64,000 nucleotides of DNA, from the NCBI GenBank assembly GCA_028826165.1, contig JAPDFW010000066.1, positions 434,001 through 498,000 of the forward strand. The letters run 5' to 3'. Source of the DNA: Anaeramoeba ignava BMAN (Eukaryota; Protista; Anaeramoebae). Below the pieces are notes generated by a model. It was not told the origin of the DNA. It ran no database searches and saw only the letters and a program-made list of their open reading frames with translations. Shown piece after piece: positions 1 through 64,000 of this stretch (position 1 is the stretch's first letter; each line of letters begins with the position of its first letter). Made by a program: the position numbers and the translations under genes.

Positions 1-155
1 CATTCTCATTTTTGTTTTTGATTTTTTTTTAGAAATAAAAAAAGACCAAAGAAACAATCACTTGGATTTTTAACAGAAGAAAAAAATAAGAAAAATTGCT
101 GTTAATGAATTTTTAATTATGGATTTTGAATTAATAAAATCAAATATAAATTAAA

Positions 156-3138
156 TCATTTTAAAATTAAATTTAAATCTAAATCTCTTCTTAAAATCAA
201 ATCAATTATTGAATTTGGATTTAATTGATAATAGTCTTTTAAGTCTTCAAATTCTTCTTTCATTTCTTTTGTAAAATCTTTTTTTTCATTATCAAATTCA
301 TCATGATAAAGAAAATAAATTAATTGATTTATTGTTTCAAATGATTTCTTTGAATAATCATGAACTTGATTAGAAAAATCTTGAATATTTAATTGGAACA
401 TTCCTTTGAATAATTCACTTCTTGCAAATAAAATTAATTTATGGATTTTAATTTCTTTTTCTTCAATAATTATTGTGAAATCTTTGGATGATTCTTGATG
501 ATATAAGTGATGAAAATCTTTCAATATTCCCTTTCTTCCTTTTTTTGATTCAATCCAATTTGAATCAAATCCAATTTCTTTGAAAATTTTTTTCATTTTC
601 TTTTCATTTGCTTTTTCAGTTTCAATTATAAGATCTAAATTTGTTTTTGGATTGAAATTTTGATAAATTTGTTGAAAATTTGGGAATCCAGTGTAAAGAA
701 AATTTAAGGCAATTTCAACATCTTCTTTGGGTTTTAATTTACAAGCATTAATAAATTTTTGTAAAATTATCACATCATTATTTAATCTTGTTAAAAGAAT
801 CAATTTATGCGCATTGAATTTTGAATAATTATTTGATTGAAGTTGGATATCAGAAAAATTATCATTTGAATTTAATAATTTGCTCATATCTTCATTTATT
901 GAATTAACTTTCAAGAATATTTCAATAATTTCATCTGTGATTTCATTTTTTTTCAAATCAAAAATATTTCCATTATTCATTATCATCAATTCAGTTAAAT
1001 CTTTTCTTTTGAAATGAATTAATATTGAAAAAGCTGATTCATTCTGGATATTTTTTGCATTAATATCAATTCCTTTTTGGATTAATAATTCGATAATTTC
1101 AAGCGATGAATTATAATTTTTGGAAAGAAAATGCAAAGCTGTTCTGCCATTGATATCTTTAGAATTGATATCAATCCCTTTTTCAATCAATAATTGAATA
1201 ATTTCTATTGATGTATTTTGATTTTGGCAAGCAAGATGTAAAGCAGATAGGTATAAAATTGTTTTTGCGTTAACATAAATTCCTTGTTCAATCAAATGCT
1301 TTATAATTTCAAAAGAAGGGTTTTGATTCTTACAAGCAATATGTAAAGCATTTTCATTTTGATTTGTTTTTGAATTAATATCAATTCCATTTTCAATTAA
1401 ATATTTAATAATTTCAAGTGTTAATTTTGGGTTAAAACAAGCAAAATGTAAAGCATTTTCTTTTTTTGTTGTTTTAGAATTAATATCAATTCTTTTTCAA
1501 TTAAATATTTAATAAATTCTATTGATGGATTGATTTTATTTTTGCAAGCATAATGTAAGGATGTTTGATTGTTAATATCGTTAGCATTAATATCAATTCC
1601 TTTTTCAATTAATAATTTAATGATTTCTAATGCGAATTTTGAGCTTTCATTTCCACAAATAATATGTAAAGCTGATGCACCTGATTTTATTTTTGCGTTA
1701 ATATCAATTCCTTTTTCAATTAATAGTTTGATAATTTGAATTGCATTTTCAGAGTTTGGGTTTTGACAAGCAAAATGCAAAGCTGTTTTGTTTTGATTTC
1801 CTTTAGCATGAAGATCAATACCTTTTTCAATCAACAACCTGATAATTTCAAATGATGGATTTCTGTTTAAACAAGCAATATGCAAGGGTGTTTCGTTTTC
1901 ATATATTTTTGAGTTCATTTCTATCCCATTTTCGATTAATAATTTAATAATTTCTATTGATGAATTTGGATTTTGACAAGCAAAATGTAAAGCGCTTTTG
2001 TTTCCATTTATTTTAGAATTGATATTGCTCCCTTTCTCAATCAAATATTTAATAATTTCCAAAGAAGGTTTTTGATTTTGACAAGCAAAATGTAAGGCTG
2101 TTTGATTATATTCTGTTTTTGAATTGATATCAATTCCTTTTTCAATTAAATATTTAATAATTTCTATTGATATATTTTGATTCTGGCAAGCAAAATGTAA
2201 AGAAGTTTGGTTATAATCTGTTTTTGAATTAATATCAATTCCTTTTTCAATTAATAATTTAATAATTTCTATTGATATATTTTGATTTTTGCAAGCAATA
2301 TGCAAAGCAGTTTGACAAGTAATTGTTTTTGAATTAATATCAATTCCTTTTTCAATTAATAATTTAATAATTTCTATTGATACATTTTGATTTTGGCAAG
2401 CAAGATGTAAAGCAGTTTCATTTCTATATGTTTTGGAATTAATATCAATTCCTTTTTCAATTAATAATTTAATAATTTCTATTGATATATTTTGATTTTG
2501 GCAAGCAAGATGTAAAGCAGATTCATTTCTATATGTTTTGGAATTAATATCAATTCCTTTTTCAATTAATATTTTAATAATTTCTATTGATATATTTTGA
2601 TTTTGACAAATAAAATGTAAAGCAGATTCATTTCTATATGTTTTGGAATTAATATCAATTCCTTTTTCAATTAAATAATTTAATAATTTCTATTGATATA
2701 TTTTTGATTTTGACAAATAAAATGTAAAGCAGTTTCATTTCTATATGTTTTGGAATTAATATCAATTTGTTTTTCAATTAAATATTTAATAATTTCTATT
2801 GATATATTTTGATTTTGACAAACAAAATGTAAAGCAGTTTCATCTCTATCTGTTTTAGAATTAATATCAATTCCTTTTTCAATTAATAATTTAATAATTT
2901 CTATTGATATATTTTTATTTTGACAAATAAAATGTAAAGCAGTTTCATTTCTATATGTTTTGGAATTAATATCAATTCCTTTTTCAATTAAATATTTAAT
3001 AGTTTCTATTGATATATTTTGATTTTGACAAGCAAGATGTAAAGCAGATTCATTTCTATATGTTTTAGAATTAATATCAATTTGTTTTAAATATTCAATT
3101 TTATTATTTTCTTCAATATTTATTTGAAATGAATCCAT
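156..3138 (-). CDS. Ankyrin-repeat protein with C-terminal tandem BTB/POZ-like domains; one gene split into 3 ORFs by apparent frameshifts near 2670-2705 and 1490
   Basis: Continuous 108-nt (36-aa) ankyrin repeats (TALHFACQNQNISIEIIKLLIEKGIDINSK) run from about 3090 to 1050 across the ORF breaks. C-terminal BTB motifs: SDIQLQ..FNAHKLIL and KDFTIII..IKIHKLILFARSELFKGMF. The breaks coincide with 1-nt differences from sister repeats. Confidence 0.85.
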
Positions 3139-3315
3139 TTTAAAAAAGAAAAGAAAAAAATGAAAAAAAAAATTAAGAATTTTAAACAGATTTCATTTTA
3201 GAGAACAAAAATAATTTTTTAATTAAATTTTCAGTTTTCATTTTTCTCCTTTTTAATTTCTTTTTTAAATTTATTTTTTTTTTTAAATTTTTTGCTTTAT
3301 CAAAAAAAAAAGCAA

Positions 3316-4479
3316 ATGGATCTAACAAAGAATTTTTACAAAGAAAATGAAACAGATATTGAAAGAAGACCAATTGTAATTGAAAATGGAACAGCAACAA
3401 CAAGAGCTGGATTTGCAGGCGAAGAAATTCCCAAAGTTCATTTTTCGACAGTAATTGGAAAACCAAGAAGAACAGGTGGTTGTATGATCGGAATTGGAGG
3501 AAAAAGTTCTTATATTGGAGAAGAAGCAAAAAAATCATCAAGAATATCAATTAATTATCCAGTTAGAAATGGAATCATCTCAAATTACACAGATTTGGAA
3601 CAGATTTGGTTCGATATTTTTTATAATGAATTGGGAGTTGATCCTGAACATCATTCTGTTCTTTTTGTTGAATCCCCTTTTAATATAGATTCAAGTCGAG
3701 CTCAAACAGCTCAAATTATGTTTGAAAGATTTTTGGTTCCAAATTTCTTGACAAAAAATTCTGCTTTTTTGGCTTTGTTTTCTATTGGAAAGAAATCAGG
3801 TTTTGTTGTTGATTCTGGTGAATCTTTCACTTCTTTTGTCCCTATTTTTAATGAGAAAATTCTTACTCATAATCTTTCTAAAGTTGGATTTGCAGGCAAA
3901 AAATTAAATGGTCATTTTTCTCAATTATTAACGAAAAAAAAAAGGAATTTCAGATTATTGGCGAGTAAAGAATCAATTATTAATATCAAGGAAAATGATT
4001 GTTATGTTGCTTTTGATTATGAAGAAGAAATGCAAATCAATTCCAAAATGAAATTCATGAAAAAATTTCTAGTTGGTAATAAAGAATATTCTTTTAAACT
4101 TGGATCAGAATTGTTTGAAATGAGTGAAGTTTTTTTTGATCCTAAAATGCAAAAATTTCATCAATCAACAATTCAAAAATGTGCTTGTGATATTATTTTG
4201 GATTGTGAAGAGAAAGTTCAAAAGGAATTATTTTCCAATATTCTTTTGATTGGAGGAAGTAGTTTGATTCGTGGATTTGATGAAAGATTACAAAAAGAAA
4301 TTTGCAAAATAGCGGATGATAATTTTGAAGTAAATGTGATTGCTCCATCTGAAAGGAAGCATTTAGCTTGGATTGGTGGTTCAAAATTTGCATCAATTCC
4401 TGATTTTGAGAAAAATTGTATTTCAAGAGAAGAGTATTTAGAAAAAGGAGAACAAATTTTTTATCAAGAAGATTATTAA
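3316..4479 (+). CDS. Divergent actin-like / actin-related protein, intronless
   Basis: Actin-fold motifs: PIVIENGTATTRAGFAGE, YPVRNGII, QIMFE, VVDSGE, NILLIGGSS..GFDERLQKE, APSERKHLAWIGGS. First ATG is at 3316; the ORF track starts at a non-ATG codon. Confidence 0.9.
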   Translation: MDLTKNFYKENETDIERRPIVIENGTATTRAGFAGEEIPKVHFSTVIGKPRRTGGCMIGIGGKSSYIGEEAKKSSRISINYPVRNGIISNYTDLEQIWFDIFYNELGVDPEHHSVLFVESPFNIDSSRAQTAQIMFERFLVPNFLTKNSAFLALFSIGKKSGFVVDSGESFTSFVPIFNEKILTHNLSKVGFAGKKLNGHFSQLLTKKKRNFRLLASKESIINIKENDCYVAFDYEEEMQINSKMKFMKKFLVGNKEYSFKLGSELFEMSEVFFDPKMQKFHQSTIQKCACDIILDCEEKVQKELFSNILLIGGSSLIRGFDERLQKEICKIADDNFEVNVIAPSERKHLAWIGGSKFASIPDFEKNCISREEYLEKGEQIFYQEDY

Positions 4480-4780
4480 TTTTTGGAAACAGAAAATAAA
4501 ATCAAAAATAAAATCAAAATCAAAATCAAAATCAAAATCAAAATAAAAATCAAAATCAAAAATAAAATAAAAATAAAAATAAAAAACAAAAACAAAACCA
4601 AAAACAAAACAAAAATAAAAACTGATTGAATTATTTTTGGAATTATTTTTGGAATTATTTTTGGAATTATTTTTGGAATTATTTTTTAAATTTATTTTTA
4701 AATAGATTTAATTGTTTGTTTTCATTTATTTCAAAAGAAATTTGGTTAAAAAAAAAAAGAAAAAAAGAAAAAGAAAAAGT

Positions 4781-7507
4781 TCACCAATCTCCATCATTTC
4801 CTTGAGATTTAGATTCCAATTCAGAAATAAATTCCGACAACTCTTGATTTTTGGATTGAGCAGCAATCTCTCTAGCCTTTTCAAACCTGCCTAATCTAGC
4901 AAAGTATCTACCTCTCAAATAAAGATCAGAAATTTTGTCAACAAATTGTTCAGCTTCTTGGGGGGCAAAATTTTGGACACAAACTTGAACAAACGGTTCA
5001 TAACCGATTGGGGATTTTTTTTTTGAGAATTCTAAGAGTAAGGAGAAATGACGGGCTCTTGCAAGTGCTCTGATGACAATCCACCAGAACTTCTTCTGGG
5101 GAACTACGAACTTCTTGTATAATTTCTCAGCTTCTTTCAGGTCTTTATTTGTGACAACCTTGTCGATTGTTTGTGTAATTGTGAGCCCGATAAATTGCCC
5201 CCGATAATCACTTTCGTATTTTTTTTGCAGTTGAAGAATATCAATGTTGTCTTGAACCATTTTTGTCATAAAAGAGTCGTGGGATTGTTGGAAAGAAAGC
5301 GCGGCAATGCGCAAAGTTTGGAGTTTTTTCTGGAAAAAAGTCTCGTTTGTTGAGTAGTTGAACTCACTTGGATCGTTTTGATCTTCGATGAATCCGTTGA
5401 GATCAAGTGAGTTCTTTTTGATATCTTCTCTTGGGTCGTTTTTTGAATCGAGAAGATTGTTTGAGATTTGGGTAGAAAGATCGGAAGTGTGACGCGGACG
5501 TGTTTTCATGTTTCCGATTGCGAGAGAGTTGTCAATATTTTCGGGGTTTTCTGCAGAATTTTCGTTCTGCGCAGAAATGCGACATTCTTGGATCAGGAAA
5601 TGTTTTGAGGATTCAAGAACACAAAGAAGAGAAGCTTCATGATCAAGTCTTGAGATTTGATAAAGTATCTTGAGCTTGTCGTGGAAAGCATATGAGGATT
5701 TCCAGTATGCGACAAGAAGATTTCTTGAAAGAGGGAATTTTGAGATGTACATCAACGACTCGTTAATGGGTCTTCTGGAATCAATAAGATGGAAAATGAC
5801 GAGATAGATGAAGTCTGTTTGTCCCGATTGGATTGCTTTTTGGAGCGCAAAATCGATGTTATTCATCCTGAGAAATAACGGCACTTGATGGGCGACCTTG
5901 AACTCGTAATTAAGGAGTTCCATGGCCAAACTCTCCTTCCCTTCGCTAAGTGCTACCGCTGCAATTCGCGAGTATGAAATGGATGATTCCATCCCGATTT
6001 TGTCGAGAATTGCTTGGAGAATTTTGTCCTTTTGCTCATTGGTGCGGATCTTTTCCGCGGCCCAACGCAGAAGAACCTGATCGGTATTCATTTTGAGGGA
6101 TTTGCATATCGAGAATGCGAGGAGATGTTGATTGTGGTCCAGAAGCCGCTCGATCAGGCCTTCGATGCCGAGCAGCTTGTATTGGGGATATGTGATTGGG
6201 ATGCCGATTGTATAAGTGCGGATGTTGTTAAGAACTCGGATGATTTTGCACTTGTCGGCATAGCTGTCATGATCAAAGAAATCCAAGTAGCTTTTTGCAA
6301 AGCAAGCTGTGCGGAGAAGTTTCCGCTGGAGATCAGGTCTGAACTCATGGGCGGCGGCTTTTATACACATTTTGATCGCTTCAGAAAGCTTTCCCCGTTG
6401 AGAAATGGAACGGATAATTTCGTCCACTTTTGCAGACTTTGTCTCAAAGTTTTGGATCGCGTCAAAAAGAATAGACGCATCAGAAGCTGAACCGATTTTA
6501 AATATATCCGTCAAAGGACTGGGAACGACTGAGATGAAATCACATTTGGTTGCGGATACAACTCTTGCGCCATCAGGTTCTGGAACAAGATAAATTTTCC
6601 CGTCATAATCAAATTGCACAGACTCACCTGTAGGACCAATCATTAACAAAAGATCCACATTTTGCCAATAAGACAAAATTGAGTCTGAAGAGCACCAAAG
6701 CATCTGGGTCGGTGCCCGTGTCGCGTGGGACTGAAAATCCAGATAAAAATTCCCTAAATCACTTGTGTAAACCACAAACCTCCCCTTGTTACTCACAAGA
6801 CACACCATCTTTCCATTGCTGGAAAGCGCCATCTTCACTACATGCTCTCTCTCTGTCATCCCTACATCCCTTTCCTCATACCCGTTGCTGTCGATAACGG
6901 CAATATTCCCGTCACTTAATCCGAGCCAAACTTCGACATTTCTCGAATTTGCGAATTTTGCCTCGATCCCCATCCGGCATTTCGGTCCCTGTCGAATTTT
7001 TGGCATCTTATACTCGTTAAAAAGTGGTGTTGTCAACTCACCGAACTCATTGGTTGCAAATAAACGGAATGTTTTTGTCATTGCTATCAGTCCGTTACTG
7101 AGCAAATCCACAAACAATATTCCCTCTTCCATAAACGCTTTTGGAAGATTGAAGGTCCAAACATGCTTTCCTAGCACGCTATAAAAATCCACCGCACCAT
7201 CCTCTGTCGCGATTGCCAGTCGCCCGTTATCTGTCCATCCCATACTCAAGATACGCGATTTTTCCATCCAATCAATCTGTCCGATTAGTTTTCCGGCACT
7301 TGTGTAGATAAATACTTTTGACTTTAGCATTGACGTTTGTGCTTTTACAAACTGTGTTTCATCTCGTGCTAATGCCAATGCCCCGCCATATTGTCCCCCG
7401 CTTAATATGTAATCTTCTAGTTTTACATCCCAATCAAGTTTGTATAGTTCTTGTTGTCGATAAAAGTGATTAGAAAGAATTGTCCATTCTGTTGATATTA
7501 GTGACAT
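4781..7507 (-). CDS. VPS16: Vacuolar protein sorting 16 (HOPS/CORVET subunit), intronless
   Basis: 908-aa ORF with Vps16 motifs: W..L...FYR..ELY.L.W, YGGALAL.RD, E.DG.RV, IFKIGS, CI.AA.HEF....Q.KLL..A.F.KS, RVLN.IR...IGIPIT..QY, SPIGYEPFV..C. Confidence 0.95.
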   Translation of the reverse strand: MSLISTEWTILSNHFYRQQELYKLDWDVKLEDYILSGGQYGGALALARDETQFVKAQTSMLKSKVFIYTSAGKLIGQIDWMEKSRILSMGWTDNGRLAIATEDGAVDFYSVLGKHVWTFNLPKAFMEEGILFVDLLSNGLIAMTKTFRLFATNEFGELTTPLFNEYKMPKIRQGPKCRMGIEAKFANSRNVEVWLGLSDGNIAVIDSNGYEERDVGMTEREHVVKMALSSNGKMVCLVSNKGRFVVYTSDLGNFYLDFQSHATRAPTQMLWCSSDSILSYWQNVDLLLMIGPTGESVQFDYDGKIYLVPEPDGARVVSATKCDFISVVPSPLTDIFKIGSASDASILFDAIQNFETKSAKVDEIIRSISQRGKLSEAIKMCIKAAAHEFRPDLQRKLLRTACFAKSYLDFFDHDSYADKCKIIRVLNNIRTYTIGIPITYPQYKLLGIEGLIERLLDHNQHLLAFSICKSLKMNTDQVLLRWAAEKIRTNEQKDKILQAILDKIGMESSISYSRIAAVALSEGKESLAMELLNYEFKVAHQVPLFLRMNNIDFALQKAIQSGQTDFIYLVIFHLIDSRRPINESLMYISKFPLSRNLLVAYWKSSYAFHDKLKILYQISRLDHEASLLCVLESSKHFLIQECRISAQNENSAENPENIDNSLAIGNMKTRPRHTSDLSTQISNNLLDSKNDPREDIKKNSLDLNGFIEDQNDPSEFNYSTNETFFQKKLQTLRIAALSFQQSHDSFMTKMVQDNIDILQLQKKYESDYRGQFIGLTITQTIDKVVTNKDLKEAEKLYKKFVVPQKKFWWIVIRALARARHFSLLLEFSKKKSPIGYEPFVQVCVQNFAPQEAEQFVDKISDLYLRGRYFARLGRFEKAREIAAQSKNQELSEFISELESKSQGNDGDW

Positions 7508-7589
7508 TTATTAAAAAAAGAAAAAAGAAAAAAAAGGAAAAAGAAAAAAATGAAATTTAAAAAAATTCAAAAAAATTTTAAATCTTTTT

Positions 7590-9600
7590 ATTTTATTAAA
7601 TTTTATAAATAAGAAATTAAATAATTTAATTAAAAAATATTTAAATAAATTTAATAAATATTTTGAATAAATTTATTAATTAAATAAATTAAATAATTAT
7701 TTTAAATAATATTATAATTTATTTTGAAATATAATTTTATTAAATTTTATAAATAAGAAATTAAATAAAATAATTAAAAAATATTTAAATAAATTTAATA
7801 AATATTTTGAATAAATTTATTAATTAAATAAATTAAATAATTATTTTAAATAATATTATAATTTGTTTTTGAAATATAATTTTATTAAATTTTATAAATA
7901 AGAAATTAAATAATTTAATTAAAAATATTTAAATAAATTTAATAAATATTTTGAATAAATTTATTAATTAAATAAATTAAATAAATATTTTAAATAATAT
8001 TATTATTTGTTTTGAAATATAACTTAATTAAATTTTATAAATAAAAATTAAATAATTTAATTAAAAATATTTAAATAAATTTATTAAATATTTTGAATAA
8101 ATTTATTAATTAAATAAATTAAATAATTATTTTGAATAATATTATAATTTATTTTAAAATATAATTTTATTAAATTTTATAAATAAAAATTAAATAAAAT
8201 AATTAAAAATATTTAAATAAATTTAATAAATATTTTTGAATAAATTTATTAATTAAATAAATTAAATAAATATTTGAATAATATTATAATTTATTTTAAA
8301 ATATAATTTTATTAAATTTTTATGAAATTAAATAAAATAATTAAAAATATTTAAATAAATTTAATAAATATTTTGAATAAATTATTAAATTAAATAAAAT
8401 TTTGAATTAATTTGTTTTAAAAATATAATTTTATTAAATTTTATAAATAAGAAATTATTTAAAATAATTAAAAAATATTTAAATAAATTTAATAAATATT
8501 TTAAATAAATTTATTAATTAAATAAATTAAATAATTATTTTGAATAATATTATAATTTGTTTTAAAATATAATTTTATTAAATTTTATAAAAAAAAATTA
8601 AATTTTTTAATTAAAAATTTTAAATAAATTTAATAAATATTTTGAATAAATTTATTAAATAAATTAAATAATTATTTTAAATAATATTATAATTTATTTT
8701 AAAATGTAATTTTATTAAATTTTATAAATAAGAAATTAAATAATTTAATTAAAAATTTTAAAAAATTTATTAAATAATTAAATAAATTAAATAATTATTT
8801 TGAATAATATTATAATTTATTTTAAAATATAATTTTATTAAATTTTATAAATAAGAAATTAAATAAAAATATTTAAAAATATTTAAATAAAATTAATAAA
8901 TATTTTTGAAAATCGAATTAATAAAATTAAATAAATATTTTGAATAATATTATAATTTATTTTTAAAATATAATTTTATTAAATTTTATAAATAAAAAAA
9001 ATTAAATAATTTAATTAAAAATATTTAAATAAATTTAATAAATATTTTGAATAAATTTATAAATTAAATAAATTAAATAATTATTTTGAATAATATTATA
9101 ATTTATTTTAAAATATAATTTTATTAAATTTTTATAAATGAAATTAAATAAAATAATTAAAAATATTTAAATAAATTTAATAAATATTTTGAATAAATTT
9201 ATTAATTAAATAAATTAAATAAATATTTTGAATAATATTATAATTTATTTTTAAAATATAATTTTATTAAATTTTATAAATAAAAATTAAATAATTTAAT
9301 TAAAAATATTTAAATAAAATTCTTTGAATAAATTTATTAATTAAATAAATTAAATAAATATTTTGAATAATATTATAATTTATTTTAAAATATAATTTTA
9401 TTAAATTTTATAAATAAAAAATTAAATAATTTAATTAAAAAATATTTAAATAAATTTAATAAATATTTTGAATAAATTTATAAATTAAATAAATTAAATA
9501 ATTATTTTGAATAATATTATAATTTATTTTAAAATATAATTTTATTAAATTTTATAAATAAGAAATTAAATAAAATAATTAAAAAACATTTAAATAAATT
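7590..9600. repeat. AT-rich tandem satellite, unit about 144 bp, about 14 copies
   Basis: The marker ataagaaattaa has its G at 7613, 7757 and 7902 (spacing 144 and 145). The whole unit recurs to about 9600. Confidence 0.9.
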
Positions 9601-10063
9601 TCATTTTTTCATTTATTAAGCATTGAACTATACATATTAGTTAAATAATAATTTTCATTAACTAATTTGTTTCCATGTGATGCAATATTTTTAAAAATGA
9701 TTTAGTTTTTTATAAAAATAAAAGGATTTTGTGATAAAAAAAACATTTTTAACATTCACATTATTTCTAAAAAAAAACAAAATCTAAATTCAAATTCTTT
9801 CAATTTTAATTTTCTAATTTGTTTCTAAACAAAATGAAATTAATTTTTATAAAGAAAACAAAACATTTTTGTCATTTCCATCTTTTTAAAAAAATTTTTT
9901 TTTTAAAAATTAAAATTTTCATTTTTTTTCTTTCTTCTTTTTTCATTTTTTTTCATTTCCTTTTTTTGTTTCCTTATAAATTAATTAAAAAAATTTAAAA
10001 AAAAAAATTAAATTAAATTAAACTTAATTAAAGTTGATTTAATTCCATTTAATTCTATTTAAA

Positions 10064-12284
10064 ATGTCACATTCTACACACAGTCATGAAAAATCGAACT
10101 CTAGAAGTTCAACTCATAGTTCACGGTAAGTAAATATAAAATAAAATACAAAATGGAAAAAAAAATTTTTATAAAAAAAAATAATTTATATAAAAAAAAA
10201 TAATATAAAAAAAGGTATATTGTGTTTCAATTGCTTTATTTTTATTCTTTTTTCATTCTATTAATGAACATTTGTTGTTAATATCAATTATTATTTGCTT
10301 CTTTGAGATCAATTCAAATCAGATTTTTGTTTATTTTATTCATTTTTCAATGTGTTTTAATGTTCAAATTTTTCTGATTTTTTGTCTATTTTTAATGTTG
10401 TTGATTCAAAAAAATAATAATTGATCCTTGGAAAAAAAAAGTTCACGTTCCCATTCTCGTTCGTATTCAAAAACTAGAAGTTATTCTGATTCAAGAACAC
10501 GAAGTTCTAGAAGGTAATTTTAATTTTTAATTTTAATTTTTAAATCAATTTTAATTTTTAAATCAATTTTAATTTTTAAATCAATTTTAATTTTAATTAT
10601 AATTTTAATTTGAATTTTAATTTTAATTATAATTTTAATTTTAATTTTAATTATAATTTTAATTTTAATTTTAATTTTAATTTTAATTTTAATTTTAATT
10701 TTAATTTTAATTATAATTTTTAATTTTAATTTTAATTTTAATTTTAATTTTAATTTTAATTTTAATTTTAATTTTAATTTTAATTTTAATTTTAATTTTA
10801 ATTTTAATTTTAATTTTAATTTTAATTTTAATTTTAATTTTAATTTTAATTTTAATTTTAATTTTAATTTTAATTTTAATTTTAATTTTAATTTTAATTT
10901 TAATTTTAATTTTAATTTTAATTTTAATTTTATTTTTATTTTTATTTTTAATTTTAATTTTAATTTTAATTTTTAAATCAATTTTTAGCTCTCCAAGATC
11001 ACATAGAAAATCAAATGAGCAAAAAAAAAAGGATCCAGAGCAAAAACCTAGAATGTTACATGTTAGAAATTTAACTCGAAATGTTACTGTTACTCATTTA
11101 GAGGAAATTTTTGGAAAATATGGTGTTATTGAAGTTTGTTATTCTTTTTTTCTTTTCAAAATTCAAAACCAAATTCAAAATCAAATTCAAAATTCAAATT
11201 AATTTAAATCAAAATTCAAAATCAAAATTCAAAATCAAAATCAAAATCAAATCAAAATCAAAATTCAAAATTAAATTAATACGATTCTAGAACGTAAATT
11301 TTATTCAACACCCAGTAACACAAGTTCCATTGGGTGTTGCTTATTTAACATTTAAAACATATGAAGAAGCATTAGAAGCAAAAATTCATATGGATCAAGC
11401 TCAATTAGATGGAAATTTTTTAATTATTTCATTTTTTGATGAAAATGATAAAGATAAAATAACATCAAAAAAAAAACGTTCAGATTCTAGATCTCCATCT
11501 CCATCATACAGAAGGTTTTCTCTCAAAATTAAAATTAAATTCAAATTTAAATTAAAATTCAAATTAAATTCAAATTAAATTCAAATTCAATTCAAATTAA
11601 ATTCAAATTAAATTTAAATTTAAATCCAAATTCAATTCAATTCAATTCAAATTTAAATTCAATTCAAATTAAAATTCAAATTCAAATTAAAATTCAAATT
11701 CAAATTAAAATTCAAATTAAAAATTCAATTCAAATTAAAATTCAAAATTCAATTCAAAATTCAAATTCAAATTAAATTTAATTCAATTCAAATTCAATTC
11801 AAATTCAATTCAAATTCAATTCAAATTCAATTCAAAATTCAAATTCAATTCAAAATTCAATTCAACCAAATTAAAATTAAATTCAAAATTTAAATTCAAT
11901 TCAAAATTTAATTCAAATTAAAAAAATGAAAAGATATAATTCAAATTATAGATATTCAGGAAGTCGTAAAAGACCTGCTAAAAGTGATACTTGGTCAATA
12001 AATGATAGAGAACGTTCTCCAAGAAGAAGAACCTATCATAGAAGAAATCATTCTCGTTCAAATTCTCGTTCATATTCACGTTCTCCTTCGTAATTAAATT
12101 TTAATTATAAATTTTTAATTTCAAATTATAAATTTAATTTTAATTTTAATTTTTAATTTTTAATTTCAGTTATTCTCGCAATTCTTATTCAAAATCTCGT
12201 TCAGTTTCAAACTCAAAATCTTATTCTAAATCTTATTCTAGATCTCCTTCAAAATCAGTTTCAAAATCACCAATTCGCAAATAA
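10064..12284 (+). CDS. RNPS1: RNPS1/SR45-like RRM protein with flanking Ser/Arg-rich regions (multi-exon)
   Basis: Spliced exons (10064-10125, 10442-10513, 10989-11133, 11291-about 11514 and two more) give RS-rich ends and the RRM MLHVRNLTRNVTVTHLEEIFGKYG...GVAYLTF...EALEAKIHMDQAQLDG. This matches the RNPS1 signature LTRNV..HI.EIF..YG / HMDGGQIDG. Confidence 0.85.
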
Positions 12285-12491
12285 TTTTTTTTTTCTTTCA
12301 TTTTCTTCTTTTTTTTTTGTTTTGAGAAAAGGAATTGATTTCTTCTTTTTTTCTCTATTTTAAGATTTATTTCAAAAGAAAAATTTAAATAAACAATTCT
12401 AAACTAAAAAAAAATTTTAAATTTAATTCTTTTTTTTTTTCATTTTTTTATTTTTATTTTTTTCTATTTTTTGTTTTTGAATTTAAACAAG

Positions 12492-15400
12492 ATGACTGAA
12501 AAGACCATTTTCCATGATTTAATGCCAAATAGTCCTACAGCAAATCTTTCAATTCCATGGTTAAATGTAAAAAAAAATTCAAAAAGCAAAATTTTAATTT
12601 AATTTATTTCATTCGATTAAAATGGTTGATTTACAATTGTTTATTTCATTTTAATTTAATTCAATTTATTCAATTCAATTCAATTCAATTTATTTATTTC
12701 GATTCAATTCAATTCAATTCAATTTATTCAATTCAATTCAATTCAATTTATTTAATTTATTTAATTTAATTCAATTCAATTCAATTTATTTAATTCAATT
12801 TATTTCTATTTATTTCAATTCAATTCAATTTATTTATTTCAATTCAATTCAATTCAATTTAATTTAATTTATTCAATTTATTTAATTCAATTTATTTCAA
12901 TTTAAAATAGGATACTGGAAATATTCAAGAAGTTACAACTTCCGATTCAGAAAAAAAACCAGATATAGAAGAAAACGAAGAAGATCAAAACAAAGAACAA
13001 GATGAAATAAATGAAAATGATTTTATTGATATGAAAATAATTTTAAAACAATGCAAAAGAAGAGTTGAAAAAAAAGTTTTATTGAATGAATTAAAAGGAT
13101 ATCTTGTTTTCTTAATTGTTTTTATGATGTTTTTATCTGCTTTAAGAGATGTTACTCTTTCTTGGGAAAGTAATTTTGGAATGACTGATCTTTTTCTTGA
13201 TGAAGAGTTTCCTCCTTCAGATACAGAAATTAAAAAAACATTTTGGGATGTTGGATCTTATGTTTGTTATTTTTTATTCTTTTTTATTCTTTTTTATTCT
13301 TTTTTATTCTTTTTTATTCTTTTTTACTAATTTTTCTTTTTATTTTTCATTTTTATTTCATTTTTATGATATAGAAGAAAAGAATTATAAAAAGTAATTA
13401 TAATTAAAATTAAAATTAAAATTAAAATTAAAATTAAAATTAAAATTAAAATTAAAATTAAAATTAAAATTAAAATTAAAATTAAAATTAAAATTAAAAT
13501 TAAAATTAAAATTAAAATTAAAATTAAATTAAAATTAAAATTATAATTAAAATTAAAATTAAAATTAAAATTAAAATTTTAATTAAAATTAAAATTAAAA
13601 TTAAAATTATAATTAAAATTAAAATTAAAATTTAATCTTAATGTTTAAAAATTAAAATTTTTATTTTTATTCTTTTTATTCTTTTTATTCTTTTTGATAG
13701 TTTTGGAATTTTTCGTTTTTATTTCAGTTTAATTTCAAGTTGGAGCAATTCGTTTTCGTTTATTAAGAGTAACATCAGGTTCTTGTAAAATCCCATCACA
13801 ATATGAAGATTTCGCAGGAAAAACATGTTATCGAGAATATAAAAATTCAAGAAAGGCAACTGAACCATTTGGTCCATCAAATATGTAACTCAAAAATTAA
13901 AATTAAAATTAATATTTAAAATATTTTTAATATTTATAAAATTAAATATTATTAAATTTAATATTTTTATATTTATATTATTTTTAATATTTAAAATTTA
14001 TATTGAAATTAATATTTTAATATTTATTAATATTTATTAAATTTTTAAAATTTATTTGGTATTTTTTAATATTTATTGATAGTATTTTTAATATTTTTTT
14101 TTATAATATTTATAATATTTTTAATATTTTTAATATTTTTTTATTTATTAAATATTTATTAATATTTTTGTAAAATCCCATAATATTTATGAAGATTTTT
14201 TAAGGAAAAACATATTTATCGAGAATATAAAATATTCAAGAAAGGCAACTGAACCATTTAATAATCAAATATGTATTTTAATATTTATATTAATATTTAT
14301 TCAATATTTTAATATTTTCAATATTTATTAATATTTATTTAATATTTAATAATATTTATTAATTTTAATATTTATAATATTTATTAATATTTTAATATTT
14401 TCAATATTTATTAATATTTATAATATTTTCAATATTTATTAATATTTTAATATTTAAATATTTTCAATATTTATTAATATTTTAATATTTAAATATTTTC
14501 AATATTTATTAATATTTTAATATTTAAATATTTTCAATATTTATTAATATTTTAATATTTAAATATTTTTAATATTTATCAATATTTATTAATATTTTTA
14601 ATATTTTCAAAGTTGGCAATATTCTTCAGCGTCAACATTAAAAACCACTTCCGAATTAGGAAGATCAGGAAGAAGTTATGAAGGAGGAGGATATGCAGTT
14701 GATTTTCCGAAAGGAACAAACAACACAGCCGCGATTGACTATCTTCAGAATAACGATTTCCTTGACAAATCAAGTCGAGCTTTATTTGTTCACATTCATC
14801 TTTACAATATAAACTCAAATCAATTTATGGCTTTGGTTCCCTTATTCGAGATTACTGCAGGTGGTTTAGTCATTCCAAGTGTTTCAATTCGTGCTTTCCG
14901 TCTTGATTTATATCCTTTTTATTATCATTTTTATTATCATTTTTATTATCATTTTTATTATCATTTTTATTATCATTTTTATTTATTTAAAAAAATTATT
15001 TACAATTTTTAATTGATTTTCTTTGACTCAAACTTACATATTTGACTGCAATTGATTATTATAGGGGAGTTCTTGAAGTTATTATAGTTCTTTTTGTTAT
15101 TTATTATACTATTTCAACAGTTAGAGATGTAAATTAAATTAAATTATTTTTTTTAAAATTAAATTAAATTAAATTATATTTATTTAAAAAAAAATTTTCC
15201 TCAATTTTTTTAATTTTTAGGTTGTCAAAACTTATTTTAACAGAGGAAATCCTCTTTTATATTTCTTTAATATTTGGAATCTCGTTGATTTTGTGAATTT
15301 AGTTGTAATTTTACTTCAAAATGATTTGAATTAAATTTAAAATTAAATTTAAAAAAAAATATTTTCATTTTCAAAAAAAAAAAAAAGTTATTTTGGGCGT

Positions 15401-18288
15401 TAATTATCATGCATATTTCCTATCTTGTTGAAGTTAACAAAACAAATGCAGATTTGGATAGCAACGATTTTGTTCCACTTTCAATTTTGGCGAAGAAATA
15501 TATGATGTTTATGTCGGTGATTTCCTTTAATGTTTTTTTGACTTGGTTCAAAATTTTTAAATTCCTTCGATTAAACAAAAGAATGCTACTACTTTGGGAC
15601 ACACTTTCAGATGTAAATGAATGTGGTTGATTTCTTTTTAGTTTTCATTGCATTGATTTCCTATTTGGATTTTTTTTGTTTTTTGTTAGGCTGCTCCTGA
15701 TATTACAATTTTTCTTACTTTCTTTCTTATTGTTTTTATTGCTTTTGCAACAATGGGTTTTGTTTTATTTGGGCCTGTTATTGATACATTTAGAGATTTT
15801 TCACAATCTATTATTACTTGTTTTCAGATGGCACTTGGTGATTTAAGTTTAGATGATCTTCGATTAGGAAATCGATTTTTAGGACCTATTGTATTTATTA
15901 ATTATTTTTAATTCAAAATAATTTACAAAATAATTTTAATTCAAAATAATTTACAAAATAATTTAATTCAAAATAAATTTAATTCAAAATAATTTTAATT
16001 CAAAATAAATTTAATTCAAAATAAATTTAATTCAAAATAATTTAATTCAAAATAATTTAATTCAAAATAATTTATTTCAAAATAATTTATTTAAAAATAA
16101 TTTAATTCAAAATAATTTATTTCAAAATAATTTATTTCAAAATAATTTATTTCAAAATAATTTATTTCAAAATAATTTACAAAATAATTTAATTCAAAAT
16201 AAATTTAATTCAAAATAAATTTAATTATAAATAATTTTAATTCAAAATAATTTACAAAATAAATTATTTCAAAATAATTTTAATTCAAAATAAATTTATT
16301 TCAAAATAATTTATTTCAAAATAATTTTAATTCAAAATAAATTTATTTCAAAAATAAATTTAATTCAAAATAATTTTATTTCAAAATAATTTTAATTCAA
16401 AATAAATTTAATTCAAAATAATTTAATTCAAAATAATTTTAATTCAATATAATTTACAAAATAATTTTCAAAATAAATTCAATTCAAAATAATTTACAAA
16501 ATAATTTTATTTCAAAATATTTCAAAAATAATTAAAATTAAAATTAAATTTAAATCAAAATTAAATCAAAATTTAATTCAAAATTTTTATTAATTTCAAA
16601 ATAATTTTTTAATTCAAAATAAATTTAATTCAAAAATAATTTAATTCAAAATATTTTAATTCAAAAATAATTTTAATTCAAAATAAATTTAATTCAAAAT
16701 AAATTTAATTTGAAGAAAAAGTTGATACAAAATAATTTAATTCAAAATAAATTTAATTCAAAATAATTTAATTCAAAATAAATTTAATACAAAATAATTT
16801 AATTATAAATATTTTAATTCAAAATAATTTATTTTTCTTTTTAATTTAAAAATAAATTTAAATTCTGAATTTAAAAATATGTTTTTTTAAAATTATTAAT
16901 CGTAAAATGAATGTTAAAAAAAAAAAAAAGCTATTAAAAATCTTTTAAAAGAAATTTTCGAAACAAATTTAAATTAAATTCAAAAATAAATTTAAAAATA
17001 AATTTAATTTTGAAATTTAAAAATGAATTTTAAAAAATTCAAAAACTTAAAGGTTTTTAAAAATAATGTTTAAAAATGTTGTCCTTCGAAAAAAAAATAA
17101 ATTTTAAAAGTTCAATTTGAAAAAAAATTTAAATGAATTTAAAGCATTAAAAAAAATGAATTTAAAAATGAATTTAAAAATAAAAATTTAAAAATGAATT
17201 TAAAAACAAATTTAAAAATGAATTTAAAAATGAATTTAAAAATAAATTTAAAAATAAATTTAAAAATGAATTTAAAAATAAATTTAAAAATAAATTTAAA
17301 AATAAATTTAAAAATAAATTTAAAATAAATTTAAAAATAAATTTAAAAATAAATTTAAAAATAAATTTAAAAATGAATTTAAAAATAAATTTAAAAATAA
17401 ATTTAAAAATAAATTTAAAAATGAATTTAAAAATAAATTTAAAAATGAATTTAAAAATGAATTTAAAAATGAATTTAAAAATGAATTTAAAAATGAATTT
17501 AAAAATGAATTTATAAATGAATTTATAAATAAATTTATAAATGAATTTATAAATGAATTTAAAAACAAATTTAAAAATGAATTTAAAAATGAATTTAAAA
17601 ATAAATTTAAAAATGAATTTAAAAATAAAAAAATTTAAAAATAAATTTAAAAATGAATTCGCTAAAATTTTGCATATTAAATCAAAAACACAAAAAAAGA
17701 AAAAAGAAGAGAGTTTAGAAGATGTTTCAGAAGTAATTATTCTTAATTTTAATTTCAATTTCAATTTCAATTTCAATTTTAATTTCAATTTTAATTTAAT
17801 TTCAATTTTAATTTCAATTTTAATTTTGATTTTAATTTTAATTTCAATTTTAATTTCAATTTTAATTTTAATTTCAATTTCAATTTTAATTTTGATTTTA
17901 ATTTTGATTTTAATTTCAATTTTAATTTTGATTTTAATTTTAATTTCAATTTTAATTTTGATTTTAATTTTGATTTTAATTTCAATTTTAATTTTAATTT
18001 TAATTTCAATTTTAATTTTGATTTTAAATTTTAATTTTAATTTTAATTTTAATTTCAATTTTAATTTCAATTTTAATTTCAATTTTAATTTTAATTTCAA
18101 TTTCAATTTCAATTTCAAAACAGGTATTGAAATCTGAATATGAATCACTACAACAATCTTTAGGAAAATTGGAAGAAAGGGTTAATCAATTAACAAGTGA
18201 TAACAATAATGATAACAATAACAATAATAATGATAACAATAACAATAACAATAACAATAATGATAACAATAATGATAACAATAATTGA
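12492..18288 (+). CDS. PKD2: Polycystin-2 (TRPP/PKD2-like) cation channel, multi-exon; S6 exon and one TOP-domain exon are corrupted in this assembly
   Basis: TOP domain: GAIRFRLLRVTSGSC.IP, EPFG, YEGGGY, LD..SRA.FV....YN.N, FE..AGG.VIPS. S4: FLTWFKIFKFL.LNK.M. Pore: FA..G..LFG..ID.F..F.QSIITCFQMALGD...LRLGNRFLGPI. C-terminal coiled coil and poly-Asn end at TGA 18286-18288. Confidence 0.9.
14910..15037 (+). other. AT-AC intron with U12-type (minor spliceosome) signatures, 128 nt
   Basis: 5' end ATATCCTTTT; branch-like TTTTCTTTGAC at 15017-15027; 3' end ...CTTAC. Removal restores RLDL-YLTAIDYYRGVLEVII, collinear with PKD2 KLIRYVTTFDFF...EII. Confidence 0.85.
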
Positions 18289-18561
18289 AAGTGAATTCTT
18301 TTTGGATTTTATTTTGAATTTTGGATTTTGGATTTTGGATTTTGGATTTCTTTTTATTCTTTTTTTTGGAATTTATTTTTTAATTTCTTTTTTTTTTTGA
18401 AATTTCTTTTTCAAGTTTCTTTCCATTGGTTTTAATAAAAAAACAGAAAAATGATTTTCATTTTTTTCCTTTTTTTTCTTTTTTGTTCTTCTTTTCCTTT
18501 TTTTCTTTTTTTCCTTTTTTTGTTCTTCTTTTCTTTAAAATTAATTTAAAATTAATTTAAA

Positions 18562-19645
18562 ATGTCTAATCAAGACGATGAAATTGAAAAAGCATTACAA
18601 TTAACATTACAATTAGGAGCACAATTTGGATGGGGAGGAGGTACAGCAGTTAAAACCGAAACAAAACCAAAAACAACAGGAAGAACAACAAGAAAATCAC
18701 CACAAAAAATAGAAAGAACAAATTATCAACGAACAAGTTATCAATCAAGAGAATCACCAAAACAAGAACCACAAAGAACACAAATTCACAATGTCAGTCC
18801 ACAAAAAACAAGTTATCAATCAAAACCAACACAAAAAAAACAACAACAACTTATCAAACAAGAACAAATTGGAAAGAACCTGAACCAAAAAGAAGTTCTC
18901 CAAAAGTTGAACCAAAAACAACAACAACTTATCAAACAAGAACAAATTGGAAAGAACCTGAACCAAAAAGAGTTCTCCAAAAGTTGAACCAAAAACAACT
19001 TCAACTTATCAAACAAGAACAAATTGGAAAGAACCTGAACCAAAAAGAGTTTCTCCAAAAGTTGAACAACCCAAAACAACAACAACTTGGAATAAACCGA
19101 ATTATTATAAAAATGATTATTATCAAAATGATTCTTATAAAAATGATTCTTATAAAAATGATTATTATAAAAATGATTCTTATAAAAATGATTCTTATAA
19201 AAATGATTCTTATAAAAATGATTCATATCAAAATGATTCTTATCAAAATGATTCTTATAAAAATGATTCTTATAAAAATGATTCTTATAAAAATGATTCT
19301 TATAAAAATGATTCTTATAAAAATGATTCTTATCAAAATGATTCTTATCAAAATGATTCTTATAAAAATGATTCTTATAAAAATGATTCTTATAAAAATG
19401 ATTCTTATAAAAATGATTCTTATAAAAATGATTCTTATAAAAATGATTATTATCAAAATGATTCTTATCAAAATGATTCTTATAAAAATATTCAATCCCA
19501 AATAAATGGAATTGATAATCAGATCGAAGAAATTTTTCAAGAAATTGAATATATTCGAATGGAAAAAGATCAACAAATTAATAAATTAGAAAAGGAAATA
19601 GAAATTTTACAAAAACAAAAGGATGCTCTTCTGGATTTAATTTAA
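18562..19645 (+). CDS. Short paralog of the downstream repeat protein: shared N-terminus, (K/Q)NDSY repeats and a coiled coil, no WH2; frameshifted in the assembly
   Basis: First about 270 nt are nearly identical to 19757 onward. A 15-nt tandem repeat spans 19100-19490. The ORF ends KNIQSQING...DALLDLI* at 19645. Confidence 0.6.
19100..19490 (+). repeat. Coding 15-bp minisatellite (AAAAATGATTCTTAT, about 25 copies)
   Basis: Directly visible. It reads (K/Q)NDSY in the frame continuous with the downstream coiled coil. Confidence 0.85.
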
Positions 19646-19756
19646 TTATTAATTAATAATAATAAATTTCAAATAATAAATTTCAATTTGAAAAATTTTT
19701 TTGCTTTTTTTTTCATTTTTTTTTTTTTCATTTTTTTTCTTTAAAATTAATTTAAA

Positions 19757-21573
19757 ATGTCTAATCAAGACGATGAAATTGAAAAAGCATTACAATTAAC
19801 ATTACAATTAGGAGCACAATTTGGATGGGGAGGAGGTACAGCCAGTTAAAACCGAAGCAAAACCAAAAACAACAGGAAGAACAACAAGAAAATCACCACA
19901 AAACACAGAAAGAACAAATTATCAACGAACAAGTTATCAATCAAGAGAATCACCAAAACAAGAACCACAAAGAGCACAAATTCGCAATGTCAGTCCACAA
20001 AAAACAAGTTATCAATCAAAACCAACACAAAAAACAACAACAACAACTTATCAAACAAGAGTATCCCCCAAAAAGGAAACACAAAAAGCAGAAATTCGTA
20101 ACGTTAGTTCACAACAAAGAACTTCGCCACAAAGAAGTTCTCCAAAAAATGAACCAAAAACAACTTCAACTTATCAATCAAGAACAAATTGGAAAGAACC
20201 TGAACCAAAAAGAGTTTCTCCAAAAGTTGAACCAAAAACAACTTCAACTTTTCAATCAAGAACAAATTGGAAAGAACCTGAACCAAAAACAGTTTCTCCA
20301 AAAAATGAACCAAAAACAACAACAACTTATCAATCAAGAACAAATTGGAAAGAACCTGAACCAAAAAGAGTTTCTCCAAAAAATGAACCAAAAACAACTT
20401 CAACTTTTCAATCAAGAACAAATTGGAAAGAACCTGAACCAAAAAGAGTTTCTCCAAAAGTTGAACAACCCAAAACAACAACAACTTGGAATAAACCTAA
20501 AACAGAAGAACCTAAAATCGAAAAACCAAAAACAACTTGGAATCAACCTAAAACTGAAGAACCTAAAATCGAAAAACCTAAAACAACTTGGAATCAACCT
20601 AAAGTTGAAGAACCTAAAATTGAAAAACCAAAAACAACTTGGAATCAACCTAAAACTGAAGAACCTAAAATTGAAAAACCTAAAACAACTTGGAATCAAC
20701 CTAAAACTGAAGAACCTAAAATTGAAAAACCAAAAACAACTTGGAATCAACCTAAAACAACTTGGAATCAACCTAAAGTTGAAGAACCTAAAATCGAAGA
20801 ACCTAAAATTGAACAAAATGATTCTTTCCAAAATCAACAAGAAAATTCAGATTCAAATATTCAATCGCAAATCAACCAAATTGAGACTCAAATTGACAAA
20901 ATTGAAAAAGAAATTGAAAAGCTTCAAACAGAAGAAGACAAGAAAATCGAGCGATTAGAAAAAGAGCTTGAAATGCTACAAAAAGAAAACGAAGATCTTC
21001 TCAATCAATCAAAAACAACAGATTCAAATCAACTCGATTATCTCGAAAAAGAACTGGAAGAATTAATGACAGAAAACAAAAGCCTAAAAAGTCGATCACA
21101 AGAAGAAGTTGAGGAAAGAATAGTTGATGAACAGAAAATTCGGGAATTGAACAAAAAACTGGAAGAGTTGATGATGCAATACGATTCAATTGAAGAGCAA
21201 GAGGTCAACGAACAACCAAAACAAGGAGGACCACCACCACCCATTAACAGAGGACCACCACCACCAACAGGCGGACCACCACCTCCTATTCCTACAAGAG
21301 GGACCTCCACCGCCAACAGGAGGAACTCCACCACCAACGGATTCTTCTCCTCCTAATTCAATGAATTCTGCTCTTTTATCTTCCATTAATAACTTCTCGA
21401 AAAATAAACTCAAGAAAGCCAAAACTAATGACAGAAGCTCTCCTATTATCTCAGGAAAATCTGATAGTGGTAATTCTGGTGGTGGAACTACAAGATCAAC
21501 TCCTTCAAATCCTCTTTTGGCTGAAATGCAAAAAAAACGTGGTGGTTTGAAATCAAGAGGAAAACGTTTTTAA
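19757..21573 (+). CDS. Repeat-rich protein with coiled coil, polyproline tracts and C-terminal WH2 (verprolin/WIP-type) motif; two apparent 1-nt frameshifts (about 19841 and 21300)
   Basis: MSNQDDEIEKALQL start; SRTNWKEPEPKRVSPK and KTTWNQPKTEEPKIEKP repeats; GGPPPP tracts; ALLSSINNFSKNKLKKAKTNDRSSPII matches WIP/verprolin WH2 (ALL..I....LKK..TNDRS.P). Confidence 0.75.
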
Positions 21574-21993
21574 TTTTCTTTTAATTTTTTTACCAATTCA
21601 AAATTTTTTTTTCCCTAATTCCACTTTTTTTTTTCTTTTCAAAATTTCAATTCAATTCCAAAAAACAAAATTAAAAACAAAATCAAAACAAAATCAAAAC
21701 AAAAATTTCTTTTCTTTTTTTTTTAAATTTAATTTGCTTTCACTTTTATTTCTTATACTTTTTTTTTTGTTCTTTTTTGGTTTTTTTTTTATTGGAAAAA
21801 GTAAATTAATTCTCAAAAAAAATAAAAACCAAAAAAGAAACAAACAATCAAAAAAAAAAAAATCCAAAAGAGAAATTGAAAAAAAAAAACAAAAAGAATT
21901 TAGCAAAAAAAAATTGTTTTTTTTCTGAAGCAATAACAGTATTTGCTTAACAAAAAGAAAAAGAAAAGAAAGAGAGAAAAACAAATATTGAAA

Positions 21994-24900
21994 TTAAACT
22001 TGATTGTTAGAAGTAACAACAGTATTTTGAATTGAATCCTAAAATAAAAGAATTTAAATTAATTTTAAATAATTTTAAATAATTTTAAATAATTTTAATT
22101 TTAAATAATTTTAAATATAAATTTACAAAAACGTTTTTAATATTATCTGTATCAGTCGCACAAGTAAAATGAGTAATAATTTGTCTTTGTGCTTTCTTTG
22201 ATTTAATAGTTCCAGTTTCAAGAAATTTGTTTTTAATAAATTCTGTAGCATTATTATAATTCAAACCTCCATCATATTCAGGCCAACAAACAGTTAAATC
22301 AACTTTGGAAATTTTTTCTTCAAAAAGATCTCTTTTATTAAATAAAAGAATACAATTCTTTTTCTTAAATGATGGATGATTCACTGTTTTATCAAATAAT
22401 GCTAGTGATTCTCTCATTCTATTAATTGATTCATCTTCATATAGTTTTTGATCGTATTCGCTCAGTGCAACTACATAAATCAAAACTGTTACATCATCAA
22501 ATTGATGGATCCATTTTCTTCTTTCTGATCTTTGTCCTCCAACATCCACAACTCTTTTAAATTATTTTAATTTTAATTTTAATTTTAATTTTAATTTTAA
22601 TATTTAATTCTAATTTTAATTTTAATTTTTAATTTTAATTTTTAATTTTTAATTTTAATTTTAATTTTAATTTTAATTTTTATTTTAAATTTGATTTTAA
22701 TTTTAATTTCAATTTTAATTTTAATTTTAATTTTAATTTTAATTTTAATTTTTAATTTTAATTTTTAATTTTAATTTTAATTTTAATTTTAATTTTAATT
22801 TTAATTTTAATTTTAATTTTAATTTTAATTTTAATTTTTAATTTTTAATTTTAATTTTAATTTTAATTTTAATTTTAATTTTAATTTTATTTTTAATTTT
22901 AATTTTTAATTTTAATTTTAATTTTAATTTTTAATTTTAATTTTAATTTTAATTTTAATTTTAATTTTAATTTTTAATTTTAATTTTCGATTTTAATTTT
23001 AATTTTAATTTTGATTTTAATTTTGATTTTAGTTTTAATTTTAATTTTAAATTTAATTTTAAATTTGATTTTAATTTTAATTTTAATTTTATAAATGAAT
23101 TTTAATTTTAAATTTAATATTAATATTGATTTTAATTTTAATTTTAATTTTAATTTTAATTTTAATTTTAATTTTAATTTAAATTTTGATTTTAATTTTA
23201 ATTTTAATTTTAATTTTAAATTTAATTTTAATTTTTAATTTTAATTTTAATTTTAATTTTAATTTTAATTTTAATTTAATTTTTAAATTTAATTTTAATT
23301 TTTAAATTTTAATTATAATTTTAATTTTAATTTTAATATTAAATATTAAATTACCTCCAAGGTAAATCTTTTAATGTAAAAGTTAAAACTTTAACTCCTG
23401 TTGTTGGAATTCTACTTCTAAGAACATCTTGTTCAGATGGACTATAACTTGGTTCAATAATTCTATCAATATTATCCAAAAAACTATATCAAAAAAAGAA
23501 AAAGAAAAAAATTTAAATTGATTTTTTTTTTTAAATAATTTTTAGAAATAATTACTATGAAGCTGAGTCTGGAAGTTGAAATTCAGATCTTCTATCATAA
23601 GCAATTCTTAAAGCAGGATCTTTCCATAATCTTTTAATACTTTGAACAACATTTGGGGGTACCATAGTTTTACTTAAACCTGCAGATTCAAGAAAATCAT
23701 CTGCAAGATCCTATTTTAAGTTATAATTTTAATTTTGAATTTAATTTTAATTTTAATTTTAATTTTAATTTTAATTTTAATTTTAATTTTTAAATTTTAA
23801 TTTTAATTTTAATTTTAATTTTAATTTTAATTTTAATTTTAATTTTAATTTTAATTTTAATTTTAATTTTAATTTTAATTTTAATTTTAATTTTAATTTT
23901 TAATTTTAATTTTAATTTTAATTTTAATTTTAAAATTTAATTTTAATTTTAATTTTTAATTTTAATTTTTAATTTTAATTTTAATTTTAATTTTTAATTT
24001 TTATTTTAATTTAAATTTTAAATTTTTAATTTTAATTTTAATTTTAATTTTAAATTTTAATTTTAATTTTAATTTTAATTTTAATTTTAAATTTTTAATT
24101 TTAATTTTAATTTTAATTTTAATTTTAATTTTAATTTTAATTTTAATTTTAAATTTTAATTTTAATTTTGATTTTAATTTTAATTTTAATTTTAATTTTA
24201 ATTTTAATTTTAATTTTAATTTTAATTTTGATTTTAATTTTAATTTTAAATTTAATTTTAATTATAATTTTTAAATGAATTTTAATTTTAATTTTATAAA
24301 TGAATTTTAATTTTAATTTAAATTTTAAATTGAATTATTTTTTTTTCGCAAAATTGATAAAAAAAACCTCATTTTCTTTTAGAAGAGGAATATTCAATTC
24401 TCTAGCAGCATTAATCAACATTTTAGTGTGTGCAATTAAATTAAATCGAATAACATTAAGATAAGCTTTCTTATCTTCATCAGTAAAACCTTCTTTAAAA
24501 AGAATTTGAATTTGTTTAACAAAAGTACTTTTTCCAGAATCACCAGTTCCTTTTAAAATTATCAATTAAATTATAAATAAAAATTGTAAATAAAATTATA
24601 AATCAAATTATAAATTAAATTATAAATAAAATTGTAAATTAAATTATAAATTAAATAATAAATAAAATTATAAATAAAATTATAAACAAAATTATAAATA
24701 ATATTATAAATAAAATTATAAATAATATTATAAACAAAATTATAAATTAAATTATAAATAAAATTATAAATAAAATTATAAATTAAATTATAAATCAAAT
24801 TATAAATAAAATTATAAATAAAATTATAAATAAAAATAAAAGTGTAAAATTATAAATAAAAATTATAAATAAAATTGTAAATTAAATTATAAATCAAATT

Positions 24901-25579
24901 GTAAATCAAATTATAAATTAAAATTATAAATAAAATTATAAATTAAATTATAAATAAAATTATAAATAAAATTATAAATAAAATTATAAATTAAATTATC
25001 TATTTTTTGTTTCTTTTTCATTTGTAATTTTCCACATTTTTATCTTAATAAATTCGTTAAAATTAATCATAAATAAAATAATTATATTATTTAATGGTAA
25101 TTCGTCAATAATTTTAATTCAAAAATTATTATCAAATTCAATAAATTTTTGAATAGTTTTTTTTTTTTTGATTATATTATTTTTAAATAATTATTTTATT
25201 TGATTTAAGTAAATAAATTAAATGCCAAATGTTTTTTATTAATATTTATAAGTAATATTTATTTTTTAGCAATTTTTATAATTATTTTTTTATTATTGCA
25301 AAGTCATCAAACCAAAAAAAATATTTTTAAAAAAAAAAACACAACAAAAAAAATCAAAAATCATATTTTTTTTTTTAAATGGTAATTTTTTTTTTTTGAT
25401 CTGAAAGTTTTTTTAATTAATTTTTAATTAAATAAATTGAATAAATAAATACCAGTGATCAACAACTTAATTTCTTTTGCTGCGATCTCTTTCTCTTTTT
25501 GTAGTCTTTCTTCGATCTCTTTGTTTTTCTTTTCTTCTTGTTTTCGTAATCTTTTTGCTCTTGATAATTTAGAACCCAT
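21994..25579 (-). CDS. Heterotrimeric G-protein alpha subunit (6 exons)
   Basis: MGSKLS myristoylation-type start, KLLITGTGDSGKST, DVLRSRIPTTGV, DVGGQRSERRKW, LLFNKRDLF, HFTCATDT. All introns are GT-AG. Last exon is DSIQNTVVTSNNQV*. Confidence 0.93.
22560..24340. repeat. (AATTTT)n microsatellite tracts filling G-alpha introns; representative of similar tracts at 10520-10980, 13400-13640, 47820-49680 and 63190-63557
   Basis: Directly visible hexamer arrays. Confidence 0.9.
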
Positions 25580-25749
25580 AAAAAAAATGGCAAAAGAAAA
25601 AATAACAACAATAAAAACAAAAAAAAAATGAATTAAAAAAAAATTAAAAAAAAAATTTAAAATTAAAAAAAAAAGAGGAAAAAAAATAAAATTAAAAAAA
25701 TATTTTTTCTCCTTTTTTTTTTCATTTTTTTTCTTTTTTAAATTATTCT
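25580..25749. promoter_or_regulatory. Compact bidirectional promoter (G-alpha / XRCC1) with opposed TCAT(T) initiator-like motifs
   Basis: 170 bp between divergent ATGs. AAAATGAA at about 25625 (minus strand) and TTCATTTT at 25721 (plus strand). The same layout occurs at 3139-3315 and 40897-41018. Confidence 0.55.
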
Positions 25750-28700
25750 ATGAATTCAATTCAATTATCAATTATTGAATGTTCTTCTCAAAGTCATTCA
25801 AATCCTGCAATAAATATATTAAATGATGATCCAAATAAAGTTTGGTTAGCAGAAAAAAATCAACAAAAAGCTGATTTACTTATTCAATTAAACAAAGAAA
25901 TAATAATTAATAAAATTATTTTATTAAATGCAGGTTCTCATTGTGTTGAAGTAATTTATAATATTAATATTAATTTTTATTTAAATTTTAATTTTAATTT
26001 ATTTTAATTTTAATATTTGATTTTAATTTTAATTTTAATTTTAATTTTAATTTTAATTTTTAATATTAATATTAATTTTAATTTTAATAAATAATTTTAA
26101 TTTTAATTTTAATTTTAATTTTAATTTTAATTTTAATTTTAATTTTAATTTTAATTTTATAAATGAATTTTAATTTTAATTTTATAAATGAATTTTAATT
26201 TTAATTTTAATTTTAATTTTAATTTTAATTTTAATTTTATAAATGAATTTTAATTTTTGATTTTTCAAAGATTTTAGTTGGAAAATCAAAAGAAAAAAGC
26301 ATTTTTAAAGTAATAATACCAAATACACAATTGATGTCACCAAACGAAATCAAAAACAACACAAATTCAAATCGAAAATTTGAATTTCCAAGTGATAAAT
26401 TTCCAAGATTAGTTAAAAATGAAAAATGGGATCAAATTATGATAAAAATATCACATATTGGAATAGGACCAAATGATACAATTGGATTATCATATTTAGA
26501 AATCAAAGGAGGAGAATTAGCTAATACAACATCTCAACAATCTAGAGAAAGGAAAATACCAACATCTTTATTATCTTTATTTTCAAAATCAACTAATACA
26601 AATCAAGTGGATTTATCTGTTAAAAATTTACAAAAAGATGATAATTTAAAGAAAGATGATGATTTAAAAAAACCACAAAATTTAAAAAAAAGAAAGAAAA
26701 AAATTGAGAAAGATAATGAATCAGATAATAAACAAATTAAAAAAGAAAAGAAAAAGCAATCAAAAAAATCAAAAGATACAAAAAAATCAAAAGATACAAA
26801 AAATAAAAAAGATACAAAAGATACAAAAGATACAAAAAATAGAAAAGATATAAAAGATAAAAAAGATAAAAAAGATACAAAAGATAAAAAAGATAAAAAA
26901 GATAAAAAAGATAAAAAAGATAAAAAAGATAAAAAGATACAAAAGATACAAAAGATACAAAAGATATACAAAAGATAAAAAGATACAAAAGATACAAAAG
27001 ATACAAATATTTCAAAACCTGCTTTTGTATTTCTTTATTCATTTTTAAAAATTACTGAATTTGATTTTTATTCTATTTTTCTCATATTTTCTTTGGACAT
27101 ATTTATTTATAATTTAAAAGGATGGTGTTCTATTTACATTATCAGGATTTCAAGGAGATGAAAGAAAAGAATTAAGAGAAAAAGGAATTAAATTAGGTGC
27201 TAAATATGATAAAAGTATTACTCCAAAATGTACTCATTGTGTTGCTGCATTTTTAAATGTTTTTAAAGTTAAAGAAGCTCAAAGTAATTTTTATTTTAAA
27301 TTTTTTAAAAAATTTTAATTAAAAATTATTATTATTATTATTATTATTTTTTTAAAATTATTATTTTTACAACATTAAATTATTACCTTCAAAATCAGAA
27401 GATTATTATTATGATTACAGATGATGAAAAAAGTGATAACAAATATGATTTAAATGTAAAACATCTGAAAAATAGACTATTCATTTACAAATTATTTACA
27501 AACTTATTTACAAACTAAATATAAAATTAAATATAAAATTATTTATAAACTATTTATTAAATTATTTATTTTACAAACTTATTTACAAACTAAATATAAA
27601 ATTATTTATAAAATTATTTACATATTTAAATATAAAATTATTTATAAAATTATTTTATAAAATTAAATATAAAATTATTTATAAAATTATTTTATAAAAT
27701 TATTTATAAAATTAATTATAAAATTATTTATTATTATAAAATTAATTATAAAATTAAATATAAAATTAAATTATATTATTATTTTAAAATGGTCAATTTG
27801 TTGTTAAAAAGAAAATTATAGATTCAGAAAAAGAGAATAAAAATTATTTGAAAAATTATTCTTTTACAACAAAAATTATTTCAAAATCAGAAAAATTAAT
27901 GATGAAAAATTAATTATAAATTTTAAATAAAAAATTGAAAATATAAAATTCATTTACAAATTATTTACAAAATTATTTATAAAATTAAATATAAAATTAA
28001 ATAAAATTTATACTTAATTATAAAATTAATTATAAAATTATTTATAAAATTATTTATAAAATTATTTACAAAATTATTTATAAAATTATTTATAAAATTA
28101 ATTATAAAATTAATATAAAATTAAATATAAAATTATTTATAAAATTATTTATAAAATTATTTATAAAATTAAATATAAAATTATTTATAAAATTATTTAT
28201 AAAATTAATTATAAAATTAATTATAAAATTAAATATAAAATTATTTATAAAATTATTTATAAAAATTATTTAAAATAAAATTAAAATTTTTATAAAAATT
28301 ATTTATAAAATTATTTATAAAAATTTATAAAATTATTTATAAAATTATTTTATAAAATTATTTATAAAATTATTTATAAAATTAATTATATAAAATTATT
28401 TATAAAAATTATTTTAAAATTATTTATAAAATTATTTATAAAATTAAATATAAAAATTAATAAAATTAATTATAAAATTATTTATAAAATTATTTATAAA
28501 ATTATTTATAAAAATTATATATAAAATTAAATATAAAATTATTTATAAAATTAAATATAAAATTAAATATAAAAATAAATATAAAATTATTTATAAAATT
28601 AAAATGTAAAAATTTATAAAATTATTTATAAAATTATTTATAAAATTTATTTATAAAATTATTTATAAAATTATTTATAAAATTATTTATAAAATTAATT

Positions 28701-29657
28701 ATAAAATTAAATTAATTATAAAATTAAATATAAAATTAAATATAAAATTATTTTATAAAATTAAATATAAAATTAAATATAAAATTAAATATAAAATTAA
28801 TTGTAAAATTAAATGTAAAAATTATTTATAAAATTATTTATAAAATTATTTTATAAAATTATTTATAAAATTATTTATAAAATTATTTATAAAATTATTT
28901 ATAAAATTATTTATTAAATTAATTATAAAATTAAATATAAAATTAATTATAAAATTATTTGTAAAATTAAATGTAAAATTATTTATAAAATTATTTATAA
29001 AATTATTTATAAAATTAAATATAAAATTATTTATAAAATTATTTATAAAATTATTTATAAAATTAATTATAAAATTAAATATAAATTTATTTATAAAATT
29101 AAATATAAAATTATTTATAAAATTATTTATAAAATTATTTATAGAATTATTTATAAAATTATTTATAAAATTAAATATAAAATTATTTATAAAATTATTT
29201 ACATATTTATAAATAGGATCCTTTTATAAATGATTCTGATGATGATAACCAAAATGTATCCAATTCCACTTCCGATTCAGAATATGTTCCAAGTAATTCA
29301 GAAAGTGAAAAAGAAGTTAAACAAGAAAAAAAACAAAGAATTGATATTAATTCAATTTCATCAAATTTTCAAATTGAAGAATTTTTACCAAATTTTTTCA
29401 ATCAATTAAAATTTTTAATTGATGAAAAATTTTTATCAAATTCTAAAAAAAGAAAATCAATAATTAGACTTATTATTGCTTATGGAGGAATTGTTCAAAA
29501 TTTTAAAGATTCTTCAATTAATTTTATTGTTGTTAATCAAAATTTTGCAAAAAGTTTCACAGAAAAATCAAATGCAAAATTTATTTCTTTAAAATGGATT
29601 GAATTATGTGATGAAAAACAAGAAAGATTAGATCCAAAACCTTATATAATTAAATAA
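25750..29657 (+). CDS. XRCC1: XRCC1-like single-strand break repair scaffold (NTD + BRCT1 + BRCT2); one exon corrupted
   Basis: NTD: CSSQ...PA.NIL......W, NAGS..VEILVG, LMSP.E.....N.NR, KWD. BRCT1: LSGFQG.ER.ELR.K...LGAKY......CTH.VAAF. BRCT2: LPNFF....F...IR.IIAYGG...WI.YC.EKQ..L. Confidence 0.88.
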
Positions 29658-31230
29658 AAGAAAACCTTTATTTTTTTTAATTAAAAATTTTTTTTTTTAT
29701 TTTTTCGTAATTTTGAGTTAAAATTAGTAATTATTTTAAAAACAAAAAAAAACAAAAAAAAATTTTTTTTCTTTTTTTTTTAATTTTATTTTTCATTTTT
29801 TTTTTCATTTTCTTGTTCAATTTAAATTTTTTAGAATGAAGTTTGTTTTATTTTTTAAAATATAAAATACATAAAAATTAAAAATTATAAATTATAAATT
29901 TTTAAAACATTTAGACTTGAAATTTGTTCATTCAGTGGCACAAAAATTGTTCCAGGAAGAGGAATGCGTTTTGTTAGAAGTGATGGAAAAGTATTTTATT
30001 ATTTTTAAACAATTAAAAAAAATTTTTTTAATTATTTTATTTTTAATTTTTTAATTTTTAAAAAAAAAAAAGTCTTTTATTTTCTTCAGTAAAAAATGTT
30101 ATTCTTTATTTGATAACAAGAAAAATCCAAGAAAAATTGCATGGACACAATTTTATAGAAGAATCCATAAAAAAGTAATTTATAAAATTATTTATAAAAT
30201 TATTTATAAAATTACAATTTTTATTTATAAAATTAAATTTAAATTTAAAATTATTAATAAAATTAAATATTAAATTATTTATTAAATTAAATATAAAATT
30301 CATTTATAAAATTAAATATAAAATTAAATATAAAATTATTTATAAAATTAAAATTAAAAATCAGAAAAATTAAAATTCAATTATAAAATTAATATAAAAT
30401 TATTTATAAAATAAAAATTAAAATTATTTATAAAATTATTTATAAAATTATTTATAAAATTATTTTATAAAATTATTTATAAAATTATATATAAAAATTA
30501 AATATAAAATTAAATAAAAATAAAAATTAAAAAAATTATAAAAATATATAAAATTAATTATAAAATTATTTATAAAATTATTTATATAATTAAAATTAAA
30601 ATTTAAATTTAATATTATTTATAAAATTATTTTATAAAATTATTTTTTATAAAATTATTTTATAAAATTATTTATAAAATTATTTATAAAATTATTTTAT
30701 AAAATTATTTATAAATTATTTATAAAATTATTTATAAAATTATTTATAAAATTATTTATAAAATTATTTATAAAATTATTTATAAAATTATTTATAAAAA
30801 TTTATAAAATTATTTTATAAAAATTTATAAAATTATTTTATAAAATTATTTAGAAAAATTATTTATAAAATTATTTATAAAATTATTTATAAAATTATTT
30901 ATAAAAATTTATAAAAATTTATAAAATTATTTATAAAATTATTTATAAAATTATTTATAAACTTATTTATAAAATTATTTTATAAAAATTTATAAAATTT
31001 ATAAAATTATTTATAAAATTATTTATAAAATTATTTATAAAATTATTTATAAAATTATTTATAAAATTATTTATAAAATTATTTATAGAATTATTTATAA
31101 ATTATTTATAAAATTAATTATAAAATTATTTATAAAATTATTTATAAAATTATTTATAAAATTATTTATAAAATTATCTATAAAATTATTTATAAAATTA
31201 AAATTAAAATTATTTATAAAATTAATATTA
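27480..31230. repeat. (TTATAAAATTAT)n 12-bp arrays in XRCC1 (27480-29210) and RPL24 (30180-31230) introns
   Basis: Directly visible. The same unit occurs in two adjacent genes. Confidence 0.88.
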
Positions 31231-31566
31231 AAAAATGTTTAGAATGAAGATGCTTTTATTAAAAAAAAAAAAACAAGAAGAGTTCAGAAATATCAAAGAG
31301 GAATTGAAGGAGCATCAATAGAACAAATTAAAGCAAGAAGACAACAAAAACCAGAAGTTAGACAACAATTAAGAGAAGAAGCAATTAAAGAATTAAAAGC
31401 AAGAAAACAACAAAAAGAAGAACAAAGAAAGAAATTATCTCAACAGAAAAAAAAGGTTTCAAAAGACACTAAAGTTGCTCAAAAAATTTCTAATCGTGAA
31501 AAAAAGAAAATGCAAAAAAGTCAAAATCGTGGAAAAGTTTCTCAACAATCTGGCAAAAGATACTAA
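29836..31566 (+). CDS. RPL24: 60S ribosomal protein eL24 (4 exons; first exon ATGAA)
   Basis: [36 protein letters not shown]...[19 protein letters not shown]...[16 protein letters not shown]...KPEVR. This matches cytosolic eL24 rather than Rlp24. Confidence 0.93.
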
Positions 31567-31839
31567 TTTCTATTTTTTTTCCGTTTTTTTTTCTTTCATT
31601 TTTTTTTTACATTCCAATTCCCCTTTCAATTTTTTCGTTTCTCATCATAATTTCTCATTTTTCTTTTTAAAATCAACTAGAAAATAAAGTCTCAAAAATC
31701 AATAAAATTAAATTTGAATTTTGATTTCATTTTAAAGAAATTCACCAAGTCAACAAAAATAACGGTTTTTGGAGATCTTTTTCTTGGAAACTTTTCATTT
31801 TATTAAAAATATCCACTTTTTTCATTTTTTTTTTCTTTA

Positions 31840-34390
31840 ATGAGTTTTGAATGCCCAATTTGTTTTGAGCGTTATTCTTCACAAAGAAAACCTTATACGA
31901 TTTGTCAAGAAGGTCATTGTGTTTGTGAATTATGTTTACAACAACTTGTTGAATGCCCATTCTGCAGAGTTTCATTGGATTATTATCCACAAACTTTCAA
32001 TCGAACACTTTTACAAGAAATGGAAGAACAAGAAAGGAAAAAATTGGAAAAAAAGAAAAAGAAAATGCAACAAATTCAACAAGAAAAAATTGAACAACAA
32101 AAAGTGGTGAATTGGGAAGGTGAATTGTTATTTTTCTCATTTTCTCATTTTGATCTTATTTTTTCTCTAAATTTTTAGTAATTCCTCTGATATCAATATC
32201 AAAAAAATAAATTCCAATGCAAAGAAAAGTTTCTTTGAAGCAATGATCAAAGCAATGAATAATTTCCAAATTAAATTCTTTTTAAAAACAAATTCTTTTA
32301 ATTTTAATGTAATTTTAAATTCAAAATTAATTTAAAAATTAGAAAATCAAAAAGAAATTCAAGAAAAGAAAGGAATTGCATGAATAATTTCCCAAAATGA
32401 AAAATATCAACAATGAATAATTTCCCAAATAATGAAAATATTCAATATCAAGGATGTGAAGTTTCAATCTTATATAATTTCCCAAATAATGAAAATCATT
32501 CATTTAATAATCAAGGTAAATTTCCTTTTTTTAAAACAAATTCTTTAATTTTAATGTAATTTTAAATTCAAAATTAATTTAAAAATTAGAAAATCAAAAA
32601 GAAATTCAAGAAAAGAAAGGAATTGAAGCAATAATCAAAGCAATGAATAATTTCCCAAATAGTGAAAATATTCAATATCAAGGATGTGAAGTTTTAAAAA
32701 ATATTTCACTTAATAATCAAGGTAAATTTTTCATTTCTTTTAAAACAATTATCTAGTTCAAATTAATCTTAATTCTTTTTCAAATTGAATATTCATACTT
32801 TTTTTCTTCCTTAATTCGAAATAGAAATGCAGATCCATTTTCAATTCCCCATTTTGAACACCCAAAATTCCACAAACCAATTCGGGAAGAAGATAAACTG
32901 GTCACCGATCAGTAACAAGAACAAGGAAAAAGATTTACAAGATTATCACCAGAGGAAAAAGCAGAAAAAAAAGGAAAAGAAAAGGAAGGCAACAGAAATT
33001 GTGATGAAAGATAAATACAAAAAAACCAAAAGAAAAAAGGAAATAATTCCAACGTTAGATTTGAATCTTATATCCATAATTATTCAAGCAATGAATAATT
33101 TCCCAAATAGTGAAAATATTCAATATCAAGGATGTGAAGTTTTAAAAAATCTTTCATTTAATAATCAAGGTAAATTTCTTTTTTTTTTTTTTTAAAACAA
33201 GAATTATTTTCATTCTAATTAACCAAAATTTCAATTCCCAAACCCTTAAATTAAAGCAAAAAAGAAAAACAACAACGAATCTCACAATCAATTCCAAAAT
33301 CCTATTGTTCTTAAATCTCAAAATCAATATCGAATTCAAAGTGGATATTCTTATAAAAATCAACCTCAAAGACGATCTGGAAATCAGTTTCAGAGTCAAG
33401 TCCAAAATCAAACAAAGATTCGAGTGTTGAAAGGAATTGAAGCAATAATCAAAGCAATGAATAATTTCCCAAATAGTGAAAAAATTCAATATCAAGGATG
33501 TGGAGCTTTAAAAAATCTTTCATTTAATAATCAAGGTAATTTTTCATTTCTTTTAAAACAAGAATTATTTTCTTTCAAATTAATTCTAATCCTTTCCAAA
33601 ACCAAATTTAAAAATTAGAAAATCAAACAAGGATTCGAGAATTGAAAGGAATTGAAGCAATAATCAAAGCAATGAATAATTTCCCAAATAATGAAAAAAT
33701 TCAATATCAAGGATGTGGAGCTTTAAAAAATCTTTCATTTAATAATCAAGGTAATTTTTCATTTCTTTTAAAACAAGAATTATTTTCTTTCAAATTAATT
33801 CTAATCCTTTCCAAAACCAAATTTAAAAATTAGAAAATCAAACAAAGATTCGAGAATTGAAAGGAATTGAAGCAATAATCAAAGCAATGAATAATTTCCC
33901 AAATAGTGAAAAAATTCAATATCAAGGATGTGGAGTTTTAAAAAAACTTTCACTTAATAATCAAGGTAATTTTTCATTTCTTTTAAAACAAGAATTATTT
34001 TAATTTCAAATTAATTCTAATCCTTTCCAAAACCAAATTTAAAAATTAGAAAATCAAACAAAGATTCGAGTGTTGAAAGGAATTGAAGCAATAATCAAAG
34101 CAATGAATAATTTCCCAAATAATGAAAAAATTCAATATAAAGGATGTGGAGCTTTAAAAAATCTTTCACTTAATAATCAAGGTAAATTTTCATTTCTTTT
34201 AAAACAAGAATTATTTTAATTTCAAATTAATTCTAATCCTTTCCAAAACCAAATTTAAAAATTAGAAAATCTTGATGAAATCCAAAGTTTACAAGGAATT
34301 CAATTAATAATTAATTTGATGAATAATTTCCCAAATAACTCATCTCTTCAAGAAATAGCTTGCGAAACTTTATCTCAATTAATGAATTAA
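31840..34390 (+). CDS. RING finger + coiled coil + armadillo-like repeat protein, copy A (partly corrupted at 32180-32520)
   Basis: RING: CPIC..C.EGHCVC..C.....CPFC. Repeated 132-nt exons encode GIEAIIKAMNNFPNSEKIQYQGCGALKNLS. Confidence 0.75.
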
Positions 34391-34570
34391 ATTGGAAAAG
34401 AAAACTCAATAATTACTCTTTTCTCTTTTTCAAAATTCCATTTTATTTTTCTTTCCTTTAATCATTAAATAAGAAACAAAATCAATAAAATTAAATTTTG
34501 ATTTTTGATTTTATTTAAAAGAAAATAATCTTTTTTAAAAAAATGGAAAATAAATGTTTTCTTTTGTTTT

Positions 34571-34795
34571 TTAATCATTTAAATCATCTAATTCTTTTTC
34601 TTCTCTAAAACGAGGATTTTTTTGAGTTTTTTGATTATTTTCTCGAATTCTTTTAATTTCTTCAAAATTTTGATTTCTGTGAAAATTCTTTCTATTAATT
34701 CTTGTTTCTTTTGATCTTTCAGTCATTGTTTGACTTTTTTTTAATCCATAACCACCTCTTCCTGGATCATAATCATCTCTATATTCATCTCTAAC
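34571..34795 (-). pseudogene. Orphan duplicate of the last exon of CBP20
   Basis: Essentially identical to 39060-39284 ([17 protein letters not shown]...). The upstream CBP20 exons are absent; the intron microsatellite runs into the 5' region of RING-ARM copy B. Confidence 0.8.
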
Positions 34796-35279
34796 CTAAA
34801 AATATTTTTGAATTTTTCAATTTGAATTTGATTTTGATTTTCATTTTGATTTGATTTTGATTTTAATTTTGATTTTGATTTTGAATTTGAATTTTGATTT
34901 TGATTTGAATTTTATTTTGATTTTGATTTTGATTTTGATTTTGATTTTGATTTTGAATTTTGATTTTGATTTTGATTTTAAATTTAATTTTGATTTTGAT
35001 TTTTATTTTCATTTTCATTTTGATTTTGATTTTGATTTTGAATTTAATTTTGAATTTGAATTTTGAATTTTGATTTTGATTTTAAATTTGAATTTGAATT
35101 TGAATTTGAATTTGAAATTGATATTGATTTTAATTTTGATTTTGAATTTGATTTTGAATTTTATTTAAATCAGACAATCATCAAAATGAGTCATTTTTGT
35201 TTTTAAAATTGTCCACTTTTTGTTTTTATTTAAAAACCAATTTTCAAAAAGTCGACTTTTTTCATTTTTTTTTTCATAA

Positions 35280-38200
35280 ATGAGTTTTGAATGCCCAATT
35301 TGTTTTGAGCGTTATTCTTCAAAAAGAAAACCCTATACAATTTGTCAAGAAGGTCATTGTATTTGTGGATTATGTTTACAACAACTTGCTGAATGCCCAT
35401 TCTGCAGAGTTTCATTGGATTATTATCCACAAACTTTCAATCGAACACTTTTACAAGAAATGGAAGAACAAGAAAGGAAAAAATTGGAAAAAAAGAAAAA
35501 GAAAATGCAACAAATTCAACAAGAAAAAATTGAACAACAAAAAGAGGTGAAATTAGAAGGTGAATTGTTATTTTTCTCATTTTCTCATTTTGATCTTATT
35601 TTTTCTCTAAATTTCTTTCTTATCTATTTTAAATTTTTTAGTAATTCCTCCTGATCAATATCAAAAAGAAAAGTTGAAAGGAATTGAAGCAATGATCAAA
35701 GTAATGAATAATTTCCCAAATAATGAAAATATTCAATATCAAGGATGTCAAAGTTTAACTGCTTTTGCTCTGAAAAATCAAGGTAAATTTCCTTTTTTTA
35801 AAGCAAATTCTTTAATTTTAATGTAATTTTAAATTCAAAATTAATTGAAAAATTAGAAAATCAAAAAGAAATTCAAGAAAAGAAAGGAACTGAAGCAATA
35901 ATCAAAGCAATGAATAATTTCCCAAATAGTGAAAACATTCAAAATCAAGGATGTGAAGCTTTAAAAAATATTTCACTTAATAATCAAGGTAAATTTTTCA
36001 TTTCTTTTAAAACAATTATTTAGTTCAAATTAATTTTAATCTTTTTCAATTTAATTTTTAATCCAAAACAAATTTTAAATTTAATTCCAAAACTAATTTA
36101 AAAATTAGAAAATCAAAAAGAAATTCGAGAAAAGAAAGGAATTGAAGCAATAATCAAAGCAATGAGTAATTTCCCAAATAGTGAAAACATTCAATATAAA
36201 GGATGTGAAATTTTAAAAAATCTTTCACTTAATAATCAAGGTAAATTTTTCATTTCTTTTTAAAACAATTATTTAGTTCAAATTAATTTTAATCTTTTTC
36301 AATTTAATTTTTAATTCCAAAACAAATTTTAAATTTAATTCCAAAACTAATTTAAAAATTAGAAAATCAAAAAGAAATTCAAGAAAAGAAAGGAACTGAA
36401 GCAATAATCAAAGCAATGAATAATTTCCCAAATAGTGAAAATATTCAATATAAAGGATGTGAAATTTTAAAAAATATTTCACTTAATAATCAAGGTAATT
36501 TTTCATTTCTTTTAAAACAATTATTTAGTTCAAATTAATTTTAATCTTTTTCAATTTAATTTTTAATCCAAATAAAATTTTAAATTTAATTCCAAAACCA
36601 AATTTAAAAATTAGAAAATCAAAAAGAAATTCAAGAAAAGAAAGGAACTGAAGCAATAATCAAAGCAATGAATAATTTCCCAAATAGTGAAAATATTCAA
36701 TATCAAGGATGTGAAGTTTTAAAAAATCTTTCACTTAATAATCAAGGTAATTTTTCATTTCTTTTAAAACAATTATTTAGTTCGAATTCATCTTAATTCT
36801 TTTTCAAATTGAATATTCATACTTTTTTTTCTTCCTTAATTCGAAATAGAAATGCAGATCCATTTTCAATTCCCCATTTTGAACACCCAAAATTCCACAA
36901 ACCAATTCGGGAAGAAGATAAACTGGTCACCGATCAGTAACAAGAACAAGGAAAAAGATTTAAAAGGTTATTACCAGAGGAAAAAGCAGAAAAAAAAGGA
37001 AAAGAAAAGGAGGCAAAATCAAAATAGAATCAATCACCAAAAGAAAAGCAATTCTATTTTCGGTTTCTTCAAAGAAGACTACAAAGAAAAAGATAAAAGT
37101 AAAAAAGATAAAAAAGAAAAAGATAAAAAAAGTAAAAAAGATAAAAAAGATAAATACAGAGAAAAGGATAAATACAAAGAAGAAAATGAAAACCAAAAAA
37201 TTCCAACATTAGATTTGAATCTTATATCCATAATTATTAAAGCAATGAATAATTTCCCAAATAGTGAAAATATTCAATATCAAGGATGTGAAGTTTTAAA
37301 AAATCTTTCACTTAATAATCAAGGTAAATTTTTCATTTCTTTAAAACAAAAATTTAGTTCAAATTAATTTTAATCTTTTTCAATTTAATTTTTAATTCCA
37401 AAACAAATTTTAAATTTAATTCCAAAATTAATTTAAAAATTAGAAAATCAAAAAGAAATTCAAGAAAAGAAAGGAATTGAAGCAATAATCAAAGCAATGA
37501 ATAATTTCCCAAATAGTGAAAATATTCAATATAAAGGATGTGAAATTTTAAAAACTCTTTCACTTAATAATCAATGTAAATTTCTTTTTTTTTAAAACAA
37601 GAATTATTTATTTCCATTCGAATTAATTCTAATTTTTTCCAAATCAACTTCAATCCAATGCTTCAGATATCCAAATTCATTTCATATTTGAAATTGATGA
37701 GAAAAGCAAAACTCATAAGAACTCCATTCCTCAATCCAATAGGAATCAAAATCCAATTTATAATCGAAATCAAAATCCAATTTATAATCGAAATCAAAAT
37801 CCAATTTATAATCGAAATCAAAATCCAATTTATAATCAAAATCAATATCAAATTCGAAACCGAAATCAAAATCCAATTTATAATCAAAATAAATATCAAA
37901 ATCAATATCAAAATCAATATCAAAATCAATATCAAAATCAATATCAAAATCAATATCAAAATCAAATTCAAATTGAATTTGAAAGTGAATCTGAAAGTGA
38001 ATCTGAAAGTGAATATGAAAATGAAAACCAAAAAATTCCAAAATTACATTTGAATGTGATATCCATAATTATCAAAGCAATGAATAATTTCCCAAATAAT
38101 GAAAATATTCAATATCAAGGATGTGAAGTTTTAAAAAATCTTTCATTTAATAATCAAGGTAATTTTTCTTTTTTTTTAAAACAAGAATTATTTATTTCCA

Positions 38201-38885
38201 TTCGAATTAATCCTAATCTTTTTCAAATTAATTTTTAATCCAAATCAAATTTTAAATTTAATTCCAAAATTAATTTAAAAATTAAAAAATCAAAAAGAAA
38301 TTCGAGAAAAGAAAGGAATTGAAGCAATAATCAAAGCAATGAATAATTTCCCAAATAATGAAAATATTCAATATCAAGGATGTGAAGTTTTAAAAAATCT
38401 TTCATTTAATAATCAAAGTAAATTTTCTTTTTTTTTAAAACAAGAATTATTTATTTCCATTCGAATTAATCCTAATCTTTTTCAAATTAATTTTTAATCC
38501 AAATCAAATTTTAAATTTAATTCCAAAATTAATTTAAAAATTAAAAAATCAAAAAGAAATTCGAGAAAAGAAAGGAATTGAAGCAATAATCAAAGCAATG
38601 AATAATTTCCCAAATAGTGAAAATATTCAATATAAAGGATGTGAAGCTTTAAAAAATCTTTCATTTAATAATCAAGGTAAATTTTCATTTCTTTTAAAAC
38701 AAGAATTATTTTAATTTCAAATTAATTCTAATCCTTTCCAAAACCAAATTTAAAAATTAGAAAATCTTGATGAAATCCAAAGTTTACAAGGAATTCAATT
38801 AATAATTAATTTGATGAATAATTTCCCAAATAACTCATCTCTTCAAGAAATAGCTTGCGAAACTTTATCTCAATTAATGAATTAA
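35280..38885 (+). CDS. RING finger + armadillo-like repeat protein, copy B
   Basis: Same RING exon with a few substitutions, more ARM exon units, and two low-complexity linker exons (36851 onward, about 37670 onward). Same terminal exon as copy A. Confidence 0.8.
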
Positions 38886-39059
38886 ATTGGAAAAGAAAGC
38901 TCAATAATTACTCTTTTCTCTTTTTCAAAATTTTATTTTTCTTTCCTTTAATCATTAAATAAGAAACAAAATCAATAAAATTAAATTTGATTTTTGATTT
39001 TATTTAAAAGAAAATAATCTTTTTTAAAAAAATGGAAAATAAATGTTTTCTTTTGTTTT

Positions 39060-40896
39060 TTAATCATTTAAATCATCTAATTCTTTTTCTTCTCTAAAAC
39101 GAGGATTTTTTTGAGTTTTTTGATTATTTTCTCGAATTCTTTTAATTTCTTCAAAATTTTGATTTCTGTGAAAATTCTTTCTATTAATTCTTGTTTCTTT
39201 TGATCTTTCAGTCATTGTTTGACTTTTTTTTAATCCATAACCACCTCTTCCTGGATCATAATCATCTCTATATTCATCTCTAACCTAAAAATATTTTTGA
39301 ATTTTTGGATTTTGATTTATAATTTGATTTTAATTTTAAAATTTTGATTTTGATTTTGAATTTGATTTTTGATTTTGAATTTGATTTTAATTTTGATTTT
39401 GATTTTGATTTTGATTTTGATTTTGATTTTGATTTTGATTTTAGTTTTGATTTTAAATTTGAATTTGAATTTGATTTTGAATTTTGATTTTGATTTTTAA
39501 TTTTGATTTTGAATTTGAATTTGAATTTGATTTTGAATTTGAATTTGATTTTGATTTTGATTTATTTTGATTTTGATTTTGATTTTGATTTTGATTTTGA
39601 TTTTGATTTTGATTTTGATTTTGATTTTGAATTTAAAATTTTAATTTTAATTTATAATTTGATTTTGAATTTGATTTTAAATTTGGATTTGAATTTTGAT
39701 TTGAATTTTGATTTTGAATTTAAATGAATGATGAATAAAAATAAAAGAATTAAGTACTTGACCACCACTTCTTCCTCTTCCATATTGTCTTCCTTCAATA
39801 AAACCAGTATCAAGATCAGTTCTAATAACTCTTTCATCCAAACGACTTCCATTAATATATCTCAAACATTTCAAAGCATCTTGTTTTTCAAAATATTCAA
39901 CAAAACAAAAACCACAAGGAGTTTTAGTTTTTTTATTTAATCCCATAACAACCTTTTTGATTTCTCCACATCGAGAAAATAAAGCATATATTTGCTCTTC
40001 TGATGTATAAAAAGAAAGATTTCCAACATATATTGTTGTTGATCGTTTTAATTTTTTGTCTCTTTCCCCATCTGTTCCCTTTTGATTTTAATTTTGATTT
40101 GAATTTGAATTTTAATTTAATTTTGAATTTGATTTTGATTTTTAATTTGATTTTGATTTTGAATTTGAATTTGAATTTGATTTTGAATTTTGATTTTGAT
40201 TTTGAATTTGAATTTGAATTTGAATTTTTGATTTTGATTTTGATTTTAATTTGAATTTAATTTTAATTTTGATTTTGAATTTAATTTTGATTTTGATTTT
40301 GAATTTAAATTTGAATTTTGAATTTGAATTTGATTTTGATTTTGAATTTGAATTTTGAATTTGAATTTGAATTTGAATTTGAATTTGAATTTGATTTTGA
40401 ATTTGATTTTGAATTTGAATTTAATTTTAAATTTTAATTCTGATTTTGATTTTTAATTTGATTTTGAATTTGAATTTGAATTTAAATTTAATTTTGGATT
40501 TGAATTTAATTTTGAATTTGAATTTTGAATTTTTAATTTTGAATTTGATTTTGATTTTGATTTTGATTTTGATTTTGAATTTGAATTTGAATTTAATTTT
40601 GATTTTGAATTTGATTTTGATTTTGAATTTAAATTTGAATTTGATTTTGATTTTTATTTTGAATTTCATTTTGATTTTGATTTTGAATTTGATTTTGATT
40701 TTGAATTTGAATTTAAATTTTAATTTTAATTTTAATTTTGATTTTGAATTTGAATTTGATTTTGAATTTGATTTTGAATTTGAATTTTAAATTTGATTTT
40801 GAAATTTAATTTGAATTTGAAATTGAAATTGAATACAGGAAATCTTGAATCTTTATAATGAGACTTTCCTTCATCTTGTAAAAATAAATGAGACAT
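39060..40896 (-). CDS. NCBP2: Nuclear cap-binding protein CBP20 (exons 40896-40837, 40078-39758, 39284-39060)
   Basis: [42 protein letters not shown]...[39 protein letters not shown]. Confidence 0.97.
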
Positions 40897-41018
40897 TTTT
40901 AAATTTTATTAAATAATAAATTTATTTTAAAAAAAAAGGAAAAAAATGAAAAAAAAAATTTAAAAAAAAAATCATTTTTTTCAATTTTATTTTGTTTAAA
41001 AAAATTAATTTGTTAAAA

Positions 41019-42574
41019 ATGCATTCACCAGCACAAAATTTAATGACAAGAATACAAAAAGCATCAAACGATCACGAAATATTAATACAATGGCTTAAAA
41101 AAAGGGTTAAACTTGAAAGAACTATTGTTAAAAATATAAGTAGTCTTGCGAAAAAACAAAAGTAAAAATTTTTTCAATTTAATTTTTTCAATTAATTTTT
41201 TCAATCTAATTTTTTAATTTAAAATTTAGTAAAAAAACTCAAAATGCTTTTGATGATAATTATGATCTTTTTTTTGAAAAATTAACTCAATTAACTTCAA
41301 TTCATTCAGAAACTGAAACAACTTTACTTTCAATGATTGAACAATTAGAACATTTTCAAGATTATTTTAAAAATGAAATTTCGAAGGTTTTTTTTTTTTA
41401 TAAAATAAATTTGGATTGAAAAAAAAAAATTTTAATTAAAAAAGCAAATTATTTTGAGAAATTTTTTTTTCAAAATGGATTTAAATTAAATTAATTTGTA
41501 TTTGATTTGATTTAAAATATAGATTAATACTGAATATGTTCGTCAACAAAAAGGTTATGATAAACTTAGAGAAAGAGCATTTACTAATAATATAAAATTT
41601 CTTGAAAAAAAATTTGAATCTGAAAAATTTTATACAATTTGGAAAAGAAGAGAATCATTTGTTCATCCAAAAGAAGAACAACAAAAAGTAAAGAAAATAA
41701 AATTAAAATTCATTTATAAAATTAAAATAATTGTGTTAAAAAAAAAAAAAAGGCTTTCCAAAAATATGAATCTATAAGAGATGATTCATTTAATACTTAT
41801 CAGAAATATCGAGCAGTTTATGATAATTTTGAACAACAATATCAAGCATTTAATAACCAATGCCAAAAAACATATTTATCACTAAAACAAATTGAAATAC
41901 AAAGAAATTCATTAATTCAACAAATTTTTTTTCTTTATGCAAGTTCTTCTAAATTAATATTTCATATTGATATTAATCAATCATTTCCAACAACTCCTGA
42001 ACCTAATTTTGATTTCCAAACAAAAATTGAAACTTTATTACAAGATGAAACAACTCAACCTCCACCTATTTTAGGAATTTCCAAAGAGATTGAGTTAAAA
42101 AATGATTCTAAAATTGAATTTAAATCAGAATCAGAATCTGAAATTGAATTAAAAGTTGAATCAAAAAAAAATCCAAAACAAAAAAATAATCATAAAACAA
42201 AATAATCATAAACAAAATAGAACAAGTGTAAGTTATTTTTTATATCCTGTCTTGTTTTTTCAAAATTTCTTTATTAAAATTTAAAAATGTCTTGTTAAAA
42301 TTTAAAAATTTAGTTGAGAAGAAATTTTGGAATTGAAAAAATTAAATTTCATTTAATCAAAAAAACTAAACCAAGAAGAAAACCTCCACCAATTCCAAAA
42401 AAAAAACAATTTGCTCTTGCTTTATATGATTATGAACCTGATGATTTAACTCATTTACCTTTTAATACTGGAGATTTAATTCAAATTGTTTCTCCAACTT
42501 CAGATCCAAATTGGGTTATTGGATTATTGAATAGAAAAAAAGGATTAGTTCCAACAAATTATATTAAATATTAA
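41019..42574 (+). CDS. F-BAR (FCH) + SH3 domain protein, multi-exon; probable homopolymer frameshift near 42195
   Basis: N-terminal WLKKRVKLEENYCKNISSLAKK (FCH motif), helical middle, PPPIPK, and C-terminal SH3 ALYDY...L.F..GD.I......NW..G....KGLVP.NY. Confidence 0.8.
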
Positions 42575-42723
42575 AATAAAAATTTTTTAAATTGTTTTTT
42601 TTTAACGAATAAATTTAAAATTTAAATTTTAAATTTAATTTTTAATTTTAACGGTTTTTTAAATTAAATTGTTTCATTTTATTTTTTTCATTTTTTTTTT
42701 TTAAAATAATTTAAATAATAAAA

Positions 42724-45700
42724 ATGGAAATTGAAGAAAGAAATCAAGTTTATAAAAGACAATTTATTGAATTTTTAAGAATTGAAGTAAAAATCAAATT
42801 AAATTAAAAAATCAAATTAAAAATCAAATTAAAAATTTAAATTAATTTAGAATAATGATAAAAGAATTGATCAAATGATTGATCAAAAAATGCAAAGAAC
42901 AATTATTAATGCAAATGATTTAAGAAATTTTGATCCAAAATTATGTTCCGAGTTTGTTTTATTTTTTTATAAATTCAAAATTTTTAAAATTCATTTTAAA
43001 TTCCTTTTAGATTTATAAATCATCCAGCTGATTATTTACAAGCTTTTAATGATGCATTAACTGAAATTGTTAATGATAAATTTCCCAATTATGCAAACAC
43101 TTTTGATTATGAAAATTTTTTTATTGGAATAGAAGGAAATCTTGGAGAAATACATCACACAAGTCCGCGCCAACTCAAATCATCGCTTCTCGGGAAACTT
43201 GTTTGTATAAATGGAATAGTGAATAAATGTAATTTTGAAAGAAAAAAAACAAAATCGAAATTGTTCGACTTTTATTTAAGTTAAATGGAATTTTTTTGTT
43301 TACAAGGTTCTATTGTGAGACCGAAGGTTGTTCAAAGCGTTCACTATTGTAAAGTGACTACCAAGACGATGGCGAGAGTGTACCGCGATGAGACCTCAAT
43401 CGATGGACTTCCCACTGGGTTTATGTATCCGACTACTGATGATGAGGGAAATGCGCTTGTGACAGAATATGGGCTCAGCAAATATAAAGATTACCAACGG
43501 TTGACAATTCAAGAAACCCCAGAAACTTTGCCTACAGGTCAGCTACCGAGATCTATTGAGATTATTTTGGAAAACGATCTTGTTGATTCTGTCAAACCTG
43601 GTGATCGAGCCAAAATTTATGGTATTTTTCGTGCACTTGCTGGAAAGGCGACAGGTCTTGTTTCGGATGTTTTTCCGACAGTTGTGCTCGCTAATAATGT
43701 GAGTAAGGATGACAAAGGCACGCTTCCTAAGCAGCTGACTGACCAAGATGTTTCTTCTATCAGAGAATTTTCAAAAAGAAAAGACTTGTTTGAAGTCTTA
43801 ACAAATTCCATTGCTCCGTCAATTTATGGCCATGAAATGCTAAAGAAGAGTCTTCTTCTTATGCTTCTTGGAGGGGTTGAGCGAGTCTTGGCTAATAAAG
43901 CGCACTTGAGAGGGGATATAAACATATTGATGATTGGAGACCCTTCAACAGCAAAATGTTTTTTGAAAAACACTCCAATTGTTCGTTTTGACGGCACGAT
44001 TTGCAGTGTTCAAGATGTCTCTGCAGGCGATGTTTTGATGGGCGATGATCTGCAAAAACGCGTTGTGCAAGTCACTACTTCTGGTCACTCAATGATGTAC
44101 CGTGTTGTCCCTAAATTGGGCGATTCTTTTATTGTTAATGGAGATCATTTGTTATCAATTAAAGTGGAAAAAAGTGGAACAAAAAATAACGGACTAAATG
44201 GAGATTTTTATTCAAAAAATTCTTTTTTTCAAACTGAGATTTCTGTTGATTCTTTTCTTAGGCTTCCTCGATATTTGCAACAAAAATGCAGATTGTTTCG
44301 GAAATCAGTTGAATATCCTGAAAAAATTGTTGATTTTGATCCTTTTTTGATTGGATTTTGGATTGGAAATTGCAGTTTGGATTCCTTTGTGTCTTTCAAG
44401 GATTTTTGTTCAAAATTTGTTGGGAAATCAGTTGGTTGTTTATCAGAAGAAAAGCTTTTGGATCTTGATTTGGAAATGGAAGAAAAAAGACATATTCCTG
44501 AAAAATATTTAATCAATAATAGCAAAATTAGGGAACGTTTACTTCTTGGGCTTTTTTCTTCAAGAATTGGATCAATTCAAGAAGAAGATTCAATTGGATT
44601 GTTTTCTTTTGTTATTCCGAATTTGGAAAGAAATCAAAAATTAGTTTCAGATATTTTGTATCTTTCCCGTTCACTTGGATTTTGTTGTGAAAAAGTTGAT
44701 TTCAAAGAAAGAATAGAAGTTATTGTTTATGGATCAAAACAAGAAGAAAGCAAAAAAATGATTGAAAAGGGAGAATTTATTAACTTAGCAAAAGCAAATG
44801 AAGATTTTTTGATGACAAGTTTTGAGGTTGAAAAATATGGATATGATGATTATTATGGGTTTTCAGTTGATGGGAATCATAGATTTTTATTGGGTGATTT
44901 TACAGTTGCTCATAATTCTCAGTTGTGTCGGTTTATTTTGAATATTGCGCCTTTAGCGATTAGCACTACAGGAAGAGGGTCTACTGGAGTTGGTAACTTT
45001 TCATATAAATTTATATTTAAAATTTTGATTTATATTTGATTTATATTTGATTTGATTTAAATTTGATTTAAATTTTGATTTAATATTTTATTTAAATTTT
45101 GATTTAATATTTGATTTAATATTTGATTTTAATATTTGATTTTAATATTTGATTTAAATTTTGATTTAATATTTGATTTATATTTGATTTTATTTTTATA
45201 TTTAATTTAATATTTGATTTAATATTTAATTTTATATTTGATTTATATTAATTTAATATTTGATTTATATTTGATTTATATTTGATTTAATATTGATTTA
45301 TATTTGATTTAATATTTGATTTAAAATTTGATTTATATTTAAAATTTTATTTTATATTTGATTTATATTTGATTTATTTTGATTTAAATTTATTTTAATA
45401 TTTGATTTAATATTTGATTTAAAATTTGATTTATATTTGATTTATATTTGATTTATATTTAATTTAAAATTGATTTAAAATTTGATTTAAATTTTGATTT
45501 AATATTATATTTAATATTTTATATTTGATTTGATGTAAAGGTTTAACGGCGGCAGTTACAACCGATCCAGAAACCCGAGAAAAAAGATTAGAAGCAGGAG
45601 CAATGGTATTAGCAGATCGAGGAATTGTTATAATTGATGAATTTGACAAAATGTCATTTTTGGATCGAATCGCAATTCACGAAGCAATGGAACAACAAAC

Positions 45701-46883
45701 AGTAACAATTTCAAAAGCAGGAATACACACAAGTCTTAACGCAAGATGCTCTGTAATTGCAGCAGCAAATCCAATTTATGGACAGTATGATCGAACTAAA
45801 AAACCATCAGAAAATATTGCACTTCCTGATTCGTTACTTTCCCGTTTTGATCTCCTTTTTATTGTTCTTGATAATATTGATCCTGAATCAGATCGCCTCA
45901 TTTCTAATCATGTCCTTAAAATGCATATGTGGCAAAATGATGTCGCAAATGACCCTAATTTTTCAAATACTCAAGATGAAAAAGATGATCAAGATTTTGA
46001 CATTTTTTTAAATAGAAATCCTTTTGAAGAAATGACTAAAAAATGGCAGAAAAAAAAAAGCCAGAAAAATAAAAGGTATCAAACAAGGAAAAGTTCGCAA
46101 AGAAACAGCAAATCGGAAAGCAAAAGCCAAAATGATGATGATGAGAATTTTGAACAAAAAAAAATTCTTAATATTGATTTTTTGAAAAAATACATTTACT
46201 TTGCTAAACAAAAGATTGTTCCAAAAATGACCAATGAAGCATCCGAATTTATTGCATCATTTTGGGTTGGCTTAAGAAGTAAGGAAGGAATAAAAACACA
46301 GCCCATTACAGCAAGAACTTTGGAAACACTTATTCGTTTATCAACTGCTCATGCAAAAGCAAGACTCAGTGATATCGTGACTGAAGAAGATGCAAAAGGA
46401 GCAAGTGATATTATTAATTTTGCATTGTTTCATGAAGCTGAACCAAAGAAGGCTGAAGTTAAAAGAAAGAAACGACGAGAACCTGTTCAAATTGAAAATG
46501 AAAATGAAAATGAAATCAAAATCAAAATTGAAAATGAAAATGAAAATGAAAATGAAAATGAAAATGAAAATCAAAATCAAAATGAAATTCAAATCGAAAA
46601 TGAAAATAATTCAAATGCGATTGAAATGGATCAAGAAATTGATTCGCAAACAAAACCTAATTTATCTAAAACAAAAGATCGTTTAGTTGAATTTAGAAAA
46701 TTAATTGCAAATGTTTTCAAGAAAAAACGAACAAATGAAATGCAAATTGAAATTTTAATTCAAGAAATTAATGAAACAAAACCAAATCCATTATATGATT
46801 TTGAAGAAATTGAACCATATTTACATCAACTTCAAGAAGAGAATAGGTTAATGTTTAGTGAAGGAGTTGTGTTTTTAATTTAA
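42724..46883 (+). CDS. MCM3: DNA replication licensing factor MCM3 (5 exons, intein-containing)
   Basis: [116 protein letters not shown]. Last intron is 44993-45540. Confidence 0.97.
43957..44916 (+). mobile_element. Intein (320 aa) with degenerate LAGLIDADG homing endonuclease, in the MCM3 Walker A motif
   Basis: In-frame insert between GDPSTAK and SQL. Block A CFLKNTPI, block [10 protein letters not shown], blocks [25 protein letters not shown], +1 Ser. Endonuclease remnants: [37 protein letters not shown]. Confidence 0.96.
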
Positions 46884-47064
46884 AAAGAAAAAAAAATAAT
46901 TTTTTTTTTGTTCCACTTTTTTTTTTAATTGGAAAAAAAAATTAAAAAAGAAAAAAGAAAAAAGAACAATTTTGAATTGAAATTTTAAATTGAAATTTTA
47001 AATTGAAATTTTAAATTGAAATTTTGAATTGAAATTGTTTAATTTTTAAATTGAAATTTTGAAC

Positions 47065-50000
47065 TTAATTTTCAATTGAAAAAATATTGAAAGATTTAAT
47101 AAGATATTTTGTTTCACTTGAAAGATCCAAAAATTCTTCAAGAGTTAAATAACCTTTCTTTGAAGAATCAAAATGTTCGAACATTTTCTCAATTTGAACT
47201 AACAAATCTTTGTTTTCCATATTAAAATATTCAGCAAAAATTTTCCAAATTGATTGAGGAGTAACTTTTCCATCTCCTTCAGAATCAAAAATTGAGAAAC
47301 CAAAAGCCATTTTATCAACAAAAGATCCATGAAATAAACAATAAAGACCAATGAATAATTCTCTGAAGTTTAATTGACCGTTTTTTGATTTATTGAAACC
47401 CAAAAAGAGGATTTGAATTTGTTTTCTGTTTGTAATTCCAATTTTACCAAAAAAATCAACTAAGTTTTCATAAGTCATATATTTTTTTGGATAATCATCA
47501 CAAAATCTTTGGAACATTAAATTCAGTTCAATTTCTCTAAAAGAACAAAGTCTTTTTAAAATCTTGATGTCTTGTTTATCTAGTTTTTCAAATTGCATTT
47601 CCATTCCATCTGCAACTGTAATTGATCCATGAAGTGTTTTAATCCATTCTAAATAATCTGTGTGACTTTCTGCAAAGAAAAGCATGTGTTTTCCCTCTGT
47701 TGATCCTATTTCGAAACTTAGTGGTTTTTTCGTTATTGAGTTTGCTGGTTTTAGTTGTGCTCCTTTGAGTGGGATTGAGTGTTGTGCTTTTTGGGAGAGA
47801 TCTTTTTATATTTAAATTTATATAAATTTTTAAAATTTATAAATGAATTTTTAAATAAATTTTTAAATAAATTTTAATTTTAATTTTAATTTTAATTTTT
47901 AAATAAATTTTAATTTTGATATTAATTTTCATTTTAATTTAAATTTAAATTTTAATTTTATAAATGAATTTTAATTTTAATTTTAATTTTAATTTTTAAA
48001 TAAATTTTAATTTTGATAATTTTCATTAATTTAAATTTTAATTTTTAATTTTTTAATTTTAATTTTAATTTTAATTATAATTATAATTTTAATTTTAATT
48101 TTAAATTTAATTTTAATTTTTAAATTTTAATTATAATTATAAATTATAATTTTATTATTAATTTTAATTTTAAATTTAAAATTTTAATTTTAATTTTAAT
48201 TTTAATTTCATAAATGAATTTTAATTTTAAATTTAAATTTTAATTTTATAATTGAATTTTAATTTTAATTTTAATTTTAATTTTAAATTTAATTTTAATT
48301 TTAATTTTAATTTTAATTTTAATTTTATTTTAATTTTGATTTTATTATTAATTTTAATTTTAATTTTAATTTTAATTTTAATTTTAATTTTAATTTCATA
48401 AATGAATTTTAATTTTAATTATAATTATGATTTTAATTTTATAAATGAATTTTAATTATTTTTATACCAGGAATAGCATCAGGATTTTCAGGATTCATTT
48501 TATAATAATCCAAATGATCAGAACGAATAATAAAAAACTTTTTCTTCCATTGTTTTTTTGAATCTGAAGGAAGACAAGATAAAAATCCTTGTTTGTTTAA
48601 ATTGCTTGAAAGACGCAAAAAATAATAGAAACTTTGAATAGCACTTTTCATATTATTAACCCAAGAAATTTGCTCTTCTTTTGTATCACATTCAATTAAA
48701 TATTCAGAATCAGTTGATTGTTTTAAAATGATAGTAAAAGGCTGAGCAGCAAGATCAAGATCTGCTATTATTATTGATTTTGATATTAAAATAAACCCTT
48801 TTGGTTCTGTTATTGATTTTGCTGCTCGTGAGTAAAATAAATATATTCCATTCAATAGAAACCAATATCTTTTTCTTTTCATTTTGTTCGATGATATCCA
48901 TAAATATCCATCAAAAAATATATTTGTAAATGATTGTAGATGTCTTGTTTGTTTCTTTTGAGTTGGTTGGACTTGTTCTAATTTTAATATTAAATTCAAA
49001 AAGAATTTTGATTTAAATTTTATAAATGAATTTTTTATAAATGAATTTTAATTTTAATTTTAATTTTAATTTTAATTTTAATTTTAATTTTAATTTTATA
49101 AATGAATTTTAATTTTAATTTTAATTTTAATTTTAATTTTAATTTTAATTTTAATTTTAATTTTAATTTTCAATTTAATTTTAATTTTATTTTTAATTTT
49201 AATTTTAATTTTAATTTTAATTTTAATTTTTATAAATGAATTTTAATTTTAATTTTTAATTTTAATTTTAATTTTAATTTTTTAATTTTAAATTTTAAAT
49301 TTTATTTTTTAAATAAATGAATTTTAATTTTAATTTTAATTTTAATTTTAATTTTAATTTTAATTTTGATTTAAAATTTTATAAATGAATTTTAATTTAA
49401 ATTTTAATTTTAATTTTATAAATGAATTTTAAATTTTAATTTTAATTTTATAAATGAATTTTATAAATGAATTTAAATTTTAATTTTAATTTTTATAAAA
49501 TTTAAATTTTTTAAATTTTAATTTTAATTTTAATTTTATAAATGAATTTTAAATTTAATTTTATAAATGAATTTTAATTTTAATTTTAAATTTAATTTTA
49601 TAAATGAATTTTAAATTTAATTTTAATTTTAATTTTATAAATGAATTTTAATTTTATATAATTTTATATAATTTTATATAATTTTAAATTATATATGTAT
49701 ATGTACCAATTTGAGAATCATTTGCAGAGACAATATCTTGATTTTGTTGGTTATTCTCAAGATCAATATCGTTTGATTGCTCTAGAGGAGAACGAAGAGG
49801 AGATTCATCTTGACCCTTTTCAATTTCATGGATATTCAAATTTCTTCTTCCTTGAACAGGAGAAGGAGAAGAATCAGCATAAAAAGAAGCCATAAGTTTT
49901 CTATTGAGCCTGTTCTTATGTTCCTTTGTACATTTCTGTGCGTAAAAATCGATATTTTGGAACCAAGAGTTAAGCAACTGATTAAACATTTCTTTTTCCT

Positions 50001-50652
50001 TTTCAAATTTCTCAAGTTTAGTTTGCTGGCCTTTTTGGGATTCCTCTTTGGGAAGGATCGGAAGTAAAACAATAGAGTTTCTTGTGGGATGATTCAGACG
50101 AATAACGGGCGTGTCTTGGTTATTATTGAACTCAATCTTAGCTTGAAGATTATTAAGAAAAATAACGCCCAATGGAAATTCAATTTTCTGTTCATTTTGA
50201 TAGTAAGTGATGATATTATCATATAAATGGAAATGGAAGTCTTTCCATCGCCTGAAGCGCTGGCCTTCTTTCTTAAGATTGCCTGTTAAATGTGGCTTTC
50301 GATCTTGATATTTGCGTTCGGGAGTTAAAAGTAAAATGGATTTTGTAATTGCGTCCATCCATTCTTCTCGCAGCTGCGGTGAGCTCGCCTGAATGAAGAA
50401 GTCCCGCGACTCCTCTTGCACTATTTGGAAACTATTCTTGTATGACGCCTTGAATACATACCCCCCGTCTAGTGAAATTGCTCCCAGTGGGTGGTTAGTG
50501 TTTTGGTTCTTATAATATACTAATGTGTGGTTGCTTTTTAATACAAACCACCGTTTTTTCCATGTTTTGTGCTTCCCCCCTTGCTTCGTTAGATTCCCGC
50601 TCTTGATGATTTCGTTGTCCGTTACGTTTTTCTCGTCTTTTTGATCGCTCAT
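47065..50652 (-). CDS. Four-PH-domain protein with C-terminal NCS/calcineurin-B-like EF-hand domain (exons 50652-49707, 48977-48468, 47801-47065; 730 aa)
   Basis: Exons sum to 2193 nt in frame. PH motifs: KSGNLTKQGGKHKTWKKRWFVL, GNLKKEGQRFRRWK, DGYLW......KRYWFLL, KQGFL.......WKKKFFII. EF-hand motifs: FNKSKNGQLNFRE, FDSEGDGKVT, FDSSKKGYLTLEEF. Confidence 0.85.
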
Positions 50653-50749
50653 TTTCTTTTTACCCTGTTTTTTTTATTGAAAATTGAAAAAAAAAATGAT
50701 TTTTTGTTTTTTTCATTTTTTTTTCTTTTTTGTTTTTTATTTGCTATTT

Positions 50750-52870
50750 TAATTTAGATTAATTTTAGATTAATTTTAGATTAAATTTATATTAAATTTA
50801 GATTAATTTTAGATTAAATTTAGATTGATTTTAGATTAAATTTATATTAATTTTATATTAAATTTAGATTAAATTTAGATTAAATTTAGATTAAATTTAG
50901 ATTAAATTTAGATTAAATTTAGATTAAATTTATATTAAATTTATATTAATTTTATATTAAATTTAGATTAGAATTTATATTAAATTTAGATTAAATTTAG
51001 ACAAATTTAGATTAAATTTAGATTAAATTTAGATTAAATTTTAGATTAAATTTATATTAAATTTAGATTAATTTTTAGATTAAATTTTGGATTAATTTTA
51101 TATTAAATTTTAGATTAAATTTTAGATTAAATTTAGATTAAATTTGAGATTAAAATTTAGATTAAATCAATTTAGATTAAATTTAGATTAAATTTTAGAC
51201 AAATTTATTTTAATTTAGATTAATTTTTTGGATTAAATTTGGATTAAATTTAGATTAAATTTTAGATTAAATTTTAGATTTAGATTAAATTTGTGACAAA
51301 TTTAGATTAAATTTGGATTTCAAATTTTAGATTACAAATTTATATTAAAATTTTTGGACAAAATTTATTATTAAATTTTAGATTAAATTTAGATTAATTT
51401 TTTAAATTTTTAACAAATTTAGACAAATTTAGATTAAATTTTAGATTAAATTTAGATTAAATTTTAGATTTATATTAATTTTAGATTAAATTTAGATTAA
51501 ATTTTAGATTAAATTTTGGATTAGAAATTTAGATTAAATTTATACAAATTTAGATTAAATTTATATTAAAATTTTAGATTAAATTTATATTAATTTTAGA
51601 TTAATTTTAGATTAAATTTTATATTAAATTTTATTAAATTTAGATTTAAATTTAGATTAAATTTAGATTAAATTTAGATTAAATTTAGATTAAATTTAGA
51701 TTTATATTAAATTTATATTAAATTTAGATTAAATTTTAGATTAAATTTAGATTAAATTTAGACAAATTTAGACTATTAAATTTATATTAATTTTTATATT
51801 AAATTTTAGATTAAATTTATATTAAATTTTTTATTTTTATATTAAATTTAGATTAAATTTAGATTAAATTTAGATTAAATTTATATTAAATTTTAGAATT
51901 AAATTTAGATTAAATTTAGATTAAATTTAGATTAAATTTAGAGAAAATTTTAGATTAATTTTAGATTAAATTTAGATTAATTTTTAGATTAAAATTTATA
52001 TTAAATTTTAGATTAAATTTAGATTAAATTTAGATTAATTTTTAGATTAAATTTACAATTTTTGATAAATTTTGGATTAAAATTTAGATTAAATTTTAGA
52101 TTAAATTTTAGACAAATTTTAGATTAATTAAATTTATAAATTTTTATATTAATTTTGAGACAATTTTTTAGATTAAATTTTTAGATTAAATTTAGTTAAA
52201 TTTTAGATTAAAATTTAGATTAAATTTAGATTAAATTTAGATTAAATTTTAGATTAAATTTTAGATTAAATTTAGATTAAATTTAGATTAAAATTTATAT
52301 TAAATTTGGGATTAAATTTGGATTAAATTTATATTAATTTTAGATTAAATTTGGATTAAATTTATATTAATTTTTGGATTTAAATTTGGATTAAAATTTA
52401 TATTAATTTTAGATTAAATTTGGATTAAATTTTAGATTAAATTTAGATTAAATTTAGATTAAATTTAGATTAAATTTAGATTAAATTTAGATTAAATTTT
52501 AGATTAATTTTAGATTAAATTTAGATTAAATTTTAGATTAATTTGGATTAAATTTAAATTTAGATTAATTTTTATATTAATTTAATATAAATTTATATTA
52601 AATTTATATTAAATTTAGATTAAATTTATATTAATTTTAGATTAAATTTAGATTAAATTTATATTAAATTTAGATTAAATTTAGATTAAATTTAGATTAA
52701 ATTTAGATTAAATTTGGATTAAATTTATTTTAAATTTAGATTAAATTTGGATTAAATTTATTTTAATTTTAGATTAAATTTGGATTAATTTTAGATTAAA
52801 TTTAGATTAATTTTATATTAATTTTAGATTAAATTTGGATTAAATTTGGATTAATTTTGGATTGGATTTG
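50750..52870. repeat. 11-bp tandem satellite (TTAGATTAAAT)n, about 2.1 kb, degenerate in the middle
   Basis: Directly visible. Variants TTATATTAAAT and TTGGATTAAAT occur. It is followed by two short direct repeats at 52860-53035. Confidence 0.92.
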
Positions 52871-53486
52871 TGAAAATATTCAACAATTTAATTTTATTTT
52901 TGATTTTGGATTGGATTTATGAAAATATTCAACAATTTAATTTAATTTTTGATTTTGGATCCTGTTGTCTTATTTTTTTCCTTTTTAAATTTTAAATTTA
53001 ATTTTATTTTTGATTTTGGATCCTGTTGTCTGAATTTGTTATTTGAATTTAATATTTGAATTTTTCGTTTTTTTTTGTTTGGATAATTGAAAAAATTAAA
53101 ATAAAAAAAAAGAAAAGGGGTCATAAAGAAAATTTGTTAATTCAAAAATAATAAAATCTTTTTTTTTTTTTTTTTGATCTGCGATCATCAAGAAAATATA
53201 ATTTAATTTAAATTTCATTTGTAAATTCTTTGTTTAAATATAATTTTAAAATTATTTTAATTTATTTTTTATTTTAAATTTTGATTTTGTTTATTATGAT
53301 TTTTTAAAAATTCCACAAAATAAAAAAATTTAAAAGATCAAAAAAAAATAAATATTTTATTTTTCATTTTTTCTTTTTCATTTTTTTTTTACATTTAATT
53401 TTGATTTAATTTTCTTTCTCTTTCATTCCGTTATTTAAAACAATTTTTTTTTTGTTTTTTTAATTAAATTTTTTATAAATTTAAAA

Positions 53487-55437
53487 ATGCACACTTCATT
53501 TTATTGTGATTGTTTAAACATAAAATTAAGTGTTTTTGGAATAACTCAACCAAAAACACGTATTCAAAAAAGATTAGAATTTCAATTAAAAGAAACTAAC
53601 ATTAAACAACCTTATTTTGCAAAATTACAAAACATTGAAATGGTAAAAGATTTTTTTTTGATCTTCGAATTTTTTTAATTAAATTTTAATTGGAAAAAAA
53701 AAATAAAAAAAAATAAAAATAGAAACATTCTTTATTAATGCAAAAAAGAATTGTTAATGAATGGACAGTTTTTAGATGTCAAAATTGTGATCGTGATATT
53801 TATGCAATAAGCAGTTCTAATACTTCTCAAGTTGTTATTGATTTTTTACAAGTAAATAATAAATAAAAAAATTTTTTTTTTTTAATTAAATTTTTTAATA
53901 ATGCCCACATAAACAAAAAAAAATAATTAAAAAAAATTTTTTTTTTCTCATTTCTAAATAATTTAATTTTAATTTAAATTTAATTTATTTCCAAATAAGA
54001 TTTAAATTCAATTTCTTGACAATTTTTTAATTTAATTTATTTCCAAATAAGATTTAATTTAATTTATTTCTAAATAATTCAATTTATAAATGATTTAATT
54101 CATTTCCAAATAATTTAATTTTATTTATTGACAATTTTCCCATTCATTTCCAAATAATTTAATTTATTTCTAAATAATGTAATTTTAATTTAAATTTAAT
54201 TTTATTTCCAAATAAGATTTAAATTCAATTTATTTACAATTTTTTAATTTAATTCATTTCCAAATAAGATTTAAATTTAATTTAATTTATTGACAATTTT
54301 TTAATTTAATTCATTTCTAAATAATTAATTTTAATTTAATTTAATTTTATTTATTGACAATTTTCCCATTCATTTCCAAATAATTTAATTTAATTTATTT
54401 ATTGACAATTTTTAATTTAATTCATTTCTAAATAATTTAATTTAATTTTAATTTAATTTATTTTAAAATAAGATTTAATTTTAATTTCTTTCTAAATTTT
54501 TAAATTTAATTTAATTTCTAAATAAGATTTAATTTTAATTTAATTTATTGACAATTTTTTAATTTAATTCATTTCTAAATAATTAATTTTAATTTAATTT
54601 AATTTTATTTATTGACAATTTTCCCATTCATTTCCAAATAATTTAATTTATAAATGATTTAATTCATTTCCAAATAATTCAATTTAATTCATTTCTAAAT
54701 AATTTATAAATAATTTTAATTATTTTATAAAATAGGCAAATAAAGATCCAGCTAAAATTTATTCAAGACATAATTATTCTAAACTCTTCGAAATTCTTCT
54801 TCCTGAACCAACTCCTTATAATACAAAAACACCAAAAAATCCTCATTTATTCACAAACGAAAAACGATTGAACAAAAAATTTCAAAACAAATTACAACGA
54901 TTAAAAACAAAAATCCATTTATCAATTCAGAAAAAACGGAACAAAAACAAAAACAAAAACTCACAAGAAATCCAAAAATACGCAAACAAACTCCAAAAAG
55001 AAATGAACATTTTTTGCAATCAAGTGATGAACAAACACAACAAAACAAACTTAAACAGAAGAAGTTTAGAAATGGAAACAAACAAAAAACAAATACAAAT
55101 GGATAAATTAAACACTTTGGAACCTGAAGAAGATTTTTCAACAGTTTTCACCTTTGATTTCTCTCCAAAAAACTCAAAAGAACTTCGCCAAACAAAATCA
55201 TCAGATTCAATCGAAGAACTCGAATTAATTGAAGAAAAATTAATTGAAAGTCCCCCAATTTTTAGTGTTAGCGCTCCAATTCCCATTGAATTTAATCCTC
55301 ATCCAAAAATCACTAAGAAAATCTATTTCCCTTTTCAAACTGATTTTGTCACTCAAAATATTGAAGGTTCAGTTGGTGATTCTCCTACAAATTTACCCAT
55401 TTGGTACAAACAAGCTGGTTTTAATCAAAAAGATTAA
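53487..55437 (+). CDS. Hypothetical 328-aa protein with N-terminal CxC...CxxC zinc-binding-like domain; possibly PRAS40/Lobe-like (exons 53487-53642, 53723-53851, 54736-55437)
   Basis: Exons join in frame (987 nt). Motifs: YCDCLNIK, WTVFRCQNC, YSKLFEILL, coiled coil, VFTFD, FSVSAPIPI. Confidence 0.6.
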
Positions 55438-55684
55438 AAAAAAAACAAACAACAAAATTCCATTTTAAAAAATTTTTTTTTAGAAATTTACTTTTACTTT
55501 TACTTTTAGTTTTTCTTTGTTTTAGTTTTGTTTTTTTCTTTTGTATAAATTTTTTTTTTTAAAAATAAAAAAATAAATAAAATAATTCAATTTTGTGTTT
55601 TAATTTGATTTTGAAGAAAAAAAAAATTAAAAGAAAAAATATTTGATTTTGATTTTGATTTTGATTTTGGAAAATAAACTTAAA

Positions 55685-58600
55685 TTAAAAATCGGATTTA
55701 ATTGATTCATCTAAATCATCGGAATCATTTAGTAAATCGTCATCTGTATTATTTAATAATTCTTCAATTAATTCCTTTTCATCATTTCTTTTTCGTTTTC
55801 TTTTTTGTAACAAAACAATAACCACAATCAAAGAAATTATAAAAACAGGAACAATAACGCTGATTGTAATGATAACTGTTTTTGAATTTGAAGTTGAAGG
55901 TTCGTTTTGAGTCCAAATCAAAGTTTCTGCAGGATTTCCACATTGATAATGCATATCACATGCTGAAACATTGATATAATACTCTTCATTTGCAAGATTT
56001 GCTGTTATTTTTTCATTTGTTGATGTTAAATTAATTGAATTCAAATCTTGATTATTTTGTGATTGATAAGTGAAATTATAAAAGGAAGGAGAAAGTGTTC
56101 CATTTGGTTTATCCCATGAACATATAATTTCATAAATATCTGCTACTGAACAACTTAAATTATTAACTGGCCCAAATATTAATGTATCAATTGTTGTATT
56201 TGAAATATCTCCACATATACCATTTATATCACAAGCTGAAACATTAATATAATATTCTTCATTTGAATGATTCGCTGTTATTGTTTCATTTGTTATTGCT
56301 AAATTAAACGAACCATTATCTTCTCCATTTTGTGATTGATAACTGAAATTATAAAAGGAAGGAATAAGTGTTCCATTTGGTTCATCCCATGAGCAACTAA
56401 TTGTAAATGAATCTGATATTGAACAACTTAAATTATTAACTTTTTCAAATATTAATGTATTAATTGTTATATTTGAAATATCTCCACATATACCATTTAT
56501 ATCACAAGCTGAAACATTAATATAATATTCTTCATTTGAATAATTTGCTGTTATTGTTTCATTTGTTATTGCTAAATTAAACGAACCATTATCTTCTCCA
56601 TTTTGTGATTGATAACTGAAATTATAAAAGGAAGGAATAAGTGTTCCATTTGGTTTATCCCATAAACAAATAATTGTAAATGAATCTGATATTGAACAAC
56701 TTAAATTATTAACTTTTTCAAATATTAATGTATTAATTGTTATATTTGAAATATCTCCACATATACCATTTATATCACAAGCTGAAACATAGATATAATA
56801 TTCTTCATTTGAATAATTTGCTGTTATTGTTTCATTTGTTATTGCTAAATTAAATGAACCAATATCTTCTCCATTTTGTGATTGATAAGTGAAATTATAA
56901 AATGAAGGAATAAGTGTTCCATTTGGTTCATCCCATGAGCAACTAATTGTAAATGAATCTGATATTGAACAACTTAAATTATTAACTTTTTCAAATATTG
57001 TTGTAGTAATCATCTTTGTTGAAACATCTCCACATATACCATTTATATCACAGGCTGAAACATAGATATAATATTCTTCATTTGAATAATTTGCTGTTAT
57101 TGTTTCATTTGTTATTGCTAAATTAAATGAACCAATATCTTCTCCATTTTGTGATTGATAACTGAAATTATAAAAGGAAGGAATAAGTGTTCCATTTGGT
57201 TTATCCCATAAACATATAATTGTAAATGAATCTGATATTGAACAATTTAAATGATTAACTTTTTCAAATATTGTTGTATTAATTGTTATATTTGAAACAT
57301 TTCCACATATACCATTTATATCACAAGCTGAAACATAGATATAATATTCTTCATTTGAATAAATTGCTGTTGTATTCCCATTTGGTAAAGTAAAATTAAA
57401 TGAACCAATATCTTCTCCATTTTGTGATTGATAAGTGAAATTATAAAAGGAAGGAGAAAGTGTTCCATTTGGTTTATCCCATGAACAAATAATTGTAAAT
57501 GAATCTGATATTGAACAATTTAAATGATTAACTTGTTCAAATATTGTTGTATTAACTACTACATTTGAAACATCCCCACATTTATTGTTTATATCACAAG
57601 CTGAAACATAGATATAATATTCTTCATTTGAATAATTTGCTGTTATTGTTTCATTTGTTATTGTTGATATTAAATTAAACGAACCATTATCTTCTCCATT
57701 TTGTGATTGATAAGTGAAATTATAAAATGAAGGAATAAGTGTTCCATTTGGTTTATCCCATAAACATATAATTGTAAATGAATCTGATATTGAACAACTT
57801 AAATTAACTTGTCCAAATATTGATGTAGTAATTATTATGTTTGAAACATCTCCACATTTATTGTTTATATCACAAGCTGAAACATTAATTTGATATTCTT
57901 CATTTGAATAATTTGCTGTTATTGTTTCATTTGTTATTGTTGATATTAAATTAAACGAACCATTATCTTCTCCATTTTGTGATTGATAACTGAAATTATA
58001 AAAGGAAGGAGAAAGTGTTCCATTTGGTTTATTCCATGAACAACTAATTGTAAATGAATCAGATATTGAGCAACTTAAATTATTAACTTTTTCAAATATT
58101 GTTGTATTAATCATCTTTGTTGAAATATCCCCACATATACCATTTATATCACAGGCTGAAACATAGATATAATATTCTTCATTTGAATAATTTGCTGTTA
58201 TTGTTTCATTTGTTATTGTTGATGCTAAAATAAATACACCATTATCTTCTCCATTTTGTGATTGATAAGTAAAATTATAAAAGGAAGGAGAAAGTGTTCC
58301 ATCTGGTTCATCCCATGAACATATAATTGTAAATGAATCTGATATTGAACAATTTAAATTATTAACTGGTCCAAATATCGATGTAGTAGCTGTCGTTGTT
58401 GAAATATCTCCACATATACCATTTATATCACATGCTGAAACATTAATTTGATATTCTTCATTTGAGTAATTTGCTGTTATTGTTTCACTTGTTGATGTTA
58501 AATTAAACGAACCATTATCTTCTCCATTTTGTGATTGATAAGTGAAATTATAAAAGGAAGGAATAAGTGTTCCATTTGGTTTATCCCATGAACATATAAT

Positions 58601-61600
58601 TGTAAATGAATCTGATATTGGACAATTTAAATGATTAACTTTTTCAAATATTGTTGTAGTAATTGTTGTATTTGAAATATTTCCACATATACCATTTATA
58701 TCACAAGCTGAAACATAGATATAATATTCTTCATTTGAATAATTTGCTGTTGTATTCCCATTTGGTAAAGTAAAATTAAGTGAACCATTATCTTCTCCAT
58801 TTTGTGATTGATAAGTAAAATTATAAAATGAAGGAATAAGTGTTCCATTTGGTTTATCCCATAAACAAATAATTGTAAATGAATCTGATATTGAACAATT
58901 TAAATTATTAACTTTTTCAAATATTGTTGTAGTAATTGTTGTATTTGAAACATTTCCACATATACCATTTATATCACAAGCTGAAACATAGATATAATAT
59001 TCTTCATTTGAATAATTTGCTGTTGTATTCCCATTTGTTAAAGTAAAATTAAGTGAACCATTATCTTCTCCATTTTGTGATTGATAACTGAAATTATAAA
59101 ATGAAGGAATAAGTGTTCCATTTGGTTCATCCCATGAACATATAATTGTAAATGAATCTGATATTGAACAATTTAAATTATTAACTTGTTCAAATATTGT
59201 TGTAGTAACTGTTGTATTTGAAACATTTCCACATATACCATTTATATCACAAGCTGAAACATAGATATAATATTCTTCATTTGAATAAATTGCTGTTGTA
59301 TTCCCATTTGGTAAAGTAAAATTAAGTGAACCATTATCTTCTCCATTTTGTGATTGATAAGTAAAATTATAAAATGAAGGAATAAGTGTTCCATTTGGTT
59401 TATCCCATGAACATATAATTGTAAATGAATCTGATATTGAACAATTTAAATTATTAACTTTTTCAAATATTGTTGTAGTAACTATCTTTGTTGAAATATC
59501 TCCACAATGGTTGTTTATATCACAAGCTGAAACATTAATTTGATATTCTTCATTTGAATAATTTGCTGTTATTGTTTCATTTGTTGATGTTAAATTAAAA
59601 GAACCATTATCTTCTCCATTTTGTGATTGATAACTGAAGCTATAAAATGAAGGAATAAGTGTTCCATCTGGTTTATCCCATGAGCAACTAATTGTAAATG
59701 AATCAGATATTGAACAACTTAAATTAACTGGTCCAAATATTGATGTAGTAACTATCTTTGTTGAAATATCTCCACATATACCATTTATATCACAGGCTGA
59801 AACATTAATTTGATATTCTTCATTTGAATAGTTTGCTGTTATTGTTTCATTTGTTGATGTTAAATTAAAAGAACCATTATCTTCTCCATTTTGTGATTGA
59901 TAACTGAAGCTATAAAATGAAGGAATAAGTGTTCCATTTGGTTTATCCCATGAACAACTAATTGTAAATGAATCAGATATTGAACAACTTAAATTAACTT
60001 GTTCAAATATTGTTGTAGTAACTGTTGTATTTGAAACATTTCCACATATACCATTTATATCACAAGCTGAAACATAGATATAATATTCTTCATTTGAATA
60101 GTTTGCTGTTATTGTTTCATTTGTTGATGTTAAATTAAAAGAACCATTATCTTCTCCATTTTGTGATTGATAACTGAAATTATAAAATGAAGGAATAAGT
60201 GTTCCATTTGGTTTATCCCATGAACAACTAATTGTAAATGAATCTGATATTGAACAATTTAAATTATTAACTTGTCCAAATATTGTTGTAGTAACTGTTG
60301 TATTTGAAACATTTCCACATATACCATTTATATCACAAGCTGAAACATAGATATAATATTCTTCATTTGAATAGTTTGCTGTTATTGTTTCATTTGTTAT
60401 TGTTAAATTAAACGAACCAATATCTTCTCCATTTTGTGATTGATAAGTGAAATTATAAAATGAAGGAATAAGTGTTCCATTTGGTTCATCCCATAAACAA
60501 ATAATTGTAAATGAATCTGATATTGAACAACTTAAATTAACTTCTCCAAATATTGTTGTAGTAACTGTTGTATTTGAAACATTTCCACATATACCATTTA
60601 TATCACAAGCTGAAACATAGATATAATATTCTTGATCTGAATAATTTGCTGTTATTGTTTCATTTGTTATTGTTAAATTAAGTGAACCAATATCTTCTCC
60701 ATTTTGTGATTGATAAGTGAAATTATAAAATGAAGGAATAAGTGTTCCATTTGGTTTATCCCATAAACAAATAATTGTAAATGAATCAGATATTGAACAA
60801 CTTAAATTAACTTCTCCAAATATTGTTGTATTAATTGTTGTATTTGAAACATTTCCACATATACCATTTATATCACAAGCTGAAACATAGATATAATATT
60901 CTTGATCTGAATAATTTGCTGTTATAGTTTCATTTGTTATTGTTAAATTAAATGAACCAATATCTTCTCCATTTTGTGATTGATAAGTGAAATTATAAAA
61001 TGAAGGAATAAGTGTTCCATTTGGTTCATTCCATGAACATATAATTGTAAATGAATCTGATATTGAACAATTTAAATTATTAACTTGTCCAAATATTGTT
61101 GTATTAACTATTTTATTTGAAATATCTCCACATATACCATTTATATCACAAGCTGAAACATATATATAATATTCTTGATCTGAATAATTTGCTGTTATTG
61201 TTTCATTTGTTATTGTTAAATTAAGTGAACCAATATCTTCTCCATTTTGTGATTGATAAGTAAAATTATAAGATGAAGGAGAAAGTGTTCCATTTGGTTC
61301 ATCCCATAAACAAATAATTGTAAATGAATCTGATATTGAACAACTTAAATTATTAACTTGTTCAAATATTAATGTATTAACTGTTGTATTTGAAATATCT
61401 CCACATATACCATTTATATCACAAGCTGAAACATAGATATAATATTCTTCATTTGAATAATTTGCTGTTATTGTTTCATTTGTTATTGTTAAATTAAGTG
61501 AACCAATATCTTCTCCATTTTGTGATTGATAAGTAAAATTATAAGATGAAGGAATAAGTGTTCCATTTGGTTCATCCCATAAACAAATAATTGTAAATGA

Positions 61601-63073
61601 ATCTGATATTGAACAATTTAAATTATTAACTTGTCCAAATATTAATGTATTAACTGTTGTATTTGAAACATCTCCACATATACCATTTATATCACAAGCT
61701 GAAACATAGATATAATATTCTTCATTTGAATAATTTGCTGTTATTGTTTCATTTGTTATTGTTAAATTAAGTGAACCAATATCTTCTCCATTTTGTGATT
61801 GATAACTGAAATTATAAAATGAAGGAGAAAGTGTTCCATTTGGTTCATCCCATGAGCAAATAATTGTAAATGAATCTGATATTGAACAACTTAAATTAAC
61901 TTGTCCAAATATTGTTGTATTTGAAATTGTGGAAACTTCTCCTTTAGAATCTCCTTGGCATTCAGATGTTTGACAAGCCCATATTGAAATTGAATAATTG
62001 CTCCCCGAATTTAAATTACTCAAGTTGTATGAAGTAGATGAATTGTTAATAGTAGCATCTCCCACTTCTTCTTCCATATTTAAAGAATAAGAAATAGCAT
62101 AATGATCAAGTTTTGGAACACCTTCAATGATTGGAACATTTGGATAATTCCATGAAATATCAATAGATGTTGATGATAATGTTATTGCTGATAAATTTTT
62201 TACTGAATCAATTCTAGTTGTTAAATTGACTTCATTTGTAGAATTCCCACATTGATCCTCTGCATCGCAAGCTATTATTTGAATTGTGTAATTTTCATTC
62301 CCAGAAATATTTGGATAATTCGAAGAATCAAAAATTTGATAAAGAGTATTGTCTTGTACTTCCGGATTTTGAATTATATTCCAATCTCCGTTATAATTGA
62401 TCTTATATGTGATATTGTCTTGAGAAACGTTATACCAATAACATTCAAAAGAAGAAAACAAAGTTGTACAGTTGATAATAGTAACATTATCTGGAGTTAC
62501 TTGTTCATGAAAGTTGAGGTAATTTTGAAGATTTGAAAATGGGATTTTGGATTCTATCCAATTTTTTCCGTTGAATTTAAACAAATAGACTGAATTTTGA
62601 TTTGAATTTAGATTTGAATTTTGATTTGAATTTTGATTTGAATTTAGATTTGAATTTTGATTTGAATTTTGATTTGAATTTATCCCCTTTGTTTGAACTA
62701 GCAAAATATCATCTTCTAAAATTGAACAACTTGAGCCAAAATAACCATTTGCAATTCCATCACTTGCAATAAGTGTTGCTTCTTTATTCCAATTTGATCC
62801 TTCCTTTCGATAAACATAAACTTTTCCTTGGTTTTTATTGTTTCCAATTGAAGCTTCAGGAAATCCTATAAGAATTAAATTTTTTGAAACACTAATTTCC
62901 TTGCCACATTTTTCTTGATAATTTTTTTGATTAAAATCTTTTGGAATGCATTCAATTTTGTGGAAATTTGTTTTTGCTTTCTGTTTTTCTGTGATTTGGT
63001 AAGTTTTGCTATTGAAAATTGTTATTGATAAAGAAAGGAAAATTAAAATAAAAAATAGTTTGTTTTGTTTCAT
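55685..63073 (-). CDS. Giant type-I membrane protein: signal peptide, partial FG-GAP-like head, 2 divergent + 22 near-identical FN3-like repeats, TM helix, short acidic tail; intronless
   Basis: 2462-aa ORF. Hydrophobic N-terminus; GKVYVY / LIASDG....YFGSS blades; 22 units of about 91 aa (C.ISDSFTI.C.WD.P...Y...VSACD..G.CG); TM VIITISVIVPVFIISLIVVIVLL followed by KRKRKR. Confidence 0.9.
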   Translation of the reverse strand: MKQNKLFFILIFLSLSITIFNSKTYQITEKQKAKTNFHKIECIPKDFNQKNYQEKCGKEISVSKNLILIGFPEASIGNNKNQGKVYVYRKEGSNWNKEATLIASDGIANGYFGSSCSILEDDILLVQTKGINSNQNSNQNSNLNSNQNSNQNSNLNSNQNSVYLFKFNGKNWIESKIPFSNLQNYLNFHEQVTPDNVTIINCTTLFSSFECYWYNVSQDNITYKINYNGDWNIIQNPEVQDNTLYQIFDSSNYPNISGNENYTIQIIACDAEDQCGNSTNEVNLTTRIDSVKNLSAITLSSTSIDISWNYPNVPIIEGVPKLDHYAISYSLNMEEEVGDATINNSSTSYNLSNLNSGSNYSISIWACQTSECQGDSKGEVSTISNTTIFGQVNLSCSISDSFTIICSWDEPNGTLSPSFYNFSYQSQNGEDIGSLNLTITNETITANYSNEEYYIYVSACDINGICGDVSNTTVNTLIFGQVNNLNCSISDSFTIICLWDEPNGTLIPSSYNFTYQSQNGEDIGSLNLTITNETITANYSNEEYYIYVSACDINGICGDISNTTVNTLIFEQVNNLSCSISDSFTIICLWDEPNGTLSPSSYNFTYQSQNGEDIGSLNLTITNETITANYSDQEYYIYVSACDINGICGDISNKIVNTTIFGQVNNLNCSISDSFTIICSWNEPNGTLIPSFYNFTYQSQNGEDIGSFNLTITNETITANYSDQEYYIYVSACDINGICGNVSNTTINTTIFGEVNLSCSISDSFTIICLWDKPNGTLIPSFYNFTYQSQNGEDIGSLNLTITNETITANYSDQEYYIYVSACDINGICGNVSNTTVTTTIFGEVNLSCSISDSFTIICLWDEPNGTLIPSFYNFTYQSQNGEDIGSFNLTITNETITANYSNEEYYIYVSACDINGICGNVSNTTVTTTIFGQVNNLNCSISDSFTISCSWDKPNGTLIPSFYNFSYQSQNGEDNGSFNLTSTNETITANYSNEEYYIYVSACDINGICGNVSNTTVTTTIFEQVNLSCSISDSFTISCSWDKPNGTLIPSFYSFSYQSQNGEDNGSFNLTSTNETITANYSNEEYQINVSACDINGICGDISTKIVTTSIFGPVNLSCSISDSFTISCSWDKPDGTLIPSFYSFSYQSQNGEDNGSFNLTSTNETITANYSNEEYQINVSACDINNHCGDISTKIVTTTIFEKVNNLNCSISDSFTIICSWDKPNGTLIPSFYNFTYQSQNGEDNGSLNFTLPNGNTTAIYSNEEYYIYVSACDINGICGNVSNTTVTTTIFEQVNNLNCSISDSFTIICSWDEPNGTLIPSFYNFSYQSQNGEDNGSLNFTLTNGNTTANYSNEEYYIYVSACDINGICGNVSNTTITTTIFEKVNNLNCSISDSFTIICLWDKPNGTLIPSFYNFTYQSQNGEDNGSLNFTLPNGNTTANYSNEEYYIYVSACDINGICGNISNTTITTTIFEKVNHLNCPISDSFTIICSWDKPNGTLIPSFYNFTYQSQNGEDNGSFNLTSTSETITANYSNEEYQINVSACDINGICGDISTTTATTSIFGPVNNLNCSISDSFTIICSWDEPDGTLSPSFYNFTYQSQNGEDNGVFILASTITNETITANYSNEEYYIYVSACDINGICGDISTKMINTTIFEKVNNLSCSISDSFTISCSWNKPNGTLSPSFYNFSYQSQNGEDNGSFNLISTITNETITANYSNEEYQINVSACDINNKCGDVSNIIITTSIFGQVNLSCSISDSFTIICLWDKPNGTLIPSFYNFTYQSQNGEDNGSFNLISTITNETITANYSNEEYYIYVSACDINNKCGDVSNVVVNTTIFEQVNHLNCSISDSFTIICSWDKPNGTLSPSFYNFTYQSQNGEDIGSFNFTLPNGNTTAIYSNEEYYIYVSACDINGICGNVSNITINTTIFEKVNHLNCSISDSFTIICLWDKPNGTLIPSFYNFSYQSQNGEDIGSFNLAITNETITANYSNEEYYIYVSACDINGICGDVSTKMITTTIFEKVNNLSCSISDSFTISCSWDEPNGTLIPSFYNFTYQSQNGEDIGSFNLAITNETITANYSNEEYYIYVSACDINGICGDISNITINTLIFEKVNNLSCSISDSFTIICLWDKPNGTLIPSFYNFSYQSQNGEDNGSFNLAITNETITANYSNEEYYINVSACDINGICGDISNITINTLIFEKVNNLSCSISDSFTISCSWDEPNGTLIPSFYNFSYQSQNGEDNGSFNLAITNETITANHSNEEYYINVSACDINGICGDISNTTIDTLIFGPVNNLSCSVADIYEIICSWDKPNGTLSPSFYNFTYQSQNNQDLNSINLTSTNEKITANLANEEYYINVSACDMHYQCGNPAETLIWTQNEPSTSNSKTVIITISVIVPVFIISLIVVIVLLQKRKRKRNDEKELIEELLNNTDDDLLNDSDDLDESIKSDF

Positions 63074-63557
63074 TTTAAAAAATTAAGAAAAAAAATTTTT
63101 TTGTTAATTTCTTTGTTAAAAAAAAAGAAAAAAGAAAGAAAAAAAATGATTTTTAAATTAAAAAAAAAAGGAAAAAAAATTTTTTTTATTTAATTTTAAT
63201 TTTAATCCAATTTTCTTTTTTCTTTTGCTTTTTAAAGTTAATTTTGATTTTAATTTTAATTTTGATTTTAATTTTAATTTTAATTTTAATTTTAATTTTA
63301 ATTTTAATTTTAATTTTAATTTTAATTTTAATTTTAATTTTAATTTTAATTTTAATTTTAATTTTGATTTTTAATTTTGATTTTAATTTTGATTTTAATT
63401 TTAATTTTAATTTTGATTTTGATTTTAATTTTGATTTTAATTTTAATTTTAATTTTTAATTTTAATTTTAATTTTGATTTTAATTTTAATTTTAATTTTG
63501 ATTTTGATTTTGATTTTGAATTTTGATTTTGATTTTAATTTTAATTTTAATTTTAAT

Positions 63558-64000
63558 TTAAAAAATTAAACAATTTTCTTTGTTTTTCTCTTTTTTTCTT
63601 TTTTGATTTTGATTATTAAATTTATTAATTAATAAATCAAATAAATTTGGATTTGTTTGATTTAATTGAAAATAATCAATTCCTCTTTCTAACTCATCAA
63701 TTATTTCTTGTGTAATTTCAATTCCATCTTTAATTTGATTTGAATAAATCCAATATTCAAATATTTGAAATGATTTATTATTTAATTCACTATAATCTGT
63801 AACTTTATTAGATTTATCTTCTGTTACAGATAAAAACATTCCTAGATATAATTCACTTCTCATTATTAATATTAATTTAGGAAATTTATATTGTTTTTCT
63901 TTTCTTTCAATAATAAAATCTTTTTCATTTTCATTTTCATTTAAATAAATTCTTTTCATTGTTTCTTCAATTTTTTCATTTGAATTTATAATTTCTTTAA
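63558..64000 (-). CDS. 3' end of a BTB/POZ-like domain protein (5' part outside the window)
   Basis: KDFII......YKFPKLILIMRSELYLGMF...V.DYS......F.....WIY...DYFQLN resembles the C-terminal BTB of the gene at 156-3138. Confidence 0.8.
   Translation of the reverse strand, partial: KEIINSNEKIEETMKRIYLNENENEKDFIIERKEKQYKFPKLILIMRSELYLGMFLSVTEDKSNKVTDYSELNNKSFQIFEYWIYSNQIKDGIEITQEIIDELERGIDYFQLNQTNPNLFDLLINKFNNQNQKRKKEKNKENCLIF

Follow-up and report, generated by a model that had tools for sequence, protein, structure and literature searches.

The AT-AC intron that interrupts a polycystin-2-like (TRPP) channel gene of Anaeramoeba ignava BMAN is, by every sequence feature testable here, a U12-type intron of the A-subclass, and we consider it very likely that a minor spliceosome, retained in A. 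ignava since the last eukaryotic common ancestor, excises it. It lies at 14910–15037 of the window, the whole stretch of 64,000 nucleotides that was analysed. That A. ignava has a minor spliceosome has already been inferred in print, in 2024 and from the same genome; what we add, of modest value, are candidates for the machinery, a branch motif and an intron in PGAP3 that the annotation missed.

U12-type introns are recognized by an RTATCCTT donor, by a branch sequence close to TTCCTTRAY whose branch A lies about 10–20 nt from the 3′ end with no polypyrimidine tract, and by restoration of the reading frame on removal. The intron at 14910–15037 (Table 1) carries the donor exactly, as ATATCCTT, directly after CGT CTT GAT TT, the last letters of the upstream exon, which ends at 14909. 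Its branch sequence, TTCTTTGAC, departs from TTCCTTRAY by a single, wobble-compatible C-to-T change, the putative branch A falls within the usual distance of the end, and removal restores a conserved frame. The GC content of the intron is 11.7%, neither AG nor GT occurs anywhere within it, and the frame read through it unspliced meets TAA at 15010–15012. The eight-letter donor alone is not significant in so AT-rich a window (2 seen against 4.7 expected), and at background AT-rich AC or AG sites the branch motif occurs with a frequency of 0.15% when written as TYCYTTGAY and 2.7% as TTYYTTRAY. What argues for a U12-type intron is not the 8-mer alone but its exact placement where the exon ends, combined with the branch motif.

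Table 1. Features of the TRPP host gene (window positions) and two further AT-AC introns of the A. ignava genome
Feature	Position	Strand	Remarks
Polycystin-2-like (TRPP) channel gene	12492..18288	+	Deposited protein: KAJ5075263.1 (561 aa)
Upstream exon, polycystin (TOP) domain of TRPP channel	14613..14909	+	PDB matches PKD2L1, PKD2
U12-type AT-AC intron	14910..15037	+	128 nt, phase 2, splits Leu296 codon of KAJ5075263.1
U12-type 5′ splice site ATATCCTT	14910..14917	+	Exact RTATCCTT match at exon edge
Branch-point sequence TTCTTTGAC	15019..15027	+	Putative branch A, 15026
AC 3′ splice site	15036..15037	+	11 nt past branch A; without polypyrimidine tract
Downstream exon, TOP domain end and transmembrane helix S2	15038..15128	+	GT-AG intron next
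POLE2 AT-AC U12-type intron	L022:4405-5335, G000:C1:790404	+	931 nt, phase 0
PGAP3/Per1 AT-AC U12-type intron	L024:4573-4818, G000:C1 near 834809	-	245 nt, phase 2

Searches of the A. ignava BMAN assembly (42,843,398 bases, 147 contigs) returned candidates for three minor-type snRNAs. The U6atac candidate (G000:C71:58882-58994; 29.9 bits, E 2.7e-4, full model, against an Rfam cut-off of 33) retains an intact AAGGAGA box, AAAGGAGAGA, and core motif, GGUUAGCA, including the AGC triad. The U11 candidate (G000:C1:50977-51083; 26 bits against a cut-off of 39) has an E value of 0.21 and is not significant alone; its unconstrained fold is a four-way cloverleaf junction whose 5′ end, AAAGGA, is single-stranded; loop 3, of ten bases, contains UAUCAA and is followed by the Sm-like AAUUUAUUU, and the core fold is better than those of 196 of 200 shuffles (z −2.9). 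With both this 5′ end and the U6atac candidate, donor positions +4 to +9 can make six base pairs, as computed on the donor of the POLE2 intron, the first 8 letters of which are the same as ATATCCTT. A U4atac candidate was located at C95:129927-130058 (35.2 bits against a cut-off of 53, E 0.0039, full model). All three fall under the Rfam gathering scores, which counts against our reading. A U12 snRNA was found neither with RF00007 (42 of 2212 candidates scored) nor with two hand-written patterns, guesses that drew in part on PMC6679479, whose 7 matches, against 47 for the control, included none that was credible. Weaker U6atac matches (L003–L005) are without the AAGGAGA-GGUUAGC core and were taken as chance; L003:1501-1614 and L004:1501-1616, on the minus strand and from contigs C53 and C69, are almost the same and represent a single repeated sequence.

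Two protein families specific to the minor spliceosome were also matched above their Pfam cut-offs, namely SNRNP25 (U11/U12-25K; PF18036, 57.1 bits, E 6e-14) and CENATAC (PF14968, 37.7 bits, E 4e-8, over the N-terminal 71 positions). These are family matches and not reciprocal orthology, a further point against our reading. CENATAC has a known preference for AT-AN introns (PMC8280824), so its match fits an AT-AC-rich intron set. The zf-U11-48K (SNRNP48) and zf-SCNM1 models, of 25–27 positions, gave no match in six-frame DNA of this intron-rich genome; the searches that missed U12, 48K and SCNM1 are weak on DNA that is both AT-rich and intron-rich, and the misses are no proof of absence. Judged from sequence, membership of the machinery is supported for the U6atac, SNRNP25 and CENATAC candidates and probable for those of U11 and U4atac.

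The sequence-only reading of this DNA had proposed a search for the minor snRNAs and proteins and a test of the pairing of U11 with the donor. A U6atac candidate emerged with the diagnostic motifs and donor complementarity, and a U11 candidate with six pairs at +4 to +9; these and the U4atac candidate all score below cut-off, and U12 did not surface, and on the protein side SNRNP25 passed its cut-off while the SNRNP48 zinc finger went unmatched. That reading had also held that a genome with neither minor snRNAs or proteins nor further RTATCCT introns would point to a U2-type AT-AC intron; this one holds candidates for both RNAs and proteins, as well as such introns in POLE2 and PGAP3.

A rival reading, in which the intron is U2-type, or is a former U12-type intron that the major spliceosome, or a hybrid one, took over once the minor one had partly decayed, has a precedent in Giardia, for which AT-AC splicing and hybrid snRNAs are reported (PMC6679479), and it would accommodate the U12 snRNA, 48K and SCNM1 that went undetected in the searches made. 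Giardia resembles A. ignava as a metamonad with AT-AC termini, and minor snRNAs or 65K were not found in diplomonads (PMC6679479). However, Giardia introns fit the U2-type consensus, whereas A. ignava has the U12 donor, alongside distinct candidates for minor-type snRNAs. We regard this alternative as improbable: the full RTATCCTT donor recurs in 27 annotated AT-AC introns according to the supplement of PMC11550330, the donor is complementary to the U6atac and U11 candidates, and these stand beside a U4atac candidate and two minor-specific proteins. As to the 'working U11/U12 system' of the sequence-only reading, minor-specific parts are detectable and other U12-type introns exist; the intron anatomy, the read-through in the deposited protein, the complementarity and the candidate genes are observed, and that the system works, with the candidate genes expressed and the minor rather than the major machinery excising the intron, we infer from what is established about the U12-dependent pathway.

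The system would most likely follow the standard U12-dependent pathway, like the minor spliceosome of animals and plants. Under removal by the minor spliceosome, the free 5′ end of U11 (AAAGGA) would pair with donor positions +4 to +9, and U12 would pair with the TTCYTTGAY branch, leaving the A bulged and forming G-U wobbles where the branch differs from TCCTTAAC. The U4atac/U6atac.U5 complex would then join, with CENATAC aiding A-type introns, and the AAGGAGA box of U6atac would displace U11 at the donor while the AGC triad makes the catalytic centre. Two transesterifications would close the lariat at A15026 and join the exons as TT and A, a Leu codon.

The borders of the intron are corroborated by the deposited annotation. 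Searched against the PDB, the upstream exon retrieves PKD2L1 (E 7e-11) and PKD2 (E 5e-9); the downstream exon alone (15038..15128) is too short to retrieve TRPP from it. A protein library search with the upstream exon recovered KAJ5075263.1, an A. ignava polycystin family member, which, mapped onto the window, reads RAFRLDLYLTAIDYYRGVLEV across the 14909/15038 junction, so the depositors' model excises the same 128 nt. This provides annotation-level support for the intron borders, and in an alignment nine homologues span the junction in KAJ5075263.1 without a gap. No GT or GC donor in frame with the AG at 15063–15064 occurs between 14760 and 15037; the mildest in-frame GT-AG alternative, from GTCTTG at 14900 to an AG ending at 15069, would lose 14 more residues. 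The same mRNA results from five junction registers (shift 0–4), and the U12 donor and AT-AC ends coincide at shift 0 only. An assembly artefact or wrong borders, with termini that are consensus errors or a real GT-AG intron that has other ends, might be suspected from the nanopore-based assembly and from this ambiguity over five registers, but is the least probable explanation of all, given that the assembly was Pilon-polished, that an error would have to make donor, branch and AC together, that the in-frame GT-AG alternatives all cost at least 14 conserved residues and that the deposited protein has the same junction.

The sequence-only reading had described an AT-AC intron with U12 signatures at this place, with a branch A 11 nt from the end (A at 15026, final base 15037), a stop on unspliced reading at 15012 (the last base of the TAA codon), no in-phase GT donor for the AG at 15063–15064 and splicing collinear with PKD2, all of which agrees with the letters, the deposited junction and the gap-free homologues. 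It had further described the other introns that it could resolve in the window as GT-AG; those of the host gene with clearly placed borders do all begin with GT.

Elsewhere in the genome, introns of the same donor and branch class were found in POLE2 and PGAP3 (Table 1), the 2 genuine introns among 22 donor 9-mer sites inspected across the initial 968 kb of contig C1. The exons flanking the POLE2 intron, searched apart against PDB 5VBN_A, meet precisely, the upstream one ending at residue 211 and the downstream one starting at 212. For the PGAP3 intron, an alternative in-frame AT end is possible 18 nt earlier; the deposited PGAP3 protein (177 aa) begins at an internal Met downstream, from which it follows that the annotation missed this AT-AC intron. 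The branch sequences are TTCTTTGAT in POLE2 and TTCCTTGAT in PGAP3, and the motif TTCYTTGAY is thus common to all three introns examined (TRPP, POLE2 and PGAP3), a small sample. The branch A lies 21 nt (POLE2) and 25 nt (PGAP3) from the AC, distances exceeding the 11 nt of the TRPP intron, and this counts against our reading. The POLE2 intron is packed with hexamer-like AT repeats.

Two introns in 2.3% of the genome scale to about 90 genome-wide, with a 95% interval of 11–320 that covers the published count. A massive expansion to ~1100 minor introns, suggested by the 1338 occurrences of the donor 9-mer against 212 in a reversed control, was rejected, because 2 of the 22 C1 sites are introns and most of the sites encode Lys-Gly-Tyr when read on the other strand, and this accounts for a sixfold excess relative to the control. 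At L008, on the minus strand, two copies of a coding stretch lie 664 nt apart (near 7145 and 7809), with identical flanks around the 9-mer GTATCCTTT, which is not an intron donor there.

The published count comes from the same genome. Supplementary Note 1 and Table S3B of PMC11550330 (2024) list 33 AT-AC introns among 32,108 in A. ignava BMAN; 32 BMAN introns have a U12 donor, 27 of them AT-AC and 5 GT-AG, and A. flamelloides has 8–10 GT-type introns with a U12 donor and no annotated AT-AC introns. The supplement concludes that the donors strongly suggest a minor spliceosome in the lineage; it uses the 5′ motif only and reports no conserved branch point. Genome, donor and inference are the same as ours; the differences are that TTCYTTGAY is present in the three introns analysed here, where the supplement reports a branch motif as absent, and that snRNA and protein candidates are located here, whereas none are identified in the corresponding text of the paper. 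The deposited model splices the intron at 14910–15037, which is therefore almost certainly among the 27 that the supplement counts. The main text of PMC11550330 never mentions U12, and a search of the full-text literature found nothing pairing Anaeramoeba with the minor spliceosome or U12.

The A. ignava system shares with animal and plant A-type introns the RTATCCTT donor, a branch near the 3′ end and the lack of a polypyrimidine tract, and its candidate genes share with the animal and plant minor spliceosome the U6atac AAGGAGA box, the U11 cloverleaf, SNRNP25 and CENATAC. It differs in that G replaces the first A of the branch, which often finishes in T, that the snRNA candidates have a very high AT content and stay under the Rfam cut-offs, and that AT-AC introns make up 27 of the 32 introns with a U12 donor listed in the supplement, in contrast to 24–26% in human; the position of the TRPP intron, too, is not seen in any PKD2 homologue checked. 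Blastocystis ST1 is likewise a protist with AT-AC-enriched minor introns (77%; PMC10639083), but Blastocystis has hundreds of very short ones, whereas those of A. ignava number in the tens (perhaps about 100), with lengths of 128–931 nt in the three measured.

At the TRPP site, no intron is present in A. flamelloides (P0002, P0007), Barthelona (P0008, intronless), Paratrimastix (P0097), a beetle (P0025) or an intronless metagenome homologue, and one of the two A. flamelloides polycystins shares three neighbouring GT-AG positions with the A. ignava gene. At the PGAP3 site, none is present in three fungi (Blakeslea, Benjaminiella and Neoconidiobolus). The homologues compared are few, with a bias towards genes that have few introns, so both loss elsewhere and gain in A. 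ignava are possible. POLE2 is a known minor-intron gene in mammals, which hints at inheritance, at the level of the gene. It is also conceivable, if rather unlikely, that A. ignava acquired AT-AC minor introns, by gain or conversion, at positions specific to its lineage, and that their number is several times the 27–33 annotated. The hints are the absence of the TRPP and PGAP3 positions in the homologues above and of annotated AT-AC introns in A. flamelloides, the 1 of 2 newly examined introns that the annotation missed, and the extrapolation to about 90.

The sequence-only reading had made the wider meaning conditional on the organism being a metamonad, which A. ignava BMAN is. A minor-spliceosome survey scores Metamonada as a complete loss (PMC9887622, supplement), and minor introns or snRNAs are reported as not found in Excavata (PMC11347168); the searched parts of both contain no mention of Anaeramoeba. 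A minor spliceosome retained in Anaeramoeba would contradict such surveys. As Anaeramoebae branch sister to Parabasalia (10.64898/2026.04.11.717937), minor splicing kept there would imply that the metamonad ancestor had it and that several losses occurred within the group, among them one in A. pumila, which is poor in introns, provided that all 22 of them are U2-type. The published idea lies buried in a supplement and, in the text concerned, draws on donors alone; snRNA and protein candidates would give it proper documentation. Within the genus one can also compare a species rich in AT-AC introns, one with GT-AG introns only and one that has almost no introns.

Several further observations concern the host gene and its neighbours. 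The PKD2 exon 13780–13895 has its 3′ part repeated in degenerate form at 14165–14282, in the next intron, with about 85% identity and with frameshifts; the repeat includes the GT donor of the exon, is absent from the deposited protein and is either a pseudo-exon that arose by duplication in place or an assembly duplicate left unpolished. Parts of the deposited PKD2 model (13262–13741 and 15890–18127) look wrong, with short blocks that have odd borders, and relative to the A. flamelloides orthologue the model is without about 25 residues before KRIIKIG and without a post-S6 stretch. Directly upstream of the PKD2 gene, 10064–12284 (+) encodes an RRM protein with RS-rich ends, RNPS1-like by eye. 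Further along the window, an MCM3 gene (43285–46883, +) contains, within the P-loop domain, a Hint intein of the Hom_end type; the gene also has an AT-rich intron near 45000–45540, and inteins in Anaeramoeba MCM proteins are already published (PMC10710043). An intronless open reading frame of 2462 aa at 55685–63073 (-) encodes many fibronectin type III repeats and an FG-GAP repeat.

What the first reader, a model, noticed from the sequence alone, without database searches (positions are those of the whole stretch)
43957..44916. Intein in the Walker A motif of a eukaryotic nuclear MCM3
Seen: a 320-aa in-frame insert splits GDPSTAK|SQL and has all class-1 splicing residues (Cys1, block-B NxxH, terminal His-Asn, Ser+1). 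Established: this post-lysine P-loop position is a classic intein site in archaeal MCM/CDC21, whereas eukaryotic nuclear inteins are rare (VMA1, PRP8, some RNA polymerases). Anaeramoeba genomes have been reported as intein-rich, so this may already be catalogued. The [19 protein letters not shown] end resembles eukaryote/giant-virus-type inteins. Inference: an essential helicase subunit depends on protein splicing, and the site may have been invaded independently of the archaeal alleles. The intein sits in an exon 25 codons upstream of a spliceosomal intron.
Basis: partly seen in the sequence, partly recalled or inferred. Interest (0 to 1): 0.85.

Follow-up and report, generated by a model that had tools for sequence, protein, structure and literature searches.

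The report
Known intein in Anaeramoeba MCM3 helicase
The only MCM3 replication-helicase gene of the amoeba Anaeramoeba ignava carries a real self-splicing protein insert in its ATP-binding loop; the genome's inteins were published in 2023, and the small addition here is that this insert belongs to a virus/yeast-type family rather than to the archaeal family known from the same spot.

Summary
In detail: window 43957-44916 is a 320-aa in-frame intein (Cys1, NxxH, His-Asn, Ser+1) after the Walker A lysine of the single MCM3 gene. A spliced transcript contig removes the introns but keeps the insert, and the predicted fold matches yeast PI-SceI and Prp8 inteins. Protein splicing is therefore the likely route to active MCM3; it is inferred, not shown. 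Both endonuclease catalytic aspartates are lost, so it probably cannot home.

The genome is Anaeramoeba ignava BMAN, surveyed by Gallot-Lavallee et al. 2023 (103 inteins; MCM3-9 in their Fig. 5C). It is very likely catalogued, though I could not read their dataset.

The intein shows no similarity to archaeal MCM-a alleles and belongs to a large VMA/Prp8/virus-type family that mostly sits after P-loop lysines (115 of 137 relatives). In the same genome MCM6, 8 and 9 carry this family at site a, while MCM4 carries the archaeal type. The donor is unresolved. The scan has already noted other inteins of this genome on other DNA.

The parts
42724..42786 (+). MCM3 exon 1 (inferred start; intron 1 = 42787-42850, GT..AG)
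   Evidence: Frame and phase arithmetic. The transcript contig starts at 42851, so this exon is not itself confirmed.
42851..42951 (+). MCM3 exon 2
   Evidence: Transcript contig; joint 42951-43011 skips 59 nt, GT..AG
43011..43228 (+). MCM3 exon 3
   Evidence: Transcript contig; joint 43228-43307 skips 78 nt, GT..AG
43307..44992 (+). MCM3 exon 4: OB domain, start of the AAA+ domain, the whole intein and 25 codons of C-extein
   Evidence: Pfam MCM_OB and MCM; one contig covers 43307-44994 without gaps
43936..43956 (+). Walker A motif up to the lysine (GDPSTAK); end of the N-extein; insertion site MCM-a
   Evidence: site definition in PMC10643990
43957..44916 (+). 320-aa class-1 intein, Hom_end_hint (VMA/Prp8/virus-type) family
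43957..43959 (+). Cys1, block A nucleophile
   Evidence: 100% conserved in the family alignment
44137..44148 (+). Block B NxxH (N61, H64)
   Evidence: N 96%, H 100% in relatives; yeast VMA1 intein also has Asn here (PMC6805012)
44341..44376 (+). Degenerate LAGLIDADG motif 1; catalytic Asp replaced by Asn138
   Evidence: Asp in 68% of relatives
44539..44571 (+). Degenerate LAGLIDADG motif 2; Asp replaced by Ser201
   Evidence: Asp in 95% of relatives; Pfam Hom_end below cut-off
44848..44916 (+). Blocks F and G, ending His319-Asn320
44917..44919 (+). Ser+1, the C-extein nucleophile and the Walker A Ser
44993..45540 (+). Intron 4 (548 nt, GT..AG, phase 1), 10 nt downstream of the empty MCM-b site
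   Evidence: the transcript continues from here into exon 5 sequence (loose end); site b located in MCM5/6/7
45541..46883 (+). MCM3 exon 5: Walker B, arginine finger, lid and MCM3-type winged helix
   Evidence: Pfam MCM, MCM_lid, WH_MCM3_C; PDB hits

Best explanation
The gene is transcribed and RNA-spliced to an mRNA for a precursor of about 1136 aa that still contains the intein (shown for introns 2-4 and the intein; exon 1 inferred). The Hint domain then splices itself out by the standard class-1 route: Cys1 N-S acyl shift helped by block-B Asn/His, transfer to Ser+1, Asn320 cyclisation helped by His319, then O-N shift. This rejoins Lys and Ser of the Walker A motif in a mature MCM3 of about 816 aa (inferred from residues, fold and necessity). 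The endonuclease domain is a folded but catalytically dead remnant, so the element persists because only exact removal is tolerated. It entered site MCM-a from a promiscuous, P-loop-preferring VMA/Prp8/virus-type family, not from the archaeal MCM-a alleles. It is very likely one of the 103 inteins already catalogued for A. ignava BMAN.
For: All splicing residues are present and conserved. Model pLDDT is 87.6, with Foldseek hits PI-SceI E 6e-21 and Prp8 intein at TM 0.93 by target, rmsd 1.9. The insert is kept in a spliced transcript contig. There is a single MCM3. Both LAGLIDADG acids are lost. No hit to 9 archaeal MCM-a inteins at E<=10, to PDB CDC21 inteins 6rpq/6rpp at E<=1 (against 58, 59), or in 142 archaeal genomes. 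There are 7012 relatives, the best at 30-44% identity; 115 of 137 extracted follow GK; their contexts look like giant-virus and phage DNA. Genome identity. Paper.
Against: Splicing of this intein was not observed. The paper's text names MCM3 inteins only for A. flamelloides, and its Dataset S1 and Fig. 5C could not be read. The archaeal sample is small-genome lineages plus two CDC21 structures, with no haloarchaeal allele compared directly. Trees do not resolve a donor. RNA evidence is one run, contigs only.
Confidence: 0.88

Rival explanations
1. It is an old allelic MCM-a intein of archaeal descent that diverged beyond recognition, as the paper suggests for some singleton MCM inteins.
For: Same site as archaeal MCM-a; long end branch of 1.2-1.5; the paper argues this for A. 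flamelloides MCM3/MCM5.
Against: It is not a singleton. It scores 160-173 bits with non-MCM P-loop inteins and nothing with archaeal MCM-a, whereas the MCM4-a intein of the same genome does match them, best E 4e-22. The Pfam families differ: Hom_end_hint against Intein_splicing.
Confidence: 0.04
2. The intein is domesticated as a conditional (redox or oxygen) switch that gates replication licensing in this anaerobe.
For: Essential active-site position; several cysteines in the insert; conditional splicing is known elsewhere (cited in PMC10710043; metal and oxidation inhibition of a Prp8 intein in PMC6805012).
Against: No data. The endonuclease decay, fast divergence and dozens of similar inserts in unrelated ATPases of the same genome fit neutral parasitism. 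No other MCM3 with such an insert was found among the best hits.
Confidence: 0.06
3. The insert is an intron, an assembly artefact, or sits in a non-functional MCM3 copy.
For: The assembly has imperfect duplicates: a second MCM4 copy is about 96% identical and changes frame.
Against: No GT..AG ends; open frame; retained in a transcript contig with 0 differences; no second MCM3.
Confidence: 0.02

Closest known systems
Anaeramoeba inteins of Gallot-Lavallee et al. 2023 (PMC10710043), probably their network cluster 15
   Same: Same genome (BMAN); MCM3-9 inteins and nearby introns are the subject of their Fig. 5C; cluster 15 spans 24 BMAN proteins plus viral proteins, like this family here.
   Different: The cluster assignment is my inference. 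The main text stresses P-loop homing for class-3 cluster 1, not for this class-1 family, and does not name the BMAN MCM3 intein.
Sce VMA1 intein (PI-SceI) and fungal Prp8-a inteins
   Same: Best sequence and fold matches; Cys1, NxxH or TxxH, Gly-Phe/Ile block F, His-Asn; Hint plus LAGLIDADG layout as in PI-SceI.
   Different: Only 15-19% structural identity; shorter than PI-SceI (320 against 454 aa); endonuclease acids lost; different host and site.
Archaeal MCM-a / CDC21-a inteins (CDC21 inteins PDB 6rpq, 6rpp)
   Same: Identical insertion point after the Walker A lysine; class 1.
   Different: Different sequence lineage with no detectable similarity; about 460-540 aa in the nine sampled. In this genome that lineage is in MCM4, not MCM3.
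P-loop inteins of giant-virus-like contigs and phage helicases
   Same: 30-44% identity over the whole length; same K|C...HN|S/T junction.
   Different: None of the 160 hosts examined is an MCM; most keep the catalytic aspartates.

Membership tests
Class-1 cis-splicing intein | In-frame insert absent from homologs | tested here: met
Class-1 cis-splicing intein | Cys/Ser1, block-B His, terminal His-Asn, Cys/Ser/Thr+1 | tested here: met
   C1, H64, H319, N320, S+1
Class-1 cis-splicing intein | Hint fold | tested here: met
   Pfam PF05203 above cut-off; model and Foldseek
Class-1 cis-splicing intein | Retained in mature mRNA | tested here: met
   (one run, contigs)
Class-1 cis-splicing intein | Excision with extein ligation | not testable with these tools
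   needs a reporter assay or a junction peptide
Active LAGLIDADG homing-endonuclease intein | Acidic catalytic residue in both LAGLIDADG motifs | tested here: not met
   N138 and S201 replace Asp
Archaeal MCM-a/CDC21-a allele | Insertion after the Walker A lysine of an MCM | tested here: met
Archaeal MCM-a/CDC21-a allele | Sequence similarity to other MCM-a alleles | tested here: not met
Catalogued A. ignava BMAN inteins (2023 survey) | Lies in the surveyed genome | tested here: met
   NCBI KAJ5078626.1 (A. ignava) is on a 675,903-nt contig, the length of G000:C46; three inteins each in MCM6 and MCM8, with 185- and 160-aa members as published
Catalogued A. ignava BMAN inteins (2023 survey) | Listed in Dataset S1 / Fig. 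5C | not testable with these tools
   supplements not held; figures are not held
Eukaryotic MCM3 | Best hits MCM3; MCM3-type winged helix; other paralogs present separately | tested here: met

The most novel reading that the evidence does not exclude
Site MCM-a in one eukaryotic genome was colonised by two unrelated intein lineages: archaeal-type in MCM4, and virus/VMA-type in MCM3, 6, 8 and 9. The latter is a very large family that targets the lysine codon of P-loops in unrelated NTPases regardless of DNA sequence, and this has not been spelled out in print.
Probability: 0.3. Interest if true: 0.45.

Novelty: already known. Interest (0 to 1): 0.25.

Why it matters
An essential subunit of the eukaryotic replicative helicase that must splice itself is unusual among eukaryotes, but that is the published message of the 2023 Anaeramoeba paper. 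The useful addition is a clean within-genome exception to the allelic rule: the same MCM site holds inteins of two origins. This offers a test of how non-allelic homing into P-loops works.

Tried and rejected
NCBIfam gave no intein hit. A search for close kin found none: the best are 30-44% identical. Trees were unresolved, the careful run did not finish, and AU tests neither show nor reject one clade for the four site-a inteins (p 0.89) or for all A. ignava rows (p 0.96). Raised GC3 in the N-extein (0.36 against 0.17-0.20) suggested a co-conversion tract; I dropped this because other genes in the window reach 0.37-0.43. One search had off-by-one exon limits, corrected. The joined spliced protein was not searched; exons were searched one by one, by reference.

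Full report
Observation. The stretch 43957-44916 (+) reads as 320 codons from Cys to His-Asn with no stop, between GDPSTAK and SQL. Of the 120 best homologs of this exon, all MCM-family and MCM3 where named, 119 have these flanks joined. Pfam Hom_end_hint matches at E 9e-17. The insert is real and far beyond chance.

Host gene. Five exons run from 42724 to 46883 with GT..AG introns and consistent phases, giving a 1136-aa precursor and 816 aa without the insert. PDB hits and the MCM3-type winged helix identify MCM3. The assembly holds MCM2 and MCM4-9 elsewhere and no second MCM3 (paralog names are my reading of their motifs). I checked the model by coordinates and searched it exon by exon; the joined protein was not searched.

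RNA. The one public run that holds the stretch is unlabelled, but its 2885-nt contig skips introns 2 and 3, runs on into exon 5 at intron 4, and covers 43307-44994 with no gap or difference. It is therefore spliced RNA that keeps the insert. This is one study and contigs only, so rare variants would not show. Exon 1 is not covered.

Anatomy. In an alignment of 150 relatives, C1, H64, G301, H319 and N320 are invariant. Block B has Asn in place of Thr, as in 96% of the family and in the yeast VMA1 intein (PMC6805012). The model is confident (pLDDT 87.6) and matches PI-SceI and the Prp8 inteins best. Both catalytic aspartates are replaced (N138, S201; Asp in 68% and 95% of relatives), so homing activity is unlikely. 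None of the 18 copies of this family that I extracted from the genome has an acid aligned at motif 1.

Mechanism. Shown: transcription, intron removal, retention of the insert, residues and fold. Inferred from established intein chemistry: class-1 splicing that restores the Walker A Lys-Ser bond. Inferred: an unspliced 320-aa block in the P-loop of the only MCM3 would not support helicase function, so splicing is needed. Nothing here supports regulation.

Source genome. A relative from the protein search is NCBI KAJ5078626.1, named an intein-containing pachytene checkpoint protein precursor of Anaeramoeba ignava, on a contig of 675,903 nt, the length of this assembly's contig 46. MCM6 and MCM8 each hold three inteins, including ones of 185 and 160 aa, the features that PMC10710043 reports for strain BMAN. 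That paper surveyed the proteome by BLAST and HMM, found 103 inteins, and devotes Fig. 5C to MCM3-9 and to introns near insertion sites. An intein this easy to detect would hardly be missed, but the text names MCM3 inteins only for A. flamelloides and I could not read the dataset. I put the chance that it is catalogued at about 0.9.

Origin. The position is archaeal site MCM-a (PMC10643990; PMC4760082), but the sequence is not of that lineage. It does not hit nine archaeal MCM-a inteins that I extracted, the CDC21 intein structures that those alleles hit first, or anything in 142 archaeal genomes. The MCM4 site-a intein of the same genome does hit them and falls in a different Pfam family, which makes it a good positive control. 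The MCM3 intein instead has 7012 relatives, the best at 30-44% identity. None of the 160 hosts examined is an MCM, and 115 of 137 extracted copies follow a GK, mostly in P-loops of helicases, AAA+ proteins, Lon and packaging ATPases (one of the 137 is A. ignava's own). Sampled contexts look like giant-virus or phage DNA by gene content, and named phage helicases carry it. In this genome 16 of 18 extracted copies follow a P-loop lysine, including MCM6, 8 and 9; one splits the DK|TGT motif of a P-type ATPase; one has an untraced upstream flank. This fits the paper's cluster 15, by inference. Trees cannot tell spread between paralogs from repeated invasion.

The intron. Intron 4 begins 76 nt after the intein and 10 nt after the empty site b, which is filled in MCM5, 6 and 7. 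It fits the paper's intron-near-empty-site pattern and probably has nothing to do with the site-a intein.

Verdict. A real class-1 intein with a dead endonuclease, probably functional in splicing, in a genome whose inteins are published. Earlier notes of this scan reached the same species call on other DNA; I established it separately.

Noticed in passing
L055:3240-4418:- (G000:C2, MCM4): A 393-aa site-a intein of the archaeal CDC21 type, unrelated to the site-a inteins of MCM3, 6, 8 and 9 in the same genome.
   Followed up: partly
L059 (MCM9), L060 (MCM8), L058 (MCM7): Introns sit at site a. In MCM9 a 317-nt intron lies exactly between the Walker A Lys and intein Cys1; in MCM8 one lies in the Gly codon just before that Lys, with the intein present; in MCM7 a 177-nt intron is exactly at the empty site. 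Intron and intein are not mutually exclusive here.
   Followed up: partly
L055 and L056 (G000:C2 and C17): Two MCM4 copies about 96% identical. The C17 copy changes frame shortly after the intein, so it is probably a haplotig or an assembly error.
   Followed up: no
P0164, P0165: The A. flamelloides MCM6 intein sits at the position of the second intein of A. ignava MCM8, not at any of the three A. ignava MCM6 sites.
   Followed up: no
P0023, P0024, P0081, P0090 and others: Several outside ATPases carry two inteins of this family back to back, or three residues apart, within one P-loop.
   Followed up: no
L001-L030, L054-L063: None of the 18 extracted genome copies of this family has an acid aligned at LAGLIDADG motif 1, so the family may be wholly immobile in this strain (alignment-dependent).
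   Followed up: partly
L064: A 2.7-kb contig in a Clostridia MAG matches the MCM3 N-extein at 61% identity; probably eukaryotic contamination of that genome.
   Followed up: no
window 55685-63073 (-): A 2462-aa ORF with a signal-like N-terminus, many near-identical repeats of about 90 aa and a C-terminal membrane-like segment; it looks like a surface protein.
   Followed up: no
window 4781-7507, 42314-42574, 47065-47685, 49684-50652: Ordinary neighbours: Vps16, an SH3 protein, an EF-hand protein and a PH-domain protein. GC3 varies widely between genes, from 0.07 to 0.43.
   Followed up: partly
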